Assembly: GCA_008273105.1 (NCBI GenBank) | Contig: GCA_008273105.1_4080.1 | From: a phage | Reading direction: 5' to 3' (one strand) | Length of the DNA: 64,000 bases | Shown: one piece after another, positions 1 to 64,000 of the stretch | How the letters are laid out: each line of letters begins with the position of its first letter | Numbering within the stretch: position 1 is the stretch's first letter | Translations under genes and position numbers: made by a program | Notes under the pieces: generated by a model | Database searches by the model: none | What the model saw: the letters and a program-made list of their open reading frames with translations, nothing else | What the model was told of the DNA's origin: nothing

Positions 1-332
1 GCACCAATCGAAATAGTAGTATTTCTATCAGATAAATTAATATTAAAAACAGCATTGCCCGACAGTGGATTAATTAAAATATTATTAGAACTTAATACAT
101 TATATAACTTATTACTTGCACTATCATATAATGTTACCCATTCTGTTTCATGATTCTCGTTAGTAGCTTTAGCTTTTATCTTAACATTATTTTCAGAATC
201 AGTCATTCCAGTCCATCCAGATATAATAAAAGAACTGTTTTTATTAGTTCCGAATGATGCAATCACAGAATCACTAAGAGAACTATCTTCACCATCAATA
301 GATCCGAGTACTGACAATGTTAAAACCATCAT
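1..332 (-). CDS. partial CDS (3' end beyond window start); N/S/T-rich protein of unknown function
   Basis: Minus-strand frame open from a tandem ATG-ATG near 332-327 down to position 1 (MMVLTLSVLGSIDGEDSS...); not in ORF track because truncated; weak RBS, start uncertain. Confidence 0.3.
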   Translation of the reverse strand, partial: MMVLTLSVLGSIDGEDSSLSDSVIASFGTNKNSSFIISGWTGMTDSENNVKIKAKATNENHETEWVTLYDSASNKLYNVLSSNNILINPLSGNAVFNINLSDRNTTISIG

Positions 333-500
333 TTTTAATGTCTACACCAGTTGCACCTGAAAAATTATTTTGAAATTTAATAACTCCGGTAGTGTGGATA
401 TCTGTGAAAATTTGTTGTGCCATACTTAATCCTTGTGTTAATTTATATTGAGTATTTATTGAGTGTAATGGCATTTTTAGTACCATTACACTTGTATATG

Positions 501-2771
501 TTACTTATACCATTGCATTTCTCTAATATCAATGATAATTTTTGATGCTAACTTGATGTTTGGTTTTTTAGGAAGTACTGATTTCTTATATAGAACATCA
601 CGAATGTATTGTACTTTATCATCGAAATATTCTAAGACTTCTTCATACTTCCATTTACCATTACGAATATCCATCAACATTTGTGCATCTGGTCGTTTAA
701 CTTGAATAATTCCACTTTGTAATGCTTCTTCTGCACTATTCAAAAGTCGGATTGTGTGCATAGCATGTTTACAGTTTCCATGTAATGCAGTTTTACCATT
801 TCTACGAGTAACCAGTGTACCGTTCGGAACTGAAAAACAAACAGTTCTGTAGTTAGTTACTGGAATTTTTTCAAGATTTTGTTTCATGTTTATTTTTTCT
901 GATTTAGGTTTCATATTGATATGAACTTGATACATTTCAATATAACCAAAATTAGTTTCGTTTGTGTATGGTCCCCATTTCGATGTTTCATAACCGCACA
1001 GTAATGCTAGTTTTTGAACATCATCAGCTAATAATGAATTAGCAGTATAATATACATATGTGTCATCATGATTGACCAAATTACGTTTTGTACCATCACC
1101 TTGCAACAAACCTTTTAGCAGAAAATCCATTTTTCGTTTTGTTAAATCAAATGCCCAATTTGGAATTCTTTTATTATATGATCCATGCCCACAATCATTA
1201 TATAATGCTTCAGCCACTTCACGTGGAAATACAAATCTTGATTCATCATTTGATTGGTAATCTTTTCTTTCGTTAATGTATTCCTGAAATATCATTTGTC
1301 CAGATTGTTTGTATTTTGATAAAGCACAACGCATACCAGGACTGGCTTTTGATTGTGAAATGTATAATGATTTTACTTTTCCATCTCTAAAACTTATACT
1401 ACCATCTGAAAGAAACCATCCCATCAGTTGAAGATAAACTTTGATATCCATATAGTCAATTGGGCTTTTTTTATCTTTATATTCCTTTGTTATTGGAGAT
1501 AATGTATTCAAAATTTTATAAGTTTCTTTTAATTGTGCTGCTTCAACAAATTGCCATTCTGACATATCTTTTTGCTGATTACGTGCATAATTCTTAACAT
1601 ACATTCTGTGATTTGCAGTCACTAACGTATCTTGGTGATGACCAGTGAAATGGTAAAGATTTCCATTGTATAAATTATCAAAACGTTCTGTGTATTTTTG
1701 ATACTCTATTTTGTGATTTTTATCAAAAGTCGCTAATAGATCTTTATCAGTGATGTCGTCAAATAATTTCCAACCATCTTTAGTTAAGAATTCAGTATCA
1801 AAACTATAACAGTCGTATCCGTGTTGTGATTCTAAAATAGCACGTTTGGCATTACGATTTTCTTTCCATTTATGATAACTTTTCCTATTCTCACTATTTT
1901 CCTGATATTCTTTTTCGTTAAATTTGACAATTAGTTCTGGTTTAGTTTTCAACTCTTCAGTACTACGCTCTTTAGAAAAATAACGCAATGATCCATCACC
2001 GTTGATAGTGCTTTCATTCGGATTTTTAATAATCGCAAAAATGTTTTCTCCGTAATGAATTAGTTCATAACCATTATTAAAATTCAATAAATTGAAATCA
2101 CGATCAAGAATTTTTTCAGTAGTGTAGTTATGCACTAATCTTACAAAATGATATTGCTTTAATGGATTTTTCGAAACTAACTGCAATGACGTATCACGCA
2201 TATATTTTTCAAAATCAATCTTTTTAGCATTAAATGGATGTAAGTTGGATGTATCTAAACGTTCAACAAGATACTGTGGGAATGAATCATACATCCACGC
2301 AAGAACCTCATCGACAGGGTGTTCTTCTAAAATCTCATTTAATCGTTTTTCAGCAATACGCTCTTTATCCATCCAACCGTGATGATTTGTCATACGCTTA
2401 ATCTGATTATATGCATATCCAGTGTATGAAAATGCAATCTTGGAACTAAGAAGTTTTTGGTTAAATGAACGAAGATAGTCATAAATCTCAGTACTTTCTA
2501 CAATGTGTTCTGGATCGACCCATAGTGATTCCAATATATTAGGGTTGGCTTCAGTGTATAATTTTAAATACTGATTTAACTCATAGAATTTAGTATCTTC
2601 TTCATTTTTATCAGCTACTTCTTTGACCTTATAGAATGGCGTAAGAATAAATTCTTTATTAGCAAGAAAAATACCACGATAATCAGTATCACTTTCAGGT
2701 GTACTGGTTCCGTAGGCTTGTGACCCAGCCAAGTGTTTCACTATTGTTTGTTCAACATATTGGTTATTCAT
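501..2771 (-). CDS. Pol-beta-superfamily nucleotidyltransferase (RNA-repair-associated type) interrupted by an in-frame intein
   Basis: N-terminal LAGSQAYGTSTPESDTD matches the G-S-x-x-Y-G...S-D-x-D signature of minimal nucleotidyltransferases; residues 321-666 carry intein-like blocks; ATG at 2769-2771 verified by reverse-complement translation. Confidence 0.6.
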   Translation of the reverse strand: MNNQYVEQTIVKHLAGSQAYGTSTPESDTDYRGIFLANKEFILTPFYKVKEVADKNEEDTKFYELNQYLKLYTEANPNILESLWVDPEHIVESTEIYDYLRSFNQKLLSSKIAFSYTGYAYNQIKRMTNHHGWMDKERIAEKRLNEILEEHPVDEVLAWMYDSFPQYLVERLDTSNLHPFNAKKIDFEKYMRDTSLQLVSKNPLKQYHFVRLVHNYTTEKILDRDFNLLNFNNGYELIHYGENIFAIIKNPNESTINGDGSLRYFSKERSTEELKTKPELIVKFNEKEYQENSENRKSYHKWKENRNAKRAILESQHGYDCYSFDTEFLTKDGWKLFDDITDKDLLATFDKNHKIEYQKYTERFDNLYNGNLYHFTGHHQDTLVTANHRMYVKNYARNQQKDMSEWQFVEAAQLKETYKILNTLSPITKEYKDKKSPIDYMDIKVYLQLMGWFLSDGSISFRDGKVKSLYISQSKASPGMRCALSKYKQSGQMIFQEYINERKDYQSNDESRFVFPREVAEALYNDCGHGSYNKRIPNWAFDLTKRKMDFLLKGLLQGDGTKRNLVNHDDTYVYYTANSLLADDVQKLALLCGYETSKWGPYTNETNFGYIEMYQVHINMKPKSEKINMKQNLEKIPVTNYRTVCFSVPNGTLVTRRNGKTALHGNCKHAMHTIRLLNSAEEALQSGIIQVKRPDAQMLMDIRNGKWKYEEVLEYFDDKVQYIRDVLYKKSVLPKKPNIKLASKIIIDIREMQWYK
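774..1811 (-). mobile_element. intein with LAGLIDADG homing-endonuclease domain (about 346 aa), in frame within the nucleotidyltransferase CDS
   Basis: Begins with Cys (CYSFDTEFLTKDGW, block A-like), LVTANH resembles block B TxxH, two LAGLIDADG-like motifs (LMGWFLSDGSI and LLKGLLQGDGTK), ends ...ALHGN followed by Cys+1 (CKHAM); penultimate residue is Gly rather than the usual His. Confidence 0.5.
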
Positions 2772-3169
2772 AGATAAATTGTTAACTCCTTTAAGAAACC
2801 GTTATAATAACGATTAAAGTCATGTTCTAATGTTTTATAATCATCAAAACTAAAACCTAAATTGATAATTGTATCTTCTTGAAAGAAAGTTTCTTCATTC
2901 ATACATTCAATTGGTTCGTAATTAATTCCACCTTTAAAAACTTTTGTAAAAAATATTCCATCATTATTAATTTCAACATACATAAAATTATTTTCTGGGT
3001 CACGAGGGCAGACGATATTCAGTGAACTATTTCCACTCGTGTTGTACTCATAAGAAATTATATCAAAAGAATCAATACCATAACACTTAGATTTTTCTTT
3101 ATCACCAAATACTTTTCTATCTGTACTCATATTGCGTATAGTGCTGTAGATATCATCAACTGTAGTCAT
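2768..3169 (-). CDS. hypothetical protein (133 aa)
   Basis: Track ORF in same-strand dense array; start overlaps upstream stop; no recognisable motif. Confidence 0.45.
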   Translation of the reverse strand: MTTVDDIYSTIRNMSTDRKVFGDKEKSKCYGIDSFDIISYEYNTSGNSSLNIVCPRDPENNFMYVEINNDGIFFTKVFKGGINYEPIECMNEETFFQEDTIINLGFSFDDYKTLEHDFNRYYNGFLKELTIYL

Positions 3170-3171
3170 CG

Positions 3172-3681
3172 TTAACCACCATACTTTGACTTGTATGTTT
3201 CAAGTGATAAAGAAATACGATTTTGCTTTTTAATTCTTTCATCAATATCCTTTGAATTCTTCACACTTCGGTATACGTCAGCTAGTAAATTATAATCTTC
3301 TTTATTTGAGCTATGCTGTGCCCAACCTATCTCTGTTTTAATACGAACATTTGCTTTATTTGACGAGTAAAAGAAACTGAATCCATTGGACCCATCAAAA
3401 ATATCAAAAGTATCTACCCAATCACCATAAGGAAAGCTCATTGGAACTGACTCATGGTCTATTGTGATATCCGATAAATTTTTTGAACAGTACTTCGCAA
3501 AGTGATAAACGATTGGATCACATTTTGATAATTCGTATTTGTATTCAATGATAGTTTTTCTATTAGCATCATTGATAGCATATTCTTTTATCAATGGACT
3601 TTTTTTGATGATAAGAGTCCATAGAAACGATTCTAATCCTGTTTCATCAACTTTTTGTTTCTTTTTGAAAAATGAAATCAT
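3172..3681 (-). CDS. hypothetical protein, paralog family A member (169 aa)
   Basis: Shares N-terminal pattern (I/L)-x-K-S-P/Y-x-L-K ... D-x-N/D-R-K/R ... Y-x-L-S-K with the two adjacent ORFs. Confidence 0.5.
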   Translation of the reverse strand: MISFFKKKQKVDETGLESFLWTLIIKKSPLIKEYAINDANRKTIIEYKYELSKCDPIVYHFAKYCSKNLSDITIDHESVPMSFPYGDWVDTFDIFDGSNGFSFFYSSNKANVRIKTEIGWAQHSSNKEDYNLLADVYRSVKNSKDIDERIKKQNRISLSLETYKSKYGG

Positions 3682-4199
3682 TTATATAAACCCTTAATTT
3701 TCTGTCTATTATGTATATCATTTTGCTGGATTTTCAATTTAGTAAGGTTGTTTCTTACACCTTCAACACCACGCATTATTTGTAACATAATTAGTGATTC
3801 GTCATATGTTAGGACATTGCTATTATTATCGATATATACTTTCACTCCACTTTCAAGATAATCATTTTCTTTGGAGTTAAAGTTTCTAATAACAAACTTA
3901 ACGCCATTTGATGCATCACTGAAAACATATCGTTCCGCACCGTAGAATGTTTTTCCACGAAATAAACCGCCGTCTTCCCACTTCCAACGACTAGATTCAT
4001 AATCATTAACGTAATCAATGATTAAAGAAAGTAAAGGGTGTTTGCTCAATTTATATTTTGCATCTAACAGGATACGTCTATCATTATCTGTGGTGATAAT
4101 ATCCTTTAGTGAGTAGCTTTTAGATATAATTTTAAAGATAATTTCATGCCAAATTAAAGTACTGTTTTGTTTTCCAACTGATCCAAAAAACATATCCAT
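3678..4199 (-). CDS. hypothetical protein, paralog family A member (173 aa)
   Basis: IISKSYSLKDIITTDNDRRILLDAKYKLSK aligns with neighbours LCKSPSLKAEFKTDDDRKALIEMKYMLSK and IIKKSPLIKEYAINDANRKTIIEYKYELSK. Confidence 0.5.
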   Translation of the reverse strand: MDMFFGSVGKQNSTLIWHEIIFKIISKSYSLKDIITTDNDRRILLDAKYKLSKHPLLSLIIDYVNDYESSRWKWEDGGLFRGKTFYGAERYVFSDASNGVKFVIRNFNSKENDYLESGVKVYIDNNSNVLTYDESLIMLQIMRGVEGVRNNLTKLKIQQNDIHNRQKIKGLYK

Positions 4200-4205
4200 T
4201 CCTCA

Positions 4206-4772
4206 TTAGTATAAATCAGTAATGTCTTTGTATGCATTAATCTGTTTTTGTTGTAATGAAAGTTCATTGAGTTTAGTTACCATCTTATCTACACCAACAC
4301 GTGTATAGAAAATAATTAATGAATCTAAATTGCCTAGAGTAATTCTTGAACTGTAAGTTGAAAGTTTTCTTGCATAAACATAAATTTCTTCTTCACTTGG
4401 TAAACGTTTCTCAATCTGCAAGATTTCCTCACCATTCGGCTCATAATCGATTTCAAATTCAACTCCCATCACTGTGTCTTGAATGCGATCTGTATATGAA
4501 CCACCGTAAAAATACTCTCTTGGTTTGGCTCTCCAACGAGGACTAAATGGGTCAGATGCGTATTCTTTTACAAATTTGTAAAAGGACATTTTACTGAGCA
4601 TATACTTCATCTCAATTAGTGCTTTGCGGTCATCATCAGTTTTAAACTCTGCTTTGAGCGATGGACTTTTACACAGTAACTTAACTAAATTGTTGTACAT
4701 CTTTAATGTACGTTGTTCTTTCATTTCTTTGATTTTGTGACGTTTTGGTGGCGGTAATAAAGATTTGACCAT
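4206..4772 (-). CDS. hypothetical protein, paralog family A member (188 aa)
   Basis: Same conserved N-terminal block as 3172..3681 and 3678..4199; first gene after the tail-fibre terminator. Confidence 0.5.
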   Translation of the reverse strand: MVKSLLPPPKRHKIKEMKEQRTLKMYNNLVKLLCKSPSLKAEFKTDDDRKALIEMKYMLSKMSFYKFVKEYASDPFSPRWRAKPREYFYGGSYTDRIQDTVMGVEFEIDYEPNGEEILQIEKRLPSEEEIYVYARKLSTYSSRITLGNLDSLIIFYTRVGVDKMVTKLNELSLQQKQINAYKDITDLY

Positions 4773-4804
4773 AATTTCCTCCTATTTTTATTCAATTATA
4801 CACA

Positions 4805-4835
4805 TAAAAGAAAAGCCCGTCAATAGACGAGCTTT
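4805..4835 (-). terminator. rho-independent terminator after tail-fibre-like gene
   Basis: Minus-strand hairpin (agcccgtc/gacgagct, one mismatch) followed by T-run, immediately 3' of the stop at 4840. Confidence 0.45.
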
Positions 4836-4839
4836 AAAT

Positions 4840-7569
4840 TTATTTCCAACGTGTACCTGGACCTGATGGTACACCAGTACTGGCAGGTATCGCTGAACCA
4901 CGTTTCGTTGTACTTGGACGATATGTCAAAAAACGAGTTACTTTTTCTGTATCAATTGAAGTTATTCCTGAAGTTCCAGTAACTATCTTACCAATGTAAG
5001 TGCTAGTTAAAGATTCATCAATTGTTTCAGTACTAATAACATATGACGCTTTCTTAGTATTCCTGTTCATTTGTATATACAAATAGAACGTAGTATTAGC
5101 TGGATTACTTTTTACAGTACTTAAATCAACACTTTGTATAGGTAGTCTGTCGAAAATTCCACCTAAAAACACCGGAACTTCACGTGTAAAGTACACTGAG
5201 AATCCTTGTGCAACGTCTTGTGATACTACCACAATCTTTTCTTTAACGCTACCATTTCCACTAATTAAACCATCCATTTCAGCAGATGTTGTACCAAAAA
5301 CGCTGAATACAGATTTGGTTTGATAGTCAGAATCTTGAAAATTGTAATATCCAAAACCAACACCAGGAATAACACCATGTTGATATGCTGCACCAAGTTG
5401 GATGTAACTAGATGATAAAAAACGATTTGATGTTATGACACCATCTACTGTTTTAGCTATCATCATCTTAAATTGTGCATTACCTGGTTGTGAAAATTGA
5501 TGAACGGCATCAACACCAATGTAACCAAATCCTGAATATTTTGCAACAGTTAGACCAGTACAACGTTTCATATATGCTTCAGTAATAATTCCTGTAACAG
5601 AACTCAGTGTTTCATATCTAGTACTCACCAATGTAGCTGAAGTTATGTTAGTTCCAGATAATACAACATCAACTTCGGCATAGATTGCATAACCTTGGTT
5701 ATTGTTAAGATTATATGCTGAAACTACTGCGATGGATTTAGAAAAAGTATTATCAGGTACATAATATAATACAATTTGTCCAGATAGTGTACCAACAATG
5801 CCAGAGTTTCCTATATTAGCAAAAATATCTTGTTTTAATGATTCTAATACCGTTGGTTCTATTGTATATGTTTCATCAAATTCTAAAGTATCTGGATTTA
5901 ATAATCCACCACTTGTTTTATATACACCTTCAATGAATGATGTTCCATAGCATCTAACACTACCATCGGTATCAACAAGAGAAATCATAGCAGTGTATGT
6001 AAAATCATCGCCTATTTGTTTACGATTAGATTGTGGTGCAAAACCATTTAATGTAGTATTATTTTGAACTGAGTTATATTGATATGTTGGTTGTGAACCT
6101 ATTTCAGAAAAAACAGTATTATTATAATTATATGTTACATCATCATACGTACCAGAACATGCTAATAATATTTTTCTATTATCGATGAAACGTACACCTA
6201 AAAGGTTTGCACCAACAGCACTACCAAAAACTGGTAAAACGTTTGCATTTATAACGTTACTTGCGGTTCTAGTACTGGCAACCCATGAATCAAACGGTGT
6301 ACCACTAACCTTATATCGTTGTAGACCATAAAATTCAGTTGAACTCCATCTAAATTTAGATGCAAATACCAAACCATCTTTAGTTTGACATAAACCACCT
6401 GCGTTTCCTAATACACCAGCAGCAGTTGTCCCTGTGAAGTTGACCATATTAATTTCAAATGGGTTAGAAACTTGAAATCCATTATTATATGAAACAGTTG
6501 CAGGTGCACGAGCACTACCATCTAGTGACATAGATTTTGAGTTTATATTATAAACAAAACTTATTCCAGTACCATAAACTGTTGAAATATACAAAGGTGT
6601 AACCATTCGATGTGTTGGATATAAAGTTACACGTATTTTTGATAAATCAGGACTAACGTTGGCTTGAATGTTAAAGTCTGTATAGTCTGAAAATTCTACA
6701 CGTGATACTGGTGATGTAACTTCGAATAATGAATCCGAGCTAGTACCAACACTATATAATTTATCGAACACTCTTATGTTATTAGATGCAGAATAACTTG
6801 TGTTTCGAACAGTTTGACCTGATAACCCAGTAACTTTTGTTAATGATGCCATTGAGCTTGCTTTCACATCACTTAGCTCTACTGTATAAATTGAAAGTGC
6901 TAATCCTAAATTAGAAACACTTTTATCTTTACACCAAATATAAACCTTTGTCCCAACAATATGTGTATATATTGGCATATCATTACCAAAAGAAGTACTT
7001 GGCACTTTAGCATGAATATGTGATATTTCGTTAAATGTGCCATTGGTTATAGTAAAAATATAATTATCTTCAGTACTTAAACATCCAAGCATCTCATAAC
7101 CATTAGAGCCAATAAAATACTTAATATTTTCAGTACTACTCATAATTGAAGGTTTATACATTGAATTGGTTGAAATAACACTTTCTTGTGAAATCATAGT
7201 TATATTTCGGAGATCTCGTATAAATGAATAATAAAAACCTTTAGTACTACCATTGGTTCCGCTACGCAGAACAACGGCGGTTCCATCATCTTCAATAATT
7301 GTTGGCTGAACTACTTGGTCACTTGACATAGGTGTAGCACCTTCATACGATCCACTTACGTTTAATGGTAAGTAATCCATTTCTCCTACACGTGATATAG
7401 GCAACATATCTAAAATACTTTGAACTTCTGAACGCTTATATATTGGATATTGAACAATTCCAGTATTGGCATTCGGTGAGGTTCCATTAAAAGTACGCAT
7501 AGCGTACCTTTGTCCAATTGCCAAGTTCCCAAGGATCTCGGCACTTCCTATAATTCGTTTTGATGACAT
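4840..7569 (-). CDS. tail-fibre-like large structural protein (about 909 aa from adjusted start)
   Basis: N/S/T/G-rich; N-terminal LPISRVGEMDYLPLNVSGSYEG and LRSGTNGS blocks shared with the 8185..10881 protein; conserved C-terminal tail ending GTRWK; track ORF extends to 7659 but ATG at 7569 has an AAGGA RBS and avoids overlap with the upstream gene. Confidence 0.6.
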   Translation of the reverse strand: MSSKRIIGSAEILGNLAIGQRYAMRTFNGTSPNANTGIVQYPIYKRSEVQSILDMLPISRVGEMDYLPLNVSGSYEGATPMSSDQVVQPTIIEDDGTAVVLRSGTNGSTKGFYYSFIRDLRNITMISQESVISTNSMYKPSIMSSTENIKYFIGSNGYEMLGCLSTEDNYIFTITNGTFNEISHIHAKVPSTSFGNDMPIYTHIVGTKVYIWCKDKSVSNLGLALSIYTVELSDVKASSMASLTKVTGLSGQTVRNTSYSASNNIRVFDKLYSVGTSSDSLFEVTSPVSRVEFSDYTDFNIQANVSPDLSKIRVTLYPTHRMVTPLYISTVYGTGISFVYNINSKSMSLDGSARAPATVSYNNGFQVSNPFEINMVNFTGTTAAGVLGNAGGLCQTKDGLVFASKFRWSSTEFYGLQRYKVSGTPFDSWVASTRTASNVINANVLPVFGSAVGANLLGVRFIDNRKILLACSGTYDDVTYNYNNTVFSEIGSQPTYQYNSVQNNTTLNGFAPQSNRKQIGDDFTYTAMISLVDTDGSVRCYGTSFIEGVYKTSGGLLNPDTLEFDETYTIEPTVLESLKQDIFANIGNSGIVGTLSGQIVLYYVPDNTFSKSIAVVSAYNLNNNQGYAIYAEVDVVLSGTNITSATLVSTRYETLSSVTGIITEAYMKRCTGLTVAKYSGFGYIGVDAVHQFSQPGNAQFKMMIAKTVDGVITSNRFLSSSYIQLGAAYQHGVIPGVGFGYYNFQDSDYQTKSVFSVFGTTSAEMDGLISGNGSVKEKIVVVSQDVAQGFSVYFTREVPVFLGGIFDRLPIQSVDLSTVKSNPANTTFYLYIQMNRNTKKASYVISTETIDESLTSTYIGKIVTGTSGITSIDTEKVTRFLTYRPSTTKRGSAIPASTGVPSGPGTRWK

Positions 7570-7585
7570 CTTTATTTTCCTTAAT

Positions 7586-8173
7586 TTACCAACCAATTGT
7601 ACCAGTTTCTGATGGTTTTCCAGTACTGACTGGGAATGAAGAACCTTTTTGTGTAACACTAGGTCTATATGTACTAAATCTGGATACTTTATTAATGTTT
7701 ATATTTGTAATACCACTTGTACCAACGGTCAGTGTTCCAATAAACATTATAATTTCAGATTCTTGTATTTGTGTTGGTGATATTTTATAAATTGGTTCAC
7801 CGAGAACTAACGTTGCATATACGTATTGTGTTTGTGTTCCAGATGAAACAGTTGAAGCAAAAATAGAAACTGCTGGAAATTTATAAAGATAACCACCAAT
7901 AAATGATGGTATCTGTCTATTAAATGTAAGACTATAGCCTGATGAAGTAATATTTAGACTAGCGTCATCATACAATTCTCCGTATTGTGTAAGTGGTAAT
8001 CCATTGACAATAAAGTTAACTTCATCTTTGGTAATAGAGGGGAATGTACATTCCCCATTTGAATTTGTTGGGTAATAAGTCATATTATTACCTAATACAC
8101 CAAGACCAGTACTTTTACCCTGAACTGTAACTTGTTGCATTGCCTTAAGGTCTGCTCTTATTTTATATGCCAT
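7586..8173 (-). CDS. small tail-fibre-associated protein sharing the C-terminal module (195 aa)
   Basis: C-terminus SGITNININKVSRFSTYRPSVTQKGSSFPVSTGKPSETGTIGW parallels the C-termini of both flanking large proteins. Confidence 0.5.
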   Translation of the reverse strand: MAYKIRADLKAMQQVTVQGKSTGLGVLGNNMTYYPTNSNGECTFPSITKDEVNFIVNGLPLTQYGELYDDASLNITSSGYSLTFNRQIPSFIGGYLYKFPAVSIFASTVSSGTQTQYVYATLVLGEPIYKISPTQIQESEIIMFIGTLTVGTSGITNININKVSRFSTYRPSVTQKGSSFPVSTGKPSETGTIGW

Positions 8174-8184
8174 TATGTAATCCT

Positions 8185-10881
8185 TTACCAGTTTATGGTT
8201 CCTGTTTGTGATGGTAGACCGTAGCTAACTGGGAACGATGAACCTGCTGATTCAAGTGAAGCACCAAATATATCTAAACGGGAACGTTTTTGTATATTAA
8301 TTGTTTCGATTTGAATTGCATTAGTTTGAATTGTACCTATCCAAAAAATATTATATGCAGTTGTTCCTGTTTCAGAAATAACATCAGTAGTTATGTAATA
8401 GTTTGCCAATCCTTGTTCCAATTTAACATATACATAAAATGTTGTATTTGCTGGATTAGACTTAATAGTTCTCAAATCAATATTTGAAACTGGTAGTGAA
8501 AATGACTTACCTGAAAGAATAACTGGTGTTTCCTCTGTAAAATATACAATAAACCCTTGAGCAACGTCCTGGGATACTACGTTAATTGGGCTACCTTGTG
8601 CAGTCCAGTTATTATAGTCGGCAATCGTTGTTCCATATTTTTTGAATGTCATTTTATTTGAGTAATCCATTGGTTCAAAAATTCCAAAACCAATACCAGG
8701 TAATGCTGCTGGTTGACTTCCTTGTTCATAACTGGCATGAGATCCAGTAATTATAAAACTTGTAAATTGTGCAGTTGATTTAGTTACATATGCTCTAAAT
8801 TGATGAGTTGCAGTATTACCTATTGTTGGATGTGATAATGGGTCAGAACCACCAATGAAGTAGAATGAACCACCATCATATATTGTCAAACCAACAGAAG
8901 AAGATGCAATCGAACCATTCCCAGTTGGTGTAAAGTTATCACCATACGTATTCTCAAGTACTAAACGCTTAAATGTAATAGATGTAATATTACCAACTCT
9001 AGTATTGACATTAACTTCAGCAATTCTAATATAGTTTCTATAATCATTAGTAATTGTACTCAACATAACAAAAGCTGGAATGTCTGTTTGTTGTGGAACA
9101 AATAGTGTCATATCACGGTATGCTTGTGCTGATAAATTCCAATCACTTAGAACTTTGGCATATTCAGTATTTCTAAAATTGTCCAGTACTGATTGTGTAA
9201 CGCTTATAATTCCTGTGCCATTTAAGTTTTTATCATAGGATAATGATTGTGAATAACGTTGCCCAACCATAAAAATACCACCATTGGTTGTGACAGTTGA
9301 CCCAGAAATACTACTAATAAAAATTCTATTATTTGCATTATCATCAACATTAGCACGTTCAACTGTAGGTTCATAACCTTGTATTGTTCCTAAAGATAAT
9401 GATTTAAATGTAAAATTAGGAGTACTTTTATGAACTGCATATGATGGTCTAAATCCACCACTACCTGATGCACGTGAATATTGTTTAGTACTGTTATCTG
9501 GTAGTAATTCTACACCATTAATAAATGAACCAACCGCTGAACCAAAAGACGGGCGAACTATACCACCTTTGAAGTCAGTAGAAAGTACAGCACGGACATT
9601 CAGCATACTATAAACTATTTGAATAGGAAACTTAGCTTTTTGCATAAGTAATGGTTCTGCTAAGTTTGGACATGCAGTACAAAATGCTTCACCTGAATTT
9701 AAATAAAAATATGAACTATAAATGTTTCTTGCATTTGCATGGTTATACAATGGATCGTTATTTAAAACGTTACCAGTAGGAACTAATGCCGAACCAGTAT
9801 TAGTTATAACTAATGGTGCTTGATATGAACCAATATCGTTACCCGCATCTAATGTACATTGTTTAGTACTCATATTGAACACAAAACTGTAACTATGCTG
9901 TGGACGTGTATTATATGTTGCCATTGTAAACCAAGCATCCCCGTTCATTCTAAAGCGGAAATTCTGCGTTCCTGGCTGCTGTGCAACATATAAATCAATT
10001 GATGTCATGTAAATCCCAATACCACGTAGATTTTGTGGAACATACACATAAGGTTTATCAGCAATATTTGTTGATGTTACCTGATTAGTAATAACCATAT
10101 TATTTTGTGCAGAATATGTCGTGTTATAAAATGTTTTAGTAGTCCATCCAGTAATTCGAGTTGCAGTATAAGTACCATTGCTTATATTATAAACAACTTT
10201 AACAACAACTAATTGTAGTTGGTTATTTTCATTAAGTACGTTAAAAACATATATAGAACCATCTTCTGCCATCATAGCATATTCAATACCACCTTCAGGT
10301 GATATATCTGCTTGGTTAACGAAAAAACCAGTATGCAATTTATCATCTAATGTACCATTGGTAATTGATATGAACAAACCATTAGTACTGTTAGAAGTAT
10401 CAATATATCTACCGAGTAAAATATTTGGATCAGTATTATATAAACCAATCGCAACTCTATTTGAACCAAAAAACCCAGGCTTGTATTGACGACTAGTGTT
10501 AATTGTACGGCTCATGTCATCAACTGATAATGCGTTAGCCAAATATGAATAAAATAATCCCTCAACACTACCGTTTGTCCCACTACGTAAAAGTACTAGT
10601 GTACCATCGTTTTCTAATAAAATTTTATTTCTACGTTGTGACTGGTTTTCTGATGCACCATTGAAATCCCCAGAAACACCCGCAGGTAGATAGTTTTGTG
10701 AACCATAATGGGAGATTGGCATCATACTTACTATATCTAGTACTTCATCTCTGGAATAAGTATCTAATTCCAAGTTACCGTTGGAATCAAAAACTTGTTC
10801 ATTTATTCCTTGAATTGTTCTTTTACCATTAACTGTCACATTATGTGTGACATCTAAGCCACCATATATTTTCTTTGACAT
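8185..10881 (-). CDS. tail-fibre-like large structural protein (898 aa)
   Basis: N-terminal MPISHYGSQNYLPAGVSGDFNGAS and LLRSGTNGSVEGLFYSYL blocks; internal VSQDVAQGF...KSNPANTTFYVYV and C-terminal ...PSQTGTINW shared with the 4840..7569 protein; preceded by a TATAAATA motif. Confidence 0.6.
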   Translation of the reverse strand: MSKKIYGGLDVTHNVTVNGKRTIQGINEQVFDSNGNLELDTYSRDEVLDIVSMMPISHYGSQNYLPAGVSGDFNGASENQSQRRNKILLENDGTLVLLRSGTNGSVEGLFYSYLANALSVDDMSRTINTSRQYKPGFFGSNRVAIGLYNTDPNILLGRYIDTSNSTNGLFISITNGTLDDKLHTGFFVNQADISPEGGIEYAMMAEDGSIYVFNVLNENNQLQLVVVKVVYNISNGTYTATRITGWTTKTFYNTTYSAQNNMVITNQVTSTNIADKPYVYVPQNLRGIGIYMTSIDLYVAQQPGTQNFRFRMNGDAWFTMATYNTRPQHSYSFVFNMSTKQCTLDAGNDIGSYQAPLVITNTGSALVPTGNVLNNDPLYNHANARNIYSSYFYLNSGEAFCTACPNLAEPLLMQKAKFPIQIVYSMLNVRAVLSTDFKGGIVRPSFGSAVGSFINGVELLPDNSTKQYSRASGSGGFRPSYAVHKSTPNFTFKSLSLGTIQGYEPTVERANVDDNANNRIFISSISGSTVTTNGGIFMVGQRYSQSLSYDKNLNGTGIISVTQSVLDNFRNTEYAKVLSDWNLSAQAYRDMTLFVPQQTDIPAFVMLSTITNDYRNYIRIAEVNVNTRVGNITSITFKRLVLENTYGDNFTPTGNGSIASSSVGLTIYDGGSFYFIGGSDPLSHPTIGNTATHQFRAYVTKSTAQFTSFIITGSHASYEQGSQPAALPGIGFGIFEPMDYSNKMTFKKYGTTIADYNNWTAQGSPINVVSQDVAQGFIVYFTEETPVILSGKSFSLPVSNIDLRTIKSNPANTTFYVYVKLEQGLANYYITTDVISETGTTAYNIFWIGTIQTNAIQIETINIQKRSRLDIFGASLESAGSSFPVSYGLPSQTGTINW

Positions 10882-10915
10882 TATATATCCCTTATAAATT
10901 AGATATTAGTTAATG

Positions 10916-10923
10916 TATTTATA
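10916..10923 (-). promoter_or_regulatory. T4-type late promoter motif TATAAATA
   Basis: Exact TATAAATA on the minus strand about 35 nt upstream of the ATG of the 898-aa tail-fibre-like gene, just downstream of the nrdG terminator. Confidence 0.4.
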
Positions 10924-10930
10924 TACATAA

Positions 10931-10955
10931 TAAAAAAGCACCCAACGGGTGCTTA
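10931..10955 (-). terminator. rho-independent terminator after nrdG
   Basis: Minus-strand hairpin agcacccgttgggtgct followed by TTTTTT, immediately after the nrdG stop. Confidence 0.55.
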
Positions 10956-10957
10956 TG

Positions 10958-11428
10958 CTAAAAATCTTTATTTTTATATAGTATTCTTTGATTATTTGAA
11001 CCACGGAAAGGTAATTTTAAATTCTTTTCGGACTCAATAAACTTACCATCAACTAATACATCTAAGTACTGAAGTATATCTTTAGCATGATTTTTCATAA
11101 TCTCATCTAAAGTATACCCACTCCAGCACCAAATAGTTTTACTAGGATAAGTTTCTTTAACTACTTTGCATAGATTTAAAACTTCATCTATATTCTTTTT
11201 CATTAATGGATCGCCGCCTAGAAGTGACAAACCACTAACATATGGTTTTTTTAGTTCCTGTAGTATAATCTCAACTGTTTCAGTACTGAACAATTGACCA
11301 CTTCTGTAATCCCATGCTTCTTCATTGAAGCAACCATCACATCCGTGCGAACACCCACTAACAAATAAAGAGCAGCGAACGCCCTCTCCATTTACTAAAT
11401 CATCCTTGATTATCGTCTGGTAATTCAT
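10958..11428 (-). CDS. nrdG: anaerobic ribonucleotide reductase activating protein (radical SAM)
   Basis: N-terminal DLVNGEGVRCSLFVSGCSHGCDGCFN has the CxxxCxxC cluster and NrdG-typical context; 156 aa. Confidence 0.8.
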   Translation of the reverse strand: MNYQTIIKDDLVNGEGVRCSLFVSGCSHGCDGCFNEEAWDYRSGQLFSTETVEIILQELKKPYVSGLSLLGGDPLMKKNIDEVLNLCKVVKETYPSKTIWCWSGYTLDEIMKNHAKDILQYLDVLVDGKFIESEKNLKLPFRGSNNQRILYKNKDF

Positions 11429-11732
11429 CTAATATTGCACTCACTATTTCGACAAGAACATCGCCGTGACATGATTTTGGTTTACAGAAACAACCAAGGC
11501 GTTTCCCTGCGAGTTCAAGTAATTCATCAATCTTAACTTCTCCACAAGAAATACGTTCAATAATGTATTCTCTGAATTTTTCAATTGATTCTTCTCTTGT
11601 ACTAACAATGAACTCGGCTTTGGTTTGTTTATCTTTAATATGGGTAAATGGGTTTCCCCATTTAGACCCACGTCCAATATACACATCATACGGTTCTTTG
11701 TATTTGTTAACCACAATTGGCTTTAAATCCAT
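11400..11732 (-). CDS. conserved phage protein with R-G-S-x-W-G-N-P-F motif (DUF4326-like)
   Basis: YIGRGSKWGNPF motif near N-terminus; sits between nrdD and nrdG and overlaps the nrdG start by about 29 nt; family name is from memory, not searched. Confidence 0.45.
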   Translation of the reverse strand: MDLKPIVVNKYKEPYDVYIGRGSKWGNPFTHIKDKQTKAEFIVSTREESIEKFREYIIERISCGEVKIDELLELAGKRLGCFCKPKSCHGDVLVEIVSAILDELPDDNQG

Positions 11733-11740
11733 AATTTACC

Positions 11741-13546
11741 TTATTTGTGCTGAATACGCTCGCAACACTCTTGTTGCTTGCCTTTATTGAAGCCACGCGA
11801 AGAAGGATTACCCAAGTACCCAGAAACACGACGAATCACTGAGATTGTCTTCTCATTACGATTATCACATACAGGACAGTGGAAACCATGTTTATCGACA
11901 CTGAACTCACCCTGGAAGCCACATTCATAACAATGGTCAACTGGTTGGTTAATACCAAAATATGGTATCTTAGTGTACGCATAGTTAACTAATGTTTCAA
12001 GTGCTTGAATGTTGTTTGCTAAGTTTGGAGATTCAACATAACTGATGTTTCCACCGTTACTTAGGTAAGCAAACCCTTCTTCATAACTCCATTTATCAAA
12101 TGGAGAACTTTCTACCCATACTGGTTGATGGAAGGAATTTGTGATGTAATCACGTTTTAGTACTGAAGGATATTTTGCTTCAATGCAACGTGCAAATTTA
12201 TAACAAAGTGACTCTGCTGGCGTTCCATATAGACTAAAAGCTATATTACTCTCTTTTTTGAACTCATCGCATTTTACTTTCATATAATTCAGTACTGACA
12301 TACAAAACTCCTTACTGATAGAACCAGTGAGGATTTCTGAACATTCAACAAGTCCAACATAACCAATACTAATACTAGCATAACCATTGTAAAATAGCTT
12401 GTCAATGGTTTCTTCTGCACCTAAACGTGCTAATGCACCTTCCATGAACAAAATTGGATTTTGCTTTGCTTTAGTGCCTTTTAAACGCTCTACGCGGTTC
12501 ATCTGAGCACGATATGCAATATTCATATGCTCGTCTATCTTATCAAAAAACTCTCCGTCAGAAGTACTCTCAAGAGCAATTAGAGGTAAATTGATAGAAA
12601 CCACACCTAAATTGAAACGACCGTTGTATTGTTCATTTCCATTTGAATCTTCCCATTTTCCTAAGAATGAACGACAGCCCATCGGTGTTACAGCAGTACT
12701 ACTACTTCCAGTCACTTTGTGATTTAATGGTACTGAAACAAAGTCAGGGTAGATTCGTTTTGATGCACAACGCATAGCTAACTGTTTAAGGTCATAATTA
12801 CTATCGTTGGTATTCATGTTTATACCATCTTGTAAAAAGAAAATTACTTTAGGAAACACTGGAGTAATCTTATCTTTACCTAAACCATTCTCATGGACTT
12901 TTAAGTACTGTTCAGTGATTAATTTGCCAAATTTAGAAGTGTTAAGACCTAAACTAAGAGAAATAAATGCAGCTTGACCATTAGTACTAATCATTGAATT
13001 AGTTTGGTAAAGTAATGTTTGGCAGCCATCATACACTTCTTTACGTAGTTCTTCTTCAATGAATTCATCACTTAGATTATATTTCTTTTGTTTTTCTAAC
13101 AGCTTATCCCATGACTTTTGAACGTAAGGTTCTAATCCGACATCAATGTGAGCCAAAGATTGACCACCATACTGGGAACTGGCAACAGCTTGGACAATTT
13201 GTGTCAGTACTGTGCAAGCTACACTGAAACTTTTTGGTTCTTCAATTTTAGCACAACCAATAGTGAAGCCGTTTTTAAGCATATCAGGATAGTTAACCAA
13301 GCAACAATTGGTCAATGGGCTAATATAGTAATCTAAATCATGAATATGACCATATCCATCATTATGCCATTGCATTAACTCGGTGGGAATAACATCTTGT
13401 GAATAATGCTTAGATAGAATACCTGCTAGTAAATCTCTATGTGTATTGACGCATTTTGCATCTTTATTAGCGTTTTCATTAGTAAGATCAGTATTACTCT
13501 GATTTAGGAAATTTGTTACATCGGTATATAATTTATCTAATTGCAT
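11741..13546 (-). CDS. nrdD: anaerobic ribonucleoside-triphosphate reductase (glycyl-radical enzyme)
   Basis: C-terminal Zn-ribbon CYECG...CPVCDN and glycyl-radical motif RRVSGYLG; NENANKD and NCCLVNYPDMLKNGF blocks as in T4 NrdD; track ORF runs to 13609 but internal ATG at 13546 has an AGGA RBS and gives a T4-like N-terminal length. Confidence 0.9.
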   Translation of the reverse strand: MQLDKLYTDVTNFLNQSNTDLTNENANKDAKCVNTHRDLLAGILSKHYSQDVIPTELMQWHNDGYGHIHDLDYYISPLTNCCLVNYPDMLKNGFTIGCAKIEEPKSFSVACTVLTQIVQAVASSQYGGQSLAHIDVGLEPYVQKSWDKLLEKQKKYNLSDEFIEEELRKEVYDGCQTLLYQTNSMISTNGQAAFISLSLGLNTSKFGKLITEQYLKVHENGLGKDKITPVFPKVIFFLQDGINMNTNDSNYDLKQLAMRCASKRIYPDFVSVPLNHKVTGSSSTAVTPMGCRSFLGKWEDSNGNEQYNGRFNLGVVSINLPLIALESTSDGEFFDKIDEHMNIAYRAQMNRVERLKGTKAKQNPILFMEGALARLGAEETIDKLFYNGYASISIGYVGLVECSEILTGSISKEFCMSVLNYMKVKCDEFKKESNIAFSLYGTPAESLCYKFARCIEAKYPSVLKRDYITNSFHQPVWVESSPFDKWSYEEGFAYLSNGGNISYVESPNLANNIQALETLVNYAYTKIPYFGINQPVDHCYECGFQGEFSVDKHGFHCPVCDNRNEKTISVIRRVSGYLGNPSSRGFNKGKQQECCERIQHK

Positions 13547-13683
13547 TGTACATTCCTTGTATTTTGAAATCATCTGGGGGTGAAGATATTTAATATCACC
13601 AGACAACATTATAGCGTCAGAACAGGTTATTTCTCTTGACCTATATCAAGGAAAAGTCACATTGCTTTTTATTTGCACAAATA

Positions 13684-13710
13684 GAAAAAGCACCACAAGG
13701 GTGCTTTTAA
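13684..13710 (-). terminator. hairpin terminator (possibly bidirectional)
   Basis: agcaccacaagggtgct hairpin flanked by A-run and T-run upstream of nrdD. Confidence 0.4.
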
Positions 13711-13809
13711 AGTACTGCTAATATAACAACTGCCCAAATTAGCAGTAATACATTGGTTGGTGCGGAAAAAAGCATATATGCAGCAAGTGCACTGCAACCT
13801 ATGACAAGT

Positions 13810-14046
13810 TTAGCTAGTCTCATCTGGACTCCATGTAATAGTTACTGTGAACGTCCCTTCTTGAAAACCAAACTCATCTTGTGGGATTTGTTCAGCTAAT
13901 GGGTTAAATCTTGAATCGAAGGCTTCATGCACATCTCTCTGAATATCATAGAGACTTTCACCATCGTATTCTTTTTTAAAGATTTCATTCTGCATTGATA
14001 CGTAACGACCCTCGTATTCTGTCTGGATAGCCATCAAATAGTTCAA
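13810..14046 (-). CDS. hypothetical protein (78 aa or shorter)
   Basis: Track ORF; N-terminus overlaps upstream ORF so an internal start is likely. Confidence 0.4.
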   Translation of the reverse strand: MNYLMAIQTEYEGRYVSMQNEIFKKEYDGESLYDIQRDVHEAFDSRFNPLAEQIPQDEFGFQEGTFTVTITWSPDETS

Positions 14047-14395
14047 TAAGTTGGTTTAACGCATAAGAACTGAAGAATGGATTATTCTTTGCAATTTCTA
14101 TTCGTTTTTCAATATCCATTAATATAATCTCTGGTCTACTGAAATTACCTTTACGTCTATATGTTAGTAAACGCTCTTTGTGTCCGTTGAACTGAAATTC
14201 AAAATATGTTGATGATGTATAATCACTTCCATCAGGAATCGGAATTGAGAAATCAACATTGTACTTATAACCAAATGCAAAAAAATAACCACCATCTTCG
14301 AACGGTATAGTTGTATCATTTAGGTGGAAATCTATTTCATCTCCTAATATATCAAATATCTTGGTACTTAGAGACATAAAATCATCGGCTAACAT
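13985..14395 (-). CDS. hypothetical protein (136 aa)
   Basis: Track ORF in dense same-strand array. Confidence 0.5.
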   Translation of the reverse strand: MLADDFMSLSTKIFDILGDEIDFHLNDTTIPFEDGGYFFAFGYKYNVDFSIPIPDGSDYTSSTYFEFQFNGHKERLLTYRRKGNFSRPEIILMDIEKRIEIAKNNPFFSSYALNQLIELFDGYPDRIRGSLRINAE

Positions 14396-14403
14396 TTTTT
14401 ACC

Positions 14404-14622
14404 TTATTTTATAACTCGACAGTAGTACTGAATAATGTAAGGAAATAATGGATTATTCACGTATGTAGCGAAATTAGCTATTGTAACTTTTTTATAGTAC
14501 GAATTATGAATTGTTATAAGAGTGTGGGGATCTATTGATTCTCTATTAGAGAGTTCAACATAACGCCCACACTTCATATAAGCCTTACCATAATAATCGT
14601 AAATTATGTCATATTTTTCCAT
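14404..14622 (-). CDS. hypothetical protein (72 aa)
   Basis: Track ORF, tightly packed between neighbours. Confidence 0.4.
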   Translation of the reverse strand: MEKYDIIYDYYGKAYMKCGRYVELSNRESIDPHTLITIHNSYYKKVTIANFATYVNNPLFPYIIQYYCRVIK

Positions 14623-14982
14623 TTATTCTGGATCTTTGTTTTTATCAACTGTGTTGTTTTTATTCAAATCAATTTGTAAAGCCATTGCAGCTTCAGCATT
14701 TTCTTCATGTGTGCCATTGAATTTATACCCATTCTTAATGAGATTCACTGTGTAGTACTTATTGTAAAGAAATGCCCACACGACCATTGCAATTGTACCC
14801 ACAATCCAAAATGACACTGCGTTGAGGATGAAGTAAATTACAAATGCACCGATGAACGTAATAAAGTCACCACGAAACAATGCAGGGAACGGTCCAAAGA
14901 ATAATGTTGTCCATGAGAATCCAAAGAAACCATCTTTGCGTTGTCCTACATTTTCATTTTTTAAAGAAATAGTTTTAGCCAT
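14623..14982 (-). CDS. predicted membrane protein (119 aa)
   Basis: Two hydrophobic segments (FFGPFPALFRGDFITFIGAFVIYFILNAV and IVGTIAMVVWAFLY). Confidence 0.5.
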   Translation of the reverse strand: MAKTISLKNENVGQRKDGFFGFSWTTLFFGPFPALFRGDFITFIGAFVIYFILNAVSFWIVGTIAMVVWAFLYNKYYTVNLIKNGYKFNGTHEENAEAAMALQIDLNKNNTVDKNKDPE

Positions 14983-14991
14983 TTTAATCTC

Positions 14992-15216
14992 CTACTTATT
15001 ATTTGGGTTTGGTATACAGTACACATATACTAGATTACTAAAGTGTTCAGTACTGGAATATTTTGCTAACTCAGTAATGTGAAAGTTCTTGTCATAAAAC
15101 CTTCCACTATTGAATGTTGTTATTTGGCAACAATGTATAGGTCTGAAAATATAATAATAAAATATATCATTTTCAACTACAACAGTATGGTTTGTATAAC
15201 GCTCGATTTTCTTCAT
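14992..15216 (-). CDS. hypothetical protein (74 aa)
   Basis: Track ORF; start adjacent to stop of the deaminase-like gene. Confidence 0.4.
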   Translation of the reverse strand: MKKIERYTNHTVVVENDIFYYYIFRPIHCCQITTFNSGRFYDKNFHITELAKYSSTEHFSNLVYVYCIPNPNNK

Positions 15217-15581
15217 GTGTGGATAATTTCCTTAACCCCGTATTCCATAATTGCTAATGTGCAAATTTCACATGGTTTAGCAGGTACAGGAATACCATCT
15301 TTACTTATCCGTGCAATCAGTAAAGTATGAACATCAGCACGTGCAGCTAATAAGCAAGAAATTTCAGCATGGAGAAATTCACCTTGTGGACGTCCAGCAC
15401 GAATTGCAAAACCTTTCTGTACTGGATGTGTCTGTGTATAAGAATTTGTGCGTGTTGCCAGTACTCGACCTTTTTTATCCAGTGCACGAGCAATCACACG
15501 ATACCGCTTGTAGTTCCCTACTTGCTCAATGGGTGGCATCCGGCGTAATTCTTCAACAAGTTTCTCCAATTTACTATTCAT
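15213..15581 (-). CDS. small cytidine/adenosine-deaminase-fold protein (TadA/dCMP-deaminase-like zinc site)
   Basis: HAEISCLL followed by PCEICTLAI matches the H-A-E ... P-C-x-x-C zinc-binding signature of the CDA superfamily; 122 aa. Confidence 0.55.
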   Translation of the reverse strand: MNSKLEKLVEELRRMPPIEQVGNYKRYRVIARALDKKGRVLATRTNSYTQTHPVQKGFAIRAGRPQGEFLHAEISCLLAARADVHTLLIARISKDGIPVPAKPCEICTLAIMEYGVKEIIHT

Positions 15582-16204
15582 AAGTCTAAGTCTATACCCT
15601 TTTCAAGTGATTTTTCTAGAACCCAAAGTTTACATTCTTCACTCTCCAAATGTATCTTTGCCTCTTGCTGTTCTTCTATTGTACAAGACTTTATGAATGC
15701 ACGCAAGGCTTGGATTGTATTTTTTAAATTTTTTATGTCATCGATGATTTTTTCTTTGGTTTCTTCATCGATTACACATGAACTCCAACTGTGTCGTTCC
15801 TCCCAAACTGTTTTAGCGGGATTATATATTGATTGTGATGCATTGAATGAATGTATTTTATGAAATTTATCATCTGCTTCCTGTTGGGTATAATCCCCAT
15901 ATGTGTTCAGAACATTTTTGTATAATTCATCAATGGCCTCTTCATACGTATCACCACCACAATCCAATTGATAATCATGTGCTTGTACCCATTCGTCGTC
16001 TTGCTCAATATACATTGGTGAAAGAAATTCTACCCAAAATTGAGTCTTTGTATTCAATGCTTTGAAATCTTCAATTCGATTTGTCATTGGACACACATCA
16101 TGAGGTTCTATATCAATCCTAGCTGGAACCATATCTTTGTTTATGAATTTAGGATGACCCAAAATCCACCAGTACTTTTCCGATGTAGTCATAGTAATCT
16201 CCAA
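15578..16204 (-). CDS. hypothetical protein (208 aa)
   Basis: Track ORF; no recognisable motif. Confidence 0.5.
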   Translation of the reverse strand: MEITMTTSEKYWWILGHPKFINKDMVPARIDIEPHDVCPMTNRIEDFKALNTKTQFWVEFLSPMYIEQDDEWVQAHDYQLDCGGDTYEEAIDELYKNVLNTYGDYTQQEADDKFHKIHSFNASQSIYNPAKTVWEERHSWSSCVIDEETKEKIIDDIKNLKNTIQALRAFIKSCTIEEQQEAKIHLESEECKLWVLEKSLEKGIDLDL

Positions 16205-16238
16205 TTAAAAAGTACTGCACACGATGGCAGTACTGATG

Positions 16239-16598
16239 TTAAACGTAACGTTTCTTTTTATAATCATACCCTACTGCTTTGTAAAAGTCAAACAAAGAAG
16301 CATGTTCAAATGTAGGTAATAGATCATATGGGTGCTGATAGTTCGCAATACCAACAATAGCCATCATTGATTCAGCAGTTCTTACGTTCTCACTATCCCA
16401 TTCATCTAAACGCCAAAGTGAGCAAAGTACCTCTCGTTCATGTTGCTTACCCAGAAAGAATCCAGCTTCACGGTCACGAAATGCACCTACACTGACAGTA
16501 CTTTTGTACCAGTCTTTTTCACCATATAATGGCATACGGATAATATGTTTTTCTTTAGCTTCTCCAAAGCGATGAAGAAATGCTACATAATCACTCAT
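16239..16598 (-). CDS. hypothetical protein (119 aa)
   Basis: Track ORF; ATG overlaps the stop of a small upstream Zn-ribbon ORF (ATGA). Confidence 0.5.
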   Translation of the reverse strand: MSDYVAFLHRFGEAKEKHIIRMPLYGEKDWYKSTVSVGAFRDREAGFFLGKQHEREVLCSLWRLDEWDSENVRTAESMMAIVGIANYQHPYDLLPTFEHASLFDFYKAVGYDYKKKRYV

Positions 16599-16600
16599 AA

Positions 16601-16771
16601 TTTATAACCCATTACAGGTTTGGTATGATCCGGTTCGTAAGACTTTTCAGTACTGAACCCTCTGAAATTTCCACGTCCTGGATTTGGACAAGCCATCCCT
16701 TGTATTGAATGCTTACCCTTATCTTTGCCACAATTTTTACATTTGTAGCCAATTACTTCTTTCATTGTGCA
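16601..16771 (-). CDS. small Cys-rich (zinc-ribbon-like) protein, about 56 aa
   Basis: Hand-translated minus-strand ORF MKEVIGYKCKNCGKDKGKHSIQGMACPNPGRGNF...; below track size cutoff; coordinates approximate. Confidence 0.3.
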
Positions 16772-16992
16772 TCCTTCGGAACAGTATTAAGACGTTTGCG
16801 ATTCACAATCTTCCTGCACATGAGGTTAAGATCTTGCCCATGACGCATAGTATGACATGCGTATAGTGTTCCTTGATGATTTAGTTTTGTTAAACCTTGA
16901 CGGATGATTTCAGCATCCATCTCATCAACTTTAGGAGCACATCCACTCAGAAATACAATAGAAGAAATAATAAAAATATATAATAATTTCAT
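16762..16992 (-). CDS. predicted lipoprotein (76 aa)
   Basis: N-terminal MKLLYIFIISSIVFLSGCAP: signal peptide with lipobox-like LSGC. Confidence 0.5.
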   Translation of the reverse strand: MKLLYIFIISSIVFLSGCAPKVDEMDAEIIRQGLTKLNHQGTLYACHTMRHGQDLNLMCRKIVNRKRLNTVPKDAQ

Positions 16993-16995
16993 AAT

Positions 16996-17175
16996 TTAAT
17001 CACCTATACATAAGTACTCGATTGATGGTTTACCATTAACTAACACAATTCCAGTGTGAGTTAATACACAGTTGTCGGGAGCTTCTTCAAATACTGATAC
17101 GTAAATGTATGAACCATTACTAACTGAACAAGATAATACCATAAGAACTGCGATTAGTACAAGTAAAAATTTCAT
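16996..17175 (-). CDS. small secreted or membrane-anchored protein, about 59 aa
   Basis: Hand-translated ORF MKFLLVLIAVLMVLSCSVSNGSY... with hydrophobic signal-like N-terminus; below track cutoff. Confidence 0.35.
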   Translation of the reverse strand: MKFLLVLIAVLMVLSCSVSNGSYIYVSVFEEAPDNCVLTHTGIVLVNGKPSIEYLCIGD

Positions 17176-17181
17176 ATGAAC

Positions 17182-17829
17182 CTACTTTTTTGATTTATGT
17201 AATGCAATTTGTACTCGCGTAATGAACTCACGCTCTACTTCATCTGAATTAACACCATCGTATTGTGTTTTGAATAGTTCCATAGCTTTGATAGCCATTT
17301 GCACTGAAATTTCAGTAATACTTTCAGTATTGGTAGTCTCAAATACATTTCTGATGGATAGTTCACCATCATCAGCATGTTCTTGTTGAACCGTGTTGTT
17401 TTGTTCATCAATGTAACGTAAAGCTTTGTACTCTGCTTTTGTTAGATTTTCATACCAACGTGGGTGGTGGAACAAATCATGCATTGTAACTTTTGCTGCT
17501 TCCATGAGAAGTAATAGCTCTTCATTTCTGCGAATATGTTTTTCTTCACCTTTATGATTTTTGTAAGTATATGCACAACGCATAATGGCTAATCGAACTT
17601 CACCTGCTTTGGTGATAGTGTATGAATGTATTGCATTATCATAATCACTTTCCCATTTCTGACCAGCATATTCGTACCAAAGTTCATTAGTTTCCCATTT
17701 AATGAAATCAAATTCTAACAAACTGTCAATCAACTTAGCCAAATTACCACTGTACTCACGGCTAATGATATTGAAACCACCATTGTACTTTGCAAGGTAC
17801 AGAATCTTTTCTTGAGTTACATTTTTCAT
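17182..17829 (-). CDS. hypothetical protein (215 aa)
   Basis: Track ORF; no recognisable motif. Confidence 0.5.
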   Translation of the reverse strand: MKNVTQEKILYLAKYNGGFNIISREYSGNLAKLIDSLLEFDFIKWETNELWYEYAGQKWESDYDNAIHSYTITKAGEVRLAIMRCAYTYKNHKGEEKHIRRNEELLLLMEAAKVTMHDLFHHPRWYENLTKAEYKALRYIDEQNNTVQQEHADDGELSIRNVFETTNTESITEISVQMAIKAMELFKTQYDGVNSDEVEREFITRVQIALHKSKK

Positions 17830-18167
17830 TACATGTAATCCTTGATGTATTTTAGCAGTTTAGATTTCTCTTCGGTACTTAATGATTTCTTGTTCATTAA
17901 GTGTTTCATTTCTTGACGTTCAATTTCTTCACATCTTTTAGATTCAGCTTCAATTCGTGTATTATATTCTTCGTCAGTTTCTTCTCTGGTCCAAATTACA
18001 TTGTATCCATGAAAACCGCCGTAACCACTGTCTGGTGAAAGACTAATGTGACCGTTATATTCAGCACGATACTTATTAAGAGTGTCAATAAAGGTATCAA
18101 TGCCACACGGTTCAATTTCAATATAACCAATCACTACAGTAACGTCAATTTTGTTCATAAAGTTCAC
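17829..18167 (-). CDS. hypothetical protein (112 aa)
   Basis: Track ORF; start/stop overlap with neighbour. Confidence 0.5.
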   Translation of the reverse strand: MNFMNKIDVTVVIGYIEIEPCGIDTFIDTLNKYRAEYNGHISLSPDSGYGGFHGYNVIWTREETDEEYNTRIEAESKRCEEIERQEMKHLMNKKSLSTEEKSKLLKYIKDYM

Positions 18168-18185
18168 CTATAAAATTAGGGAGCA

Positions 18186-18743
18186 TTAGCTCCCTTTGTA
18201 TTGATGTTTACGTTTAGTACTGTATTTCCAGCCAGTACTATGTCTTGTTCTGATATCGTCCCAATACGATGGTAATGAACGCATCTTACGTCTTCCACGT
18301 ATATCAGGTTCCCCCTCATCCTTCAGTACTGCACAAGCCATACGACGCTCTTGTTGTGTCTTAGGACGCTTGTATCGGGAGTGGTTATGTTTGTACATAT
18401 ACGAACGCTTATGTCGCCATTCCGTATCACGAGCTTTACGTTTATGTTCCCAGTACTCATTATAGAGTATCATGTATTCACCCATAAGTAAATCAGGAGA
18501 TACAAGTAATCCTTTTTCAGTACAAAGATAATAACCCACAAACTTTTCTGGAAACATTTCGTAATAGAAACGGTTCTTCCAAAATGTTTCACGATTCTTT
18601 TTGTTGAATTCAGCTAAATCGAATTTCATCTTACTGTGGAAACGGTCTATACCGTCATGTTCCGCAATGTACTCTAACAGATTATCAATAATCTCAACTT
18701 TACCAGAATCGTGATACAACGTAAATGTTTGGTCAAAAAACAT
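18186..18743 (-). CDS. hypothetical protein with highly basic C-terminus (185 aa)
   Basis: Track ORF; C-terminal R/K-rich tail (KRPKTQQERR...RGRRKMR...KRKHQYKGS). Confidence 0.5.
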   Translation of the reverse strand: MFFDQTFTLYHDSGKVEIIDNLLEYIAEHDGIDRFHSKMKFDLAEFNKKNRETFWKNRFYYEMFPEKFVGYYLCTEKGLLVSPDLLMGEYMILYNEYWEHKRKARDTEWRHKRSYMYKHNHSRYKRPKTQQERRMACAVLKDEGEPDIRGRRKMRSLPSYWDDIRTRHSTGWKYSTKRKHQYKGS

Positions 18744-18839
18744 ATGAAATCTCCTTTAAGTTAAAATAACCTAATGGAAAGTCATTCTTCCTTTAATACA
18801 TGTTCTCATGATTTGTTCCTTTTGTCAAGATATAGATAT

Positions 18840-18866
18840 AAAAAATCCCTGCCAACAGACAGGGAC
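18840..18866 (-). terminator. rho-independent terminator
   Basis: Minus-strand hairpin ccctgtctgttggcaggg followed by ATTTTTT, downstream of the 62-aa basic protein gene. Confidence 0.5.
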
Positions 18867-18969
18867 GAAAAACTGAAATAACACATGGAGTTCTTTTTAA
18901 TTTAATAAAAAGTATTATTATTCTTATAAAAGTATTTATTAAGAACTCCACAATATGTCTTCAAATGAA

Positions 18970-19158
18970 TCAAAAACCTTTCTGAGCTACTAGTTCACGG
19001 TACTGTGCACGAGTTAGTACACCTTGTTTGCGTAGAGCTTGAAGACCGGATAGGGTTTCACTCTTACGTTGTTCGTACATACGTTGTTCTTTAGATTGAA
19101 TAACTTTCTCTTTCTTAACTTTTGCTACTGGTTCTTTTTTCTTAGGTTGTTTAGCCAT
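18970..19158 (-). CDS. small basic protein (62 aa), possibly nucleic-acid binding
   Basis: Lys-rich N-terminus MAKQPKKKEPVAKVKKEK; strong RBS AAGGAGAT upstream. Confidence 0.5.
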   Translation of the reverse strand: MAKQPKKKEPVAKVKKEKVIQSKEQRMYEQRKSETLSGLQALRKQGVLTRAQYRELVAQKGF

Positions 19159-19197
19159 TTTATATCTCCTTCTGTATTATGATAACAACATTATATC

Positions 19198-19220
19198 ATG
19201 TATGGGACATAATGTCCCAT
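19198..19220 (-). promoter_or_regulatory. perfect 11-bp inverted repeat overlapping a promoter-like -35/-10
   Basis: gtatgggacat-a-atgtcccatac palindrome; on the minus strand it is followed by TATAAT with about 17-nt spacing to GGGACA inside the palindrome. Confidence 0.4.
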
Positions 19221-19226
19221 ACAATA

Positions 19227-20666
19227 TTACATATTTTCTTCAGCAAATTCTGCAAGTGGTGAACGAACAACACCTTCTAGTTCGATGACACGACAACCTG
19301 CCCAATCTTTAAACTTCTCAGTTACATATGTCAAACCACTGTTAACAGGACTAATAAACTTACTGTCAATCTGACTCAAGTTACCCATAATTACTACTTT
19401 ACAGTTTAATCCTGCTCGTGTCAAGATTGTTTTAGCTTGTGCAGGTGTAATGTTTTGGAATTCATCAACTACTAGAATAGTGTTGGTGAATGAACGTCCA
19501 CGTACAAAGTTTAGTGCTTTAAATTGAATAACATTACGTTTCATAATCTCTTCAATACTACCTTGAGGGTTAGCATCATCTTTATGAAGAAACTCTAACG
19601 CGTCAATTGCGGCTCCACAGAATGGAATCACTTTTTCTGCTTCTGAACCTGGCAAGAAACCAATATCTTCAAACTGTGAGTCTTGAGTTTTAGAGAAGAT
19701 GATTCGGTCGTATTTACGTTTTTCCAGTACTAATTCTAATGCAGTAGCAATCGTAATTAGTGTTTTACCAGTACCAGCAGAACCTAGCAGTACTGTTAGA
19801 TGTACATCAGGATCGAGAATACTGTTGATGGCGAGTGCTTGTTGGATATTCTTTGCTTTAATATCCCATACTTTAGCACGTAAAGCTACTGATTGTCCAA
19901 TATCTTGGAATACCAAAATATCTTCTGGTGTTAGTGTTCCATCATCTTCCTCAATTGCTGATTGACCTTCGTACACAAATAATACGTCTGCATCATCATA
20001 TAGATAATCACCGATGCATAGATTTTGTGGAAGCAAATGTTCAATCAAGCTTTTAGAAATGTAATGATACAAACGACGACCAACTTGTTCGGATTGAATA
20101 TTAGTATTGGTTAAGTTGCTATATACTTCCCAAAAATTAATTTCCAAATGGTGTTGACCAATGTGAATCAAATCACTATCACCAATAACAATATCATGGC
20201 GATAATCTTGTACCTCGACACCATAACTTAGTGCTTTGATACGCATGTTGATATCACGAGTTACCAGTACTGATTCTGTTGCTAAAGCTACCAGAATGAT
20301 TTTATCATCAGGTACTGTGCTTTTGAGAAGGGTTTGAACTTTCTCTTCTGAACCTTTAGTACGAATTAGTGCTTCAGCTTCTTCGTTTGTAATAACAAAC
20401 AATTTGCTATCAGGATTCATATTGGTATGAACATCAGCAATATTAACACCAGTACTACTAATCTCATCATGTGATGCATCTGCAATAATTGCTTCAATGT
20501 TACGAATAGCAACACGAGCATCGCGTGAAACATCTACATTACGACTCTTAATTGAATCCAATTCTTCCAGTACTGTAAATGGTAGAATGATTGCAGCACC
20601 ATCAAAAGCAATAGATGCATTAGGGTCAGATAGTAGTACGTTTGTGTCAATTGTATATTTTTTCAT
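19227..20666 (-). CDS. phoH: PhoH-like ATPase with N-terminal PIN domain
   Basis: Walker A LLGSAGTGKTLITIA; PIN-like N-terminus (MKKYTIDTNVLLSDPNA...LEELD); 479 aa. Confidence 0.8.
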   Translation of the reverse strand: MKKYTIDTNVLLSDPNASIAFDGAAIILPFTVLEELDSIKSRNVDVSRDARVAIRNIEAIIADASHDEISSTGVNIADVHTNMNPDSKLFVITNEEAEALIRTKGSEEKVQTLLKSTVPDDKIILVALATESVLVTRDINMRIKALSYGVEVQDYRHDIVIGDSDLIHIGQHHLEINFWEVYSNLTNTNIQSEQVGRRLYHYISKSLIEHLLPQNLCIGDYLYDDADVLFVYEGQSAIEEDDGTLTPEDILVFQDIGQSVALRAKVWDIKAKNIQQALAINSILDPDVHLTVLLGSAGTGKTLITIATALELVLEKRKYDRIIFSKTQDSQFEDIGFLPGSEAEKVIPFCGAAIDALEFLHKDDANPQGSIEEIMKRNVIQFKALNFVRGRSFTNTILVVDEFQNITPAQAKTILTRAGLNCKVVIMGNLSQIDSKFISPVNSGLTYVTEKFKDWAGCRVIELEGVVRSPLAEFAEENM

Positions 20667-20726
20667 AAAACATCCTTGAGTTATGAGTACATCCTTGTAC
20701 TCGACTAATGTTATTGACTCGGATTA

Positions 20727-21029
20727 TTACATATTTGGTTCGTATTCAACATAGCAACGTGAACCTCGAACCTTTTCTTCCCAGCACTCCTGGTAAACAA
20801 GTTGACCAATTGAAACTGGTTCTCTTGATAGTCCATTACGTACTTCACCACTTTGGGTTTTATACATAAATGAACATTTGGACTCGCTACATTGTCCTAA
20901 ACTAACAACTTCTGCGGTATTGTAGTGAATGTTGGTACGCTTAGTGTTCTCGTGATACTGTCCGAACCAAAGAACTCCTGCACCTAACAGAACAGTACAA
21001 ATAAGACTTTTGATGTGTGTTTGAATCAT
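20727..21029 (-). CDS. small membrane-anchored Cys-containing protein (100 aa)
   Basis: N-terminal hydrophobic segment LICTVLLGAGVLWF. Confidence 0.45.
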   Translation of the reverse strand: MIQTHIKSLICTVLLGAGVLWFGQYHENTKRTNIHYNTAEVVSLGQCSESKCSFMYKTQSGEVRNGLSREPVSIGQLVYQECWEEKVRGSRCYVEYEPNM

Positions 21030-21346
21030 AATGAGTTAAATCCATTGTTTAAGTATGTTTCAATATTAATTTTACCAACAGGATTACTACTGTGAACAAA
21101 GTACTCAAACGGTTCTTTAATATTATTATCAAACATATAATCAATAAGAAACTTAGCAAAAGAATATCCAGTCTTTTCGTCTTCGCTCACATCACCCAAG
21201 TCATGGTCGAATGATACAAATGCTGGAATTCCATTTTCAATAACATATTCACATGCACTTTTAAAGTCACGACATACCACCATATCTTGGTTTGGATAAT
21301 ATAGATTTGCATCACGAATATCATCCAAAAACATTGAGTAAGACAT
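21026..21346 (-). CDS. hypothetical protein, possibly receiver-fold-like (106 aa)
   Basis: Track ORF co-located with the Sir2-like and Nudix-like genes; contains FDHDLGD and HSSNPVGK; fold assignment speculative. Confidence 0.4.
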   Translation of the reverse strand: MSYSMFLDDIRDANLYYPNQDMVVCRDFKSACEYVIENGIPAFVSFDHDLGDVSEDEKTGYSFAKFLIDYMFDNNIKEPFEYFVHSSNPVGKINIETYLNNGFNSL

Positions 21347-21355
21347 GTTAAACTC

Positions 21356-21907
21356 CTATAGATAACTAATTAGTAAGTTTTCTTTTTGAACCAGATACTC
21401 CAATTCTTGTTTTGCTGTACCGATGAAGTTCTGTGTCATAAGATTATTATATCCCGCTTCTCGATTTTGTCCCTTAGAATAACGCGAAATATGACATAAA
21501 TTTACACCAGCAACTTCTGCACTTGCATGTTTAGCATTAGTGTATCCATCTCTAATGTGTTTCAACTCGTCATAGGTTACTTCATAGCTAAAACTGTGAC
21601 TGTTTGCACCTGGGTAAATTTCAAAAGTTTTGAGTGGTCGAAGATGGGAAACAAAAATATTGTAATCCATTTCTTCTTGAACTTCACGACGCAACGCATC
21701 TTCTAGTGAGATATCAGTACTTTCTACGGTTCCACCACATCCACCAAGAAGACCATCCCATCGTAATTGCAGTAATACTAAATTTACTTCTGGTATATCA
21801 TTCAACTCATAGTTTTTGTAAGGGTTGCATTTTCTTGCAAAGAAATAACAAAATACAAAATTTGCACGTGTGCCATATTCACCAAAGGGAACTTCTTTAA
21901 CACTCAT
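21356..21907 (-). CDS. putative Nudix-family hydrolase (degenerate Nudix box)
   Basis: GGCGGTVE...RREVQEEMDY approximates the G-x5-E-x7-R-E-U-x-E-E-x-G-U box but with a longer spacer and D in place of G. Confidence 0.4.
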   Translation of the reverse strand: MSVKEVPFGEYGTRANFVFCYFFARKCNPYKNYELNDIPEVNLVLLQLRWDGLLGGCGGTVESTDISLEDALRREVQEEMDYNIFVSHLRPLKTFEIYPGANSHSFSYEVTYDELKHIRDGYTNAKHASAEVAGVNLCHISRYSKGQNREAGYNNLMTQNFIGTAKQELEYLVQKENLLISYL

Positions 21908-22662
21908 TTCATACGTTCCTTAATTATAGTCTCTAGATGCGGTATTGCTTTGGTTGCTGGCTTGATAACTTTTTCATTAAACAAAAAATCATTATCATTT
22001 TTACGAATGTTAACATTAACACTATAACATGGTAATGCTGCTGCTAATCTCGACCATACCAGTACTGTATCGCTACTACCAATTACAATAACTGTATCAT
22101 TTTCATTAAGAGATTTCAACACATTATTTCGTTCTTCGTAAATTGGTAAGCGAATACCATCAACATAACGATGATATTCTCCAATCATTACTACATTTGG
22201 TTTGGCAAAAACATCATGTTTTGGTATGTATGGTTCGTATCCGCAGTTAATAACATTATAATCATCAGAATTGATACTATAATTTTCAATAACTTCACAC
22301 AAGTTTCCATGAAGTTTAAGCTCATGACCACCAATACGAGTATAAAGATCGTCCATGTTAGAAGTCATATGAAGGAAGCAATCACCATATTGATCTTCTA
22401 ACGATTTTATAAAATAATGCATTGCATTTGGTTCGCATTGTCCCAATTTTACACGTAATGTATTATAGAAAGAATGAACAACATGATATTTTGTAGTTAA
22501 ACTAGCAATGTTACATACATCATTAATTTTAAATGTATCCCACAAACCATCATCAAATCGAAAAGGTTCCATACCACTTTCAACAGAAAGTCCTGCACCT
22601 GATATAATCAGTAATCGCTTTTTACCTTCATTGCTTATAAATTTTTCTGATATCATATTCAA
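21904..22662 (-). CDS. Sir2-family (sirtuin-like) NAD-dependent protein
   Basis: ISGAGLSVESGMEPFRFDDGLWD matches the GAGIS-x-x-SGIP-x-FR signature; TSNMDDLYTRIGG and LKLHG (candidate catalytic His) in expected order; VVMIGE and IVIGSS blocks. Confidence 0.6.
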   Translation of the reverse strand: MNMISEKFISNEGKKRLLIISGAGLSVESGMEPFRFDDGLWDTFKINDVCNIASLTTKYHVVHSFYNTLRVKLGQCEPNAMHYFIKSLEDQYGDCFLHMTSNMDDLYTRIGGHELKLHGNLCEVIENYSINSDDYNVINCGYEPYIPKHDVFAKPNVVMIGEYHRYVDGIRLPIYEERNNVLKSLNENDTVIVIGSSDTVLVWSRLAAALPCYSVNVNIRKNDNDFLFNEKVIKPATKAIPHLETIIKERMK

Positions 22663-22665
22663 TCC

Positions 22666-22860
22666 TTATAAAAAAACAATTAAATATATTGATAATAACA
22701 GAATGATTCCAATATGATAGGCATACATAAAATTATTATCTTTGTGATAACCATTGGATTTCAAGTCCCTATATAAGCATTTAGCATTGTTATAAATTAC
22801 AACAATAGAAAAAACTATAAAAAAACTCAAAACCCATTCATAAATTGTGTATGCCATCAT
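22666..22860 (-). CDS. small membrane protein (64 aa)
   Basis: Two hydrophobic helices. Confidence 0.4.
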   Translation of the reverse strand: MMAYTIYEWVLSFFIVFSIVVIYNNAKCLYRDLKSNGYHKDNNFMYAYHIGIILLLSIYLIVFL

Positions 22861-22887
22861 CTATTCTCTCTTATAATATTAGTACTT

Positions 22888-23481
22888 TTAATATTTTAAA
22901 ACATCAAACTCTTCGCTTACGCTTGTTACATTATCACTAACAATTTTAAAAATTGATTTGATACGTTCGTGTAGTGGTTTTTTAGATTCGTTCTCAACTT
23001 CAATATATGCTTGCATTGCTGCAATTGCATGATATGTCCCACTACCTACTGCGGTAATTCTTGTTTTAGGTTGTAGTACTGAAAAGTCTTCTTGAACTTC
23101 ATAGATTGTATGATTGTGGAGAATGATAAATTGTCCACCACCTACATCTTGTGATGCATCTCGTGCACCCCATTCTTCTTTAAACATTTGACGAATGATT
23201 GGAATAACTTTAAGAACCAAATATTGTGAAAATGTTTGACTAGCATCTTGTTCAGGTAAATTAAGGTTATAATTTAACAACTGACCCATACGAAATGATG
23301 TAGTATAACCCAATGCCATTACTTCTTTAGTTCTAGTTAGTCCATCATCATGTAACTTGATAAATTCTTTCTCGAATACCTTTGGCTCAGTTTGAACAGT
23401 TTTTGTAAATCCATTGCTTCCTAACTTATCCCCAGCAATAAAAGAACTTACTCCGTCAGTGTGTGCAATAATACAGGTCAT
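22888..23481 (-). CDS. HslV/proteasome-like N-terminal-Thr peptidase (about 197 aa)
   Basis: From internal ATG at 23481 the product begins MTCIIAHTDGVSSFIAGDKLGS (compare HslV TTIVSVRRNGHVVIAGDGQ); C-terminal AVGSGTYHAIAAMQA resembles HslV AIGSGGPYAQAAA; track ORF extends to 23550. Confidence 0.5.
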   Translation of the reverse strand: MTCIIAHTDGVSSFIAGDKLGSNGFTKTVQTEPKVFEKEFIKLHDDGLTRTKEVMALGYTTSFRMGQLLNYNLNLPEQDASQTFSQYLVLKVIPIIRQMFKEEWGARDASQDVGGGQFIILHNHTIYEVQEDFSVLQPKTRITAVGSGTYHAIAAMQAYIEVENESKKPLHERIKSIFKIVSDNVTSVSEEFDVLKY

Positions 23482-23738
23482 AAAATAGCTCCAATTGCAA
23501 ATAATGTTGTGTATAAGATATAAATTAGTGCTCCTAACAACATTAGGCACACCAAGTATGAAGTTGATAGTACATAATAAATTATTGCTTCGAATTTTGA
23601 ATTGAACTTCATTGTAGTTGGATCAATAAAGCCATTACGATAATCTTTGTAAATGAAAACTGTTAGAAAAATAACTGTAGCATACATTACTACAGTAGCA
23701 TAAAAAATAATAGATGTCAAGTTTTGGATGTTTGTCAT
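23478..23738 (-). CDS. small membrane protein (86 aa)
   Basis: Three hydrophobic segments; stop overlaps the HslV-like start (ATGA). Confidence 0.45.
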   Translation of the reverse strand: MTNIQNLTSIIFYATVVMYATVIFLTVFIYKDYRNGFIDPTTMKFNSKFEAIIYYVLSTSYLVCLMLLGALIYILYTTLFAIGAIL

Positions 23739-23808
23739 AGTTATATAATCTCAATATAATTAATAACAAAGGAAGTACATCATAATCATCCTGTTATTTT
23801 AATTATTT

Positions 23809-24432
23809 TTATTGTTTGACTGAACCGTAAAAAACCAGTTCTGGTTTTGTTAATATTACAACATCTTCACCACGAGAACGACTAACTCTAAATAGAACTT
23901 CTGGTGGGATTCCATTTGCTGCATATAGTGAAAAAAGGAAACCTACCTTTGTTGCCATTTCTTCGGTAAAAGTTGATAGCTGTCTTACAGACACAAATGA
24001 ATTATCACCATCAGTAACATTACTTTTAATCGAAATGTTATGAAGACCCAGTACTGAGCGATTTGTCATATATCGCTTTTCGGGAGATACACTAAAGAAT
24101 ACCACAGTACATGCTGAATTGCAATACCTAGAAACAATTAAATTTATCCCATTGTCTCTAACAAAGTTTGCCATTCGAATACCTGCATCAAAATCACCAC
24201 CAGGAGATGTAATTGTGATGGTATCATAGTGTTCTTTATCATACAACTCTATCATTCTCTTGAGTGACCCATCTGTAATATCTGATATGAAATATACATT
24301 TCGGGTTTCAGGATTATACTTTATCACATTTTTACTTTCAATACCAGCACTGGCTGGAAAATTTATTAACAATAGAAACATCGCTGCTTGTATCACTTCA
24401 AGCCATAGTCTTTTCATATAACAAGTCCTCAA
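23809..24432 (-). CDS. signal-peptide-bearing ClpP/SppA-fold protein
   Basis: N-terminal hydrophobic signal (AAMFLLLINFPASAG); ITSPGGDFDAGIRMANF resembles the ClpP/S49 SPGG block; catalytic triad not clearly identifiable. Confidence 0.4.
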   Translation of the reverse strand: MRTCYMKRLWLEVIQAAMFLLLINFPASAGIESKNVIKYNPETRNVYFISDITDGSLKRMIELYDKEHYDTITITSPGGDFDAGIRMANFVRDNGINLIVSRYCNSACTVVFFSVSPEKRYMTNRSVLGLHNISIKSNVTDGDNSFVSVRQLSTFTEEMATKVGFLFSLYAANGIPPEVLFRVSRSRGEDVVILTKPELVFYGSVKQ

Positions 24433-24543
24433 TTTTGTTTAGGAAGATATAAATAATATAGTACTTAAACACTTAAGTCAAACTTTTTCTGTACTTAACT
24501 CAAATTTTTAAAAATAAAACTTAAGGTGTACAGTTTATAACAG

Positions 24544-24572
24544 ATCATATCATACCACTGATGTTTTGTCAA
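24544..24572 (-). promoter_or_regulatory. sigma70-like promoter (TTGACA, 17 nt, TATGAT) on minus strand
   Basis: Read on the minus strand: TTGACA aaacatcagtggtatga TATGAT, about 110 nt upstream of the 23809..24432 gene. Confidence 0.45.
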
Positions 24573-24642
24573 CTAGTTCATGGTGCATCTGATGTAAAAA
24601 ACAAATATATTTCATACTTATATTTAAAAAAGGAAATAAAAT

Positions 24643-25020
24643 ATGAAAGCTATCGCAGCACAAGGTAAACTACCATTCAATATCGGCGGGTTTTGTGTAA
24701 CCGCAGCTAATATAAACGGTGAATTGAAATATAACTTGAACATCTTTAATCAACGTTCTAGTTGTGTTTACGATCTCATTGATACTGATTTTAATGTTTA
24801 TCGTTTTGTAACTATCACTAGTTATGATAAAGATAAAATTAGATTAGATGCATCTAAAACAGCATTGGAAATTGCACCAACTCTAGCCAAAAACACTTTT
24901 TGTATTAAGATTGACGATAGTGCATTTGCCGAATCATTCCAGTTTCATAAAATTAAATTGAGTACTGGTGCGATGAAATATCACCCTTGGGATTTGTATT
25001 ATTGTAACCTCCCTGGTTAA
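24643..25020 (+). CDS. hypothetical protein (125 aa); only convincing plus-strand gene in the window
   Basis: RBS AAAAGGAAAT 6-8 nt before ATG; followed at once by a bidirectional terminator; flanked by a 210-nt divergent intergenic region. Confidence 0.55.
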   Translation: MKAIAAQGKLPFNIGGFCVTAANINGELKYNLNIFNQRSSCVYDLIDTDFNVYRFVTITSYDKDKIRLDASKTALEIAPTLAKNTFCIKIDDSAFAESFQFHKIKLSTGAMKYHPWDLYYCNLPG

Positions 25021-25021
25021 C

Positions 25022-25051
25022 AAAAAAGGAGCCATACGGCTCCTTTTTTTA
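25022..25051. terminator. bidirectional rho-independent terminator
   Basis: aggagccatacggctcct hairpin flanked by A6 on one side and T7 on the other. Confidence 0.6.
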
Positions 25052-25306
25052 TTCTACAGTATTAAGCTTCTGACAAATCATATCAGCTTCTACTCGGTCT
25101 TTATAATAAATGGTAAATCCAAATCTACTTGTTACCCTTTTCTCACTACGGTGTATACAGTTTACAATATAGTACTTATTATTTTGTGCAGAAAAACGAA
25201 CTTCATAATTTCGAAAAGAAGTATTAGGTTCATCCATAGCAACTATATATAACATAAAAATGAAAAACACTGTTATTAGAAAAGCAATAATAATTATTAC
25301 TGTCAT
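25049..25306 (-). CDS. small membrane protein (85 aa)
   Basis: N-terminal hydrophobic helix MTVIIIIAFLITVFFIFMLYIVA. Confidence 0.45.
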   Translation of the reverse strand: MTVIIIIAFLITVFFIFMLYIVAMDEPNTSFRNYEVRFSAQNNKYYIVNCIHRSEKRVTSRFGFTIYYKDRVEADMICQKLNTVE

Positions 25307-25794
25307 TTATCAAGACCCTTATCATAAATGCAATTAACAATAATTCCAGCATCTTCCAGTACTTTAATAGCTTCTGGTGGTGTACGAGGATAATTTTTGA
25401 GATAAATTACACGTGAAATCCCACTACCTGCGATCAACTTAGAACAAGTATAACATGGTTGTAGTGTTGTGTAAAGAGTAGCACCTTGACGTTCAGTAGG
25501 AGAACTATAGAGTAAAGCGTTCATTTCAGCATGGATTTCATGAATATTACTCCACTCATGATGTTCATGCTTTGCTTCATCACTAACCCAGTCTTGAAAA
25601 CACCCATCATTGACTAAGTGTTGATTCACGTCACAACAATTTGGTTGTTTTGATGGAGTACCATTGTAACCAGTACTCAATACTCGGTTATTTTTAACAA
25701 TAACACAACCAACTTTTTGTGAAATACATTTACTTTCCTCAGCAACTACTTCTGCTATCTTCAACCAAGTCGTATGTTTCATTATAAGCTCCAA
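25303..25794 (-). CDS. cd: dCMP deaminase
   Basis: HAEMNALL and PCYTCSKLIAGSGI zinc-binding motifs typical of deoxycytidylate deaminase; 163 aa. Confidence 0.75.
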   Translation of the reverse strand: MELIMKHTTWLKIAEVVAEESKCISQKVGCVIVKNNRVLSTGYNGTPSKQPNCCDVNQHLVNDGCFQDWVSDEAKHEHHEWSNIHEIHAEMNALLYSSPTERQGATLYTTLQPCYTCSKLIAGSGISRVIYLKNYPRTPPEAIKVLEDAGIIVNCIYDKGLDK

Positions 25795-26263
25795 TACTTA
25801 ACAATGCGTTTTTACACAAATCATGAATTTTCATAACTCGAATATAGTTTAACACATCTGTTTCATTAATTTCAAATGGTTTATCTGCATATGTGGACCA
25901 CGTTTGATTTAATTCAATAACAAATGTAATTTTATCTGTATCCATAATATTATCACAAAATCTACGAAAATCTTGCTCTTCATCGGAAAGTCTGAAATTT
26001 AAATCATTTTTTAAACCATTAACTGTGAAGCAAATACCAGTACTGTAACCGATGCAAATATCTTCAATATCATATAATCCATAAATTAATTTAGAGATAA
26101 ACGTGCTATATTTGTTTCTATGATAATAGTTTAATATTTCTTGTTTAATATTAATTTCAATATCAGTAGTTTTTTGTAATGTAAGTTTAATTAATTCTAA
26201 TGTCTTGATTATGTTATCTAACCAGATATTAGTATCATCTATACTTAGGTGTGTGTATTTCAT
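25739..26263 (-). CDS. hypothetical protein (174 aa)
   Basis: Track ORF; overlaps the cd start so internal start possible. Confidence 0.45.
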   Translation of the reverse strand: MKYTHLSIDDTNIWLDNIIKTLELIKLTLQKTTDIEINIKQEILNYYHRNKYSTFISKLIYGLYDIEDICIGYSTGICFTVNGLKNDLNFRLSDEEQDFRRFCDNIMDTDKITFVIELNQTWSTYADKPFEINETDVLNYIRVMKIHDLCKNALLSIGAYNETYDLVEDSRSSC

Positions 26264-26789
26264 TATGTCCCTCTAGATTCCAATCATCAACGAGTTTAGA
26301 ACAAACTTCCATATGATTATAGTACTTTTCATCCAATACATACGGTTTATTATGATATTGTCGTACATCAGTGAATATATCATAATTTCTATATATGAAT
26401 GACATATTTTTATGCATTAATTCTATAGTTTTCCAAATTTTCTCAATATCATATAGAATTGTTTCTAATGACAAACCTGTTAACTTGGAAATTCTTTCAA
26501 CTTTAAACCCTGATAACATCATAGTACTGTTGTGTTTAGTTAAGTAACTATATCCAATAGAACTATGTATTAACTCAATACTATCAGTGTATGTGATTGT
26601 TTTTAGAAATGATTTTATATTTCTATTAAACCAATACCACTTTTTGTTTTTATTATAACAACTATACCATTTCTTCAATATATCAATTGCTTCAGAATTA
26701 ATTTTTAAAGCAAATTCATCAATTAAAAACATATGATGGTAAAAAATATCACTTTGTTCTTCAGTTAAATTATATTGCTGCATATTCAC
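26235..26789 (-). CDS. hypothetical protein (184 aa)
   Basis: Track ORF. Confidence 0.5.
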   Translation of the reverse strand: MNMQQYNLTEEQSDIFYHHMFLIDEFALKINSEAIDILKKWYSCYNKNKKWYWFNRNIKSFLKTITYTDSIELIHSSIGYSYLTKHNSTMMLSGFKVERISKLTGLSLETILYDIEKIWKTIELMHKNMSFIYRNYDIFTDVRQYHNKPYVLDEKYYNHMEVCSKLVDDWNLEGHNEIHTPKYR

Positions 26790-26909
26790 CTACCCTAGTA
26801 ACAATGATTCCTTGGGTATTTAGCTCATATAGATCAAAATATGATCAATGGAAAATTGATATACAGCAATAAAAATAGGAATCCCATGATAGGATTCCTT
26901 TTCACAATA

Positions 26910-27356
26910 TTATTTTTGATATGGGGTGTACTGATATTTTTCACAATCAGCGACAGTTAGAACACCTTCATCATAACCATATTGAAGTACAAGGTCAAAT
27001 GCTTTATCAACCATAGCAACAACATCTTTATAACGAACAATCTTATGAGATTGATTCTCAACTGCTTTCATAATCCCCATTAGCAACCAGCGACCTTCAT
27101 CGGTGTGTAATTTAGCAAAGCGTGGACGCTTTGTCGCTGCCATAATATCAGTCCATTCAGCTTTAAAAATGTGTGGACGTTTTGGAATATCATATAGTGT
27201 AGTAGGGAAAGTTACATTATTTTTCTTCATTGCTTCTGCTTGTGCTGCACGATAGCCCTGACGATATAATGGATGCTGCATTTTTAGCTGTTCAGCACTT
27301 AGAACTACTTTTGCTTTGTATGCGTCATAACCATCTTTATATTGTGCATTGGACAT
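26910..27356 (-). CDS. hypothetical protein (148 aa)
   Basis: Track ORF. Confidence 0.5.
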   Translation of the reverse strand: MSNAQYKDGYDAYKAKVVLSAEQLKMQHPLYRQGYRAAQAEAMKKNNVTFPTTLYDIPKRPHIFKAEWTDIMAATKRPRFAKLHTDEGRWLLMGIMKAVENQSHKIVRYKDVVAMVDKAFDLVLQYGYDEGVLTVADCEKYQYTPYQK

Positions 27357-27357
27357 A

Positions 27358-27675
27358 TTATTCTTTTACCTCATCAGTTTGAATGTATTTTTTGTCAGAG
27401 AATGTACCGTGTTCTTTACGCACAGCTTCTGCATGTTGAACCGCATCAACTGGATTAATGTTCTTTTTAATTAGTACTTCCTTCATTAATTCAAGTACAA
27501 TTGCAAAACCATTCAGCACACGCTCAGATTCATCTACATTTTTTAATTCAAGTGCTACTGCACTAATTTGATCGAACGCAACATTAATAAAATCGGAATC
27601 TTCTAATACATTTGCTACTTCCGTATTATTACGTACTAGTACTTTCATATAATCTCCACAAAGATGATGCCCCAT
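27358..27675 (-). CDS. hypothetical protein (105 aa)
   Basis: Track ORF. Confidence 0.5.
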   Translation of the reverse strand: MGHHLCGDYMKVLVRNNTEVANVLEDSDFINVAFDQISAVALELKNVDESERVLNGFAIVLELMKEVLIKKNINPVDAVQHAEAVRKEHGTFSDKKYIQTDEVKE

Positions 27676-27696
27676 ATTGAGGCATCACAATCTATC

Positions 27697-28392
27697 TTAC
27701 ACCCACTCTTCTACACCGCCGCGACGCTTAACTAAGTACTTACCTTCTTCGTTACGTGGTCCAAGAATAATACCATCAATGAAACCATGTTCACCATATT
27801 CAAGTGCTTCTTCTGCATTTAACCACAAATCGCGGTCAGCATCTTTTAGTAATTGTTCATGTGATACACCTACAGCTTCTGCAATTTCTTTGGTCAACAA
27901 TGTATTCAGTGCATCAGAATGTTGTAGGGAAATCTTCTGGTCTGTAATTAGACCTTGTGTACCAGAACTTACTTGGTGACACATGAAGTATGAGCGTTTA
28001 CCACCTAAACGGAAACCTTTAGTCCCAATAACAGATTGTGTATAGCAACCCATTGATGCTGCATAACCCATAACTACAGTGCGAATTGGGGAAATACAAG
28101 ACTTAGCAACATCTGCAATACCCAAACCTGCGTGTACTGAACCACCCGGTGAACTAATGTAGAATGTAATAGGGGAATCACCTTGTGAGTCTAACCATAC
28201 CAATTGTTGTTTGATGATATGTGCCATTTGATCATTGAAATCAGTATCAAGGAAAATGATACGGTCTTGCATCATACGAGATGCTAGATCATATGTACGT
28301 TCTGAACCATTAACTTTCTCAACTACGTAAGGAATAGAAATGTTACGTACTTCGCCATTAGCATAACCACCAAACATGAATTGTTCAACCAT
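27697..28392 (-). CDS. clpP: ATP-dependent Clp protease proteolytic subunit homolog (ClpP)
   Basis: ISSPGGSVHAGLGIADV...VVMGYAASMGCY...FMCHQVSSG...DADRDLWL aligns block-for-block with ClpP including the Ser, His and Asp triad positions. Confidence 0.8.
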   Translation of the reverse strand: MVEQFMFGGYANGEVRNISIPYVVEKVNGSERTYDLASRMMQDRIIFLDTDFNDQMAHIIKQQLVWLDSQGDSPITFYISSPGGSVHAGLGIADVAKSCISPIRTVVMGYAASMGCYTQSVIGTKGFRLGGKRSYFMCHQVSSGTQGLITDQKISLQHSDALNTLLTKEIAEAVGVSHEQLLKDADRDLWLNAEEALEYGEHGFIDGIILGPRNEEGKYLVKRRGGVEEWV

Positions 28393-28456
28393 TGTTAATT
28401 TCCTCTATTATTTCGTTGTAGTGAGTATTATATCACTAAGATTTAAAATGTCCAAA

Positions 28457-28897
28457 CTATTTTACTGGAATATTTGAAAAGAAATCAGTCATCCAATACG
28501 CCGTTTCTTTGTTGAATAATACTGGATCAAACTTAAGTAACTCAACATGACTTGTATCATACACGCTTGTATCGGTAATGTCAAACAAAGTTTTAGTACT
28601 GAATAGTGGATTACTCACTAGAAAGTAGTAATCAGCAGTAGTGCTAATGTCATCATAAAACACACCGTCATACCATCCATCATCATATACATAAACAGAA
28701 TCGTCATGAAGATAGTAAACTTCTATATGTAAACTCAAGTTCTTCATGGTTTCAATCATTTTTGCCGTATGAGGATTTAACTTATTGACATTTTCAAACA
28801 CATAAGAGTGTTTTTTATTCATATCAACAAATGAAAATATTCGTACTGAACGTATATTCATATTACTCCAAATAAACAAGTGAATTAATGAAATCAT
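28457..28897 (-). CDS. hypothetical protein (146 aa)
   Basis: Track ORF. Confidence 0.5.
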   Translation of the reverse strand: MISLIHLFIWSNMNIRSVRIFSFVDMNKKHSYVFENVNKLNPHTAKMIETMKNLSLHIEVYYLHDDSVYVYDDGWYDGVFYDDISTTADYYFLVSNPLFSTKTLFDITDTSVYDTSHVELLKFDPVLFNKETAYWMTDFFSNIPVK

Positions 28898-29246
28898 ATT
28901 TCAATTTATCATCAACATAATTCAAATCAACTTTAATCATCGGAGCATGGGAACGTATAGACAGTGTTTCCATAAAGTACTGATTAAGTTTGTATGTATG
29001 GAAAAGATGAATATCTCGTTTCAATACCACCATTACTTCCCCGAACAGATCACAGAGTTCAACTTCAGTGTTAGTTGGGTCAAACCCATAACGATTCTTT
29101 AATGTACGTGGTTCTTTATTTCGATAATAATGCACAGCTTTATTACTATTCACTAACAAGTGATGATATGCATTACTATAAACTGAGCAAATAACTCGGC
29201 TTGGATAATTGGTATATTCTGGTAGTTCAAAATAAATTAATGACAC
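28863..29246 (-). CDS. hypothetical protein (127 aa)
   Basis: Track ORF; overlaps neighbour. Confidence 0.45.
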   Translation of the reverse strand: MSLIYFELPEYTNYPSRVICSVYSNAYHHLLVNSNKAVHYYRNKEPRTLKNRYGFDPTNTEVELCDLFGEVMVVLKRDIHLFHTYKLNQYFMETLSIRSHAPMIKVDLNYVDDKLKYDFINSLVYLE

Positions 29247-29258
29247 AATATCCTCTCA

Positions 29259-30050
29259 TTAAATTTCAAATACAAATTTAGGATTGTAATCAAAATTCTC
29301 ACAAGCTCCACTGTATGATTCATAGCCTCGTGGATTACAAATGATACGTGTCTTACCAATGTGGTAGTCAAAACTACTATGAACATGACCATGAATCCAA
29401 ACATCAGCACCCAAATCTTCAATGTACTGATCCATATCGGAACAGTAACAACCATTCAGTGAATCATTTTTATATTTTGGTGAAACACTTTGATAACTTG
29501 GTGCGTGATGGGTAACCACGATTACCTTGAAATCATTATCATGCATAAAGCGAACTGTGTCAATAGAATTTTTGATAAATTGTTTATCTTTGTGATGCAT
29601 AAACTCAGTATCATCTGGTGTCAGTTTCTTACGCCAAGGCTCTGATGTTGTTCCATGACGGATATGTTTGTAATCGTTCATCTTCAGACGAGCATCAAAC
29701 TTCGTCAAAGAATTACCTTTATCGAAGTCTGTCCACAGAGTACTACCAACAAGCAGTACTCCATCCAGCCATACAAATTTGTTTTGCAAAAAGATGAAAT
29801 TAGGAATCTCATCTTGCATATCGGACAGTACTTTATGCGTTTTGTGGATATTGGAACCATAATATTCATGATTGCCAGGAACCAGTACTACATTCTTAAA
29901 CTGCTTACATAGTGATTCTATACCAGTACGGTAACGACTGCGTTTAACTTCATCGAAGTCCCCAGCAATAATCAGTACTGTATCACTGTAATCACCACTA
30001 TGGAGGTAATCAGTACCACCGTGTACGTCAGACGTTACAACAAATTTCAT
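29259..30050 (-). CDS. calcineurin-like metallophosphoesterase
   Basis: DVHGG, IIAGDFDE, VPGNHEY, VVTHHAP, WIHGHVH metal-binding motifs in canonical order. Confidence 0.7.
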   Translation of the reverse strand: MKFVVTSDVHGGTDYLHSGDYSDTVLIIAGDFDEVKRSRYRTGIESLCKQFKNVVLVPGNHEYYGSNIHKTHKVLSDMQDEIPNFIFLQNKFVWLDGVLLVGSTLWTDFDKGNSLTKFDARLKMNDYKHIRHGTTSEPWRKKLTPDDTEFMHHKDKQFIKNSIDTVRFMHDNDFKVIVVTHHAPSYQSVSPKYKNDSLNGCYCSDMDQYIEDLGADVWIHGHVHSSFDYHIGKTRIICNPRGYESYSGACENFDYNPKFVFEI

Positions 30051-30069
30051 AATTACCTCCTATAAGTGT

Positions 30070-31488
30070 TTAGCCAAGTGATTCAATGATACTGTTTGAG
30101 AACACCTCAACAGCACTATCACGAATTTCTAAAATACGAGTATAGTCGTCACAAGTGTTTTTGTCAAATCTAAATTCAATAAACACTGGTAAGAACAGTG
30201 ATGGCTCACCAGTACGCTTGTCGAATACAATGTCATTACACTCAACTGTAACCACTTTACCAATAAGTTCTTGCATTCTTTCCCAAATGGTTTTAAATGT
30301 CCATTCAGCATCTTTCTCTTTGATACCAGTACCCACATTAACTTTCAATGAACCACAAGCACTTTCCAGTTGTAAAGAACCTAGGCTTCCTTTACGTTTA
30401 CCTTCACCTTCATTGAAACCAACAATACGCAAGTCTAGTTGCATTTTCAATTTCATTTTCAACTGCTTCGGAGAAGTGTGAGATTTCCAGATACCATCTT
30501 CACATTTCAGTACTGAACCCTCTTCACCTTCGTTCATTAGTTCACTATTGTACTCAAATGCTTCTTTGATGTTTAGAACTTTACGGAATCCAACCATACG
30601 AACAAAATCACTATTGAGTTCGTTAATTGCATCTACTAAGATCTCGCGACGTTCTTTACGTTTTACATCCCATACACCTTCACAAAATGCATCATATGGA
30701 ACAACATCCCATAGAACGAATACAGTACGCATTGCTTCATTCTGACTGATGCTATCTTTACCAGCTTTCTGAATTATACCGTTGCCAGTAGTGCGTGGGA
30801 GAATGGTTTCCCCATCATTGTCCAGTACTACACCTTCCCCCATAAAGACCACACCACTACTAAAACGTTCATCTTTACTTTGGATGATGTGAGCAAGACC
30901 TGCCATCTCACCATCACGACAACCCAGGAAGTCGTATAGTTTACCATTACGGGATGTAGAAGTTAATGAACCATTAATAACAACGTGGTTCAAGTACTGA
31001 CCATCCATTTTCACTTCTGATATAGCGTAACCATAATCTTTGAAGTTGATGTTCTTTGCAGTCTTTTTGTCAATCAAAGAACAACGCATATATGGTTCGT
31101 CTTTAATAAAGCCTTTACCAAATACATCATTGCAGTTCTTTTCTTGAATACCACAATCAAGGTTTTTAGTAAGCATTTTACGGAGAACTTCCTGATCATC
31201 TTCAGATACAGAACCCAGTACTGAAGCAATGAAATCACGCCCCGCATTTCCTGTCACATCACGCTTGTAAATGCATTCTAGCTTATCAATTGCTTCATCT
31301 AACGTCATATGTTGATATACGTCATCAGCGGCAGGGAGCTTCTTATAGCCACTAACGATAGAAGGGTCTAGAGTATATTTCAGTACTTTTTGTAAAGTTA
31401 CATTATCTTTATTTTGTTCAAGAATAGCTTTTTTGCCTAGTGTACTGCTAGTATTTTTAATGCTTTCAAGAATTGCTAAAATGCTCAT
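30070..31488 (-). CDS. ATP-dependent DNA ligase (T4 gp30-like)
   Basis: 472 aa; N-terminus MSILAILESIKNTSSTLGKKAILEQNKDN closely parallels T4 DNA ligase; adenylation motif I EVKMDGQ (KxDG). Confidence 0.85.
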   Translation of the reverse strand: MSILAILESIKNTSSTLGKKAILEQNKDNVTLQKVLKYTLDPSIVSGYKKLPAADDVYQHMTLDEAIDKLECIYKRDVTGNAGRDFIASVLGSVSEDDQEVLRKMLTKNLDCGIQEKNCNDVFGKGFIKDEPYMRCSLIDKKTAKNINFKDYGYAISEVKMDGQYLNHVVINGSLTSTSRNGKLYDFLGCRDGEMAGLAHIIQSKDERFSSGVVFMGEGVVLDNDGETILPRTTGNGIIQKAGKDSISQNEAMRTVFVLWDVVPYDAFCEGVWDVKRKERREILVDAINELNSDFVRMVGFRKVLNIKEAFEYNSELMNEGEEGSVLKCEDGIWKSHTSPKQLKMKLKMQLDLRIVGFNEGEGKRKGSLGSLQLESACGSLKVNVGTGIKEKDAEWTFKTIWERMQELIGKVVTVECNDIVFDKRTGEPSLFLPVFIEFRFDKNTCDDYTRILEIRDSAVEVFSNSIIESLG

Positions 31489-31499
31489 TGTATATTCCT

Positions 31500-32702
31500 T
31501 TATAGATAATACTTTCCAATATAAAGTGGATTACTAATTGATAGTTGAACGTGACACGGCTTATCTTGGTAGTAACGAGAACTTGATGTTTTGCGTTCAT
31601 TTGGTGGGAAGAATGGGGAACGATAGCCATTCCATGTACTAAATGATGAGTGTTCATTAATATCAACATCCATTACCATAATCCCATTATCATCAATTTG
31701 AACTGGATATGCACTAAAGCGTTCAAATTTATCATTATAATGGATATTATAATCTCCACTACGCCCATAATAACTACGCGTTGTATTATTACTTACACCA
31801 AAAAATACGCGATATGTTTGTTCATTATCTTTAGTCATAAATGGTACGTTCTCGTTGAAACGTCCATTATTCATAAGATCATCAACATTTATTTCTTCAT
31901 ATTTAATTTTTAGGTCTTTTGCTTTAAATGATTTATTGTGTACCAGTACTGGAATGTTAGATTCACCTAATGGGTTATGTCTGTTTGTTCTATAGCTTTG
32001 CCAAAATTCATTAGCAAGTTTAATTTCTTCATCTGCCGTAGTCTTCTTATTCAAGAGTGCACGAGGTTCAAGATTGTAATTATCCAAACGTTGATTCAAT
32101 GCATAAGTTCCACGAGTACTGTTAAAAAGTAAATGATAAACTGAACTTTTGTCGGGATATGCAAATTCTTTAGTTTTCTTTATACAAATTGCATGTACTT
32201 TACCGCAGTAATAGTAATCTTCTTTAAGATAAGTGAAACCATCACCAACTTTAAGACCTGCTACAGTTTCTTTTTGTTGTTCTTTTTTATTTTCTTTTTC
32301 AACTAACTTAGCAAACGTTTTTGTTTTACCATTAATTAATTCTAAGTTATTGTTGAAAAACATTGGGTCTACAAAAACACCTTTGATTATATCGTTATTG
32401 ATAATTAAATCATTCATGTTTTTTGCACTAATCATAAATTCAAATCCTTCTGGGTGACGGATCGTGAAATATGTTTCTCGTGCATGAGTTGTTAATTTAT
32501 CAACTACACAAAATCCCGTAGTTGGAACGTTGTCAATATATAACGATGGAAGATTGTTCTTCTTTGCCCAGTACTCTGCTCTCTCTTTCTTTGTTTCAAA
32601 CGCTTTTGTATGTGATTTTGTTGCATCGATAATAAAACCATCAACTTGGTTGTGGTTTACATAGGAACGTGCAACAAATAACTTCTCTGGAAAATCCATC
32701 AA
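31500..32702 (-). CDS. hypothetical protein (400 aa)
   Basis: Track ORF immediately upstream of the ligase; no motif recognised. Confidence 0.5.
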   Translation of the reverse strand: MMDFPEKLFVARSYVNHNQVDGFIIDATKSHTKAFETKKERAEYWAKKNNLPSLYIDNVPTTGFCVVDKLTTHARETYFTIRHPEGFEFMISAKNMNDLIINNDIIKGVFVDPMFFNNNLELINGKTKTFAKLVEKENKKEQQKETVAGLKVGDGFTYLKEDYYYCGKVHAICIKKTKEFAYPDKSSVYHLLFNSTRGTYALNQRLDNYNLEPRALLNKKTTADEEIKLANEFWQSYRTNRHNPLGESNIPVLVHNKSFKAKDLKIKYEEINVDDLMNNGRFNENVPFMTKDNEQTYRVFFGVSNNTTRSYYGRSGDYNIHYNDKFERFSAYPVQIDDNGIMVMDVDINEHSSFSTWNGYRSPFFPPNERKTSSSRYYQDKPCHVQLSISNPLYIGKYYL

Positions 32703-33118
32703 ATTGTCCTCATTGTGCTGATTGCTTTTAATGTGTCAAACAATGCACCATATTTTACTTGCATTAGTTGATCACCAGCAGGAAGATTCATACGCATAAC
32801 AGCCATGTCTTCAATCATTTCAGACGTACACAGTACTGCTACACAGGTAATAGCATCATTCAATCCAGCTTCATTGAATTTGGCAAACGGAACTTTTCCC
32901 TGTTTGCTAAGGTTGTTATAATAAGAATTTAACTTATCATGTCCACCAGCATTTAGTACTACAATAGTTTCGTGTTCATAGTACCATTCATCAATAATAG
33001 TACTGAAAGCAGTACCTTCATATTCTTTAATTAGTTTAACACCAGCATGGAATGCTTGAATACCAGCTTGGACACCTTGGCAGTACATATTAGTTAAACA
33101 ATACAATTTCATTTCCAT
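32699..33118 (-). CDS. hypothetical protein (139 aa)
   Basis: Track ORF. Confidence 0.5.
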   Translation of the reverse strand: MEMKLYCLTNMYCQGVQAGIQAFHAGVKLIKEYEGTAFSTIIDEWYYEHETIVVLNAGGHDKLNSYYNNLSKQGKVPFAKFNEAGLNDAITCVAVLCTSEMIEDMAVMRMNLPAGDQLMQVKYGALFDTLKAISTMRTI

Positions 33119-33336
33119 ACCTCTTGTTTTTCTACGTAGCCTTTCCCATCACAGTGTGGACAAGCATAAAAGCTGCGGTAATCTTCTGACGGTACTTGTT
33201 GTGTTCCATTACATGTAGGACATACTTTACGTGCACCCGAAATAATACGTTCATGGTGTTCAGCTTGTTTAGCTGAATCAAAAATACGACCATCTTCAGT
33301 TTGGTATTTTTCTACCATAACTTGAATTACTTTCAT
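33109..33336 (-). CDS. zinc-ribbon protein (75 aa)
   Basis: CPTCNG ... CPHCDG paired CxxC motifs. Confidence 0.5.
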   Translation of the reverse strand: MKVIQVMVEKYQTEDGRIFDSAKQAEHHERIISGARKVCPTCNGTQQVPSEDYRSFYACPHCDGKGYVEKQEVWK

Positions 33337-33346
33337 TTCTATTTCC

Positions 33347-33616
33347 TTATAAAAATGTTAAATCTTCAGTACTTAATTGTGATAATTTACCATCATATTC
33401 AATTTCAACATATACATTTTGGTCATAAACAGCAACTACACGTTTAATAACTCCAATCTTCACGACATTCTTTTTGTAGTTGAACTCAACTGAACAACCA
33501 ATAAGTTTATTTGATAGAATCTCACGTATTTGATTAGCATGGTCTTTTAGGATAGAATTAATAGATTTTTTCATAATATATCTATCATTCAAATATTTTT
33601 TAACTACATCATGCAT
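33347..33616 (-). CDS. hypothetical small protein (89 aa)
   Basis: Track ORF; resembles other about 90-aa ORFs in the window. Confidence 0.45.
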   Translation of the reverse strand: MHDVVKKYLNDRYIMKKSINSILKDHANQIREILSNKLIGCSVEFNYKKNVVKIGVIKRVVAVYDQNVYVEIEYDGKLSQLSTEDLTFL

Positions 33617-33621
33617 AATTA

Positions 33622-34380
33622 TTACCTTTTGAAACGATTGAATGAGTACTCATCTTTTTCTTTACGTAAGTATCTCATTCCACCACTTTGTGGAGTAGCG
33701 AGAGTTAAGTCACCCGTCAAGAACTGACTATCAATCCAAATGCGATTACCGTAAATTAGTGGATCTGTAACTGCTGTATGTCCACTAAAGACACAATGCA
33801 CTCCATCTAACTTAGGTGCATAATATGTATTATTAGTTCTACAATAATCGAATGTTTTTCTATCCCACAAGCACTTATCAATTATATCAGCACTAAGTGA
33901 TTTTGTCCCATTAACAAATCGTTCCCATGTTGTATATTCCAACGGAACTCCAGCATGAACTAACCCAATCTTCAATCCTCGGTGATTGATTTGGATAATC
34001 ATAGGGAGATCCTTTAAGTACTGACGAAAGAATTGAATGCCTGTTCCTCCAACTTCATCAAGGAATTTATCACCACCATTACTTATCCAACAATGATACC
34101 AATCTCGAAGTGTTTCCGAATCAACGCACATCATCTCATGATTACCCGCAATCATGTAACGATTTTCTCCGAACAAAAATTCAAAAAGGAGCTTTGAATT
34201 TTGTTCTCCACGGTCGATAATATCACCTACACTGAAAACATAATCATTGTGTGTAATACCAAATTCTTTCACTGTAGCATCCCATAGTTTACCATTACCA
34301 TGCAAATCACCTACAATGTATAAATCTTTATCATCAGGTACGGTTACTTCTAAGAAGTGTTTCATTATTACTCCAACCAT
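33622..34380 (-). CDS. PPP-family Ser/Thr protein phosphatase-like metallophosphatase
   Basis: GDLHGN, GDIIDRG, AGNHE motifs in order (lambda phosphatase / ApaH-like). Confidence 0.7.
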   Translation of the reverse strand: MVGVIMKHFLEVTVPDDKDLYIVGDLHGNGKLWDATVKEFGITHNDYVFSVGDIIDRGEQNSKLLFEFLFGENRYMIAGNHEMMCVDSETLRDWYHCWISNGGDKFLDEVGGTGIQFFRQYLKDLPMIIQINHRGLKIGLVHAGVPLEYTTWERFVNGTKSLSADIIDKCLWDRKTFDYCRTNNTYYAPKLDGVHCVFSGHTAVTDPLIYGNRIWIDSQFLTGDLTLATPQSGGMRYLRKEKDEYSFNRFKR

Positions 34381-34619
34381 ATAATATTAGTGTGTTTAGT
34401 AACTTGTGTTCCAGCAAAAGAACCATCTTTAAGATAAGTATTAATTTTAAAACGCCATTCACCACCACTAATATACATATCAGTAATAATATACTTTCCA
34501 TACCCTCTGGAGTTTATTAATCGTACTTCTTGACCAATATATTTTGGCTTCAGATCATTTATAAAATCATCAGCCAAAGACATAAGATATCGCAGATGTG
34601 ATAAGTCAGTGTTGAACAT
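34368..34619 (-). CDS. hypothetical small protein (83 aa)
   Basis: Track ORF. Confidence 0.45.
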   Translation of the reverse strand: MFNTDLSHLRYLMSLADDFINDLKPKYIGQEVRLINSRGYGKYIITDMYISGGEWRFKINTYLKDGSFAGTQVTKHTNIIWLE

Positions 34620-34834
34620 TATTTCTTTCTCTTATATTTGTTAATAATATCTTGGGTAAGTGAAATAAAAATATATACTAATGTTACAGGCCAAATAATA
34701 GCCATCAGTGCTGCTGTTTGGAGATTCATGATAATCATGATTTCATCTTTAAAACAACCCCAATTGAGTACTAGAAAGTTGGTTATAAATGTAACAAATG
34801 CTACAAATCCATATATTGCAAAAAATGTTATCAT
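34619..34834 (-). CDS. small membrane protein (71 aa)
   Basis: Two hydrophobic helices. Confidence 0.45.
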   Translation of the reverse strand: MITFFAIYGFVAFVTFITNFLVLNWGCFKDEIMIIMNLQTAALMAIIWPVTLVYIFISLTQDIINKYKRKK

Positions 34835-34836
34835 AA

Positions 34837-35166
34837 TTATTCCTCATCATCCACTAAAACAAGATAATCCAAACTCAACTCGGTATCTATGTAACAATCA
34901 CAATTCAAGTACTCAATTTCAGCACCTATAGTTCTCCCATTCTTAAATATCTCAATGATTTTCATTCTAGTATTGGGATTAATGTGTTCAATGTCGTATT
35001 CGTATTCAGGGTCAATATACTCACTTGTCATACGTTTGATGTATTGTTCCGAATATCGTACAGTTTTACCTATAAGATCATTACTCAACGTCTGATAAAA
35101 ATCATCTTGAATTTTGAATAATGACCTATAAAAAATATTATGTTGAATTAGTGGTTTCATTGACAT
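34837..35166 (-). CDS. hypothetical protein (109 aa)
   Basis: Track ORF. Confidence 0.5.
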   Translation of the reverse strand: MSMKPLIQHNIFYRSLFKIQDDFYQTLSNDLIGKTVRYSEQYIKRMTSEYIDPEYEYDIEHINPNTRMKIIEIFKNGRTIGAEIEYLNCDCYIDTELSLDYLVLVDDEE

Positions 35167-35807
35167 TAATCACAACTTCCAGACGATGAACTTGAATCAG
35201 AACTAGAGCTATCATAGGAACAAGAATCAGAGGAAGAACTGCTGTGACGGCTATAATCACTGTAATCATCATTGTTGTAGATTGGTGATGTTACGATTGC
35301 TGCTGCGGTCGCTGCCGTTGCAATTTGTGCAGTATGGTCATGAACATCTAGTTTTGGTTCATCCTTAGATTTACCTTTGTTCTTACCTTTAGTGTAACGA
35401 GCTTTCTTTGCAGTTTTAGTATTTTTCTGTACTTTAGGAGCTTTTGGTTTCACATCTTCAACTACTGGAACTACATTCACTACAACTTTAGGATCAGTTT
35501 CTTCAAGTGTATTATACACTTTAACTTGCATTTGAACTTCAACTTCTTTAACTTCTTCTTTAACTTCTTCTTTAACTTCTGGAATAACTGTTTCTGGTGC
35601 TGGAGTGATTTTATCAAGTTCTTTAGTAATAAAGAAGCTTGTATTTTTCTCACCTAGCATAACAAGAAGACCAATAGCAATCACTGGACTTAGTACTGTA
35701 CCAAGTACTACATAACCTATAACACTTCTGTTATAGTTATATGCAAGCATACCAGAAATAATAATACCGATTACATATGCACTGCTAAGAATGATTGGGG
35801 TTAACAT
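35166..35807 (-). CDS. membrane protein with EEVK repeats, Lys-rich segment and Ser-rich C-terminus
   Basis: Two N-terminal TM helices; EVKEEVKEEVKEVEV repeat; KAPKVQKNTKTAKKARYTKGKNKGKSK; C-terminal SSSSSDSCSYDSSSSDSSSSSGSCD. Confidence 0.5.
   Translation of the reverse strand: MLTPIILSSAYVIGIIISGMLAYNYNRSVIGYVVLGTVLSPVIAIGLLVMLGEKNTSFFITKELDKITPAPETVIPEVKEEVKEEVKEVEVQMQVKVYNTLEETDPKVVVNVVPVVEDVKPKAPKVQKNTKTAKKARYTKGKNKGKSKDEPKLDVHDHTAQIATAATAAAIVTSPIYNNDDYSDYSRHSSSSSDSCSYDSSSSDSSSSSGSCD
35540..35585. repeat. short in-frame tandem repeat (aacttcttcttt units)
   Basis: aacttctttaacttcttctttaacttcttctttaacttc inside the 35166..35807 CDS, encoding the EEVK repeat. Confidence 0.5.
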
Positions 35808-36111
35808 ATTCTACTCCTTTGTATATAAATTTATCAATTTCTTCGATGTATAAAGACGTCCCTGAACGTTCATTTAGAACTAACCAAGCACCAAAACCAC
35901 ATCGAATCTCGGATATATGAAACTCTTCTACACTATAATTCGTATACGCATTAAATGGACATATTTCATCAGATATACTTACCACATAGTTATTACTAAT
36001 TGAATCTAACACCTGGGTATTGTATAAATTATTAGTACTGAAAATGTGCATTAACGAACTAGAAAGCATCTCGGATGTCTTTTCTAAAATTGTTAAAAAC
36101 GAACCATTCAC
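35785..36111 (-). CDS. hypothetical protein (108 aa)
   Basis: Track ORF. Confidence 0.45.
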   Translation of the reverse strand: MNGSFLTILEKTSEMLSSSLMHIFSTNNLYNTQVLDSISNNYVVSISDEICPFNAYTNYSVEEFHISEIRCGFGAWLVLNERSGTSLYIEEIDKFIYKGVEYVNPNHS

Positions 36112-36168
36112 TTCAACTTCTCCACATTGGTGATGTAATCAAATTATATCACCGAATTCTGATACGTC

Positions 36169-36474
36169 TCATGATATTCGCATTTCATCTATATATAATG
36201 AACATGATTCAGAATTATCGTCTAAACTTAAACCTAAATCGACCATTAAACCACAATGCGTTCCCCAGAATTTTTTTATGTATAGTTTTTTGCTACTATT
36301 ACCTAAATCATAAACATATTCATTTTTAAACATACTTTTTAATTCTTCACATATACATTTTACTATCTTCATTAATTGATTATGATATTCGTATGGTATC
36401 CCATCAAGTTCGTTAATTATTAATGCAAAACCATTATCATAGTACTTTAGCTTATTGAATGTTTGTATATCCAT
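36169..36474 (-). CDS. hypothetical protein (101 aa)
   Basis: Track ORF. Confidence 0.45.
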   Translation of the reverse strand: MDIQTFNKLKYYDNGFALIINELDGIPYEYHNQLMKIVKCICEELKSMFKNEYVYDLGNSSKKLYIKKFWGTHCGLMVDLGLSLDDNSESCSLYIDEMRIS

Positions 36475-36771
36475 TTAATATATAATCTCACTAGCTTCTA
36501 TTGTGTAGACACCATCATCAGTCATTAATCTTACTGCAACTTTAATATTACTAGACATTCGTGTAACTATCAATCCAATAATTATACCATTCTTTAAAGT
36601 ACCATTATGGTATCTAACTTTTACTTCAGTTTTATTATCAATTAAGTATCTTCTAATTATGTGTATTTCATTTCTGAATAATTCTAAAAAAGCTTCACTA
36701 TTTTCTTTATCTGACCCGTCTGAACACCAGTACAATAAATTTACTTGTTCAAATAATTTTTTTATATTCAT
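36475..36771 (-). CDS. hypothetical protein (98 aa)
   Basis: Track ORF. Confidence 0.45.
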   Translation of the reverse strand: MNIKKLFEQVNLLYWCSDGSDKENSEAFLELFRNEIHIIRRYLIDNKTEVKVRYHNGTLKNGIIIGLIVTRMSSNIKVAVRLMTDDGVYTIEASEIIY

Positions 36772-37127
36772 AAAAATCTCACAGATTTAATATTACTGGT
36801 TACATGATTTACCCAAGTGTTATCGAACTTGTAAACAATTGTATTAAGTGATTTATGAAAATTAACCTCGCACACTAATGCCTTGGAACCATTGATTGTA
36901 CAGACCGTGGATGGTAAGTTGTTTGCTAATATCTCTTTTTCATCTAAACAAAGTGAACTAATACAATCATAATAGAGAGGTTCAAGAACTTTTTCAGTAC
37001 TGAGAAATTCAAAAGAAAGATCATCTATTAGTTTTATGTAATCGAATAAATTATGATAATATTCATTCATTGTAGATCCTTTTAAATTTAGCATTATTAG
37101 AATATGTATATGAATGACCAAAATCAT
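36768..37127 (-). CDS. hypothetical protein (119 aa)
   Basis: Track ORF. Confidence 0.45.
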   Translation of the reverse strand: MILVIHIHILIMLNLKGSTMNEYYHNLFDYIKLIDDLSFEFLSTEKVLEPLYYDCISSLCLDEKEILANNLPSTVCTINGSKALVCEVNFHKSLNTIVYKFDNTWVNHVTSNIKSVRFL

Positions 37128-37314
37128 TTACACCATGTACATTTAGTACACCGTCACTGAAATAAATTCGATCAATAGTGAGTTCACGTTTATAATCCCA
37201 ATCATCATACCAGCACAGAACACGAATGCCTTTGTACTTTGTAGTTAAATCATTTTCTAATATAGTCAAGTAATCAATATGACTTTTGAATATCTCTAAG
37301 TCCTGCTCAAACAT
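37063..37314 (-). CDS. hypothetical small protein (83 aa)
   Basis: Track ORF; loosely resembles the 34368 and 37314 ORFs (D/E-L...KY-x-G pattern). Confidence 0.45.
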   Translation of the reverse strand: MFEQDLEIFKSHIDYLTILENDLTTKYKGIRVLCWYDDWDYKRELTIDRIYFSDGVLNVHGVNDFGHSYTYSNNAKFKRIYNE

Positions 37315-37574
37315 TATTGTTCCTCGTATAATTCTATATCATCAACTCCAACTTGGCGAATTGCAGTACTTCTGATGAATGTATTTTTTTCAAACAAACA
37401 TACTGTTAAACGTATTTCACACTTCAATGCACTGTAATAAATCATATCAATAACACCATATGTTTCATACATTTCTACGTATACATTTCGACCTAAGTAC
37501 TTTTCTTCTAAATCAGTAATTAGACTATTGATAAGATTACCTATCTGTGTTATATCTGTGTGAAATTTATCCAT
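37314..37574 (-). CDS. hypothetical small protein (86 aa)
   Basis: Track ORF. Confidence 0.45.
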   Translation of the reverse strand: MDKFHTDITQIGNLINSLITDLEEKYLGRNVYVEMYETYGVIDMIYYSALKCEIRLTVCLFEKNTFIRSTAIRQVGVDDIELYEEQ

Positions 37575-37750
37575 TATAATAAACCTCTCACATAAAACAT
37601 TGATGAAAATAGATAATCATCAGTACTTGTGTTTAGATGTTTAGAAAAGCTATATTTTTTATGTTTTTTTTCGTATAAAGACAATCTATAGAACATTTCT
37701 ATATTTTCTAAGTATTCTTTTTGTAATAACATCTGTGTTTTTACATTCAT
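37574..37750 (-). CDS. hypothetical small protein (about 58 aa from internal start)
   Basis: Track ORF 37574..37819 overlaps the pnk 3' end; internal ATG with AAGGA RBS at about 37750 is more plausible. Confidence 0.35.
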   Translation of the reverse strand: MNVKTQMLLQKEYLENIEMFYRLSLYEKKHKKYSFSKHLNTSTDDYLFSSMFYVRGLL

Positions 37751-37799
37751 TATAATATTCCTTAAAAGAAAAAGGGACCAACATATGATCCCTTTTGTA

Positions 37800-38732
37800 T
37801 TAGAAATTTCCTTCTGCAACTTGAAAAACTTTCAAGCCAAGTAGCTTACGCCACATGAATACGACTTGTGTTCGGTCATCATATACCTTTTTAACATCGT
37901 AATGATCAACCACATTTTTCATGTACAGGTCGAATTTTACAACATCATCAGGACGTTTATCATCGATATCTCGCATAAACAATGCATCGTAAGGAACACC
38001 CCAATTCTTAAGCCACTGTTCGGTATCCGCACGACACCCTTCAGTACGCCCACTCATGACGATAATCTTGCGTTTATGAAAAACTGCTTCAGCGATAATA
38101 GACAAAATAACTTCTTCATCAGGTGTATCCTGAAGAACAGTACTTTCATCGTAAGGATTACGACCCCATTTATGAGCAAGAGTTCCATCGATATCAACGA
38201 TGATAGCAGCTTCGCGTGAATTACCATAGTAACCAATGTGCATGGCCTTACTATAATAGTACGTATCTGCCATAGTGTCAATGATATTATCTTGTACTGA
38301 ACGCTCACGCATGAGGTTACGTTTCTTACAAAGTTTTACGAACTCTTTAATCTTAAAGAAAACATGAACATCTGCACCACGATCTTCATTCGGTACAAAA
38401 TCTTCGTAGAAGTTCTTTTCTTTGTAGTCGTATTCATTATCTTTAGCCCAACGTTTCCATTCATCACGGAAATGTTGTTTAAGGTTCGTATCGGACACAA
38501 TGATGTTCCAACCATTCTCTGCTGCTGAATTTGCTGCACTGAACTGCATTTTAGTTACGTACTGCTCATTAGCGTCGTTGAATTTGTATGCATCATGTGA
38601 CCCTGCCATTGATTCTCGAATGTCATCACGGTTAATGTTGATAGTCTTCGATTTGGCATTTTTAATTTCTTGAACTGCCCATGTGGTTTTACCACAACCA
38701 GGCAACCCAACTGTTAGTGTAATAGTTGGCAT
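37800..38732 (-). CDS. pseT: polynucleotide 5'-kinase/3'-phosphatase (T4 PseT-like)
   Basis: Walker A LTVGLPGCGKTTWA, NINRDD block and HAD-type phosphatase motif IVDIDGTLA, matching T4 Pnk organisation; 310 aa. Confidence 0.85.
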   Translation of the reverse strand: MPTITLTVGLPGCGKTTWAVQEIKNAKSKTININRDDIRESMAGSHDAYKFNDANEQYVTKMQFSAANSAAENGWNIIVSDTNLKQHFRDEWKRWAKDNEYDYKEKNFYEDFVPNEDRGADVHVFFKIKEFVKLCKKRNLMRERSVQDNIIDTMADTYYYSKAMHIGYYGNSREAAIIVDIDGTLAHKWGRNPYDESTVLQDTPDEEVILSIIAEAVFHKRKIIVMSGRTEGCRADTEQWLKNWGVPYDALFMRDIDDKRPDDVVKFDLYMKNVVDHYDVKKVYDDRTQVVFMWRKLLGLKVFQVAEGNF

Positions 38733-38744
38733 TATTACTCCTTG

Positions 38745-39059
38745 TTACTCAATGAATTCTACATCTTCGAGTTTGTGCCATCCTCTTGAAAGGTTTCTTG
38801 TTCCGTTATTGTATTCAGTGTATACAAAGCATTCACCATTTACTAAATTACCAATAGCAGTACGCGATACTTTAACATCAAGAATTATAGTACTGAACCA
38901 TTCTCTGATTGTATGATCCCAGCATTTAACTTTACATCCAATCAATGTTTTCTTAAAATCGAAAACGTAATCTTCGACCATTGATTCGACAGATTCTATT
39001 AGTTCCTTTTCAATGTACTTTAACTTTTCGATCCTCTCAAATGCAAGTTCTTTATTCAT
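38745..39059 (-). CDS. hypothetical protein (104 aa)
   Basis: Track ORF. Confidence 0.45.
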   Translation of the reverse strand: MNKELAFERIEKLKYIEKELIESVESMVEDYVFDFKKTLIGCKVKCWDHTIREWFSTIILDVKVSRTAIGNLVNGECFVYTEYNNGTRNLSRGWHKLEDVEFIE

Positions 39060-39065
39060 ATGTCC

Positions 39066-39320
39066 TCAATTATCTAGAACATCCACTATCAAACAAGCTT
39101 CAATAACGAAACAATCATCTAATTCAAAGAGTAATTGATAGTCATCAGAAAACTTCACTTTAGTAATGTAAGCACTTTCAATTCCACCACTATGATAAGA
39201 ACTATATAAAATACATTTACCTGTATATTCCTTACGGATACGACTAAATTCTTCATATAAATGAGTAATAAACGTATCCGCAGTTTTGTTGTAGTATTTT
39301 AGGTCACTTACTGTGCTCAT
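39066..39320 (-). CDS. hypothetical protein (84 aa)
   Basis: Track ORF. Confidence 0.45.
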   Translation of the reverse strand: MSTVSDLKYYNKTADTFITHLYEEFSRIRKEYTGKCILYSSYHSGGIESAYITKVKFSDDYQLLFELDDCFVIEACLIVDVLDN

Positions 39321-39534
39321 TAACTTTTCCTACTCCAAATCGTTTGGAGATTTTCACAAGTACAGATTCATCACAACGAATACTAGCTGTATCATTGGAT
39401 GAACTGTACTTTAATGGGGTCCACTGTAATTGAGATTCTTCTAGGAACTTGATACATCTGAAGTAATCTTTCAGAGAAAGAAATTTAACTACTGACATAT
39501 CCTGAACAATACTATGCTGAACTTCAACTTTCAT
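39304..39534 (-). CDS. hypothetical protein (76 aa)
   Basis: Track ORF. Confidence 0.4.
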   Translation of the reverse strand: MKVEVQHSIVQDMSVVKFLSLKDYFRCIKFLEESQLQWTPLKYSSSNDTASIRCDESVLVKISKRFGVGKVNEHSK

Positions 39535-39543
39535 ATGAACTCC

Positions 39544-39801
39544 TTATAGTGGATCAAATTTATTTTCACGTTTCGATGTATAGCGAGTTACATCATGTAT
39601 TCTCGGCTTAACACCTTTTGGTTTCCTTTTCTTCTTGTATTCAGTACTACTACATCCGAAGGTATTCTCGATTCGTTTCTTACTTATCTTCACACCTTTC
39701 ATTGAGCGTTTGTGCTGTAATTCATCGATTTCTTCTTGTATTTTCCTGAACTCAGTCGGAGAAAGGGAACCGTCATTTTTATACTTAGGTTTAGCCATCA
39801 C
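39544..39801 (-). CDS. small basic protein (85 aa)
   Basis: K/R-rich (KKRKPKGVKPR). Confidence 0.45.
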   Translation of the reverse strand: MMAKPKYKNDGSLSPTEFRKIQEEIDELQHKRSMKGVKISKKRIENTFGCSSTEYKKKRKPKGVKPRIHDVTRYTSKRENKFDPL

Positions 39802-39828
39802 TTCTCCTTGTGCTTAGGCTAGATAGTA

Positions 39829-40971
39829 CTAAAAATCCTTTAGTACAATTTTCATGTATTTTATAAGAGTCTCTTTGTAATCAACTTTCTTATTGTTATA
39901 CATTGCAAAGGCCAAGCCCTGACGATTCAGTTCATTAGTTAAACACTCCTGAACCTTCATTGCGAATTCCTTTCGCTCCAAGTGCTTGTGTTCCTTGACG
40001 AAGCTTTCTACTTCATCTTGTAATGCATTATAGCACGAAAATACCAATTGTTCCATTCTTAATATCTTTTGCATAGCATATTCATCAGTACTGAACAATT
40101 GTTTTAAATCATCACTTGAACCATTTAATACGGCTTCATATAAATGAGAATCAATAATAATACTATCTTTTGTAAGATGTAATGAACTGTACCAGTCAGT
40201 CTTTATTTTACACATTGTCCCATTATTTAGGATGCACACAAAACCCTCAATATCAAGCATTTTATGAACTTCCTCCACGCTTTCACGGAAGGTATTTCGT
40301 ACCGGAAAAGTGTGATGAATATCTTTTCCGGTCATATTAGTACTGTACTGTGCAAGACATGGAAACTTATCACGTAGTGCTTTACCACATAGCAACTCAC
40401 CACTCACACGATGTCGAACGTTCAGTACAAACAGTTGTTCTACCTGATATGGTAATACAATTCGGTACTCTGGGCTTGTATACTCCATATTAACTGTGTA
40501 ACCTAAACGTTCCGCTTCGTCGATGTACTGATACAAATTCTGGTTCTCGTTAATAAGTCGAGTACTGTTAATCGCATGGTCAGAATACAATGCAGTATGT
40601 GATTTACAACGAATCTCACCATCATTATCACGATAAGTACTGATAATCGAACCATCCAACTTAGGCATCACGACCGCAATGTCATCGCATGTGGTGTTAG
40701 CAGGGAACATTGTAGCAGGATTCTCGTAAGCATTGAAGAACTTTTTCATTGTACGTGCTGCACAACGTATCATGTCACCTTCTTCATCAATTTCCCACAT
40801 AGAGCCACGGGTTTCCAACGCATTTGGTTGCATGAAATCAGTGTATGATGCTAGGCGATAACTGAATACACGATACGTGCCACCAGCAGGACTTTTATGA
40901 TCCACATAAAAGAATGCATCGTTTGTATTACATAAGTGCATTAAATCTTCATATATTTGTAAAAGGGTCAT
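39829..40971 (-). CDS. rnlA: RNA ligase 1 (T4 gp63/Rnl1-like)
   Basis: GGTYRVFSYRLASYTDFMQPNALETRG and MPKLDGSIISTY (KxDG motif I) closely parallel T4 Rnl1; 380 aa. Confidence 0.85.
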   Translation of the reverse strand: MTLLQIYEDLMHLCNTNDAFFYVDHKSPAGGTYRVFSYRLASYTDFMQPNALETRGSMWEIDEEGDMIRCAARTMKKFFNAYENPATMFPANTTCDDIAVVMPKLDGSIISTYRDNDGEIRCKSHTALYSDHAINSTRLINENQNLYQYIDEAERLGYTVNMEYTSPEYRIVLPYQVEQLFVLNVRHRVSGELLCGKALRDKFPCLAQYSTNMTGKDIHHTFPVRNTFRESVEEVHKMLDIEGFVCILNNGTMCKIKTDWYSSLHLTKDSIIIDSHLYEAVLNGSSDDLKQLFSTDEYAMQKILRMEQLVFSCYNALQDEVESFVKEHKHLERKEFAMKVQECLTNELNRQGLAFAMYNNKKVDYKETLIKYMKIVLKDF

Positions 40972-41276
40972 TTTATTACCTCTATATCTACATCAGTTCC
41001 ATAATATGATATTAATCCATCATCCGATTCACACTGAATAGACAACTCAGATTCATAGTATGTTACTTTATTCACTGTTAGTACTTGTTCTTCAATTACT
41101 CCAGAAAAATAATTCATCTCACGTACACGAACTTTAGTTCCTTTAGGTAGTTCATCTGATATTTTTCGAACAAGTTCAAAAGCAGCCTGTTCAAGTGTGT
41201 ATAGTAATTGTAATCTATCTTGGATATTCATATTATTTCCACCAACTGGTATCACGACCATTAGAAAAAGATTCAT
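40968..41276 (-). CDS. hypothetical protein (102 aa)
   Basis: Track ORF. Confidence 0.45.
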   Translation of the reverse strand: MNLFLMVVIPVGGNNMNIQDRLQLLYTLEQAAFELVRKISDELPKGTKVRVREMNYFSGVIEEQVLTVNKVTYYESELSIQCESDDGLISYYGTDVDIEVIK

Positions 41277-41922
41277 TGTACTGATGCCTAAAATTAGTTT
41301 TTGGATTATTGTTCATAGTACTAATGAAATTAAATTTAACATTTTCTTGGATATATCTAATAACACTATCTTTAAATTTAATAGTACTGAAATCTAAATC
41401 CAAATGTTCATACAATACAGGATGGCAAAACTCATGTGTACGCAATGATGGCATGGTATCCTTAATGTATTGTATAGTATTAATCATTGCATTGTACTCA
41501 GGCATAGCACGCATCATCATTAGCTGAAAGTGTTCTTCCTCTGACATTGACTCATCCAAATCAATAACGACTTCATCATTTTTAGAGTCATAAACTTTAA
41601 TGGTACTCTTGGTTGGATCAAGCATAGCCCACTCTGGATACAGGCATGTTTTCCAAAAAGGATTATTGCACTGAAACATACTAATGAGATTTTGTTCTTT
41701 ATCAAAAATAGCAAATCCAAGATCCGAACTTGGTTGTACTTCACATACACAAATATCGTAAGACGAGTCTTCAGTACTGAGTGAACCAACTACATTTGAT
41801 ATATGTGAATATGGAGTTTCTCTTGACTCCAACTGAAATGTACTTTCAATTCGATTGATTTGTGGATGTAATGTAATTACACCCCTTAGTACATATAAAA
41901 TTCTATCTAAATCTTTAATCAA
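41233..41922 (-). CDS. hypothetical protein, FQ-motif family member (229 aa)
   Basis: Contains EEEHFQLMMM in the family-typical position. Confidence 0.5.
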   Translation of the reverse strand: MIKDLDRILYVLRGVITLHPQINRIESTFQLESRETPYSHISNVVGSLSTEDSSYDICVCEVQPSSDLGFAIFDKEQNLISMFQCNNPFWKTCLYPEWAMLDPTKSTIKVYDSKNDEVVIDLDESMSEEEHFQLMMMRAMPEYNAMINTIQYIKDTMPSLRTHEFCHPVLYEHLDLDFSTIKFKDSVIRYIQENVKFNFISTMNNNPKTNFRHQYNESFSNGRDTSWWK

Positions 41923-42497
41923 AATTCTATCCCCGTATCGGTTAATTTCGTTCCGTCCATGTACTTGACGGTTATTTCAAGGCGACTCTCAGTACTCAAT
42001 TTTTGAAGATCATTGTAGTACAATTTAAATTCTTCAAAGAACTCAAGTGGTGGAATATCGTATAAAGTACTAATCTGGAAGTGCTCAGGTAATCCAAATT
42101 CCAATATATCAATCTTAGGCATAAGACCATCGGCTGCTGCACCTTCTGGAGTACTGCTGTCTGCTACATAAAACATAGAATTACCATGACGCTGGATAAC
42201 GAATATGCAATCATCTTCACTTACATAAATCATATTTCCAAGGTATGGATCGTTATCACACCAATTATCATGGACGAGTTGTTCAACTTGAAGTAAATCT
42301 TTTATAATTCCCTGACCACTATCGTCAACTAGAATATGTAAACCAGAACAATCTTTGCTCAACCAGCGGTATCTTGCATCACATCCTGATTCCATAAATG
42401 GATATTTTGAAAAATCCATATCAGTACCATTATAAAACCAATCGTACCACTCGTTACGCATAGTAATCAGCTTAGTACTTAATTCTAATACATTCAT
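41919..42497 (-). CDS. hypothetical protein, FQ-motif family member (192 aa)
   Basis: Contains PEHFQISTLYDIPPLEFF. Confidence 0.5.
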   Translation of the reverse strand: MNVLELSTKLITMRNEWYDWFYNGTDMDFSKYPFMESGCDARYRWLSKDCSGLHILVDDSGQGIIKDLLQVEQLVHDNWCDNDPYLGNMIYVSEDDCIFVIQRHGNSMFYVADSSTPEGAAADGLMPKIDILEFGLPEHFQISTLYDIPPLEFFEEFKLYYNDLQKLSTESRLEITVKYMDGTKLTDTGIEF

Positions 42498-42504
42498 TTT
42501 AGTT

Positions 42505-42807
42505 TTATCCTCTTAATTTAATAGTACTGGCTGGATATTCTACAAAAGTATTATCTGGTAATCCTATACAGTAATAAGGTAAATACCCCATCTTTATATT
42601 AATACCAATTAAAATTCCTGTTTTATATGAAGTATTAATTCCATAGTAATCGTCTATATCAACAGCAAGTCCATATAATGATATGTTACAATCCTTGATG
42701 TATCGGTCAAACATTTTATACATTGATGGATATAAAGTTCCATTGGATTGTCTCACCAAATCAGCCAACATTTTGATAGTACTGTTAATTAAATCTATAC
42801 TGAACAT
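42505..42807 (-). CDS. hypothetical protein (100 aa)
   Basis: Track ORF. Confidence 0.45.
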   Translation of the reverse strand: MFSIDLINSTIKMLADLVRQSNGTLYPSMYKMFDRYIKDCNISLYGLAVDIDDYYGINTSYKTGILIGINIKMGYLPYYCIGLPDNTFVEYPASTIKLRG

Positions 42808-42851
42808 CTTTGTACCTGCGAAAAAAGACCAGCAAACGCTGGCCTAAGAAT

Positions 42852-43133
42852 TTAAATTATTTCATAAAGACAATATACACCATCAACGCCAGCATCAGGA
42901 AAATCAACATAGAAATTGACACTAACAGTGTCGTAATCTATATCAGTGATTCGTCCGGTTTTACCTACACTTTTTACAAATATATCAGACCCAAGATACA
43001 CAAACTCGAACTCGTCAGCATACTCTTTTATGATATCTGCGAACCAACAACCACACCTAGGTTCTGTGTTAATAATTTCAAGATATAATGTAATATATTG
43101 TTCGTATGTCCATGTGTGTAGATAAAAATCCAT
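42852..43133 (-). CDS. hypothetical protein (93 aa)
   Basis: Track ORF. Confidence 0.45.
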   Translation of the reverse strand: MDFYLHTWTYEQYITLYLEIINTEPRCGCWFADIIKEYADEFEFVYLGSDIFVKSVGKTGRITDIDYDTVSVNFYVDFPDAGVDGVYCLYEII

Positions 43134-43143
43134 AGAAGTTTCC

Positions 43144-43881
43144 TTAGAAATATATCATACCCATCAATTCAGAATCGGCGGGGCGAGTATAACCTTGCTT
43201 CTTAACTTTAAAATAGAATGATTCATGCTCTTCTAAATTATAACGTTTTTTCAAGCAACGAGTGTATGTCTGACAATTTGGGTGAACCCATTCATAAATG
43301 TGAATGCCATTTTCGTCATAACCATTTATACTACAACGATTTCCTTCATGCTTCATGAAGTTTTTACTTTTTTCAGTAAATTCTTTCACTGTAGTTGTAT
43401 ATGGAGATTTGTATTCAAAAGGAACTTCAGTCATACGAAAATAATAGTATTCTTCGTCTTCATCATATCCCAAGAGCACTGTGTTAGTTTCACGTACATT
43501 GTAATGATTCTTACTTTTTAATTCATTTTCGTATATATCTTTCAGTACTTCTGCAAAAACTTCCTCGCTTGATGCATTAGGATTAGATACACCTGATACT
43601 CGGCGTTCAATAATAAAATCAGTGAATTTGCGGTCTTCGGCAATATCTTCGTTCATATAAAGACTAACAAACTTATCCTTATATGTCTTTACACTATATT
43701 GCTTACTTTGTACTTCACTATAAACATCTGCTAACATATTCTCCTGACCACACTGCACACCACTTACAGAATAAGCACATGCATGTTCAGCCATTACTGA
43801 TGTTAACATTTGGAAATTTGCCATGTTTAATTCATTCGCCATCTCTGTAGCGAAACGGATACGGTCAAGCATTTCACACAC
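43144..43881 (-). CDS. hypothetical protein (245 aa)
   Basis: Track ORF; no motif recognised. Confidence 0.5.
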   Translation of the reverse strand: MCEMLDRIRFATEMANELNMANFQMLTSVMAEHACAYSVSGVQCGQENMLADVYSEVQSKQYSVKTYKDKFVSLYMNEDIAEDRKFTDFIIERRVSGVSNPNASSEEVFAEVLKDIYENELKSKNHYNVRETNTVLLGYDEDEEYYYFRMTEVPFEYKSPYTTTVKEFTEKSKNFMKHEGNRCSINGYDENGIHIYEWVHPNCQTYTRCLKKRYNLEEHESFYFKVKKQGYTRPADSELMGMIYF

Positions 43882-43930
43882 TCCTTGTGTTAATTATTGT
43901 TCCTTACCCATTATTATATCATGAATTAAA

Positions 43931-44227
43931 CTATTGTCCCTGTTTATAGCAATAAAGATTCTCTAATTTAAAATCTACTAGATCACATTCAGAACGTACT
44001 CGATTCTTGTTCCAGAATAAAATACGAATCCTTTCATAATCACGATAAACACTAATAATGCTTCTGTGCTTGGATTTGTAGTACTCCTGTACTATCCCCA
44101 GATACACAGTCCTCAATAAAGACTTAGTTGGATAGGGCATATTCTGTGCTGACGTGATATTGTAAATCATCTTCATTGTTTCAGCAATAAGTACTTCATT
44201 TGTTCTCATTGTAATCCTTACATACAC
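43931..44227 (-). CDS. hypothetical protein (98 aa)
   Basis: Track ORF. Confidence 0.45.
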   Translation of the reverse strand: MYVRITMRTNEVLIAETMKMIYNITSAQNMPYPTKSLLRTVYLGIVQEYYKSKHRSIISVYRDYERIRILFWNKNRVRSECDLVDFKLENLYCYKQGQ

Positions 44228-44368
44228 TATGCAAAGTAAACCCTAAACCAACACCGACAAATGGAAATAGTAAATTGATATACCAAGTATTAATTGATGA
44301 AAGGAAACAAATCCCACATACTGTCAGTACTGCCAATGAAAAAAGACTCCAGATAAAAAATACTGTTC

Positions 44369-44659
44369 TCATAAAAATATTACCTCATCAAATGAAAAGT
44401 TTAAGTACGTTGTTGAATCTTGGTCTAAACTATGAATAGTAATATGACCATTGAAATAAAAAGAAACATCAACTATTTGAAGTTTTGGGTATTTTCTAGT
44501 ACTGAAATATCTACCCACTAACACAGCATATATATAATCCCTGTACTCTTGAGTAATGAATTCATACATATTATGATTTGCACTGCACTTTTCATCATAA
44601 GTATTAGTATATTCTTTCATCAGTAGAGTATATGTTTTTTGTATTAATATGATATTCAT
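44369..44659 (-). CDS. hypothetical protein (96 aa)
   Basis: Track ORF. Confidence 0.45.
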   Translation of the reverse strand: MNIILIQKTYTLLMKEYTNTYDEKCSANHNMYEFITQEYRDYIYAVLVGRYFSTRKYPKLQIVDVSFYFNGHITIHSLDQDSTTYLNFSFDEVIFL

Positions 44660-44919
44660 AAATCACCTAATACCTCAAAAATTACTGATATTGGGTATAA
44701 TGGGTTACCAGTTGAAGTAATACATACAATTAGTACGTTTTTTCCTGGTCCCACATCCGTTATAGTGAAATTAATATTATTAATATTCAGTGATTTACCA
44801 ATATAATGCTCTTTCAATAATTCAACAAAATAATCCAGTACTGGATTATCTGCACTATATGATAACTCAGTACTTGATATCATTTTATATGTATGAACTA
44901 TTAGTTCAGCTTTAGTCAT
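44656..44919 (-). CDS. hypothetical protein (about 87 aa from internal start)
   Basis: Track ORF 44656..45042; internal ATG at about 44919 overlaps the stop of the Zn-ribbon ORF (ATGACTAA). Confidence 0.4.
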   Translation of the reverse strand: MTKAELIVHTYKMISSTELSYSADNPVLDYFVELLKEHYIGKSLNINNINFTITDVGPGKNVLIVCITSTGNPLYPISVIFEVLGDL

Positions 44920-45112
44920 GGACACGCTCACAATTAAGGCAATAAATGCACTCAATGTCAGGTCGCCATGATTTATCAAAATCTTTATGTTGTTCTTCGG
45001 TGTATTCCGCATCATCATTAATAGGGAAGAAATCACCAGCACCAGTCGCCCAGTCTGAATCTAAACGGAAACGAGCTAATTGAGTACTGTTACAATATGG
45101 ACATTTATTCAA
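44912..45112 (-). CDS. zinc-ribbon protein (66 aa)
   Basis: CPYCNS ... CIYCLNC paired CxxC motifs. Confidence 0.5.
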   Translation of the reverse strand: MNKCPYCNSTQLARFRLDSDWATGAGDFFPINDDAEYTEEQHKDFDKSWRPDIECIYCLNCERVHD

Positions 45113-45389
45113 AATTTATTCCTTCTAACTGATATACGTTTAATGAAAATGACCCACTATTATTATCGCATCTGAAACACAGTGTTAAAGAACCATTAAA
45201 ACTAACTACATCCGTACAGATACATTTTTCACCATTGGATATGATAGATTTTCCTATATATAAATCTCTTACTATAGTACGGTAATGTTGCCATAAAAAA
45301 TAATACACACTTTCATAGTACTCATCTTTTACATATGATAAGTATAAGAATTTATAAAATACTTGTATTTCCTTTAAGTTGTTTTTCAT
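45105..45389 (-). CDS. small protein, paralog family B (94 aa)
   Basis: N-terminal EIQVFYKFLYLSY shared with neighbouring ORFs. Confidence 0.5.
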   Translation of the reverse strand: MKNNLKEIQVFYKFLYLSYVKDEYYESVYYFLWQHYRTIVRDLYIGKSIISNGEKCICTDVVSFNGSLTLCFRCDNNSGSFSLNVYQLEGINFE

Positions 45390-45663
45390 TCTCCAACTCC
45401 AGTAAATTTACACCAATCCAATCAACATCACTATCAGTACTTAATTCCAATCGTAGCTTACCGCTATGACTAACAATATCGCGAAATTTGTATATTTTAT
45501 TATCACGAACTATACACAAATCATGGTAATATTCATGTAATTCATCCAAAAACTTTATCCATACCGAACGATATATTTCACTGTAGAGATATTCTCCAGC
45601 ATCAACCGTAGCGTATTGGATATACAAAAATTTGTATGTGAATTGTATATCATTTAATAACAT
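45352..45663 (-). CDS. small protein, paralog family B (103 aa)
   Basis: N-terminal LNDIQFTYKFLYIQY. Confidence 0.5.
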   Translation of the reverse strand: MLLNDIQFTYKFLYIQYATVDAGEYLYSEIYRSVWIKFLDELHEYYHDLCIVRDNKIYKFRDIVSHSGKLRLELSTDSDVDWIGVNLLELENEKQLKGNTSIL

Positions 45664-45673
45664 ATGTAACCTC

Positions 45674-45985
45674 TTATAAATTCACCAACTTCACAACTTT
45701 AATCTCGATAAATCCCCTATCGGTTATTTCCTGAAATTGAACATGGATTATACCATTATATGATTGCACACCATAGAAATCGAATTTATCATTTCCATCG
45801 ATAAAAGTACTGTAATTCTTTTTTATATATTCACCTACTGAATCTAAGTACTCAATATATAAATCAATAAATGGTTGTTCTTTGGATCGGTTATGTGAAC
45901 CTATGTTGTTACTAACAAGGTATACATCATACAAATCATATAGGATCTTATAAGTGAATTGTATATCATTTAAATTTAATCCCAA
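45674..45985 (-). CDS. small protein, paralog family B (103 aa)
   Basis: N-terminal LNDIQFTYKILYDLY. Confidence 0.5.
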   Translation of the reverse strand: MGLNLNDIQFTYKILYDLYDVYLVSNNIGSHNRSKEQPFIDLYIEYLDSVGEYIKKNYSTFIDGNDKFDFYGVQSYNGIIHVQFQEITDRGFIEIKVVKLVNL

Positions 45986-46242
45986 GGGAATATCTCCAAC
46001 GGAATACTGGTAAATCCAAAATCAGTGTAGTACTGAACCTCAACTTTACCATCACGTCTAATGATTATATCAGAAAATTCTGCATGGTCATCACCAATAA
46101 TAACAGTACTGAATTTTTTTTTAATCTTACCACGAATCGTATGAATCATTTCAGTGCATGTGTCTTCTAGACTAGGGCTATCATTGTCGTGTGCTAAATC
46201 TTGAATAATCTTGTATGTTAGTAGGAAATCTTTATAATTCAT
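45976..46242 (-). CDS. small protein, paralog family B (88 aa)
   Basis: N-terminal YKDFLLTYKIIQDL. Confidence 0.5.
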   Translation of the reverse strand: MNYKDFLLTYKIIQDLAHDNDSPSLEDTCTEMIHTIRGKIKKKFSTVIIGDDHAEFSDIIIRRDGKVEVQYYTDFGFTSIPLEIFPWD

Positions 46243-46514
46243 ATGTCCACCAAATCTATACTATATCTTTCATTAGTATTACTATCTATAAATGATAGTA
46301 CTAATTTACCACCAAAACTATTAACTTGTTCTATCTTCTGTTTTTTACCACGAATGATTATCTCACTATTAACAAAATATTCACGTATCATTATTAAGTG
46401 ATTAATCCAGATAGTATGAGTGAATGTGTTTTCTCGTATTGTATTGAGATATCTTCCATTGTGATGTAAATCAAACAAAACACTGTATGTATATTGTAGA
46501 ACTTTATAATTCAT
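46239..46514 (-). CDS. small protein, paralog family B (91 aa)
   Basis: N-terminal YKVLQYTYSVLFDL. Confidence 0.5.
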   Translation of the reverse strand: MNYKVLQYTYSVLFDLHHNGRYLNTIRENTFTHTIWINHLIMIREYFVNSEIIIRGKKQKIEQVNSFGGKLVLSFIDSNTNERYSIDLVDI

Positions 46515-46524
46515 ATATCCCCTT

Positions 46525-46555
46525 ACAAAAATAGCCCGAACTTATGTCGGGCTAT
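46525..46555 (-). terminator. rho-independent terminator
   Basis: Minus-strand hairpin tagcccgacataagttcgggcta followed by TTTTTG. Confidence 0.5.
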
Positions 46556-46560
46556 GTACA

Positions 46561-47247
46561 TTATTCATCGTCGTCATCGTCATCTAGATCGATATAGATA
46601 CTATCATCACCATCATCAAAGTACTCCACAATAACTCCTGGAATATTAAGAGCAGTAAACATTGCATCATATTTCTCATCAGATGGAATCAAAACAAATT
46701 CATCAATGTTTTGAACTTCTGGCATTTTATCTTCGGGGATACCCATATCAACAAGTGACTGAATAATCTTTTCTTTGAATTCTAAAAACTTCTCTTCAGA
46801 TTCAAAATCCATAATAAGCTGTGCAACATATCCTTCATCGTTACCGAATGAAATTGACATTTGTGCATCAGTACCGACATAGCACCAAACACGTTTACCT
46901 GTGTGCTGCTCAATAAAGTTTTGAATCTGTAACACAATGTCATGGCGAGAACTGTTAGCAATGTTGTTAAGATTTTCTACACCAGCATTAATTCCAGTAC
47001 TGTCATTTGTTTCTTCAAATTCACCATAATCACCCAATACATACTGTACACCTTCATGATGTAATGCATATGCATAGTCAAGGTCAGCGAGTGAATCGCA
47101 CTTTCCACGGATCGGACGTAGGGAAAGACCTAAGCGAAGATAACGGAAGTATGTATTAGTATTTGTATTTGTCAACGTAATGCTCCTTAACAATATAAAA
47201 GTAGTTGCTGTTATTGTCAAAAAAGATAACCATCCCTTTATAGACAT
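46561..47247 (-). CDS. acidic protein with poly-Asp C-terminus (start uncertain)
   Basis: C-terminus EYFDDGDDSIYIDLDDDDDDE; 5' part overlaps ORF 47156..47455 so the true start is probably internal. Confidence 0.45.
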   Translation of the reverse strand: MSIKGWLSFLTITATTFILLRSITLTNTNTNTYFRYLRLGLSLRPIRGKCDSLADLDYAYALHHEGVQYVLGDYGEFEETNDSTGINAGVENLNNIANSSRHDIVLQIQNFIEQHTGKRVWCYVGTDAQMSISFGNDEGYVAQLIMDFESEEKFLEFKEKIIQSLVDMGIPEDKMPEVQNIDEFVLIPSDEKYDAMFTALNIPGVIVEYFDDGDDSIYIDLDDDDDDE

Positions 47248-47455
47248 TTACACCAATTTTGATTTCACATATGTTATTTGATTTACTCGCTTCAGTCAAT
47301 AACATTTTGTGCTCTTTACTGAAAGTGTGGAACAGTGGTTTGACATGCCACATTTCGATACCATCCAGTACTGAAAATTTTTCACTAAATTTAATCATTG
47401 ATTCTTGTAAAAAATATCCTGTAAGATTTATTTCATCACACATGCAAGTTTCCAA
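47156..47455 (-). CDS. hypothetical protein (99 aa)
   Basis: Track ORF. Confidence 0.4.
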   Translation of the reverse strand: METCMCDEINLTGYFLQESMIKFSEKFSVLDGIEMWHVKPLFHTFSKEHKMLLTEASKSNNICEIKIGVNVYKGMVIFFDNNSNYFYIVKEHYVDKYKY

Positions 47456-47729
47456 GAAAATTAATCACATCTGCATGTGATAATGTATCATTACCTTCTA
47501 GTACATTAATGATAAACGGCACTTGGCGATATAGTTCAGCCAGGAATTGTACCTCATCAGATGTGTAAGAATATCCCATAGGAACAACCTGTGCAGTCCA
47601 GTTTCCTAGAGTTTTGTTAGCAATAATTGCAACTACAGTATTACCTTTGTATTCAACATGGATGGAACGAAATCCTGATTGCTCATTTTGATCCCAAAGT
47701 ACTGGATTGGTTTTGAACAGTACTGACAT
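47436..47729 (-). CDS. hypothetical protein (97 aa)
   Basis: Track ORF. Confidence 0.45.
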   Translation of the reverse strand: MSVLFKTNPVLWDQNEQSGFRSIHVEYKGNTVVAIIANKTLGNWTAQVVPMGYSYTSDEVQFLAELYRQVPFIINVLEGNDTLSHADVINFLGNLHV

Positions 47730-47731
47730 AA

Positions 47732-48265
47732 TTATTTCCTCATGTATTTTATAACGTCTTCAAATAATTGTATTTTTAAGTCCTCGTCATTTCCAGGTAA
47801 AAACTCACGAAAACTATCAAAATCTTCATTTTTTGCGAAGTTACGCATTTGTGTTGAGCTATATTGACTTACATTACGGTCAATACCTGCCTGAATTGCT
47901 TTTATACTACAAAAATTATACAACTTACCATTGTACATGTCAAGAGTTTTTTGAAAAGAATCAATACGGTCAGAACCACAAATGAAAAGAACATCTAAGT
48001 ACTTTCCATCCAGTTCTCTCATTATATCAAATAGATTGTCTTCTGTGTAGATGTTCTCTTGCACTGAAGGATAGAATCCCTCTGTATAATACATTTTTAG
48101 TTCAGGTGGGAGTGGGTTTTTTATATTGTCAGTACTGGTGCTTAGATATATTTTTAAATCAGCATTGTACTGTTCTTGTAATGTTTTGGCCTTTTCAAAA
48201 ACTAAACCATGTCCACGATGTACAGGATTAATACGACCAAACGTTAATACACATGTTTCTTTCAT
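47732..48265 (-). CDS. NMN-adenylyltransferase-like nucleotidyltransferase (HxGH family)
   Basis: TFGRINPVHRGH resembles the GRFQPFHKGH active-site motif of NadM-type NMN adenylyltransferases; 177 aa. Confidence 0.55.
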   Translation of the reverse strand: MKETCVLTFGRINPVHRGHGLVFEKAKTLQEQYNADLKIYLSTSTDNIKNPLPPELKMYYTEGFYPSVQENIYTEDNLFDIMRELDGKYLDVLFICGSDRIDSFQKTLDMYNGKLYNFCSIKAIQAGIDRNVSQYSSTQMRNFAKNEDFDSFREFLPGNDEDLKIQLFEDVIKYMRK

Positions 48266-48783
48266 AGATTCTTCATCACCAATCCGAGAGATTTAAGATA
48301 ATTAATTTTAGCAGTAGTGAGGTACTTATCAAGGACTATAAGACACGAAGGAAATGGTGCTGAATCTGTTTTCTTATCAGGTTCTTCTGGAATACCAAAA
48401 CGTAATCTACCTTTGATAAAACAAATACAATCACATATTTTGGCTGCATATTCCTGAAATGCTATTGTATCAGTCCTGGATGGTACTAGAATCAGTACTG
48501 TAGCACCTTTATTATACGCATCTACTGCCTTGGCTAACCAAGTTTTTAAATCACTATATGGGGGATTTAACCAAACAATATTTTTTCCCCAGTCTTGTTC
48601 AAGAGAATTATCATCAGGTGTAAAATAGTTATCACACAATGCAGTCTCATCAACACAAGCAGCATCAAGTGTAAATCCCCATAACTCATCCAAATCTTCA
48701 AAGAAATCTTTGGGAGTTGTCCAGTTGTCCTTTCCAGTACTGAAATGTACTGAATGTTTTTTCGAAGCATCCTTCTTCGACAT
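48262..48783 (-). CDS. phage Dam-type DNA N6-adenine methyltransferase
   Basis: FSTGKDNWTTPKDFFEDL, FTLDAAC and VWLNPPYS (NPPY catalytic motif); about 173 aa. Confidence 0.75.
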   Translation of the reverse strand: MSKKDASKKHSVHFSTGKDNWTTPKDFFEDLDELWGFTLDAACVDETALCDNYFTPDDNSLEQDWGKNIVWLNPPYSDLKTWLAKAVDAYNKGATVLILVPSRTDTIAFQEYAAKICDCICFIKGRLRFGIPEEPDKKTDSAPFPSCLIVLDKYLTTAKINYLKSLGLVMKNL

Positions 48784-48799
48784 TATATAATTCCTTTTG

Positions 48800-49420
48800 T
48801 TAGAGACAGTTGTGTACTATCTTATCAAAAGTACTACTGTCAATGTTATATTCATATAAAAATTTAAAATGTGAACCGTAACGCATCATCAGATTAAACT
48901 CTTCTTCAGTATTGAACTTGTAATCATGAATAGTCTCAGGGGTACATTTTAAACCCAAGAATTCTATAATTTCAGATGTTACATCATATCCTGAATTGAA
49001 GTATTTAACCCAAACACATTTTCCTTGTGGGTTGTATTTTCTATATTCTCCTTCTAGTTCTCCTTTAATAATATGAGCCTTAACACTTATTGAATTATTA
49101 CTATATCTTTCTTCAAAATAATTACCATACTGGGCTTTTGATATTGTTGGTTTTTGAGTAGGAAGTAATTTAACTGAAGTCACTTCAATTCCATTTTGTA
49201 ATTCCTTTATATAAGAAATGCATCCTTTTTCTTTAATAACCACATATCCAGTAAAGATATCTTCGTCTTGTGATTGATTAATGCAATCATCAAAATTCAA
49301 AGTTTTATAAGTAACAGTTTTTTCTTTTCTAATAAATGCCATCATTATTCCTATGGAAACATCAATGAATATACGTGACGTTGATTGCATCAACATCAGT
49401 AGAATTATCATGCTACGCAT
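48800..49420 (-). CDS. hypothetical protein (206 aa or shorter)
   Basis: Track ORF; first about 25 residues probably read through non-coding sequence (internal MMAFIRKEK start likely). Confidence 0.45.
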   Translation of the reverse strand: MRSMIILLMLMQSTSRIFIDVSIGIMMAFIRKEKTVTYKTLNFDDCINQSQDEDIFTGYVVIKEKGCISYIKELQNGIEVTSVKLLPTQKPTISKAQYGNYFEERYSNNSISVKAHIIKGELEGEYRKYNPQGKCVWVKYFNSGYDVTSEIIEFLGLKCTPETIHDYKFNTEEEFNLMMRYGSHFKFLYEYNIDSSTFDKIVHNCL

Positions 49421-49439
49421 GTCTAATTCTACAAGTACT

Positions 49440-49955
49440 ATTTTCTTTTAATTAATATTGACGGGGTTTGCTTGAGCATATTTCATCCCCCCCGCAGGGG
49501 AAAGAACAAAAAAAATTTGACGCTGGTGGCCTTCACATAGTTCATATCACGAATTCTCTTACGAGACGAAAGCGGGTTGCTCTGTTTCTCTCTATCGCGG
49601 TTCTTGTAGCAACGGTCGTCGGTCTTAAACATCCCGACACATAATACAAATACCATATGACCAGTACTTGTATTTGATTTCACAAAATTTGGACGCAACT
49701 ATATTGTATAATTCCGACCGCATATTTCTTATGAAATCTCCCTTAGATAATTGGTAAGGTGCGATCCTTATATGTCTATCGAGGAACTCTCTTTATCCTA
49801 TTGGAGTTCTTTATACAGCCGCATTGCCGTGAGTGGTTCAAACTATGCCATCATCTAACGGGTTTCATCTGCTGTTCGTACTGAAAGGACTACTCATCTA
49901 CCCTCTACATTTTCGAGTGGATTAGGCTTTTAATCATTTCCTTATGGGAACCTTT
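49440..49955. other. ORF-free, GC-enriched intergenic island (candidate structured RNA or regulatory region)
   Basis: About 520 nt with no credible ORF on either strand; about 42 percent GC by hand count versus a visibly AT-richer surrounding genome; several GC-rich stem-capable segments. Confidence 0.35.
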
Positions 49956-49962
49956 CAGGATT

Positions 49963-49997
49963 AAAAAAAGGTGACTAACATATTATGTTGTCACCTT
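49963..49997 (-). terminator. rho-independent terminator
   Basis: Minus-strand hairpin ggtgacaacataatatgttagtcacc followed by TTTTTTT, just after the stop of the 50026..50880 gene. Confidence 0.55.
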
Positions 49998-50025
49998 ATA
50001 TTATATCATTAACTTATCATTTGTC

Positions 50026-50880
50026 TCAGTTATATTCGGTTTTTTCTGTGAAATTTGTTAGTATATCAACACTAAAACTTCGAATAACCTCAATCTTGCT
50101 TGGCATGAAACGGTGTTTATTTTTAATATACAACTCATCATCTTCAATAAAAGATGTAAAAATGAATGCCATATCTTCACGTGGAATTTGTAAAATATCA
50201 CACATTTCATTTGCCGATGCTACTGGTGAATCATTATAGTACTGAGAGTATGCACTAGATTGGCGACCGATTATAATAGAATTTCTGATTAGAAAATTAC
50301 TACAGTACTGAAAATCTTTGTAGTACTTTTCAATAATGTACGGCATAAGTGCTTCTTTCACGTCTTCATAACCATTAGTACTATCAATTGCTATACAGTA
50401 ATCTTCACGTTCTTTTTTCTCATGATGGTAATCATAAACATACTCAAAGAATGAATTTTTATTTAATGAATCATTTAAACCAACTGACCCACTATAGTAT
50501 GATTTTCTATCATTCATTCGATCATCTGGGCATGATGCATACATAGAAGTGTCATGTGATGATGTACCAATATAAATTTTCTTAGTAATATGATTATACG
50601 CTATGTAATCATAATCTTGAACTCCAGTCAGCATTAACTGGAACATTAAATCATCAGGAACATCAATTAACGGGTACTCAAACTTCGAATATCTACTGCG
50701 GCAGAAGTTCTTTTCAAATGCTCGGTATGCGATAAAATCTTTTAGATTTTTACAAGATTCATGTTCATGAGCACTACTGCTACGTACATTGACATTAGTC
50801 GATGTGCAATATCCATCCGAATCTTCGGTGAAGTTACCAGCATAATCCTTATTGTAGTCAACGATTAGATAAAGTTTCAT
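50026..50880 (-). CDS. hypothetical protein with FQ-motif (about 284 aa)
   Basis: Track ORF begins at a TTG inside the upstream terminator; ATG at about 50880 (MKLYLIVDY) with GGAG RBS is more plausible; contains DDLMFQLMLTG. Confidence 0.5.
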   Translation of the reverse strand: MKLYLIVDYNKDYAGNFTEDSDGYCTSTNVNVRSSSAHEHESCKNLKDFIAYRAFEKNFCRSRYSKFEYPLIDVPDDLMFQLMLTGVQDYDYIAYNHITKKIYIGTSSHDTSMYASCPDDRMNDRKSYYSGSVGLNDSLNKNSFFEYVYDYHHEKKEREDYCIAIDSTNGYEDVKEALMPYIIEKYYKDFQYCSNFLIRNSIIIGRQSSAYSQYYNDSPVASANEMCDILQIPREDMAFIFTSFIEDDELYIKNKHRFMPSKIEVIRSFSVDILTNFTEKTEYN

Positions 50881-50891
50881 ACATCTCCAGA

Positions 50892-50923
50892 CAAAAAAAG
50901 GACGAGATAACAAATCCCGTCCT
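50892..50923 (-). terminator. rho-independent terminator
   Basis: Minus-strand hairpin ggacgggatttgttatctcgtcc followed by TTTTTTTG. Confidence 0.5.
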
Positions 50924-50931
50924 TTGGTTTA

Positions 50932-51237
50932 TTAGTGACTTGCCCAGCAGTAAACAGGACGTAGATTTTCCATTGGATTTACTTCAGGCTTCAGTACTGT
51001 TACACGTACTTCATATGGAGTTCCATCTGCGTGATGGAATGTTTCATAATGAATACTTTCAATAAATGTTTCGTATTCTTCTTGTGAACGTGAACGTACT
51101 GATGATGAATATTTCTTTTTAGAATCTGCTTTAAGTGTAACACTAACTAGTTCTGATTCCTCACCTTCTTCAAGTTTGTTGAAATCGAACTCTGGTACAC
51201 CTTCAAACATATCAAATTTCATTCCATTGTCTTCCAT
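50932..51237 (-). CDS. hypothetical protein (101 aa)
   Basis: Track ORF. Confidence 0.5.
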   Translation of the reverse strand: MEDNGMKFDMFEGVPEFDFNKLEEGEESELVSVTLKADSKKKYSSSVRSRSQEEYETFIESIHYETFHHADGTPYEVRVTVLKPEVNPMENLRPVYCWASH

Positions 51238-51286
51238 TTTTAAATTCCTTTTATATAATGTTAATTAGATATTTTTAATAAGCAGA

Positions 51287-51673
51287 TTAGATTGTGTCAT
51301 ACTGTAGTGTTCCGTGACGGAATTTTTCAAGTCGTGCTAGAACTTCTTTTCGTTCAACAATTTCTGGAACATCTTCTTGTAGTTGATCACAAACTTCAAC
51401 AATGAAGTCCCAATCACTCTCACAACTTTGTCGTACCGCCTCAATTGTTTTCCAATCAGTACTGATATCACCATCAGCATTTTGATATACAGGCCAAACT
51501 TTTCCATAATCAGCAATGGATTTGTCATTTAGAATACGAATGGCATTGAAAATCTGACCAGTACTGAAGTGTTTTGTATTCTTCATATCTTCTAAACAGC
51601 ATAGCTTTGGTTCACCTTTTACTTCAATGAGTAAAACACCACCAATTGCTTTTAGGATTGAACTTGTATTCAT
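51287..51673 (-). CDS. hypothetical protein (128 aa)
   Basis: Track ORF. Confidence 0.5.
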   Translation of the reverse strand: MNTSSILKAIGGVLLIEVKGEPKLCCLEDMKNTKHFSTGQIFNAIRILNDKSIADYGKVWPVYQNADGDISTDWKTIEAVRQSCESDWDFIVEVCDQLQEDVPEIVERKEVLARLEKFRHGTLQYDTI

Positions 51674-51744
51674 CTATATCTCCGTTATCAAAAAAAGATG
51701 TGAACATTATATCACAAGAATCTAATATGTTCACATTATTTTCA

Positions 51745-52038
51745 TTAGATTTTAATAATATTGTACCAGTTATCAAAATCCTCAATTGCTAGAATGAACA
51801 TATTTTCATCATTGAAATCTAAAATATGTTCATTGTATAGGTAACTAATGTACTTGTTTTTGCATAGTCTAGCATTCATTAGTAACATTTCTACTGCACG
51901 TTCATAAGAACAAGGAACAAGGTATAACTTAGTACCATCTTGGTGAATAATTTCCTCAGCACCATGTGGTATAAAACGTTCTGCTGTATGTGGAATATAC
52001 GGCTTAGTTTTAAAAATAATTTTGAATTTAGTATCCAT
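51745..52038 (-). CDS. hypothetical protein (97 aa)
   Basis: Track ORF. Confidence 0.45.
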   Translation of the reverse strand: MDTKFKIIFKTKPYIPHTAERFIPHGAEEIIHQDGTKLYLVPCSYERAVEMLLMNARLCKNKYISYLYNEHILDFNDENMFILAIEDFDNWYNIIKI

Positions 52039-52054
52039 ACCAAATCCTCCAGAT

Positions 52055-52903
52055 TTATAATGTTTCTTTTATGTTATGTAACATAGTATTAACTATGTTC
52101 ATCTTCCCGCCTAACTTGAAGTAATATTCCAATTTATTAATAATATTACTTTTTAATATCTCAAATATTTGATATTCATTTGTTTCGAAACTAAGTTCGA
52201 ATTGGAAAGTATATAAATTGTTGAATAGATGTACCAACGATGCATCAGGTGATTCCATTGTAAATGTGTAGTTGGCACGATAACCAGTACTAATCACCAC
52301 TTCCGATGATTCACCTTTCATGGATATGTCAATATTATACATCATTGGGCGACCAGTTGCAATATCTTTCATTCGGAAGAATGCAGTACTACGATACACA
52401 ACACCATCTTCTGTAACCTTTTCTTGTATAGTGATATTTGAAACTTCACTCTCTTTGAATTTGGATTCGAATGAATGAATACGATTTGATTTTTCATCAT
52501 CCGTATACATAGTGCATGTATATTTTCCAAAATCATCACTAGATGTATATGATTTATCGCTGGCGGTTTTATAAAACGAAACCCCATTGATGTGTTCTTC
52601 TTTGTACATCATTGTGTCATTGGATTTGTAGTATGAACAATTAGGTGTTGAAAGAGATTCAAAATTGTTCACATCATGACAGTAAGAAATAGAAGAATCG
52701 CTATACAGTACTACATCACGAATTGCAACTTCTTTTGAAGTACCTTTTTTGACAGAAATTTGAAAGTCATTGCATGGGAAGATTCTATATCCATCGTATG
52801 TATCTGATGTACTGATACCAAATGGTGTTGGGGAATTCAGAAATTCGTTGATATGTTCAAGTACTGAATACTTTTTGAAATTACGAAAATCTGTTGTATC
52901 CAT
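52055..52903 (-). CDS. hypothetical protein (282 aa)
   Basis: Track ORF. Confidence 0.5.
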   Translation of the reverse strand: MDTTDFRNFKKYSVLEHINEFLNSPTPFGISTSDTYDGYRIFPCNDFQISVKKGTSKEVAIRDVVLYSDSSISYCHDVNNFESLSTPNCSYYKSNDTMMYKEEHINGVSFYKTASDKSYTSSDDFGKYTCTMYTDDEKSNRIHSFESKFKESEVSNITIQEKVTEDGVVYRSTAFFRMKDIATGRPMMYNIDISMKGESSEVVISTGYRANYTFTMESPDASLVHLFNNLYTFQFELSFETNEYQIFEILKSNIINKLEYYFKLGGKMNIVNTMLHNIKETL

Positions 52904-52936
52904 AGTAATACAATCTCCTAAATTTCGGACAAAAAA

Positions 52937-53069
52937 TTAGTCGAGAATAAATCTCGACTTGTGTTTTACTTTACCATTCTTCATTGCTTTTTTACGGTCC
53001 ACATGTGTCTGAGGCTTGTTAAACTCATTCATGTGTTTCTGTACGAAATTGTTTACTTTCTTAGCCATA
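52937..53069 (-). CDS. small basic protein (about 43 aa) with terminator hairpin in its 3' end
   Basis: Hand-translated MAKKVNNFVQKHMNEFNKPQTHVDRKKAMKNGKVKHKSRFILD; hairpin agtcgagatttattctcgact plus T-run overlaps the last codons. Confidence 0.3.
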
Positions 53070-53070
53070 C

Positions 53071-53544
53071 TTACTCCAAACTGGGATCTTTAACTGTTAG
53101 ACTTTCTATGTCACTCGCATAAAGAACTACATTGGATTGATTTTCAGACACTTTAAAGTCGTGATAACTGTCTTTGACGATAAAATTATCTAATATAAAC
53201 CCTTTACTACAGCACATCATAATTTTATCATCTTTGATTGTGTAGGTGTTTTTCTTTTTACGTACTTCAGATTGTGGCGTAATACTATCGTTATTACGAA
53301 TAACACAATCAATATATTGTTCATTTGTACTCATAGGCATACCCATGATAAACGAGTTTTCAGTACTGATTGTTAGTATAAAAACGTTAGTATTTGGGTT
53401 GTGAAAAAAATCATGCATTGTCTTGCTACACAAAAATAGACATTGAATAATGTCCTTCACATTAAACATTATATCATGAACTTTGAATGCGTCCAACTCT
53501 AAAATGTCATCAATTTTCCCATTTTCAACAGTTTTAATCTCCAT
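53071..53544 (-). CDS. hypothetical protein (157 aa)
   Basis: Track ORF. Confidence 0.5.
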   Translation of the reverse strand: MEIKTVENGKIDDILELDAFKVHDIMFNVKDIIQCLFLCSKTMHDFFHNPNTNVFILTISTENSFIMGMPMSTNEQYIDCVIRNNDSITPQSEVRKKKNTYTIKDDKIMMCCSKGFILDNFIVKDSYHDFKVSENQSNVVLYASDIESLTVKDPSLE

Positions 53545-53586
53545 GATCTATCCTTGATCTTCTAATGCACTCCATGTGCGTTTTTA

Positions 53587-54084
53587 TTAAGTCACTGCAT
53601 TATACTTCTCTATAGCATTAGTAATATTTAATATAGCTTCAGGAACCATTTCTTTATTGTATTCACGTTTTAAATTTTCCATTTTCTTAATAATTTCCAA
53701 GAAAAATGGCAAAATACATGAAGTATCTGTAAAATTACATGAGTACAAAGTACTCATTTGAAATAATTCACCTGAATCAATATTAAGAGATTTGTATTCC
53801 TTAACAATGTTTTCGTTTGTATTGAAAATATGAAATACTGTTCCCATGTGATGAAGATATACACCATTCTCATTTTGAATATGGCATGGTGTGATTACAA
53901 TAGCAGTGTTGTCAATATTATTTACTATTGATAAACGTAGACTATGTAAACCTAAAATAACAGTACAATCACTTGAACTGCTTTGAATTTGGTCAGCAGT
54001 TTGTGTAACACTTGTAATATTTTCCCCATCAAGACAACTCTTGATTTTATCAAATGAATTTTTCATTGATTTAGTTAGATACAT
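53587..54084 (-). CDS. FQ-motif family protein (165 aa)
   Basis: Contains GELFQMSTLY. Confidence 0.5.
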   Translation of the reverse strand: MYLTKSMKNSFDKIKSCLDGENITSVTQTADQIQSSSSDCTVILGLHSLRLSIVNNIDNTAIVITPCHIQNENGVYLHHMGTVFHIFNTNENIVKEYKSLNIDSGELFQMSTLYSCNFTDTSCILPFFLEIIKKMENLKREYNKEMVPEAILNITNAIEKYNAVT

Positions 54085-54488
54085 TTATGAACACCTTCGA
54101 AATATTTGATTAATGATTTTATCATATCGCTACTAATGCCATGTAAGTCAACACCTAAACACTCGTATTGAAAAAAATCAATATCCTCCAGTGTGTTTAG
54201 ATCAATTTCCACCTTATCATGACCCAACGAATTCATAATAACGTTTTTATCATTAATTGTCAAGAAAGTTTTTTTATCTGAACCTAAAAAGATTTTTACA
54301 TGTTTTTTTGGCATTACATCATAAGATAAAGATTGTGAACCATAAATGTATATGCCTTCCATTGAACCAATATCTATAAAATATAGACGAATCCCTTTGT
54401 GGTATTTTGACTCCTTAGTGATCGCCTCTATTAGTTCATCTGTGGTTGTTAACCTTGTTTCTTTCTTCTCTAAATTGCTCAAATGCAT
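54075..54488 (-). CDS. hypothetical protein, possible diverged FQ-motif member (137 aa)
   Basis: Contains DFFQYECLG. Confidence 0.45.
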   Translation of the reverse strand: MHLSNLEKKETRLTTTDELIEAITKESKYHKGIRLYFIDIGSMEGIYIYGSQSLSYDVMPKKHVKIFLGSDKKTFLTINDKNVIMNSLGHDKVEIDLNTLEDIDFFQYECLGVDLHGISSDMIKSLIKYFEGVHKCI

Positions 54489-54909
54489 AAAATAATACCT
54501 TGATCATTTGTAATGTTTCCGACATTACATCAGCAGAAAATTGAACATCAGTGTATTTTACCATAGTACTTTGAGTAAAGAAAGTAGCTTCAATATCTTC
54601 AAGGTCAAATGGCTCATCAAATAAATTAGTACTGAACATATCAGTTTTTTTCTTATAAGTCAACATAAACTTAGCACTGTATCTCAATACAATTTCATCT
54701 TTACTTACTAAAATTCGTGCAATGTTCTGTCTACCCAGTGTTGTAATGTTAACATTAAACGTATTCTTTCGTGCCTCAACAATATCAACGAAATAACCAT
54801 CACCTTGGTAAACGTTATGACGAACTTCTAATCCTTGTTGAACTGTATTGAACAGTGCGTCCTGGATAAAATAATTTGCAGTATCGATGTTTCCTAAAAT
54901 ATCTAACAT
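54436..54909 (-). CDS. hypothetical protein (157 aa)
   Basis: Track ORF. Confidence 0.45.
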   Translation of the reverse strand: MLDILGNIDTANYFIQDALFNTVQQGLEVRHNVYQGDGYFVDIVEARKNTFNVNITTLGRQNIARILVSKDEIVLRYSAKFMLTYKKKTDMFSTNLFDEPFDLEDIEATFFTQSTMVKYTDVQFSADVMSETLQMIKVLFYAFEQFREERNKVNNHR

Positions 54910-55439
54910 AACTTCTCCTTTATAGCTGTCATATTTAGAAGAAATTCAGTAAGCAATTCCTCCGTAACATGCTCTGTATACCAGAATATCACAATATCTT
55001 TTGAAAGTCGTGTATTCATAAAAATATCTACTAACTCTTTGTAGAACTCTAGTGTTTCGAGATTTGTGAGAATTAACGAGTACTGAAAGAGTAATTCTTC
55101 CGTTAGATTAAATTCTGGATAAAGTAAATCATTGAACTCATGTGATGCAGTTTGAACTTTAATTTCTTTGAAGTTATTGGTTATACAACCGGAATAAATA
55201 TTTCGGTGCAACTCTCTGTACAACGCAGCATAATCTATGAATTTTGCTTTAGGGTTAAAATCAAGAACACTTTCACCTTTATATGACAATCGGTGGAACG
55301 CCGAGAACATAGTCACTTCCCACGGTTGCTTAATATCTAGCTCAGTAATATCAATATTATTGGACAGAAGAACCGTAAAAATCTCACCAATCTTTAATAG
55401 TAACTTAGTACGTGCCAGTGCTACCATCGGGTCAGTCAT
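54903..55439 (-). CDS. FQ-motif family protein (178 aa)
   Basis: Contains TEELLFQYSLIL. Confidence 0.5.
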   Translation of the reverse strand: MTDPMVALARTKLLLKIGEIFTVLLSNNIDITELDIKQPWEVTMFSAFHRLSYKGESVLDFNPKAKFIDYAALYRELHRNIYSGCITNNFKEIKVQTASHEFNDLLYPEFNLTEELLFQYSLILTNLETLEFYKELVDIFMNTRLSKDIVIFWYTEHVTEELLTEFLLNMTAIKEKLC

Positions 55440-55852
55440 TATACACCTTCATATTCATCAAGAAAATCTTCGATAATCATTTCAGCTTCATCCATATGCA
55501 TAGCATCAACTTCAATGATGCGAACTTTAGATGCATCCCAAATCATAAAGCTAGGAACATTGTCTGGCTCGTAATCATTTTTGTACTGAACAGCATCATA
55601 ACCTTGAGCAGTGCAATTCTCAATAAGTGAACGCCACTCATCATCACTGCCTAAATCTTCACACAGAAGCACGTTATCAACATCAACTTCTAAGGTATGC
55701 AAGTATACTGTACATGCGTCTACTACGTTCAGTGGGCTTCTCAGCTTGCGTAATGCAGCTTCCAAAGCACTGTGTTTACCTCCCATATGAAGACCACCAT
55801 ACGGGATATAAAAGTTATCAATTTTTACAGTACTCGCATGATACAGTTTCAT
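55439..55852 (-). CDS. hypothetical protein (137 aa)
   Basis: Track ORF; distinct from array neighbours (MKLYHASTVKIDNFYIPYGGLHMGGKHS). Confidence 0.5.
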   Translation of the reverse strand: MKLYHASTVKIDNFYIPYGGLHMGGKHSALEAALRKLRSPLNVVDACTVYLHTLEVDVDNVLLCEDLGSDDEWRSLIENCTAQGYDAVQYKNDYEPDNVPSFMIWDASKVRIIEVDAMHMDEAEMIIEDFLDEYEGV

Positions 55853-55861
55853 ATTTCATTC

Positions 55862-56446
55862 CTATTTCAGTACTTTAGTCAATGCTTTCACAGCGGTTTC
55901 GAGTTGAGCATAGTCGTTAATTGTAAGGTAATGAATACCATGTGCCTTCATTTCAGCATCTATTTTACTATATAAATCAAACATGTCAAGGATATGATTG
56001 TATGCATATGAAGTATTTGAAACACACAATTCTTGGAACAAACGTTCTTCCAAGTCATTCACAACTTCTCCATGAATATCAAGTACTACACCATCTTTGT
56101 AAGTGTAGTACTCTTCACTCCACTCTTCAGAAAGTCGGAACAGTAACGGATTCCCGCCGAACACTTCCATGTCATAGGAATTTATCTCACTAAGTAGTGT
56201 TTCACCTGGTTCTGGTGTGAAGTCAAAATATGCGAGTGTTGTACCATCATAGTCCTTGAGTGATATACCAGTATGATTTAAGGTTACTTCACCATAATTA
56301 TTATTCTTGAACTTGATTTTGATATTAATCTCAATGTATTTTATTGTCTCATCATCACTGAAATTGTAATCAACTTTATACTTTTTCCAAAGAAGTTTGA
56401 TATCTTTGAAGTACTTTAATTTACTTTCAATTTCTTTAAAGTCCAT
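55862..56446 (-). CDS. FQ-motif family protein (194 aa)
   Basis: Contains LEERLFQELCVS. Confidence 0.5.
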   Translation of the reverse strand: MDFKEIESKLKYFKDIKLLWKKYKVDYNFSDDETIKYIEINIKIKFKNNNYGEVTLNHTGISLKDYDGTTLAYFDFTPEPGETLLSEINSYDMEVFGGNPLLFRLSEEWSEEYYTYKDGVVLDIHGEVVNDLEERLFQELCVSNTSYAYNHILDMFDLYSKIDAEMKAHGIHYLTINDYAQLETAVKALTKVLK

Positions 56447-57038
56447 CTGGAACCACCATTTCTTGAATGTGCTTACATTTTATATTTGCCATATTGGTAT
56501 GTAATATAATGCTGTGTTTACGCAATGATTTTACTTTGTAGCACTCATTGAGTACTGAAATAATTCCCCATAACTCTTCTACACTAATAGTGATAGGTTC
56601 ACTTGTACTCAGTTGCATCAGTGCTGCTTGAACATCATCTTTGTTATTAATAGTGAACTGGATTCCTCTTTTGAGAATTTTAGTTTTTGGATTGTACTCA
56701 GCTAATACATCACCTTCTGGATAACCCTCATGAAGTAATAATGTTGTTTCAAAATCACCGCAGTTGAAGTTAATTTCATCATAATCAGGTACACAAATGT
56801 TCCCTTCCCCGTACTCATTAGGTTCAGATTCTAGTGTTAAAATACGCTGAGTTTCATTGCTCAGGATGATAGAATCATTCCAGTACTGGGTAGTGAATGC
56901 TCTACGTTTCTTTTGAAAGCACATACTCGACATTGACCCATACTTCTTGTATATGGACTTCTTGAACTCAATAGCAGCAGGAGCCACCTTGATAACTTCA
57001 CGAATTAAGTCAATAGCTTCTTGATAACTTTTTCTCAT
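56436..57038 (-). CDS. hypothetical protein (200 aa)
   Basis: Track ORF in array. Confidence 0.45.
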   Translation of the reverse strand: MRKSYQEAIDLIREVIKVAPAAIEFKKSIYKKYGSMSSMCFQKKRRAFTTQYWNDSIILSNETQRILTLESEPNEYGEGNICVPDYDEINFNCGDFETTLLLHEGYPEGDVLAEYNPKTKILKRGIQFTINNKDDVQAALMQLSTSEPITISVEELWGIISVLNECYKVKSLRKHSIILHTNMANIKCKHIQEMVVPDGL

Positions 57039-57586
57039 TTATCGTATCCATATAAAATATGATCTAGTGTACTTTGTACTTCTTCATGAAAGAATGAAGG
57101 GTAAACTTGTATCAATTTATCTTTAAGTTCAAGGGAATGGCATAGTTCTAATGTTTTGTAACAATCCTCGTACTGTGCCAGATCATGTAATGTACTTAAC
57201 TGAAAATGTTGTTCTTCGGAGTACAATAAATCATAAACCATATTATCGGATAAAAGATTAGATTTGATTGAAGGATCAAGTACTGTCTGGTGGTGACCAA
57301 CCCAAAAGATAGCTTTTGAGTTAATGTTATTACAACCCCATCCTTTCCCCATCTTTTGGTGAATAGCAAATACACAGGAATCATACAAATTAATGCTCAG
57401 ACGTTCTTCGTCTGCATGGATAGTTACACCATCAATAGATAGTGTATATTTGAAATCCATAGCCCCCTCACTTCGTGCACGAGAACTAAAGACCAGATAT
57501 CGATGAATTATGGTATTGATTTTATCTGTCCATCCATCAACACATTTGGATGCACATAATGTAAAAAGATCATGATTGTAGTTCAT
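57035..57586 (-). CDS. FQ-motif family protein (183 aa)
   Basis: Contains SEEQHFQLSTLHDLAQYE. Confidence 0.5.
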   Translation of the reverse strand: MNYNHDLFTLCASKCVDGWTDKINTIIHRYLVFSSRARSEGAMDFKYTLSIDGVTIHADEERLSINLYDSCVFAIHQKMGKGWGCNNINSKAIFWVGHHQTVLDPSIKSNLLSDNMVYDLLYSEEQHFQLSTLHDLAQYEDCYKTLELCHSLELKDKLIQVYPSFFHEEVQSTLDHILYGYDK

Positions 57587-57647
57587 AAAATTCTCCTTTA
57601 GGACAATGTATCATACAAAAATACCAGAGTCAACCCCTGGTACGAAT

Positions 57648-58229
57648 TTAATCCATCATAAGTGGGATAATTGCCCATATCTTTTTCATAATCATATCTT
57701 CAGTAAAAACAAATGTTTTAGGAGCAGTATATGATATTGACACACCAAATGGAAGTTTGATTGCATCATCAATTATATTATGAATATCAAACCATGTTTT
57801 AACATAATCATACGGTGGAAGTTCATGAATTGTACTTAACTGAAAGTAATTCTCTTCACCAAAATCACTATATTCAATTTCACAAATTTTAGTGAATTGA
57901 TGATTCCATTTAGATATAATACTATTTTTATTATTGTACATAGTAGTTCTATGCATAAAACCATTTTTGCTAGTATGATTTGATATTACGTTTTCTTCAA
58001 TGTCAGTATCTATTTTAAAATTCATATCAAAGTTGTAGTACGGACTCGAAGATTCTTTGAATTTTAAATGTAAATTACGATTGTTATTAATTTCAATTTC
58101 AATACAAAACACATCTGAATCAAAACGATTAAACTTGTAATCGTTATCTTCCGGTAGATTCTGTATTTTTTTCATAATACTAAGCATAGGGTGTACTACA
58201 CTTTTAATAAAATCATTTGTTATTTTCAT
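57648..58229 (-). CDS. FQ-motif family protein (193 aa)
   Basis: Contains GEENYFQLSTIHELPPYD. Confidence 0.5.
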   Translation of the reverse strand: MKITNDFIKSVVHPMLSIMKKIQNLPEDNDYKFNRFDSDVFCIEIEINNNRNLHLKFKESSSPYYNFDMNFKIDTDIEENVISNHTSKNGFMHRTTMYNNKNSIISKWNHQFTKICEIEYSDFGEENYFQLSTIHELPPYDYVKTWFDIHNIIDDAIKLPFGVSISYTAPKTFVFTEDMIMKKIWAIIPLMMD

Positions 58230-58722
58230 AGTATTCCTTTAGAACTTTATATGATTCAACAATACTATCTTGTGTATAATTTGAACTATATACAACAGCA
58301 CTTGTTTTAGTTGACCATAGATATGACATAAAGGTTATAACACTACTACATGGACTTAATGTATTGTTTTGAAATTCAATTTCTTCAATGTTATCAGTAC
58401 TGGTATAGATGAATTGGAAAGTATCCATTGATTTATTGGACAGCGATACTATAGTAGAATCCGTACCAGGACTATACATGAATGTCTCATTGCTAATAGT
58501 ACTATCATTAGTATATGATGGTTTAGGAATATAAATCAAACGCATGATATCACGCTCCAGACCTGACTTATTACTTTCCACCAAAGAAATCATATCTATA
58601 TTTGTTATATGTTCAACACTGACATGGAACTTTTTGTTTAGAATTACATCTTTTGGAGAATTTTTATATGAAGACAAAATCTCATACATCTCAACCAATT
58701 CGCGTGCATTTAATAAACTCAT
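58213..58722 (-). CDS. hypothetical protein (169 aa)
   Basis: Track ORF in array. Confidence 0.45.
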   Translation of the reverse strand: MSLLNARELVEMYEILSSYKNSPKDVILNKKFHVSVEHITNIDMISLVESNKSGLERDIMRLIYIPKPSYTNDSTISNETFMYSPGTDSTIVSLSNKSMDTFQFIYTSTDNIEEIEFQNNTLSPCSSVITFMSYLWSTKTSAVVYSSNYTQDSIVESYKVLKEYYENNK

Positions 58723-59147
58723 GTTTTGTCTCTTAATGAAAGAATATCCTTAGTATAAACTGAAACAGAAATATGATTATATTTCATCATTAATTTATAC
58801 ACATAAGAAGCTAGTACTAAATCGTAAATTAATTTAGTATTATATAGTACTTGGTATTGTAACGCAAGTGAATCAATATCATCTTTACTTTCAATATCCA
58901 GAAATGTACCAAAAATTGTAGTACCGTAGAGATGAAAAGTGGAATTAATGCAATCAATGCATTCATTGTCCAACAGAGTAGATGATGATGCCCTCGGTGA
59001 ATCCCAAATAGTCACTGCGTGTATGCCCTCAACGAACAAATCTATCCATATTTTGTGTCGTTGTCTTTTTTTTGTTTTATAATTTTCTGGATTTGAAAGT
59101 GTAGTTTCAATTATATCCCATATGTACAAACAATCATCTCTTGTCAT
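58719..59147 (-). CDS. hypothetical protein (142 aa)
   Basis: Track ORF in array. Confidence 0.45.
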   Translation of the reverse strand: MTRDDCLYIWDIIETTLSNPENYKTKKRQRHKIWIDLFVEGIHAVTIWDSPRASSSTLLDNECIDCINSTFHLYGTTIFGTFLDIESKDDIDSLALQYQVLYNTKLIYDLVLASYVYKLMMKYNHISVSVYTKDILSLRDKT

Positions 59148-59725
59148 TATAGCACCTTATCCATTGCTGCATTTAATGCTGTTAAACGATCTACATTCAA
59201 ATTATTGAAGATGTATGTTCCTAACATGTGGAAATCGAACTGGTACTTTTTGTATTCATGATAAATTAAACTACAAAAAATAACAGTACTAAGAACCTCT
59301 TCAGGTATAACAGTGCTCATCTGGAACAGTTCTTCTTTAACTGTACTTGATTCTGGATTGATAGATTTTAACACATACTCTTCATCACCGAATAGTACTT
59401 TAATATTATATAAAACACCAATAGTACTAATATGGAATGGGTGGTGTGAAAAACTTCCATCATCCTTAATTTGTATATCGGTTATAATCTCACACTCTTC
59501 ATTACTTTTATTTTTATTTTTTACAATACAAATATTTCTAGCCCCAGAAATAGTAAGAATACCGTGATCGTAATATTCATTGGACCAACATTTAGATGAA
59601 ATTGCTACATCACGGATGAGGTATTGTTTTTCAATTTCTTTTGCACTACTAACAATTGATAACATTTTTGTACTGATATCATATAATAACTGATGGCGTT
59701 CTGTCATATAACTATAAGCGTTCAT
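59147..59725 (-). CDS. FQ-motif family protein (192 aa)
   Basis: Contains VKEELFQMSTVIPEE. Confidence 0.5.
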   Translation of the reverse strand: MNAYSYMTERHQLLYDISTKMLSIVSSAKEIEKQYLIRDVAISSKCWSNEYYDHGILTISGARNICIVKNKNKSNEECEIITDIQIKDDGSFSHHPFHISTIGVLYNIKVLFGDEEYVLKSINPESSTVKEELFQMSTVIPEEVLSTVIFCSLIYHEYKKYQFDFHMLGTYIFNNLNVDRLTALNAAMDKVL

Positions 59726-60296
59726 ATTTTTCCTTAACCGATTCTATATTTTGAAGTAGTGTATTCAGAACATCAGTCTTGTAATTGATAAAATCATTGT
59801 ACATAACTAGTTCACCACAATCAAGAACTTTTGCAGTATCGTAACAAAGCATTAAGTACTCGAATTCTTTGTAATTGTCCAACAATGATTTCTGGAAAAT
59901 GAATGCATCTCGAATATCTTCACTTTGGTCTAATTCTGGTGGAACATCCAACCCAATAAAACCATCATCTTCACTGAAATCAGATTCTACAATTTTATTC
60001 ATTTTTTCATGTAATGCATTCGCAAATACCATATTAGAAGAAATAGAACCAATACGTTCACGATTTCTGGATGTGCGAATGTACATAGTAATCGTATCCC
60101 ATGAACTTTTAATTTTTTTAGAAAATTCATAAGTTTTATATACATCCAACTGAACTGAACCAAAACGATGTTTGGATTTGTTTTCAATTTTCAGTCGATA
60201 ATCACCAAATTCAACAATTTCTGTAATGTCATGAATCTCTGAAAGTTCTGCAATGTCATGCATGAGTCTCAAAATTTTAGTTCTGATATGGTTCAT
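59712..60296 (-). CDS. FQ-motif family protein (194 aa)
   Basis: Contains RDAFIFQKSLLDNY. Confidence 0.5.
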   Translation of the reverse strand: MNHIRTKILRLMHDIAELSEIHDITEIVEFGDYRLKIENKSKHRFGSVQLDVYKTYEFSKKIKSSWDTITMYIRTSRNRERIGSISSNMVFANALHEKMNKIVESDFSEDDGFIGLDVPPELDQSEDIRDAFIFQKSLLDNYKEFEYLMLCYDTAKVLDCGELVMYNDFINYKTDVLNTLLQNIESVKEKYERL

Positions 60297-60859
60297 TGTG
60301 CATCCTCGAATTTAACAGGTACATGTTCATTAATGAAATTCTTAAGAGCCTGTACTAAATCCTCTAATTCTTTTGTACTGTATTTTAAAATAGTTTTAAA
60401 GTGAATCAAATCTTTTCTTTCCATGATCTTTGGAATTTTATATGCTAACTCTAAACAGCGTACAGTACTGGTATCATACAAAAGGTTTGCGTTGAACATT
60501 AGCACATTGTATTCATCAGATGAAATTTTATAATTATATGTATCAATCACTTCATGTGTGTATAAATTCTTATACACAATTTTATTCTCACTGAAGTTTG
60601 AGCAAACACACAGATAATCGTTGTAAAATGAAGAACGATAATCTTGTTTACGTTGTACATCTGCTATGATTTGTAATACTGTATATTTTTCTTCAGAATC
60701 CAACTCAATGTTAGCATAACTGCTCGCAGTTTCAGATACAAGGATATTGATGTTATATTTCTCATTAACTTTAATGTACTGGCGTGAACCAGTATCAGGA
60801 ATGAACTTAAAACAATGCTTCAGAAGTAAGGTAACTTCTTTAATTAATTCAGTACTCAT
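60293..60859 (-). CDS. hypothetical protein (188 aa)
   Basis: Track ORF; AGGAG RBS; first gene after the promoter at about 60887-60915. Confidence 0.5.
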   Translation of the reverse strand: MSTELIKEVTLLLKHCFKFIPDTGSRQYIKVNEKYNINILVSETASSYANIELDSEEKYTVLQIIADVQRKQDYRSSFYNDYLCVCSNFSENKIVYKNLYTHEVIDTYNYKISSDEYNVLMFNANLLYDTSTVRCLELAYKIPKIMERKDLIHFKTILKYSTKELEDLVQALKNFINEHVPVKFEDAQ

Positions 60860-60886
60860 ATCTTCTCCTGTACTCTATTAAAAGCG

Positions 60887-60915
60887 ATTATAACACATCT
60901 GAATGCTACTGTAAA
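60887..60915 (-). promoter_or_regulatory. sigma70-like promoter (TTTACA, 17 nt, TATAAT)
   Basis: Read on the minus strand: TTTACA gtagcattcagatgtgt TATAAT, directly downstream of a terminator and about 30 nt upstream of the 60859 ATG. Confidence 0.45.
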
Positions 60916-60924
60916 GACGTAAAC

Positions 60925-60948
60925 ACAAAAAGACCCAATACGGGTCTT
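60925..60948 (-). terminator. rho-independent terminator
   Basis: Minus-strand hairpin agacccgtattgggtct followed by TTTTTG, immediately after the stop at 60948. Confidence 0.5.
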
Positions 60949-61514
60949 TATTTTGGTAAAACACTGTCAATGTACGCTAGAGCTTCATCTCTGAGGTATG
61001 TTCCATCTATCGTTAGGTAATAGTTCATGGGAATATCACTCCCAACCTTCTCATAAATTTTCATACATGATATCACATCTTCATCACAAATGGTACTTAA
61101 TTGAAAAAGTACTTCATCAGTTAAAGGTACGATATCATGTTTAGATATAGGATTGGTATTTTCATTTAAAACAATATCAAACAAGTTGGGAGTATTCTTT
61201 GACGAAATGTAACGATGTTTACTACGAATTACCATTCTCGATAGTGAAATACTGGAACTCCATCTTGGGTCCACATCTTCGTATGATAATGAAACTAACA
61301 TTTCATAATAATCTTGGAATTTCATTGATGCATAATATGTTTTTTCCTCACCGTACATTCCAAATGATTTGAATTCAATGTCACCTATATTGTGTGTATC
61401 ACTGGCACTATTCACGAAATTTAACAGACTGTTGATTAGTCTAATTAGAATATCATCTTTATCCATTCTTAAATAACTCCAAGTGCATGTCGTATAAATC
61501 TCTGAAGTCTTCAT
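60948..61514 (-). CDS. FQ-motif family protein (188 aa or slightly shorter)
   Basis: Contains TDEVLFQLSTICDED; N-terminus overlaps upstream ORF so internal start possible. Confidence 0.5.
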   Translation of the reverse strand: MKTSEIYTTCTWSYLRMDKDDILIRLINSLLNFVNSASDTHNIGDIEFKSFGMYGEEKTYYASMKFQDYYEMLVSLSYEDVDPRWSSSISLSRMVIRSKHRYISSKNTPNLFDIVLNENTNPISKHDIVPLTDEVLFQLSTICDEDVISCMKIYEKVGSDIPMNYYLTIDGTYLRDEALAYIDSVLPK

Positions 61515-62022
61515 AGAAATCTTTTTCTACCAGAATATCCTTTAAACTAGGAAACTCTTCCATAATTTCTTCTATATCCGATTCTATGAAAAACCCTGAT
61601 GGTTTATCGTAGTTTTGTAACAGATAACTGAAAGTAATAATGTAAAGAAGTTCATTAGGATTGTGAATTAAACTTAGCTGGAACATAGCTGATTCTAAAT
61701 CGGATTCAGTACTAAGATCAACCCAACGTGAATTTCTATAATCAATTCGTACTTGACTTGTATTTGGATTCCATGTGAAGCAATGTGTACCAATATGACC
61801 TATACAACCAACCCTTGTACTGTCTCCGGTATCAACACTGATATCAACAAATAGTTCAACACAGATATCGGATGATGTTACACGACCTTTTTTCAGAAAT
61901 AAATCATTATCCTTACGAAATTGTTTGGATGAAAGAGTGTCAATGATGCACATCAATGTTTTTGCAAATGCAACACAATGACGAAATTCAAGCCTATGAA
62001 ATTGGTAATCATTGATATTCAT
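61459..62022 (-). CDS. FQ-motif family protein (187 aa)
   Basis: Contains LESAMFQLSLIHNPNE. Confidence 0.5.
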   Translation of the reverse strand: MNINDYQFHRLEFRHCVAFAKTLMCIIDTLSSKQFRKDNDLFLKKGRVTSSDICVELFVDISVDTGDSTRVGCIGHIGTHCFTWNPNTSQVRIDYRNSRWVDLSTESDLESAMFQLSLIHNPNELLYIITFSYLLQNYDKPSGFFIESDIEEIMEEFPSLKDILVEKDFYEDFRDLYDMHLELFKNG

Positions 62023-62561
62023 AATTCAACCCCCAATATTTTATCAGCAATTGATATAACCTTATCATTGAATACATTACCAATCTCAATCCTTATATAC
62101 ATAGCAGGTGGAATCTTTCCTTGTAGTGAATAATATGTTTGTATACCTAAGTACTCATTATCTGATAATGAAAATTTGATTCTCTCCATATCAATGTCTG
62201 TTACTGGTAAATCAATCATTTCATAATGGTAGTCAACGTTTTCAGTGTATATTTTATCGAAGTAATTTGAATAATCACTACTAATATAGATGCTATCATC
62301 ACGAATAATCACTTTATAATCAGAAGGTTCAAATTTATCTTTAGAAGAAAAGAATGCATCATCTATCTTCTCTTCTCTTATACCGAATAACATTTTACCA
62401 TCATATTTTACATCAAGAATACTACCTAGTATATTAATGGTACAATGCTCATCAATATTATGACGTAAAGAACGAGTCTTGTATTTTGGGTTAATGAAAA
62501 TTTTCATTAATTTTATACAAATGTCAGTAATGTATTTTACATTCTCATTTTCTATGTACAT
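62019..62561 (-). CDS. hypothetical protein, possible diverged family member (180 aa)
   Basis: Track ORF in array. Confidence 0.45.
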   Translation of the reverse strand: MYIENENVKYITDICIKLMKIFINPKYKTRSLRHNIDEHCTINILGSILDVKYDGKMLFGIREEKIDDAFFSSKDKFEPSDYKVIIRDDSIYISSDYSNYFDKIYTENVDYHYEMIDLPVTDIDMERIKFSLSDNEYLGIQTYYSLQGKIPPAMYIRIEIGNVFNDKVISIADKILGVEL

Positions 62562-63048
62562 TAAAAGCCCTCTTTAATTCTTTTACATTTTTAATGAATA
62601 CTTTCATTGCAGAAATCTCAAAAGATAATGTATTAAATTTGCAGTACTTTTTAAAGTACGACATTATGAATAACATTTTGAGTTCTTTTTCTGTATAAAT
62701 TAAACTGTTTTGAAAGTAACTTTCTTCGGAAATGTCCGTAAGAAAAGAATAAAATGTATTTTGCTTGTGCACAATTTTAATACTATCAGACCAAGATTTG
62801 TATGAAACGTAATCAGTACGTGCAAAATCATATAGTGAATTAGATGTATCTGTGTATGTTTCCGAGAACACAATCTTATATATCTTATCGTGAATTCGAG
62901 AACATATGTACCTATGGTCATCTGTCTCACTGATTGCAATGTATCTATGGAGTAAATCTTTATGAGCATTGATGAACTCAAACACTTCTAAACACTCCTT
63001 AGCGAACTTCATAGTTTCTCTGTACTTTCGGTTCATTAGTCTCTCCAA
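62545..63048 (-). CDS. FQ-motif family protein (167 aa)
   Basis: Contains SEESYFQNSLIYTE. Confidence 0.5.
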   Translation of the reverse strand: MERLMNRKYRETMKFAKECLEVFEFINAHKDLLHRYIAISETDDHRYICSRIHDKIYKIVFSETYTDTSNSLYDFARTDYVSYKSWSDSIKIVHKQNTFYSFLTDISEESYFQNSLIYTEKELKMLFIMSYFKKYCKFNTLSFEISAMKVFIKNVKELKRAFNVHRK

Positions 63049-63449
63049 ACTTTACCAGGGAAGTGTTTTTCGTAGTACTCATCATCACTTAACATATAAT
63101 CAGGAGTTTCTACTTCTATGGTTTTGAAGATTGTTTCTGGAATGTGTGTGACTTTATTGGGTTGTACTTTATGTTCGCGTAAAACCTTCTGTATCGCTCC
63201 TAGACGTTGTAAATCGATACATGTAGGAAGAACTAAGCTGTACTGGAATAACTCATCAGGGGTCATTATAGACACATCCTTAGCTTGTTTGATTTTATTG
63301 TTGGCATCAATGAATATATCAAATCCATGTACAGCATTATAGCTTACATAGGTTGTTTTATTTTTGTCAATAGGAGCACTTAAACGATATCCATATACCC
63401 CGTGTTGATCAACAAGACAGCGTTGCATAATTTTAATCATTTCTAACAT
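63036..63449 (-). CDS. FQ-motif family protein (137 aa)
   Basis: Contains TPDELFQYSLVLPT. Confidence 0.5.
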   Translation of the reverse strand: MLEMIKIMQRCLVDQHGVYGYRLSAPIDKNKTTYVSYNAVHGFDIFIDANNKIKQAKDVSIMTPDELFQYSLVLPTCIDLQRLGAIQKVLREHKVQPNKVTHIPETIFKTIEVETPDYMLSDDEYYEKHFPGKVWRD

Positions 63450-63795
63450 AATTTACCTCATATGTATTGTAACACCACGGTTTAACAATATCTATTTGTA
63501 TATCATTTGCTTCATGAAAATGTTTAAGTACCTTTTGGTATTCCATTATTTCGTACACATCTTCAGTACTTATAGTGTTCTCCTGAAACAATTCCTCTTC
63601 TGATAAAGTACTATAATCAGGGATTTTTATTTCTGAATATATATCATTTATCTTTCCATTATTTTGATAAATCTGAATATAAAATTGATTGTACTCTGGA
63701 ATATAGGTTACATAATGGTTGTAGTTGATTACATATCTTGAAACAAAGTATTCAGAACCATCAGTCATGTACTGAATTGTTTTCTTATTTTGCAT
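63433..63795 (-). CDS. FQ-motif family protein (120 aa)
   Basis: Contains SEEELFQENTISTED. Confidence 0.5.
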   Translation of the reverse strand: MQNKKTIQYMTDGSEYFVSRYVINYNHYVTYIPEYNQFYIQIYQNNGKINDIYSEIKIPDYSTLSEEELFQENTISTEDVYEIMEYQKVLKHFHEANDIQIDIVKPWCYNTYEVNYVRND

Positions 63796-64000
63796 TCAAA
63801 TAATCCACGCATTTATAGTAGACTGCTAAATCTAAAAAGAATCGTTGATTGTATTTGTAATGATTAAGTAGTGCACCATAAAATAACATAGCATTAAGTA
63901 CTTTTGTATCATTAATCAATGATTTCTGAAAGTACATTTCCTCTGACATGAATACTAAATCATTATATGGAACTTGTACTGCTTCTCTAAATGTATCAAT
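63785..64000 (-). CDS. partial CDS (5' end beyond window end), FQ-motif family
   Basis: Hand-translated open minus-strand frame ...VFMSEEMYFQKSLINDTKVL...VDYLNAK ending with TAA at about 63785. Confidence 0.4.
   Translation of the reverse strand: MDTFREAVQVPYNDLVFMSEEMYFQKSLINDTKVLNAMLFYGALLNHYKYNQRFFLDLAVYYKCVDYLNAK

Follow-up and report, generated by a model that had tools for sequence, protein, structure and literature searches.

A jumbo coliphage protein of 197 residues is predicted, from its sequence and a structural model, to be a proteasome-type (MEROPS T1-like) Ntn hydrolase in which threonine directly follows the initiator methionine. The explanation that we favor as a whole, and hold with somewhat better than even confidence, is a solitary, ring-forming Thr1 peptidase that belongs to a separate family and cleaves without a dedicated unfoldase. 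Its gene occupies 22888..23481, stop codon included, on the minus strand of the window, by which we mean the whole stretch of 64,000 nucleotides that was analyzed; the preliminary description of this DNA had given no strand. The window region is 99.5-99.7% identical to the Asteriusvirus jumbo coliphages (PBECO4, 121Q-like phages, phAPEC6), and adding about 44,484 to a window position gives the matching position in the PBECO4 record NC_027364.

Start codon, fold and predicted active site

The mechanically called ORF (22888..23550, minus strand) opens at a GTG and contains an internal ATG at 23481..23479. Translation from this ATG gives the 197-residue product MTCIIAHTDGVSSFIAGDKLGS...AVGSGTYHAIAAMQA...VLKY, with the N-terminus MTCIIAHTDG. 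The preliminary description had chosen the internal ATG, which puts threonine directly after the initiator methionine, and had pointed to an upstream start as the alternative. The internal ATG reads as the true start because several features agree on it. It overlaps the TGA of an upstream 86-aa ORF in an ATGA (23478..23481, minus strand), and a Shine-Dalgarno sequence, GGAG, stands 7 nt 5' of it (23489..23492, minus strand). RefSeq gives the corresponding PBECO4 gene, gp096, an identical start and a 594-nt CDS, and 204 of the 217 relatives that we retrieved begin with MTC. Position 1 of the family profile likewise aligns with protein residue 1 in nearly all of the 150 best hits from a library of 1.8 billion proteins. 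The ten related loci inspected, which extend to about 30% identity, each have a purine-rich motif resembling a Shine-Dalgarno sequence a few bases 5' of ATG/TTG-ACN-TGY. The upstream GTG at 23550 is ruled out: the 86-aa ORF occupies that stretch in another frame, and the homologues begin with MTC. The ATGA overlap itself suggests translational coupling of the 86-aa ORF and the peptidase.

Methionine aminopeptidase acts before small P1' residues such as threonine. Given this specificity and the precedent of E. coli HslV, we infer that the host enzyme would remove Met1, leaving threonine as both N-terminus and nucleophile.

The preliminary description had also read an HslV-like order of sequence blocks in the protein. 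This order is borne out: IAGD occupies residues 15-18 and AVGSGTYHAIAAMQA residues 144-158. A search of the PDB with the single protein returned chance-level matches only (recoverin, E = 0.17), and a family profile was needed instead. The profile matched HslV at E = 9e-8, aligning its MT, D and K with Met-Thr1, Asp17 and Lys33 and its VGSG with IGSG; proteasome β subunits and the stand-alone proteasome homologue BPH ranked after HslV, BPH at E of about 2e-3.

Structure prediction and superposition had been proposed as a check, with a non-Ntn fold as the adverse outcome. An AlphaFold2 model built with the family alignment as input (pLDDT 92.7, pTM 0.89) has the four-layer αββα Ntn fold, superposable on proteasome β, HslV or BPH. 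Its strands and helices follow the order expected for a proteasome-like subunit, with H1 at 63-72, H2 at 84-104, H3 at 149-166 and H4 at 170-184. A Foldseek search of the PDB placed HslV at the top (E = 4e-10), followed by BPH and 20S β subunits. Structurally, the protein appears to be as near to BPH as to HslV.

Residues Thr2, Asp18, Lys34, Gly58 and Gly146-Ser147-Gly148 of the phage protein correspond to T1, D17, K33, G45 and the GSG motif of HslV. Nine columns are invariant in an alignment of 34 sequences reaching down to 27% identity (M1, T2, C3, D18, K34, F63, G146, G148 and V188). In a set of 173 relatives below 60% identity, T2, D18, K34 and G146 are each present in all, G58 and G148 in 171 each, and C3 in 165. 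Position 147 in the GSG loop is more variable, being serine in the window peptidase and cysteine in about half of the family. The catalytic residue set is intact, and the invariance of Thr1, Asp17 and Lys33 (mature numbering) together with a near-invariant oxyanion glycine reads as a signature of strong purifying selection on catalysis. That the protein is a catalytically dead or structural relic with no enzymatic role has nothing specific in its favor and is extremely unlikely, given that the three residues never vary and the oxyanion glycine is kept in 171 of 173 relatives, to about 27% identity. In the mechanism that we propose, Thr1 would be assisted by Asp17, Lys33, the oxyanion glycine and the G-S-G loop, as in HslV, BPH and 20S β subunits.

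Two features of the protein lie outside this shared core. The cysteine after the nucleophile (Cys3, window 23473..23475), nearly invariant among the distant members, is a threonine in E. coli HslV. An Asteriusvirus-specific insertion of about 20 residues (roughly residues 39-57; 23311..23367, minus strand), seen in both alignment and model, is missing in most of the family. It lengthens the β-hairpin between the strand that carries Lys33 and the strand that carries the oxyanion glycine. The hairpin is modeled as strands 35-43 and 50-59, in a block with pLDDT of 95-97.

A proteasome-like family related to HslV

The protein matches PHROG 1040, "peptidase HslV family", over residues 1-196 (E = 4e-24, 86.7 bits). 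Searches with models of HslV itself gave a different picture. The NCBIfam equivalog models TIGR03692 and PRK05456, whose cut-offs are 137 and 157.75 bits, score 19.9 and 18.9, with matches confined to residues 119-171, the GSG region. BLAST against E. coli HslV aligned only 43 residues. A Pfam search of the peptidase returned no Proteasome (PF00227) match. Because the protein falls far below the NCBIfam cut-offs and appears structurally as near to BPH as to HslV, sequence and model together place it outside the HslV orthologues, in a separate proteasome-like family of phages and bacteria. Of the preliminary description's "HslV/proteasome-like" assignment, the fold and the catalytic set stand and HslV orthology does not, so the label "HslV" is valid at the superfamily level only.

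Comparison with solved relatives sharpens this placement. With HslV (ClpQ; PDB 1NED, 1G3I, 1M4Y) the peptidase shares the Ntn αββα fold, a threonine that would be exposed by methionine removal alone, with no propeptide, the residues D17 and K33, the oxyanion glycine, the GSG motif and a compact build without the C-terminal H5 helix. It differs in having only 16-18% identity, in its own signature of Cys2 (mature numbering) and GYTTSFRMGQ, and in the absence of hslU from its operon and genome. To BPH (PDB 5OVS, 5OVT, 5OVU), a stand-alone relative of known structure for which no unfoldase is known (PMC5777263, PMC8665760), identity is 14-16%, and the profile match is weaker than to HslV. BPH forms a heptameric double ring and has a long acidic pore loop; the loop after H2 in our model of the phage peptidase is about 13 residues long.

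Fuchs, Alva and Lupas (2021) grouped HslV, BPH, AAH, CPH and PPH as a compact "group I" found in bacteria and phages (PMC8665760). The phage peptidase has the traits of the AAH, CPH and PPH members of this group, being compact, distributed among phages and bacteria, and built around the Thr1/Asp17/Lys33 core. The family is probably their AAH group, an assignment made from the published description. That description fits the taxonomic spread seen here, namely α-proteobacteria such as Azospirillum, Firmicutes and many phages; AAH is also described from Actinobacteria, none of which appear among the 80 related loci listed. PPH was considered and rejected. PPH proteins have about 140 residues and no helix H2 (PMC8665760), and the peptidase, with 197 residues and H2 at 84-104, is therefore not one of them.

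Annotated phage proteins of PHROG 1040, such as PBECO4 gp096 (YP_009150410), EPS7 AGC_0103 (YP_001837026) and Aeromonas phage 2L372X gp210, belong to the same family. The window peptidase shares 98-100% identity with the annotated proteins of Asteriusvirus and 30-35% with those of T5-like phages (Epseptimavirus) and Aeromonas phages. They agree in length, in the MTC start and in their catalytic residues; the Asteriusvirus proteins differ by their extra hairpin of about 20 residues. The name given to PHROG 1040 itself rests on homology.

The family is very large. An exhaustive profile search recovered 8,248 cluster representatives at 50% identity, 2,066 of them at E ≤ 1e-30. By tblastn it occurs in 198 phage records, which include T5-like Epseptimavirus as well as Aeromonas, Vibrio, Xanthomonas, Salicola and Ochrobactrum phages. 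Bacterial carriers include Azospirillum, Polyangiaceae, Paenibacillus, CPR bacteria and Dehalococcoidia. In Azospirillum and related α-proteobacteria the chromosomal surroundings of the homologue are conserved and of housekeeping type, with gltX-like and NAD-synthetase-like ORFs within the 10-kb loci; the family therefore extends beyond phages.

Two marks set the family apart from E. coli HslV, which has neither: a cysteine directly after Thr1, and the invariant motif G-[YF]-T-[TS]-S-F-R-M-x-Q right after the oxyanion glycine. The same marks speak for an alternative that we judge unlikely, in which the protein is a non-degradative Ntn enzyme performing transpeptidation or ligation, a single processing cut, or the hydrolysis of a non-protein amide. 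Connectase, a proteasome-fold relative, keeps the nucleophile and yet is a ligase (PMC8665760), and the phage peptidase has a weak, sub-threshold Pfam match to the connectase N-terminal domain (E = 0.088). It does not qualify as a connectase proper (PF09894), for which a Pfam match above threshold and the S3/S4 helical lid would be required. In unrelated phages, moreover, the gene often stands amid nucleotide-metabolism genes. Anbu, another stand-alone relative, is called only a "hypothetical" protease (PMC5666114). Taken together, the status of Anbu and the ligase activity of connectase mean that an intact catalytic triad is no proof of a degradative role.

Some members depart from the common architecture. 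At one locus of Aeromonas phage 2L372X, a gene of the MTC family (5001..5552, with a TTG start and the N-terminus LTCIIAL...) is followed by a PPH-like gene of about 138 codons (TTIAYK..., 5570 to the end), which matches the family profile at the GSG region only. The MTC family and PPH are therefore distinct and able to co-occur, and the tandem suggests a possible hetero-oligomeric phage "proteasome". We found no second paralogue or PPH-like gene in the Asteriusvirus genome. Eight metagenomic relatives (P0053, P0081, P0083, P0092, P0095, P0096, P0104 and P0105) carry C-terminal extensions of 70-200 residues with acidic, low-complexity linkers. In at least four of these (P0053, P0083, P0104 and P0105) the C-terminus is a short conserved tail, ...[FY][PS][HP]N[IA][GS]...KL..., that resembles a helix pair of the HeH/SAP type. 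As a clue to function the extensions were set aside: they contain no Pfam domains, only an acidic linker and then the short tail.

Gene neighborhood and candidate unfoldases

To look for a conserved partner, we clustered the ORFs of 160 related loci all against all and compared the neighbors of 78 viral and 78 bacterial loci. No conserved partner gene was found; no neighbor family, unfoldases included, occurs in more than 10 of the 78 viral loci. Synteny is lineage-specific only: genes of HD-domain-like and LigA-like type recur in 8-10 viral loci, and in Azospirillum an ElbB-like gene occurs together with a 77-aa membrane ORF. In the Azospirillum-type loci the ElbB/DJ-1-like gene lies directly upstream, and the conserved 77-aa ORF directly downstream in 27 loci. 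Members of the family travel as solitary genes.

The immediate neighbors in the window conform to this pattern. Upstream of the peptidase lies the hydrophobic, membrane-type ORF of 86 aa (23478..23738, minus strand) and downstream a hydrophobic ORF of 64 aa (22666..22860, minus strand). Both come from the ORF list, are absent from the RefSeq annotation of PBECO4 and have no Pfam or PHROG match. They are 93-98% conserved in phage 121Q (93% for the 86-aa ORF), the only phage in which conservation of the 64-aa ORF was seen. The 86-aa ORF is missing from relatives at 66-67% identity and is therefore not linked to the peptidase.

The putative operon begins with the gene for a 207-aa "protease" (23809..24432, minus strand), two genes upstream of the peptidase. 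It matches PHROG 26024 (E = 4e-119) and, below the cut-off, Pfam CLP_protease (E = 0.004). Its hydrophobic, signal-like N-terminus indicates that the product may be exported or membrane-anchored. Outside close relatives this gene is not kept beside the peptidase. A functional module joining this protease to the 86-aa and 64-aa membrane ORFs was considered and rejected as a general feature, as the arrangement is conserved in 121Q only and not in relatives at 66% identity.

Further upstream, the divergent intergenic region ahead of the block contains a sigma-70-like promoter candidate (24544..24572, minus strand; TTGACA-17-TATGAT with an upstream TG, 11/12 matches). Promoter-like sites in the region as a whole are no more numerous than in shuffled sequences, and this candidate, read as 24572..24544, is without statistical support.

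Downstream of the peptidase a run of minus-strand genes (19227..22662) encodes Sir2 (21904..22662), a Nudt16-like Nudix protein (21356..21907), a protein with a cREC_REC "cyclic-phosphate processing receiver" domain (21026..21346) and a PIN-PhoH fusion (19227..20666), all on the minus strand; the run also holds a 100-aa membrane protein. The combination of Sir2, Nudix, cREC and PIN-PhoH hints at NAD/ADP-ribose or RNA-end metabolism, possibly in counter-defense. PADLOC defense models gave no match for the peptidase, the 207-aa protease, Sir2 or cREC, and a weak match of the Nudix protein to PDC-S07 (E = 0.002). Elsewhere in PBECO4 (NC_027364 157841..170100) ten genes annotated "regulator of chromosome condensation" (RCC1-like) stand in tandem, opposite in strand to the genes around them.

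The preliminary description had remarked that no AAA+ unfoldase gene adjoins the peptidase. This holds over a wider range: none lies within ±20 kb, where the PIN-PhoH fusion is the sole P-loop protein. With E. coli HslU as the query, tblastn found nothing significant in the window. We also searched the whole genome of the near-identical phage PBECO4 with E. coli HslU, ClpX, Lon, ClpP and HslV; no HslU was found there, the only match to the HslU search being a ClpA homologue. HslU is rare among the phages of this family: it matched in at most 16 Salmonella or Escherichia phage records, as against 154 with the peptidase family. HslU-like genes do occur in other jumbo phages, in the Erwinia Ea35-70 group and in some Salmonella jumbo phages.

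The preliminary description's view of the peptidase as standing alone without HslU is thus upheld for the gene, which has neither HslU nor partner, and overlooks the phage's own ClpA, ClpP and ClpS. The ClpA homologue, gp539, has 762 residues and is encoded at NC_027364 330788..333076 (minus strand), outside the window. Over 579 residues it shares 44% identity with E. coli ClpA; it has the Pfam architecture AAA, AAA_lid_9, AAA_2, ClpB_D2-small and is the only unfoldase in the genome. A ClpS-domain protein of 181 residues, gp457, identified by its Pfam domain, is also outside the window (NC_027364 249684..250229, minus strand). A ClpP homologue of 231 residues, PBECO4 gp105, is encoded in the window (27697..28392, minus strand), about 4.2 kb from the peptidase gene; it is 36% identical to E. 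coli ClpP and has the motifs GYAASMG, MCHQ and DRD. Judged by homology, the phage lineage encodes a complete Clp set of its own, ClpA/ClpP/ClpS. RefSeq labels gp105 a "head maturation protease", yet another protein, gp520, is annotated as "prohead core scaffolding protein and protease", and its gene is only two genes away from that of the major head protein. For gp105 the label is probably a mis-annotation.

The ClpA homologue is a candidate for a partner, being full-length, accompanied by a ClpS-domain protein and the sole unfoldase in the genome. It might cap the peptidase to form a phage-specific ATP-dependent protease alongside the phage ClpAP, an arrangement that we regard as very unlikely. 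At the position of ClpA's ClpP-docking IGL loop gp539 has the tripeptide IGM, and its C-terminus (...KALV) is without the HbYX motif used for proteasome docking. Its features read as wired for ClpP docking and not for a proteasome-type ring, which makes it unlikely as the docking partner of the peptidase. A bona fide ClpP homologue is at hand in the window, the gp539 and peptidase genes are about 265 kb apart on the linear map, and the 160 loci examined show no conserved neighbor that could be an unfoldase.

Host HslU is the other unfoldase to consider. E. coli HslV alone is nearly inactive, and HslU switches its activity on; a lone homologue could likewise need an activator. As the preliminary description had suggested, the peptidase might hijack the host protein. 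In such a scheme a hexameric double ring of phage subunits would dock E. coli HslU, replace or compete with HslV, and redirect ATP-dependent degradation to targets useful to the phage. By sequence profile, no solved relative is closer than HslV (E = 9e-8, versus 2e-3 for BPH), and the host, E. coli, has hslVU. The family is also common in phages of proteobacteria and Firmicutes, phyla that bear HslV (Table 1, PMC8665760). We nonetheless regard hijacking of host HslU as pure speculation, and as an improbable account of the gene.

Proposed role and significance

The solitary Thr1 peptidase that we favor would work as follows. Once methionine removal has exposed the nucleophile, the subunits would assemble into a self-compartmentalizing ring like those of the nearest structural relatives. 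Inside the infected cell, this ring would cut peptides or proteins that lack structure, with no unfoldase dedicated to it. The gene would be expressed with the surrounding minus-strand genes of early or middle host takeover and nucleotide metabolism, maybe from the candidate promoter in the divergent intergenic region. We found no functional or biochemical study of any family member in the literature, where mentions are at the level of annotation.

Much of what is described here has been visible before. The RefSeq name of the PBECO4 gene is already "peptidase HslV family". HslV genes without HslU were remarked upon in the Salmonella jumbo phage pSal-SNUABM-04 in 2020 (PMC7823757), and phage proteasome homologues were catalogued in 2021 (PMC8665760). 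The gene and its annotation, the phage homologues and the remark on missing HslU are all public. The value of the finding is as a pointer to a very large family whose active site is perfectly conserved and whose gene is solitary in many unrelated lytic phages and in some bacteria.

A bolder reading, which we consider doubtful, takes the MTC family as a true viral proteasome: an unfoldase-independent ring that unrelated lytic phages use early against specific host proteins. The phages concerned would be the jumbo Asteriusvirus and T5-like, Aeromonas, Vibrio and Xanthomonas phages, and the targets might be, for example, immunity or stress-response factors. The cysteine and the GYTTSFRMGQ motif would then provide a regulation or specificity absent from HslV, BPH and 20S, and the Asteriusvirus hairpin would gate or target the chamber.

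For annotation, the lesson is that "HslV family" is a fold-level label and not evidence for an HslVU system; the real ATP-dependent protease set in this phage lineage is the ClpA/ClpP/ClpS trio. For the solitary peptidase itself, finding its substrates would throw light on phage remodeling of the host proteome, and on whether a chamber of the proteasome type can do without an unfoldase.

Follow-up and report, generated by a model that had tools for sequence, protein, structure and literature searches.

The clpP locus and its surroundings

The window, that is, the whole 64,000-nucleotide stretch of phage DNA analyzed here, originates from an Asteriusvirus, a Rak2-like Escherichia coli jumbo phage close to PBECO4 and 121Q. 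In the list of open reading frames (ORFs), a 231-amino acid ORF with an ATG start and a TAA stop lies exactly at positions 27697..28392 on the minus strand. Its coding sequence, the putative expression signals in front of it and the two ORFs behind it are as follows.

27697..28392, minus strand: ClpP coding sequence, 231 aa plus stop (ORF list; Pfam PF00574; PDB ClpPs; AF2 and Foldseek)
28401..28406, minus strand: Shine-Dalgarno sequence AGAGGA, 8 nt before the clpP ATG (direct sequence reading)
28427..28454, minus strand: sigma-70-like promoter match, TGGACA, 16 nt and an extended −10 TGnTATAAT (consensus scan, 11/12 matches)
27358..27648, minus strand: 96-aa ORF directly downstream of clpP, phrog_16159, homologous and syntenic beside clpP in GAP32, KP13-7 and XaC1
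26910..27356, minus strand: 148-aa ORF, second downstream of clpP, phrog_16190, 45–58% identical and syntenic in GAP32, KP13-7 and XaC1

The ribosome-binding site of clpP was rated as good. The sigma-70-like site falls inside the 64-bp intergenic gap upstream of clpP; since the number of such sites around clpP was no higher than in shuffled sequences, this match is indistinguishable from chance and at most suggestive of a promoter. Expression of clpP is presumably early and driven by the host RNA polymerase. The gene is set in a block with genes for a ligase, a metallophosphoesterase and a dCMP deaminase, which is syntenic in GAP32, KP13-7 and XaC1, and in four genera clpP is surrounded by genes of replication and nucleotide metabolism. 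The small ORFs flanking clpP gave no Pfam match at all, and when the ORFs of the window were compared all-versus-all by BLAST, no large paralogous family emerged.

The clpP gene itself is ordinary and already known at the level of annotation. Identical proteins have been deposited as ClpP, and the existing annotations comprise PBECO4 gp105, 121Q 464, phAPEC6 gp353c, RaK2, GAP32_103, CBB_104 and Atu_ph07 gp676; compared with the annotated clpP genes of Rak2-like phages, no gene-level difference was observed.

The locus encodes an intact ClpP

An earlier note on this DNA, made from the sequence alone, had proposed an intact phage-encoded ClpP in which all three catalytic-triad contexts are preserved. 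The analysis confirmed that positions 27697–28392 encode an intact ClpP of MEROPS family S14, a self-compartmentalizing serine peptidase. Pfam PF00574 (Clp_protease) was matched at E = 4e-41 (141.3 bits versus a cut-off of 20.2), in which residues 29–209 of the protein covered positions 2–179 of the 182 in the profile, and ClpPs in the PDB were matched by phmmer at E values down to 1e-36, similarity far above what chance would give. Both NCBIfam ClpP models were matched below their cut-offs (TIGR00493, 151.6 bits versus 308.6; NF001368, 155.2 versus 249), and the phage ClpP is a member of a divergent viral clade, without an ortholog-level match to bacterial housekeeping ClpP. A PF25145 (NfeD1b_N) tag on some homologs was discarded as a sub-threshold cross-match inside one fold clan and does not indicate an additional domain.

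The motifs VMGYAASMGCY, SYFMCHQVSSG and LLKDADRDLWLN were all found in the ORF. The triad was numbered by alignment to E. coli ClpP, for which the mature positions S97, H122 and D171 were verified, and the corresponding codons were located as follows.

28054..28056, minus strand: catalytic Ser113 codon (GYAASMG), aligned with E. coli Ser97; Ser in 66/66 clade members
27976..27978, minus strand: catalytic His139 codon (MCHQV), aligned with E. coli His122; His in 66/66
27829..27837, minus strand: Asp186-Arg187-Asp188 codons; Asp188 corresponds to E. coli Asp171 and Arg187 to Arg170, both in 66/66
27829..27831, minus strand: catalytic Asp188 codon, preceded by the Asp/Arg pair, aligned with E. 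coli Asp171

Arg187 and the residues of the N-terminal loop were invariant among the 66 clade members. The AF2 monomer model (pLDDT 92.1, pTM 0.85) shows the head domain, the handle composed of a long helix and a strand, and the N-terminal axial loop, and in Foldseek it matched solved ClpPs with target-normalized TM scores of 0.90–0.96 and rmsd of 1.2–2.0 Å over about 193 columns. The phage ClpP would assemble into two stacked heptameric rings, i.e. a tetradecamer, with which the conservation of Arg187 and of the handle is consistent.

The phage ClpP is distinct from the prohead protease

The earlier note had named as the critical check a profile search that could assign the protein to the prohead maturation proteases instead of the free ClpPs. 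This check came out on the side of a free ClpP, as the protein scored about 155 bits with ClpP models versus 51.3 bits with NF045542 ('head maturation protease, ClpP-related'; cut-off 120), and the phage encodes a separate S77 protease. A role in head maturation or in the virion, in which the protease would cleave internal or capsid proteins in the procapsid as the ClpP-related prohead proteases of many phages do, is therefore largely refuted, and we regard it as highly improbable. What speaks for it is, to begin with, the best PHROG match of the protein, phrog_94 'head maturation protease' (E = 5e-44, 153 bits). However, in a control search E. coli ClpP itself matched phrog_94 with an even higher score (E = 1e-45, 158 bits), so this label fails to discriminate, and the PHROG-based identity was dropped. 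The RefSeq name 'head maturation protease', carried by the proteins of PBECO4, 121Q and several newer records, points in the same direction; it derives from a PHROG that E. coli ClpP matches equally well, is probably mistaken and continues to spread.

The third point in favour comes from virion mass spectrometry of phage CBB, in which ClpP (CBB_104) was detected with a single unique peptide at 4.5% coverage (PMC5259590), which hints at some virion association of ClpP. Against it, the 62 virion proteins of phAPEC6 detected by mass spectrometry include the S77 protease (gp227c) and not ClpP gp353c (PMC7247149). The dedicated protease of the head module, PBECO4 gp520, is a T4 gp21-type Pfam Peptidase_S77 (E = 1e-20) encoded between the portal and major head genes, and this module is more than 220 kb from clpP, which sits with the replication and nucleotide-metabolism genes described above.

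ClpP-related prohead proteases (NF045542; phrog_94/133/2976) have in common with the phage ClpP a ClpP/crotonase-type core and Ser-His chemistry, along with cross-matches between profiles. They are, however, encoded between portal and capsid genes, are often fused to scaffold or capsid proteins and act inside procapsids, whereas the phage ClpP aligns with cellular ClpP over its full length, N-terminal loops and handle included, and is encoded far from the head module. T4 gp21 (Peptidase_S77) is unrelated in both fold and family. It is this type (PBECO4 gp520, phAPEC6 gp227c), encoded outside the window, that provides the actual capsid-maturation protease here. The analysis thus shows that the phage ClpP is distinct from the prohead protease.

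A distinct and long-resident clade with altered pocket positions

The protein is 100% identical in 121Q, G17 and slurp01, and 66–75% identical to the versions of KP13-7, K64-1, GAP32, Munch and Erwinia phages, which have the syntenic block in common. Bootstrapping recovered the clade of phage ClpPs as monophyletic in 97 of 100 replicates; its identity to E. coli ClpP is only 35–37%. GC3 was 0.26 for phage clpP as well as for phage clpA, and 0.57 for host clpP. The ClpPs of Rak2-like jumbo phages thus constitute a distinct, long-resident clade. The ClpP of Atu_ph07 is of another, proteobacterial type; its identity to E. coli ClpP is 64% and its pocket is canonical. Two pocket positions and the terminal extensions of the phage ClpP are given below.

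28000..28002, minus strand: Gly131 codon at the position of E. coli pocket Leu114; Gly in 62/66 clade members versus Leu in 40/43 cellular ClpPs
28099..28101, minus strand: Ser98 codon at the position of E. coli pocket Phe82; Asn in 44/66 and Ser in 10/66 clade members versus Tyr or Phe in 39/43 cellular ClpPs
28336..28392, minus strand: N-terminal 19-residue extension before the axial-loop segment (IPYVVEK...), from alignments to E. coli ClpP and the clade
27700..27765, minus strand: C-terminal extension, residues 210–231, LGPRNEEGKYLVKRRGGVEEWV, absent from E. coli ClpP and conserved in the clade including XaC1

The E. coli pocket residues Y60, Y62, F82, I90, M92, F112, L114 and L189 correspond to T, Y, S, V, M, L, G and I in the phage protein, respectively, and across the phage clade small or non-hydrophobic residues occupy positions 82 and 114. 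The N-terminal extension varies within the clade and is disordered in the model (pLDDT <50 at residues 1–10), suggesting a propeptide-like segment. The C-terminal extension begins directly after the residue equivalent to E. coli Leu189, i.e. at the rim of the pocket, and is predicted to be ordered with two short strands (AF2, pLDDT >90). Other differences from E. coli ClpP are HQV in place of HQP, a 3-residue insertion and the C-terminal extension itself, an ordered tail of 22 residues.

Phage ClpA and ClpS-like proteins

The genes for ClpA and the ClpS-like protein lie outside the window, and their presence in the source genome is inferred from genomes that are 94–99.8% identical. PBECO4 gp539 was identified as full-length ClpA (TIGR02639, E = 1e-226); it is 44% identical to E. 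coli ClpA, and its Walker motifs and pore loops are intact. A ClpS domain was detected in PBECO4 gp457 (Pfam, 24.7 bits versus a cut-off of 23). The genes for ClpP, ClpA and the ClpS-like protein are dispersed and do not form one operon. They are nevertheless co-distributed in near-identical and related genomes: records in the phage collection numbered 70 for ClpP (≥60% identity), 71 for ClpA (≥60%) and 72 for the ClpS-like protein, all from one lineage and with nearly equal counts per genus. Searches of the PBECO4 genome and the window by tblastn with E. coli queries found no ClpX, Lon or HslU; ClpA alone was recovered, apart from weak cross-matches to its own AAA modules. Two other PBECO4 proteins were rejected as Clp ATPases, gp484 being DnaB-like and gp010 showing a weak generic AAA match. 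PBECO4 gp528, which is annotated as an ATPase, adjoins a metallophosphoesterase.

Compared with E. coli ClpAP(S), the phage proteins have the same ClpP fold, Ser-His-Asp triad, N-terminal axial loops and handle helix, and the phage ClpA likewise has two rings, Walker A/B motifs, pore loops and, for docking, a loop of the hydrophobic-Gly-hydrophobic type, and is accompanied by a ClpS-domain protein. On the other hand, apart from the low identities of ClpP and ClpA and the NCBIfam scores below equivalog cut-offs, the phage genes are scattered over a virus genome, and the docking tripeptide at the position of E. coli IGL617–619 is IGM in PBECO4, IGV in Muenster, LGM in CBB and IGF in PA5oct and Atu_ph07. 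The ClpS-like protein, which has 181 residues with extra N- and C-terminal regions, also differs from E. coli ClpS in the motif of the N-degron pocket (DDPTTHA versus NDDYTPM). Atu_ph07, whose ClpA loop is IGF, retains Phe82 and Leu114 in its ClpP; the genomes behind this covariation of pocket and loop number about six and represent perhaps one or two independent events.

Attai et al. (2018) noted the set of Clp genes in Atu_ph07 and that ClpA is conserved among Rak2-like phages. Published accounts treat ClpP, ClpS and ClpA separately, and the changes in pocket and loop and the C-terminal tail are not described there. A literature search for Asteriusvirus together with Clp protease returned nothing, the fEgEco12 paper does not mention Clp, the mentions of clpP in PhageExpressionAtlas refer to host genes, literature searches on phage or viral ClpP and on phage-encoded ClpA likewise returned nothing, and no paper testing the function of this gene was found.

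A probable phage-encoded machine of unfoldase, adaptor and peptidase

Taking these results together, we consider it probable that this ClpP, which is predicted to be catalytically competent and is not the capsid-maturation protease, is the proteolytic core of a phage ClpA/ClpS/ClpP machine. ClpP would be made during infection as a cytoplasmic, non-structural protein, and the phage ClpA encoded elsewhere in the genome would be its likeliest unfoldase partner, with its I-G-M loop docking into the remodelled ClpP pocket. The phage ClpS-domain protein may deliver substrates, and the three proteins together would act on selected proteins of the host or the phage by unfolding and degrading them. To our knowledge, viruses with a regulated ATP-dependent protease of their own are rare. 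A complete phage set of unfoldase, peptidase and adaptor would mean that the proteome of the infected cell can be remodelled under phage control, for example by the removal of defence proteins or host factors.

The earlier note had instead suggested host ClpX and host ClpP as partners, which was not supported as stated: because the phage encodes its own ClpA with the IGM loop and a ClpS-like protein, and because two pocket positions are replaced, a phage-internal pairing of ClpA and ClpP, which we infer, is more economical. Still, most residues of the pocket and all of those in the N-terminal loop are typical of ClpP, and therefore the phage ClpP could also accept host ClpX or ClpA. With either of these host unfoldases as its motor, or in mixed rings or tetradecamers with host ClpP, the phage protein might accordingly redirect or boost host Clp proteolysis, which we consider unlikely. 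The axial-loop residues for communication with AAA+ partners are conserved (P21, V23, E25, E31, R32, D35, S38 and R39), the pocket residues Y78, V106, M108, L129 and I209 are kept or conservatively changed, the handle and the Asp/Arg pair resemble those of other ClpPs, and the fold can be superposed almost fully on that of E. coli ClpP. In bacteria, moreover, heteromeric ClpP1/ClpP2 complexes occur at similar divergence. These observations are countered by the co-inheritance of ClpP with the phage's own ClpA, including its docking loop, and ClpS-like protein, by the change of Phe82 and Leu114 of cellular ClpPs to Ser/Asn and Gly in the phage clade, by the conserved C-terminal extension at the pocket rim, and by the low identity to host ClpP (35%).

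A role as a decoy or regulator, which titrates host Clp ATPases or adaptors or poisons host ClpP rings and thereby shields phage proteins against degradation by the host, is in our judgement very hard to sustain. The changed docking pocket, together with the added C-terminal tail, could shift how partners behave, and Iyer et al. (2021) noted ClpP in phages and ranked it with patchily distributed peptidases that are probably directed at the host (PMC7824862). Nonetheless, all 66 clade members have kept the triad, the GG oxyanion region and Arg187 unchanged across deep divergence, which argues for selection on catalysis, and a matching phage unfoldase is present.

The phage ClpA/ClpS/ClpP machine may also be extended, tentatively and as a possibility that we rate as doubtful, to an orthogonal ClpS-ClpA-ClpP machine whose interface co-evolved for insulation from host ClpX, ClpA and ClpP, and in which the ORFs downstream of clpP are possibly adaptors, regulators or substrates. 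Its interface would consist of the IGM/IGV/LGM loop, the pocket with Gly131 and Ser98, and the C-terminal tail at the pocket rim. If so, the phage would possess selective proteolysis of its own, such as an N-degron-type route for removing proteins of host defence or housekeeping, free of competition or control by host Clp, and an interface orthogonal to that of the host would offer a natural insulated Clp pair for the engineering of protein degradation.

Other protease-like genes in the window

The neighbouring HslV-like gene and secreted ClpP-fold protein, which the earlier note had mentioned, were both recovered, the latter with weaker support.

22888..23481, minus strand: HslV/proteasome-beta-like Ntn peptidase, divergent, 197 aa (family profile versus PDB HslV, E = 3e-7)
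23809..24417, minus strand: ClpP-fold protein with a signal peptide, 202 aa (Pfam, profile, AF2/Foldseek)

The HslV-like protein gave no Pfam match and matched phrog_1040 at E = 4e-24; its Thr2, Asp18 and Lys34 are invariant in 41 homologs. For the ClpP-fold protein with the signal peptide, Pfam Clp_protease scored 17.4 bits, below the cut-off of 20.2, and the profile-to-ClpP comparison gave E = 0.004. Its Ser101 and His126 are invariant, and the top Foldseek matches of its AF2 model (pLDDT 66) are ClpPs (E = 5e-7). With ClpP, the HslV-like protein and this ClpP-fold protein in the window, and with ClpA and the ClpS-like protein in near-identical genomes, the phage is indeed rich in components of chambered proteases, as had been claimed.

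Identity of the phage ClpP

The phage clpP gene is preceded by a Shine-Dalgarno sequence and a possible promoter:

27697..28392, minus strand, clpP ORF of 231 aa with ATG start and TAA stop, from the ORF list
28401-28406, minus strand, Shine-Dalgarno sequence AGAGGA, 8 nt upstream of the clpP ATG
28427-28454, minus strand, sigma-70-like site (TGGACA, 16 nt, TGnTATAAT) in the 64-bp intergenic gap upstream of clpP

In the promoter scan as a whole, sigma-70-like sites were no more numerous than in shuffled sequence, so that the site at 28427-28454 is only a suggestion of a candidate clpP promoter.

The three ClpP motifs quoted in the earlier note were all found in the 231-aa ORF. Residues 29-209 covered positions 2-179 of the 182-position Pfam Clp_protease profile (E = 4e-41), the NCBIfam ClpP models gave about 155 bits (E = 2e-45), which is under their strict equivalog cut-offs (249-309 bits), and a phmmer search against PDB sequences returned ClpPs as the sole matches, with Thermus thermophilus 6hwm at the top (E = 1e-36). 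Alignment to E. coli ClpP, whose mature numbering was checked directly (S97/H122/D171), placed the triad at Ser113/His139/Asp188, with Asp186-Arg187 preceding Asp188. An AlphaFold2 model based on 69 homologs (pLDDT 92.1, pTM 0.85) was superposed on solved ClpPs with target-normalised TM of 0.90-0.96 and rmsd of 1.2-2.0 Å, handle helix included. Taken together, the Pfam, NCBIfam, PDB, triad and model evidence confirms, far beyond chance, the proposal that this ORF encodes a real, intact phage ClpP.

The 2 kb around clpP were 97.9-99.8% identical to the 20 best-matching jumbo-phage genomes (Escherichia and Salmonella phages of genus Asteriusvirus, among them PBECO4, 121Q, G17, phAPEC6 and slurp01), and the whole window aligned to PBECO4 at 94-99% identity. 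ClpPs of 121Q, G17 and slurp01 are 100% identical to that of the window. The gene is already annotated as ClpP in public records, where the RefSeq name for Asteriusvirus ClpP is 'head maturation protease'. Iyer et al. 2021 described ClpP among jumbo-phage peptidases as patchily distributed and probably host-directed, and treated ClpS and ClpA separately from it (PMC7824862); Attai et al. 2018 listed the Clp genes of Atu_ph07 and reported ClpA as conserved among Rak2-like phages (PMC6102473). The literature searched contained no experimental work on a phage ClpP. What is new here is modest: the co-inheritance of clpP, clpA and a clpS-like gene with the docking loop kept in ClpA, the clade-specific pocket, loop and tail, and the reading of the RefSeq name as a probable annotation artefact.

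Phage ClpP is not a prohead protease

The earlier note had itself set a prohead maturation protease against a free ClpP, and it is the free ClpP that stands. A ClpP-related head-maturation identity was tried with NF045542 and rejected (51 bits against a cut-off of 120, far under the ClpP models). The best PHROG was phrog_94, 'head maturation protease' (E = 5e-44, 153 bits); since the E. coli housekeeping ClpP, used as a control, also matched it (E = 1e-45, 158 bits), this label is non-discriminating, and the RefSeq name probably derives from it. The entire PBECO4 annotation was covered; gp520 lies there between the major head and portal genes, and Pfam assigns it to Peptidase_S77 (T4 gp21 family, E = 1e-20). 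In phAPEC6 virions, mass spectrometry detected the S77 protease gp227c along with capsid, scaffold and portal proteins, and the ClpP gp353c is missing from the 62 virion proteins (PMC7247149). The neighbours of clpP, all on the same strand, encode DNA ligase, metallophosphoesterase, dCMP deaminase, Pnk, RNA ligase, NrdDG, Sir2 and Nudix proteins, and the synteny of the block running from ligase through clpP to dCMP deaminase is shared by GAP32, KP13-7 and XaC1. The sole counter-indication is the virion mass spectrometry of phage CBB, which includes ClpP with one unique peptide and 4.5% coverage (PMC5259590). We conclude that the phage ClpP is not a prohead protease. Because E. coli ClpP outscores it on phrog_94 and gp520 is an S77 prohead protease, the RefSeq name is probably a propagated mis-annotation, the true prohead protease being gp520.

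The same name is carried by gp105 of PBECO4 (NC_027364), the counterpart of the ORF at 27697-28392, and by 121Q, JP4, E9.1, WPEC3 and other records.

A distinct clade of phage ClpPs

In a search of 5.8 billion proteins, ClpP homologs fell into three groups: a tight clade of 58-96% identity, most of whose members lie on contigs of up to 370 kb, a sister group of 48-53%, and cellular-type ClpPs at 47% or less. Neighbour-joining recovered the core clade in 97/100 bootstrap replicates, and the core with the sister group (including XaC1) in 99/100. The phage ClpP shares only 35% identity with that of its E. coli host; ClpP of Atu_ph07, by contrast, shares 64% with the E. coli protein and is therefore a different, proteobacterial-type ClpP. 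GC3 was 0.26 for both phage clpP and phage clpA, akin to neighbouring phage genes, and 0.57 for host clpP. Phage clpP is thus long resident and not a recent capture.

The triad, Arg187 and the N-terminal loop residues P21, V23, E25, E31, R32, D35, S38 and R39 are essentially invariant across 66 members of the clade. The clade has HQV in place of HQP, a 3-residue insertion (EYG-EHG-F), a variable, disordered and propeptide-like N-terminal extension of 19 residues, and a conserved 22-residue C-terminal tail, predicted to be ordered (pLDDT above 90), which starts directly after the Leu189-equivalent pocket residue. Compared with E. coli ClpP, three positions of the canonical AAA+-docking pocket are changed clade-wide: Phe82 to Asn or Ser (Ser98 in the window), Leu114 to Gly in 62 of the 66 members (Gly131 in the window) and Tyr60 to Thr, whereas cellular ClpPs in the same alignment retained Tyr/Phe at 82 and Leu at 114.

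A phage-encoded ClpA and a ClpS-like protein

PBECO4 gp539 (762 aa) matched the ClpA model TIGR02639 end to end (E = 1e-226), contains the Pfam domains AAA, AAA_lid_9, AAA_2 and ClpB_D2-small, and aligns along its whole length with E. coli ClpA at 44% identity, with Walker A/B motifs and pore loops intact in both rings. The docking tripeptide IGL617-619 of E. coli ClpA is IGM in PBECO4, IGV in Muenster and LGM in CBB, and the same position is IGF in the ClpAs of PA5oct and Atu_ph07. These features mark gp539 as a predicted ClpP-binding unfoldase, not a ClpB-type disaggregase. In the three Gly-114 lineages the ClpA docking loop ends in Met or Val, while the IGF loop accompanies Phe82/Leu114 (Atu_ph07) and Tyr82/Ser114 (MIJ3/PA5oct); this suggests that pocket and loop co-evolved, with few independent events behind the pattern.

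Several depositors named PBECO4 gp457 (181 aa) a protease adaptor; its ClpS domain scored 24.7 bits, barely over the Pfam cut-off of 23. Lying outside the window (L008:6685-7230 of PBECO4), gp457 has a ClpS core with ~70 extra N-terminal and ~35 extra C-terminal residues. Its N-degron-pocket motif is DDPTTHA, whereas that of E. coli ClpS is NDDYTPM, so gp457, if it acts as an adaptor, may differ in the substrates that it selects. ClpX, Lon and HslU were not found in PBECO4 by tblastn with E. coli queries, which gave weak cross-matches to ClpA only.

Within the phage collection, 70 records have ClpP and 71 have ClpA (each at least 60% identity), and 72 have the ClpS-like protein. ClpP and the ClpS-like protein are distributed as Escherichia 34, Klebsiella 10, Salmonella 8 and Erwinia 8, nearly matched by ClpA (33, 11, 10 and 8, respectively). 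In slurp01 and G17, whose ClpP is that of the window, ClpA and the ClpS-like protein are also present at 99.9-100% identity. The clpA and clpS-like genes lie outside the window, and we infer that this particular genome carries them as well.

These comparisons established what each part is and that it is intact, that the three are inherited together, and that capsid maturation is not the role of ClpP. Pairing with host ClpX or ClpA, or mixed rings with host ClpP, as had been proposed earlier, is less economical, because the phage encodes its own ClpA and the docking pocket of its ClpP is altered. Phage ClpP probably forms the core of a ClpA/ClpS/ClpP system encoded by the phage. We infer the assembly of this system, its ClpA-ClpP pairing, its expression timing and its targets: ClpP would assemble into its own tetradecamer, on which a phage ClpA hexamer would dock via its IGM loops, unfold substrates and feed them into the chamber, and the ClpS-domain protein may choose the substrates.

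Other protease-like and neighbouring genes

Two further protease-like genes, an HslV-like gene and a secreted ClpP-fold protein, had been proposed nearby, and both were located:

22888-23481, minus strand, divergent HslV/proteasome-beta-like Ntn peptidase, from family profile and invariant residues
23809-24417, minus strand, signal-peptide-bearing ClpP-fold protein, whose N-terminal segment MKRLWLEVIQAAMFLLLINFPASAG is signal-peptide-like

The former had no Pfam match. Among 41 aligned homologs Met1-Thr2, Asp18 and Lys34 are invariant, Thr2/Asp18/Lys34 corresponding to the catalytic Thr1/Asp17/Lys33 of HslV and proteasome beta subunits; the family profile matched HslV in the PDB (E = 3e-7), and the ORF matched phrog_1040, 'peptidase HslV family' (E = 4e-24). 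Since no phage HslU was found by tblastn, this peptidase would either rely on HslU of the host or work by itself. For the latter, database searches gave just 13 homologs, and E. coli, Asteriusvirus or unnamed assemblies account for 11 of them. Ser101 and His126 are invariant, the family profile matches ClpP weakly (E = 0.004), and a medium-confidence model (pLDDT 66) has ClpPs as its best structural matches (E = 5e-7, TM about 0.55); the product is possibly a periplasmic serine protease.

Two ORFs follow clpP:

27358-27648, minus strand, ORF of 96 aa, phrog_16159, first gene directly downstream of clpP
26910-27356, minus strand, ORF of 148 aa, phrog_16190, second gene downstream of clpP

Neither had a Pfam match. 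Homologs stand in the same order beside clpP in GAP32, KP13-7 and XaC1, XaC1 keeping the order though its ClpP is just 45% identical. Both may be accessory proteins tied to ClpP, or just neighbours that have been conserved. In the KP13-7 lineage, an inserted 312-aa ORF separates clpP from the conserved ORF downstream, and the depositor's gene name clpP_2 in Klebsiella phage KP13-7 (OP617745, locus L022) implies a second clpP-like gene.

The 125-aa gene at 24643-25020 (plus strand) is the lone plus-strand gene among those annotated around clpP, a structural gene amid metabolic and protease genes. Its PBECO4 counterpart is named virion structural protein in RefSeq, and that of phAPEC6, gp347, was found in virions with 75% sequence coverage (PMC7247149). 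Upstream of the protease genes, at about 17000-22000, lie the equivalents of PBECO4 gp086-gp095, annotated as WGR-domain protein, PhoH-like protein, Nudix hydrolase and Sir2; by annotation, this cluster is possibly an NAD/ADP-ribose-related host-takeover or counter-defence set. Its PhoH-like protein was seen in phAPEC6 virions (PMC7247149).

Follow-up and report, generated by a model that had tools for sequence, protein, structure and literature searches.

On the minus strand of a 64,000-nucleotide stretch of phage DNA (hereafter, the window; contig GCA_008273105.1_4080.1 of assembly GCA_008273105.1), two genes overlap by four nucleotides. The upstream gene (48262..48783) encodes a predicted Dam-family DNA N6-adenine methyltransferase of 173 aa, and the downstream gene (47732..48265) encodes a stand-alone HxGH nucleotidyltransferase of 177 aa. 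A preliminary description of this DNA had recognized both open reading frames, and its assignment of their products to these two superfamilies is borne out by the motifs and by the Pfam model PF05869. The overlap that it reported is also real, but the order that it gave has to be reversed: because the start of the transferase (ATG, 48265..48263) overlaps the stop of the methylase (TGA, 48264..48262) in the sequence ATGA (48262..48265, minus strand), the Dam gene lies upstream and the transferase gene downstream. Within the 3' end of the methylase gene, a putative Shine-Dalgarno-like GGTGA (48276..48280, minus strand) sits 10 nt ahead of the transferase ATG, so that independent initiation may also be possible. 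Phage 121Q shows how common such junctions are: its matching 42.5 kb hold 91 pairs of neighbouring genes, of which 45 overlap. An overlap of exactly 4 nt is the commonest type of junction (14 of the 91 pairs), and the one between Dam and the transferase is no more than the norm of this genome.

Positions 47000-49500 of the window are 97.6% identical to the Escherichia phages vB_EcoM_G17, Sharanji, phAPEC6, and 121Q, which are jumbo myoviruses of approximately 350 kb in the genus Asteriusvirus (121Q/G17-like coliphages). The orthologues of the pair are labelled gp417 “DNA methyltransferase” and gp418 “cytidyltransferase” in the GenBank record of 121Q, so the locus has already been publicly annotated; both genes are also annotated in PBECO4, phAPEC6, and other phages. 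The entry for 121Q gp418 additionally bears the spurious remark “NrdB ribonucleotide reductase A”. The transferase gene is not discussed in the papers on the jumbo coliphages fEgEco12, JP4, and phAPEC6.

The methylase scores well above the cut-off of the Pfam Dam model PF05869 (E 6.6e-32, 110.9 bits; cut-off 28.1), and it matches phrog_111 (3.3e-56) and the PADLOC model “orphan methyltransferase” (1e-33). Against the equivalog model TIGR01712, it falls narrowly under the cut-off (92.7 vs 97.05 bits), and a sequence search of the PDB gave no match. Its catalytic motif IV, NPPY, occupies residues 73-76 (48556..48567, minus strand). The PF05869 score and this motif identify the product as a predicted orphan Dam-family methylase. 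The tetranucleotide GATC is depleted approximately 2-fold to 2.5-fold in the genome from which the window comes.

The transferase and its phage family

The transferase carries TFGRINPVHRGH, in which HRGH (residues 16-19; 48209..48220, minus strand) is the predicted nucleotide-binding motif, together with a second signature of the ISxTxxR type, SSTQMR (residues 136-141; 47843..47860, minus strand), which aligns with ISSSIVR of phosphopantetheine adenylyltransferase (PPAT). In an alignment of 30 diverse relatives (alignment A2), which also supplied the family profile for the comparisons below, H19 and R141 are invariant, and G18 and S136 are nearly so. The first position of the HxGH motif is Thr in most relatives (TxGH), whereas it is His in the transferase of the window. 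Both signature motifs point to membership of the HIGH (HxGH) superfamily, and the AlphaFold2 model built from 13 orthologues (pLDDT 88.7, pTM 0.83) predicts an alternating strand-helix fold with the Rossmann-like, five-stranded parallel sheet of that superfamily.

Curated models are less informative. The transferase stays below the gathering score of PF01467 CTP_transf_like (17.3 vs 21 bits), a model that is matched by 44 of 62 relatives (for example, GAP32_069 with 27.4 bits and the S-RIM8 member with 27.5 bits), and also below the cut-off of the Pfam model FAD_syn (17.3 vs 27 bits). Its best matches among the NCBIfam models are NadD TIGR00482 (19.8 vs 112.45) and the RibF models, in each case over the first 30-40 residues only; the NMNAT model NF000840 likewise falls short (15.3 vs 150), all NCBIfam scores lie far under their cut-offs, and no NadM, NadR, or CoaD model is listed in the output. 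A phmmer search of the PDB returned nothing at E<10, and none of the PADLOC defence models matched. Judged by sequence, curated models place the transferase in no characterized family.

Phage-specific resources do place it. It matches phrog_3041 (8.5e-58) and phrog_395 (9.9e-25), both labelled “cytidyltransferase”, and its TM-scores to the cyanophage members from S-PM2, P-TIM68, and S-RIM2 in BFVD are 0.85-0.90. It is at least 97% identical to 121Q gp418 and 30-39% identical to the members from cyanophages and GAP32. The transferase of the window is a member of PHROG 3041/395, the T4-GC0190 “cyanophage cytidylyltransferase” family, whose named members include Syn9 gp184, the S-PM2 “cytitidyltransferase”, GAP32_069, and 121Q gp418; g057 of the Yersinia phage fHe-Yen9-03 is annotated as a cyanophage-encoded cytidylyltransferase, T4 GC0190. 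In alignment A2, the family is recognizable by GRxNP(P/V)(T/H)xGH, KNPL, K57, GSDR, YNGxxYxF, AGxR, and SxS(T/A)xMR, and the transferase of the window has the full set of these signature residues.

This family is large. A word-index search with a diverse profile reached only 38 proteins, but 3412 representative clusters came up at E<1e-3 in an exhaustive HMM search, 2247 of them at E<1e-10. It occurs in 566 phage records, among which are 375 Synechococcus phages, 61 records named Cyanophage, 33 Escherichia phages (Asteriusvirus), and 24 Prochlorococcus phages, the others including phages of Klebsiella, Salmonella, Erwinia, and Xanthomonas and PA5oct-like phages of Pseudomonas. The clade belongs to the core gene set of T4-like cyanophages, and it is found in Rak2-like and PA5oct-like jumbo phages and in thousands of metagenomic clusters as well. 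Most members, the metagenomic ones included, are 300-1200 aa long; the transferase domain occupies the N-terminus, and long uncharacterized regions come after it. In a Pfam search of 62 multidomain members, DUF5824 was found in 15, a Zeta-toxin/AAA_33 P-loop kinase in five, and ParB_N in one; one further member contains a Hint/intein domain, and the member in Vibrio phage EniLVp02 is fused to UvsW.1.

We found no biochemical characterization of any family member in the literature, and nothing on DUF5824, DUF6267, or “cytitidyltransferase”. According to one cyanophage paper, the function of the family “remains unclear” (PMC9146016), and the authors of others have termed the relatives “NMNAT-like” (PMC9602691, PMC10665884). 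Members of the long cyanophage form have been detected in the virion proteomes of S-SCSM1, S-SZBM1, and S-CREM2 (PMC9602691, PMC9146016, PMC10665884).

A block of genes shared among Rak2-like phages

The two genes belong to a block with the order upstream gene, Dam, transferase, small gene, (...), 228-aa gene, which recurs in Salmonella phage 7t3, Klebsiella phage RCIP0023, Yersinia phage Yen9-03, and Cronobacter phage GAP32. All five genes have homologues in 7t3, GAP32, and Yen9-03; in RCIP0023 the first four do, and the 228-aa gene was unmatched within the stretch that was fetched. The first gene of the block (48800..49420, minus strand; 206 aa, phrog_16210) has homologues directly upstream of Dam in all four phages. 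The small gene (47436..47729, minus strand; 97 aa, phrog_14956) keeps its place across four genera, its homologues lying directly downstream of the transferase in 7t3, GAP32, and Yen9-03, and with one gene in between in RCIP0023. The annotation of Pectobacterium phage CBB shows the same gene order. The spacing between Dam and the transferase is not fixed: -4 nt in the window and RCIP0023, -8 nt in 7t3, +3 nt in GAP32, +8 nt in Yen9-03, and +21 nt in CBB. Among the lineages examined, the five-gene synteny is confined to the enterobacterial Rak2-like phages. The 206-aa gene also weakly resembles (E 2e-5) the gene that comes after the transferase in Vibrio phage 2.275.O, a similarity that is probably driven by repeats, as a MORN-like motif can be seen by eye.

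Outside this group the transferase keeps different company, and Dam is not its neighbour in PAC2, Vibrio phage 2.275.O, S-RIM8, DLP_6, Melnitz, EniLVp02, or three metagenomic contigs. In the PA5oct-like phage PAC2 it lies near a Kelch-like protein and a DNA polymerase; in 2.275.O its neighbours are tail-fibre-like genes; in the cyanophage S-RIM8 it lies near a primase-helicase, MazG, and DUF6267; and DLP_6, Melnitz, and EniLVp02 present other contexts again. The three metagenomic contigs have no neighbour in common (Nudix and RNR in one, DnaJ/ClpB in another, and only unknown genes in the third).

Even within Asteriusvirus the pair can be separated. In ECO103 4-12-1, and also in EC22.5-2, an insertion of approximately 0.85 kb lies exactly between the stop of Dam and the start of the transferase. 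The product of the inserted gene has 261 aa and carries CapR-homology zinc domains, and the insertion looks like a homing endonuclease, a mobile gene; over roughly its first 30 codons the transferase gene is recoded, which is consistent with a co-conversion tract. Because a mobile gene splits the pair and the pair does not recur in the other lineages examined, Dam and the transferase are neither obligatorily coupled nor independently recurrent.

These observations bear on the suggestion, made in the preliminary description, that the transferase acts together with the methyltransferase. In its fullest form, the enzyme would be a cytidylyl- or adenylyl-transferase for a sugar, polyol, or other phosphate, supplying an activated donor for the modification of phage DNA or nucleotides, possibly with Dam. 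The adjacency has been kept down to approximately 39% protein identity, which is compatible with a functional pair, although block synteny is the simpler account: the two genes are adjacent because both belong to a block that has been handed down among the enterobacterial Rak2-like jumbo phages. Neither an adjacency independent of this synteny nor a fusion was found that would point to functional coupling; the 62 multidomain relatives searched with Pfam include no methyltransferase or glycosyltransferase fusion, and Dam neighbours the transferase in a single clade. In addition, cytidylyltransferases score below adenylyltransferases against the transferase, and neither a close match to the glycerol-3-phosphate/choline-phosphate cytidylyltransferases nor their RTEGISTT signature was found in it; the label “cytidyltransferase” stems from a generic Pfam name. 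We therefore consider a role in supplying such a donor very improbable.

The NAD module and the nearest characterized enzymes

The same description had also raised the possibility that the transferase is a true NMN adenylyltransferase (NMNAT) belonging to an “NAD module” 25 kb away. That module does contain a Sir2 gene (21904..22662) and a Nudt16-like Nudix gene (21356..21907), the products of which use or process NAD or its derivatives, but no gene for NAD synthesis was found there in the window. The syntenic stretch of phage CBB is fuller and has, in this order, a dCMP deaminase, an NMNAT of the NadM-Nudix type (gp113), gp114, Nampt (gp115), further genes, Sir2, Nudix, and PhoH. The pair of Nampt and NadM-Nudix is also present in GAP32, Serratia phage BF, Yersinia phages Yen9-03/04, Erwinia phages, Salmonella phages 7t3/Munch, Klebsiella phages K64-1/RCIP0023, and Escherichia phage EJP2. 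CBB nevertheless retains the small transferase beside Dam (gp072/gp073), as do the sampled phages that have the Nampt and NadM-Nudix pair. In these relatives, Nampt is paired with a gene other than the Dam-adjacent transferase. The NAD module of these phages thus comes with a canonical NMNAT of its own. The small transferase is distinct from it and has been conserved independently.

Searches by tblastn with CBB Nampt and NadM-Nudix found neither in the window, nor in ECO103 4-12-1 (97-99% identical; complete genome, 351,992 bp), where Sir2, Nudix, PhoH, dCMP deaminase, and the small transferase were all recovered and the transferase family has a single member. Unlike its sister genera, Asteriusvirus has lost the Nampt and NadM-Nudix pair and kept Sir2-Nudix. 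In the window and this congener, the transferase was found with neither a Nampt partner nor a fused Nudix or kinase domain.

The separate canonical NMNAT of the sister genera lowers the probability that the small transferase is an NMNAT, and the idea that it joins the NAD module is left without support; the reading is kept nonetheless, because some phages carry two NMNATs (PMC7824862). In the version that we consider, a stand-alone NMN (NaMN) adenylyltransferase would regenerate NAD+ from NMN (for example, NMN released by the NAD-dependent ligase of the host) independently of Nampt.

According to the preliminary description, top matches to unrelated HxGH enzymes such as PPAT would refute the NMNAT reading; the comparison ended in a tie. 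With the model of the transferase, Foldseek placed PPAT first (E 1.2e-5, TM 0.63-0.70), and NadD (2e-5) and human NMNAT1 (4e-5) were essentially level with it. The family profile gave 25.5 bits with PPAT (E 1e-4), 21.9 with NadD, 21.5 with the NMNAT MJ0541, and 21.2 with a NadM, and only with PPAT did the alignments extend over the full length. The transferase represents a separate branch that is about equally distant from NMNAT and PPAT.

With hhalign, the family profile matched the NadM domain of CBB gp113 with a probability of 80% (E 1.5e-5), over the N-terminal 59 columns. This match, which ends at column 66, holds GRxxPxHxGH and KNP(F/L). Enzymes of the NadM type bind NMN in their C-terminal half, through a D..N..W segment known from archaeal NMNAT structures; the corresponding region of the family is variable in A2 and lies outside the hhalign match. 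The similarity to NadM covers only the nucleotide-binding N-terminal third. The same reading has to contend with scores far under the curated NMNAT cut-offs, with PPAT scores that equal or exceed those of NMNATs, and with the distribution of the family, in which most records are Synechococcus phages, outside the ten best-represented Nampt groups. Asteriusvirus itself has no Nampt in its genome, and its own ligase is ATP-dependent. On this evidence, we regard a Nampt-independent NMNAT as a tentative proposal, doubtful although worth keeping.

The Foldseek ranking and the full-length profile alignments, together with the similar size (177 vs approximately 160 aa) and the TxGH that most family members share with PPAT, could also be taken to mean that the enzyme is PPAT-like and makes dephospho-CoA or a related pantetheine nucleotide. 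However, hhalign gave a probability of only 10% against E. coli CoaD, a result that is no more than a lead, and the NCBIfam search returned no match to CoaD. The G-L-R motif of PPAT aligns with G-S-D-R of the family, whose chemistry is different, and no context examined contains a CoA-related neighbour. There is also no obvious need for a PPAT in a phage, because the hosts have CoaD. A PPAT-like activity is accordingly very improbable in our view.

Proposed reaction and comparison with known systems

On balance, we think that the transferase is probably the free-standing catalytic domain of a phage-restricted HIGH clade, which lies beside Dam by inheritance of the block and apparently does not cooperate with it. 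The couplings that had been proposed, to Dam or to the NAD module, do not hold. The locus had been annotated before and is an ordinary representative of a phage family that is known but uncharacterized.

What the clade catalyses, which nucleotide it prefers, and which acceptor it uses we infer by analogy. The characterized HIGH transferases attach NMP to a second substrate, at a phosphate (or carboxylate) group, and release pyrophosphate. By this precedent, the transferase of the window is most likely an NTP:phospho-acceptor nucleotidyltransferase. HRGH and SSTQMR would hold the phosphates of the NTP, probably ATP; a conserved set of basic and polar residues peculiar to the family (K49-N50-P51-L52, K57, D99-R100, Y111-N112, and R130) may position a phosphorylated small-molecule acceptor; and NMP would then be transferred to the acceptor phosphate with release of pyrophosphate. 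The Lys of KNPL aligns with that of SAKNPM in Helicobacter pylori PPAT and that of DPKNPF in the NadM domain of CBB gp113, and in PPAT the loop that contains this Lys binds the acceptor phosphate; this alignment favours a phospho-ester acceptor. NMN or NaMN, from which NAD or NaAD would be made, leads the individual candidates, although we would give it a distinctly minor share of the probability; an acceptor outside those considered here is at least as likely and may well be the true one. The remaining probability falls to a protein that is non-catalytic, which is a possibility.

More speculatively, and with little confidence, the clade may catalyse a reaction that has not yet been described for phages, such as the Nampt-independent regeneration of NAD+ from NMN early in infection, or the synthesis of a nucleotide-linked metabolite for host takeover or counter-defence, with the jumbo-phage gene as its minimal catalytic form. 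If this were true, the 177-aa gene would be a convenient entry point to the biochemistry of the clade. Few phage “auxiliary” enzymes without an assigned substrate are as widespread as this HxGH clade, and its labels differ between records (“cytidyltransferase”, “NMNAT”, and even “ribonucleotide reductase A”). For the soluble-looking 177-aa form, the identity of the substrate could fix the naming of thousands of annotations.

Among known phage systems, NARP3 includes a NadR-like bifunctional NMNAT/NR kinase, Bas30_86 (PMC13464706). This protein and the transferase of the window share the HIGH transferase domain, but the latter has neither a kinase domain nor a PnuC neighbour, the genome searches having covered Nampt and NadM-Nudix only; a few of the long family relatives also bear a P-loop kinase, which is of the Zeta-toxin/AAA_33 type, unlike that of the NARP3 protein. 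With the NadM types (MJ0541, the Francisella NadM-Nudix 2qjt, and the phage NARP2 Nmnat such as CBB gp113), the N-terminal third alone aligns, and the transferase differs from them in lacking a Nudix fusion, a Nampt partner, and a match to a curated model. PPAT is similar in size and aligns over the full length, but the identity is 13-18%, its GLR...DFEYE is replaced by GSDR and YNG, and the family has no CoA context. The methylase is of a more familiar kind: like it, the phage orphan Dams of PF05869 have NPPY and approximately 170 aa, without a separate target-recognition domain; among them are the Dam enzymes of T1 and VT2/933W, which methylate GATC. Within its own family, the jumbo-phage form of the transferase is the bare domain with HxGH, whereas most T4-GC0190 members are long proteins with TxGH.

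A gene inserted between Dam and the transferase in congeners

In Escherichia phage ECO103 4-12-1, a congener with a complete 352-kb genome (OR844650.1), and also in EC22.5-2, a gene of approximately 0.85 kb sits exactly at the boundary between the Dam-family methylase gene (Dam) and the gene for the HxGH nucleotidyltransferase. It lies at about 259454-260301 of OR844650.1, and the corresponding junction in the window is at 48177-48243. Its product of 261 aa, apparently a homing endonuclease, carries two zinc domains with CapR homology. The 5' end of the transferase gene is recoded (ILSFMRCNPIHNGHGFVFNSALELKEQ) in the phage with this insertion, which matches the expectation for a co-conversion tract.

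Relatives and neighbors of the transferase

Most members of the transferase family are long, multidomain proteins; among their additional domains are DUF5824, a Zeta-toxin-like kinase, Hint and UvsW.1. Phage S-RIM8 has the long form divided between two neighboring “cytidyltransferase” genes of 385 and 572 aa. Several cyanophage members of the family have been reported in virion proteomes (PMC9602691, PMC10665884).

The 206-aa gene upstream of Dam (48800-49420, minus strand) weakly matches the C-terminus of a gene of Vibrio phage 2.275.O (30% over 80 aa, E 2e-5), which comes after the transferase homologue in that phage (3070-4239 of the compared stretch); this match may merely reflect a common MORN-like repeat. 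It should also be mentioned that four tandem small ORFs of 88-103 aa (45352-46514, minus strand), judged by eye, look like paralogues and have N-terminal motifs in common that resemble L(N)DIQFTYK.LYD / MNYK..(L/Q)(L/Y)TY.

Tetranucleotide composition

GCGC is absent both from the window (20 expected) and from the whole of OR844650.1 (160 expected). GATC is rarer than expected in the window (85 vs 212), with a genome-wide ratio of 0.51 in the same congener, and this depletion occurs despite the phage-encoded Dam-family methylase. GTAC is over-represented approximately 1.4-fold; in the window, CCGG and GGCC are both under-represented.

The Nudix group and the position of the NAD genes

The Nudt16-like Nudix ORF (21356..21907, minus strand) and the ORF for a cREC “cyclic-phosphate processing receiver” domain (21026..21346, minus strand) occupy one frame with a stop codon between them (21026-21907), and this stop codon is also found in OR844650.1. 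Their counterpart in Pectobacterium phage CBB, of a sister genus, is a single protein of 299 aa, and the alignment runs through the stop with 54% identity. Gene splitting, pseudogene formation or readthrough could account for this arrangement. Directly downstream of the Sir2-Nudix-cREC group, a PIN_4-PhoH fusion of 479 aa (19227-20666, minus strand) is encoded, which shares 72% identity with CBB gp123.

In the sister genera, Nampt and NadM-Nudix are found between dCMP deaminase and Sir2. The syntenic region of the window (22888-25020) contains only ORFs of 220 and 207 aa without significant Pfam matches. It appears that Asteriusvirus has lost this NARP2-type pair for NAD reconstitution and has retained Sir2-Nudix-PhoH.

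Follow-up and report, generated by a model that had tools for sequence, protein, structure and literature searches.

The DNA analyzed here is a stretch of 64,000 nucleotides (the window) that shares 99.8% identity with the Rak2-like jumbo myovirus Escherichia phage 121Q (Asteriusvirus); a position x in the window is converted to 121Q numbering as 242768 - x, the strand being the opposite one. Two minus-strand genes, gp415 and gp416 of 121Q (Table 1), are separated by some 600 nt (49421-50025), a gap that carries no annotation in the records of 121Q, G17, Munch and RaK2. An original prediction, made from sequence alone, had described positions 49440-49960 as a GC-enriched island without a credible ORF, lying alongside a strong minus-strand terminator and upstream of a Dam operon, and had proposed it as a candidate novel structured RNA. 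Each of these descriptive claims held. The GC content, put at about 42% by hand count, is computed to be 40.3%, compared with 32.9% for the whole window, and lies at the 99.2nd percentile among segments of the same length. The terminator is present at 49995-49963, and downstream of the gap the hypothetical gene comes first and the Dam-type methyltransferase gene follows it. There is no conservation of the 71-aa ORF (49483-49698), which contains stops and switches of frame in homologues; the mismatch rates in this region are the same at all three codon positions and the lengths of the indels are not multiples of three. The locus does not meet the criterion for a protein-coding sequence, namely a conserved frame with third-position bias. 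The cumulative GC skew, which it had been suggested should be computed, has no break at the locus. No further copy of the element was found within the 64-kb window.

Table 1. Features at the locus, the 121Q copies and the chromosomal copies; positions are those of the window.
Feature	Position	Strand	Remarks
Upstream gene, 121Q gp415, hypothetical	50026..50913	-	Ends at the terminator; outside the RNA gene
RNA gene promoter	50000..50028	-	TGAGAC, 17 nt, TATAAT, extended -10 TG
Hairpin GGTGACAACATAATATGTTAGTCACC and T7	49963..49995	-	Terminator of the upstream gene; annotated terminator in G17 and Munch
5' domain D1	49881..49959	-	Pa, Pb, Pc and the invariant joiner AGAUGAG
Central domain D2	49738..49875	-	Helices Pe, Pf, Pg, Ph, Pi
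3' core domain D3	49519..49737	-	Common to the second subfamily
Pseudoknot PK1	49542..49660	-	Pk loop UCAUAU (49660-49655) with AUAUGA (49547-49542)
Pseudoknot PK2	49568..49613	-	Pm crosses Po; both helices 100% paired
U8 tract, end of RNA body	49508..49515	-	Full intrinsic terminator hairpin here in most paralogues
Conserved 3' tail	49452..49506	-	GC hairpin UUCUUUCCCCUGCGGGGGGGAUGAA (49506-49481) and motif CAAACCCCGUCAAU
Downstream gene, 121Q gp416, hypothetical	48800..49420	-	Dam-type methyltransferase gene next
121Q copy A	49452..50028	-	The copy in the window
121Q copy B			Follows sigma-factor gene gp167
121Q copy C			Between the endonuclease VII gene and gp595, both on the opposite strand
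121Q copy D			Between gp515 and gp517
Serratia fonticola island			Large serine recombinase, two ParB-like genes, RNA at island edge by rof and tilS
Serratia sp. 2723			Host peptidase gene, serine recombinase, then RNA
Enterobacteriaceae MAG			Host thiM and thiD, RNA, then CI-like repressor
E. coli LR-29-1			Island of ~10.7 kb between ffs and ybaA; IS3-split tyrosine integrase, RNA, PDC-M45

The element belongs to a repeated family. A blastn search of phage records located it at 284 places in 71 records, with 4-5 places per genome, and every Rak2-like jumbo phage that we examined possesses 4-5 copies. In Salmonella phage Munch (about 70% identity) the blastn alignment covers the non-coding stretch only and ends at its edges, with the flanking genes unmatched, so that the element is much more strongly conserved than the genes that surround it. 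There are four paralogues in 121Q, all on one strand, and five in related phages; in every multi-copy genome all the copies are co-oriented. The 121Q paralogues are 70-85% identical to one another, in blocks, and two of the four have genes for HNH endonucleases in their vicinity. At site A the synteny extends to Munch and RaK2, where the element is again found between the gp415 homologue and gp416-dam. Since the positions of the copies are syntenic across genera, there is no indication of recent mobility. That the locus is one member of a multi-copy family goes beyond what had been predicted, as do the reading from the minus strand and the presence of the element in bacterial chromosomal islands, both presented below.

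To derive a structure we used 50 non-redundant full-length copies (<94% identity) from five paralogue groups, gathered by pattern scans of IMG/VR and with an nhmmer profile. When RNAalifold was applied globally, to all 750 columns of the MAFFT alignment, the result was noisy and lacked the pseudoknots, and the approach then used combined domain-wise alignments with an all-pairs covariation scan. For the 3' core the alignment (A4) contains 26 sequences, and the structure derived from it has 42 pairs in 7 helices. In these data 95.9% of the cells are paired, compared with 74.2% in shuffled alignments and 38-44% when the partners are slid by 1-3 columns. Changes on both sides are found in 33 of the 42 pairs, and there are 249 compensatory cells where 66 are expected. 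None of 500 shuffles equalled the observed values on any of five measures. In the 5' half, 27 of the 43 pairs predicted by RNAalifold show compensatory double changes (18 copies). The covariation check that had been proposed for the original prediction is thus satisfied by compensatory helices.

The RNA is read from the minus strand. A comparison of the two possible strands yields 83 G.U cells against 21 A.C cells, and canonical pairing amounts to 95.9% on the minus strand compared with 90.0% on its complement; the promoter and the terminators point in the same direction as this pairing signal. Folded singly, the sequence has an unremarkable energy (z = -0.92 for the minus strand and -0.14 for the plus strand), and the case for structure therefore rests on the comparative data and not on thermodynamics or GC content.

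As a whole, the fold comprises about 15 helices in three domains, with two pseudoknots in a near-invariant 3' core. In the 5' domain the long-range helix Pa (CUGAAAGG/CCUUUCAG) displays up to six pair types per position, and the hairpin Pb, which is variable in sequence, is 91% paired, compared with 46% in shuffles. Hairpin Pc bears a conserved loop, GAAAAUGUA. The 3' strand of Pa is flanked on both sides by a covariation of 3 bp (G-X-A with U-Y-C) that could not, for steric reasons, form together with this helix. We also considered a kissing interaction between the GAAAAUGUA loop and a UACAAUAUAG module and dropped it, for one lineage covaries (ACGUA/UACG) and three do not. The central domain contains Pe (ACAGC/GCUGU), Pf, the variable helix Pg, Ph (GAACUC/GAGUUC) and Pi (AAGG/CCUU), and its single strands CACGGCAAUGCGGC, UAUAAAG, CGAUAGACAUAUA and UAAGGGAG are invariant. 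To these invariant single strands between helices may be added the Pc loop and the joiner AGAUGAG in the 5' domain and GACCG, AAACAG and CCCG.

The 3' core is composed of a peripheral module (UACAAUAUAGUUGCGUCC), the hairpins Pk and Pl, the helices Pn and Pp and the hairpin Pq, and a covariance model built on this domain (R1) retrieves the RaK2 and island copies. In the first pseudoknot, PK1, the loop of Pk pairs with a partner located about 110 nt downstream. All of the cells in this helix are paired (100%) and both-side changes occur in 5 of its 6 pairs, giving rise to the variants UUGUAU/AUACAA, UUCAUGU/ACAUGAA, GUCGAAU/AUUCGAC and UUUAUGUAG/CUACAUAAA. In the second, PK2, helix Pm joins GUUGC (49613-49609) to GCAAC (49580-49576) and helix Po joins GAGAG (49592-49588) to CUUUC (49572-49568), while the segments AAACAG and CCCG between the strands are invariant. 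Pm appears as GUUGC/GCAAC, GUUGU/ACAAC, GUUAC/GUAAC or GUCAU/AUGAC, and Po as GAGAG/CUUUC, GGGAG/CUUCC or ACUGG/CCAGU.

Each copy has a promoter. TGRRAC-N17-TATAAT with an extended -10 TG is present ahead of every copy, the chromosomal ones included, and in the window the promoter and the stop codon of the upstream ORF overlap. This promoter fits the "divergent RpoD-like" class (-35 TGAAACG) known from phages CBB and GAP32, in which 11 of 18 sites lie ahead of DNA-synthesis genes (PMC5259590). Nine such sites were found in the window, all of them on the minus strand, where four were expected. The terminator hairpin of the upstream gene sits between the -10 box and the RNA body and probably doubles as a 5' hairpin of the RNA. 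A hairpin at this place is found in A-lineage orthologues only. Located right behind the -10 box, this A-lineage hairpin should attenuate the transcripts of its own promoter, an observation that counts against reading the element as an autonomous gene.

Most paralogues carry a full terminator where the RNA body ends, whereas lineages A and B have the U-run only, without a terminator hairpin. For 121Q copy C, which has an intrinsic terminator, the predicted RNA is about 455 nt long. In the window neither a terminator hairpin nor a separate promoter lies between copy A and gp416, and because of this the two are likely to share one transcript; this is inferred, as there are no transcript data. 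Conservation continues after the terminator, in an element made up of a U-run, a C-run/G6 hairpin and a motif of about 12 nt that is repeated. In the tail hairpin the lower stem covaries (UUCAUU/GAUGAA versus UUCUAU/GUAGAA), with G.U pairs on the RNA strand, and the motif CAAACCCCGUCAAU (about 12 nt) forms a direct repeat with CCAGCGUCAAA (49529-49519), which lies on the 3' side of Pq. The two copies of this repeat change jointly across lineages (CGUCAA, CGUCAG, CGACAA, ACGAAG). In most copies the tail lies beyond the terminator, and a simple terminated RNA acting in trans does not account for it. Two features considered for the tail were dropped: a short conserved ORF after GGGGGGAUG, the reading frame of which varies, and an antisense promoter (TTGACG-17-TATCAT), which is weak and missing from subfamily 2.

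Small integrated islands in the chromosomes of Serratia, E. coli and an Enterobacteriaceae MAG also carry the element, each with a single full-length homologue that has the promoter (Table 1). These copies come from one scan of a genome collection and one search of E. coli, in which 2 of 5,426 complete genomes proved to be carriers. The Serratia fonticola copy points into convergent genes, and PDC-M45, in the E. coli LR-29-1 island, is a candidate defence system. The islands do not appear to be classical satellites, an idea that we dropped when no capsid or terminase genes were seen in the parts that could be read. A search for a protein common to the contexts of the copies, in islands or in phages, found no candidate partner, so that the RNA gene is the sole thing that the phages and the integrase-bearing islands have in common. 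Among 72,556 plasmids (PLSDB, blastn in distant mode) there was no match. The copy in the E. coli island groups next to the clade of one paralogue of Serratia phage BF, with which it shares 80.6% identity, and the Serratia and MAG copies form a separate deep branch. This clustering suggests at least two events of exchange between phages and islands. A second subfamily, present on metagenome contigs, retains the 3' half of the central domain, the 3' core and the tail and differs in its 5' half.

No known RNA family accounts for these data. Scanning the 64-kb window with the 4227 models of Rfam 15 gave no match at the gathering thresholds. When the cut-off was relaxed to E≤10, scattered chance matches arose at the locus, at 9 loci homologous to it and at 5 loci of subfamily 2, none of these matches being recurrent or on the RNA body. 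The original prediction had reported that neither a tRNA cloverleaf nor a group I core could be fitted, and this held: ARAGORN found no tRNA or tmRNA gene in the window, and the Intron_gpI and group II models had no match at E≤10, either at the locus or at the homologous loci. The copies are intergenic, have their own promoters and are flanked by complete genes, and so do not meet the criterion for an inserted intron. A catalytic intron core would show P3-P9 with the P7 G-binding site, or domain V, and the helix order Pm5'-Pn5'-Po5'-Pm3'-Po3'-Pp-Pn3' does not fit the order P3/P7/P8. The segment UAGAUGAG...ACAG...AACCCG resembles a part of M1, the RNA of RNase P (UAGAUGAAUGA...ACAGAACCCGG), an RNA of similar size. 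We judge this resemblance to be a coincidence, since no RNase P model matches at E≤10 and the helix order differs; moreover, the "ACCCG" segment here pairs with a downstream partner, in Pf, and not with an upstream P4 strand. The literature that we searched contains no description of the element. A screen of IMG/VR in 2023 listed 10,006 unnamed candidate RNAs (PMC10690425), and it remains possible that an unnamed fragment of the element is already within that list.

The nearest likeness is to the large ornate RNAs GOLLD, ROOL, OLE, raiA and HEARO. In common with these, the present RNA falls in the 400-800 nt class, has many helices, pseudoknots and invariant junctions and is encoded by stand-alone genes in phage, prophage or mobile DNA, with no known function. 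A covariation-supported fold of several domains, specified by a stand-alone gene in phage or mobile DNA, is the criterion for this class, and it is met. GOLLD and ROOL assemble as RNA-only multimeric cages (10.1101/2024.12.08.627333). In contrast, even at E≤10 there is no match to the Rfam models of any of the five, and the RNA described here occurs in Rak2-like jumbo phages of Enterobacterales and Xanthomonas, has 4-5 paralogues per genome without an association with tRNA genes and is also present in chromosomal islands, where its promoter is of the phage type. That long non-coding RNAs can be abundant in Rak2-related phages has a precedent in the jumbo phage PA5oct, in which RNA-seq defined four ORF-free transcribed regions of 236-619 nt (ncRNA001-004), two of these RNAs making up 1-5% of the phage reads at each stage sampled (PMC7318152). 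No homology to the PA5oct RNAs was detected with nhmmer --max, or with the covariance model R1 at E≤1. Given that no RNA family or published description was found that fits, the family is in all likelihood new and unrelated to GOLLD, ROOL and OLE.

Taken together, these results establish a structured RNA gene, along with its strand, fold, copy number and distribution, and this part of the interpretation is the firmer one. We consider likely the joint claim that an autonomous gene at 50028-49452, on the minus strand, specifies a large, pseudoknotted non-coding RNA and that this RNA works in trans. The timing of expression, the exact ends of the RNA, its action in trans and its biological role are inferred, there being no transcript data for this phage group; from the promoter and tail signals, the body would be about 485 nt long, and about 540 nt with the tail. 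In this reading, host RNA polymerase would transcribe the RNA from the phage-specific promoter, and the folded product would act in trans, either as a ribozyme or as a scaffold for a particle of RNA and protein or of RNA alone. The RNA seems to be required in quantity, because each phage keeps 4-5 diverged, co-oriented copies. A role in conflict among phage, host and mobile elements is probable, since integrase-bearing islands carry the same gene with a phage-type promoter and one of these islands holds a candidate defence system. The invariant junctions and the double-pseudoknot core imply a defined tertiary fold and therefore argue against an antisense regulator. Likewise, copy C is terminated and faces convergent genes, and is therefore not a leader. 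Further points tell against the trans-acting reading. The RNA has no known protein partner or catalytic activity, and copy A, lacking a terminator hairpin, would also serve as a 5' leader.

The main rival, which remains open, is that each copy is an RNA-primed origin of replication, and it is the surviving form of the earlier suggestion of a replication cis-element. We think it unlikely, and it has no direct replication data behind it. According to this explanation, the middle-type promoter would yield a folded RNA, the 3' region of which would form a persistent R-loop and serve as a primer, as in ColE1 RNA II and T4 oriF/oriG. One copy in an island would then let the replisome of an infecting phage amplify that island. 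The T4 origins oriF and oriG consist of a middle promoter with a downstream unwinding element, and RNA II is close in size to the approximately 500 nt of the present RNA, which favors the comparison. The likeness extends to a folded RNA of about 500 nt transcribed from a promoter, with a conserved segment of DNA behind it, to a middle-type promoter, to several dispersed sites per phage genome and to a self-contained unit that could act without an adjacent protein gene.

Several findings support an origin. There are 4-5 dispersed, co-oriented copies in a genome of 350 kb, the promoter class is associated with DNA-synthesis genes (PMC5259590), and 121Q encodes RNase H and a UvsW-like helicase. 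The post-terminator element, superfluous for an RNA acting in trans, could suit a transition from RNA to DNA or a helicase-loading site. An origin would also explain why islands that share nothing else with the phages carry the RNA unit. For the dispersed, co-oriented copies, the promoter class, the post-terminator element and the island copies, the trans-acting reading offers no such explanation. Against this, the invariant junctions and the double-pseudoknot core, which is far more constrained than the ColE1 and T4 R-loop origins, resemble a tertiary-folded RNA more than a primer, and the G.U pairs in the covarying tail hairpin point to folding at the level of RNA. There is no sequence similarity to these origins, no relative was found in the 72,556 plasmids, and inspection of the phage copies, by eye only, revealed neither an iteron array nor DnaA boxes. 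The cumulative GC skew is unbroken at the locus. Nor has an equivalent of the ColE1 antisense RNA I been shown; the weak antisense promoter-like site is not conserved in subfamily 2. A packaging element, which had also been proposed, is unlikely because the 4-5 copies per genome are dispersed.

A second rival holds that the element is a cis-acting 5' leader of the downstream operon, here gp416-dam, either as a huge riboswitch or attenuator or as an antitermination RNA of the HK022 put type. In its favor, copy A and the gp416 operon probably form one transcript, in most of the other copies a terminator separates the RNA from the gene that follows, an arrangement expected of an attenuator, and the co-varying repeat could support alternative pairing. 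However, copy C and the Serratia fonticola copy face convergent genes, so that the element is not always upstream of a gene that it might control, and the genes downstream of different copies are unrelated. In addition, the repeat has its second copy beyond the terminator, where it cannot decide termination, and some 500 nt with two pseudoknots is far beyond any known leader. As a general explanation this is very improbable; for copy A alone, a role as a cis-leader cannot be set aside.

The remaining explanations are all but excluded. The original prediction had allowed for a mobile-element remnant or a degenerate intron, in our terms a once self-splicing one, without present function, for which one may cite the repetition in genomes, the proximity to integrases in islands and the HNH genes near two of the four 121Q copies, but this suggestion failed, as the copies are old (70-85% mutual identity) and syntenic across genera, are under strong purifying selection with compensatory changes, interrupt no host gene, match no intron model at E≤10 and each have a promoter of their own. 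That the locus encodes one or more small proteins, such as the 71-aa ORF, is suggested by the presence of that ORF and by automated annotations that in some records place "hypothetical proteins" under the match, but is contradicted by the stops, frameshifts, non-triplet indels and absence of codon-position bias in homologues and by conservation that falls in long runs and paired columns.

We return, then, to the trans-acting structured RNA as the preferred reading. A bolder reading, which we regard as improbable at present, is that the family represents a new class of RNA machine, common to jumbo phages and to the islands that exploit or resist them. It might take the form of a ribozyme or an RNA-only particle of the replication stage, or alternatively of an RNA-primed origin module by which the transcription and replication factors of an infecting phage would switch on and amplify integrase-bearing defence or satellite islands.

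Few large RNAs with a defined tertiary fold are known, and earlier cases, among them ribozymes, riboswitches and the ROOL and GOLLD cages, opened new biology. In more than 60 published phage genomes, the present family fills "gaps" without annotation that amount to about 2.5 kb. An entire clade of phages with 350-kb genomes keeps it, among them coliphages for which E. coli K-12 is a host, and this makes the family a tractable target. The questions that it opens are why a jumbo phage would need such an RNA, and whether the islands use it as a decoy, as a sensor or as a hitch-hiking origin.

The motif TGRRAC-N17-TATAAT, to which the promoter of the RNA gene belongs, occurs nine times in the window, against an expectation of four, and all nine sites lie on the minus strand (see the table). 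Most of these carry an extended -10 TG, and the motif fits the "divergent RpoD-like" class (-35 TGAAACG) described for phages CBB and GAP32.

In lineage A, which comprises the window copy and its orthologues, the terminator of the upstream gene, a hairpin followed by a U-run (window 49995-49963), starts about 5 nt past the -10 box of the RNA gene. Because this spacing is so short, transcripts of the RNA gene are expected to begin with a terminator-like hairpin. Such a 5' hairpin might serve in attenuation or might protect the 5' end; it is also possible that transcription starts within the stem.

Promoter-like sites, small modules and the chromosomal island
Feature	Position	Strand	Remark
TGRRAC-N17-TATAAT site	21474-21446	minus	motif match in window
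TGRRAC-N17-TATAAT site	28455-28427	minus	motif match in window
TGRRAC-N17-TATAAT site	36171-36143	minus	motif match in window
TGRRAC-N17-TATAAT site	40055-40027	minus	motif match in window
TGRRAC-N17-TATAAT site	43941-43913	minus	motif match in window
TGRRAC-N17-TATAAT site, RNA gene promoter	50028-50000	minus	motif match in window
TGRRAC-N17-TATAAT site	53496-53468	minus	motif match in window
TGRRAC-N17-TATAAT sites, two further	50879; 56856	minus	motif match in window
Weak antisense promoter-like site	window 49459-49487	plus	also L009 34561-34533; L124 20543-20515
Small module	window 49710-49684		also L124 20380-20420; L008, L036, L021
E. coli LR-29-1 island (L124)	between ffs and ybaA

On the opposite strand of the conserved 3' tail, TTGACG is followed after 17 nt by TTTCAT or TATCAT, forming a weak promoter-like site directed back into the RNA gene. 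This site is not conserved in subfamily 2 (metagenome contigs L093, L109, L090, L107 and L113), whose RNAs have the 3' core and tail in common with the main family, together with an extended -10 promoter of their own and a different 5' half, exemplified by GUAGAAAGAAAUGGC...GUGAGAGC...ACCAACCC. One subfamily 2 context has a phage-like appearance (Thg1, DUF6267). The 3' end of ncRNA004 from the Rak2-related jumbo phage PA5oct (L127 ~1000-1050), UUUCCUUCCCAAACGGGGAGGAAA, is similar to the C-run/G-run tail hairpin of the window family; beyond this likeness no homology between the two was detectable.

The tyrosine integrase of the LR-29-1 island is split by IS3, and the island contains the PADLOC candidate defence system PDC-M45 (L124 22999-24730), in which a dual-OB protein and a DUF488 protein are accompanied by an adjoining DUF4326 protein. 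Three iteron-like repeats, TATCGATCGTT, each including GATC, were observed about 400 nt downstream of the island RNA (L124 20940-21030), within a 700-nt stretch that lacks an ORF.

In phage 121Q, a stretch of about 2 kb without an annotated gene (135194-137161; L006 35194-37161) was also noted, and was ruled out as a further copy of the RNA. The gp418 protein (window 47732-48265) is annotated in 121Q as "ribonucleotide reductase A"; since the identical protein in the related phages G17 and Munch is named cytidylyltransferase-like or nucleotidyltransferase, this label is probably mistaken. The start of gp416 varies among records (612 nt versus 543 nt).

In all homologues the motif AYCNNCGUCAR, about 12 nt long, occurs as a direct repeat, once on the 3' side of hairpin Pq (window 49529-49519) and once in the tail (window 49470-49452). 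The copies are separated by about 50-125 nt among homologues and co-vary between lineages, as CGUCAA, CGUCAG, CGACAA or ACGAAG. A small module, (U)UACAAUAUAGAUCCGUCYAAAAUU, is located in the Pj region, inside hairpin Pp, or in both, depending on the RNA copy, and resembles a movable peripheral element. Finally, a 3-bp covariation of G-X-A with U-Y-C (U-A, A-U and C-G pairs, plus GUU/AAC) flanks the 3' strand of the long-range helix Pa on both sides (window 49897-49876, GAGUAG...CAGUACGA). This pairing is incompatible with Pa and may therefore mark an alternative conformer of the RNA.
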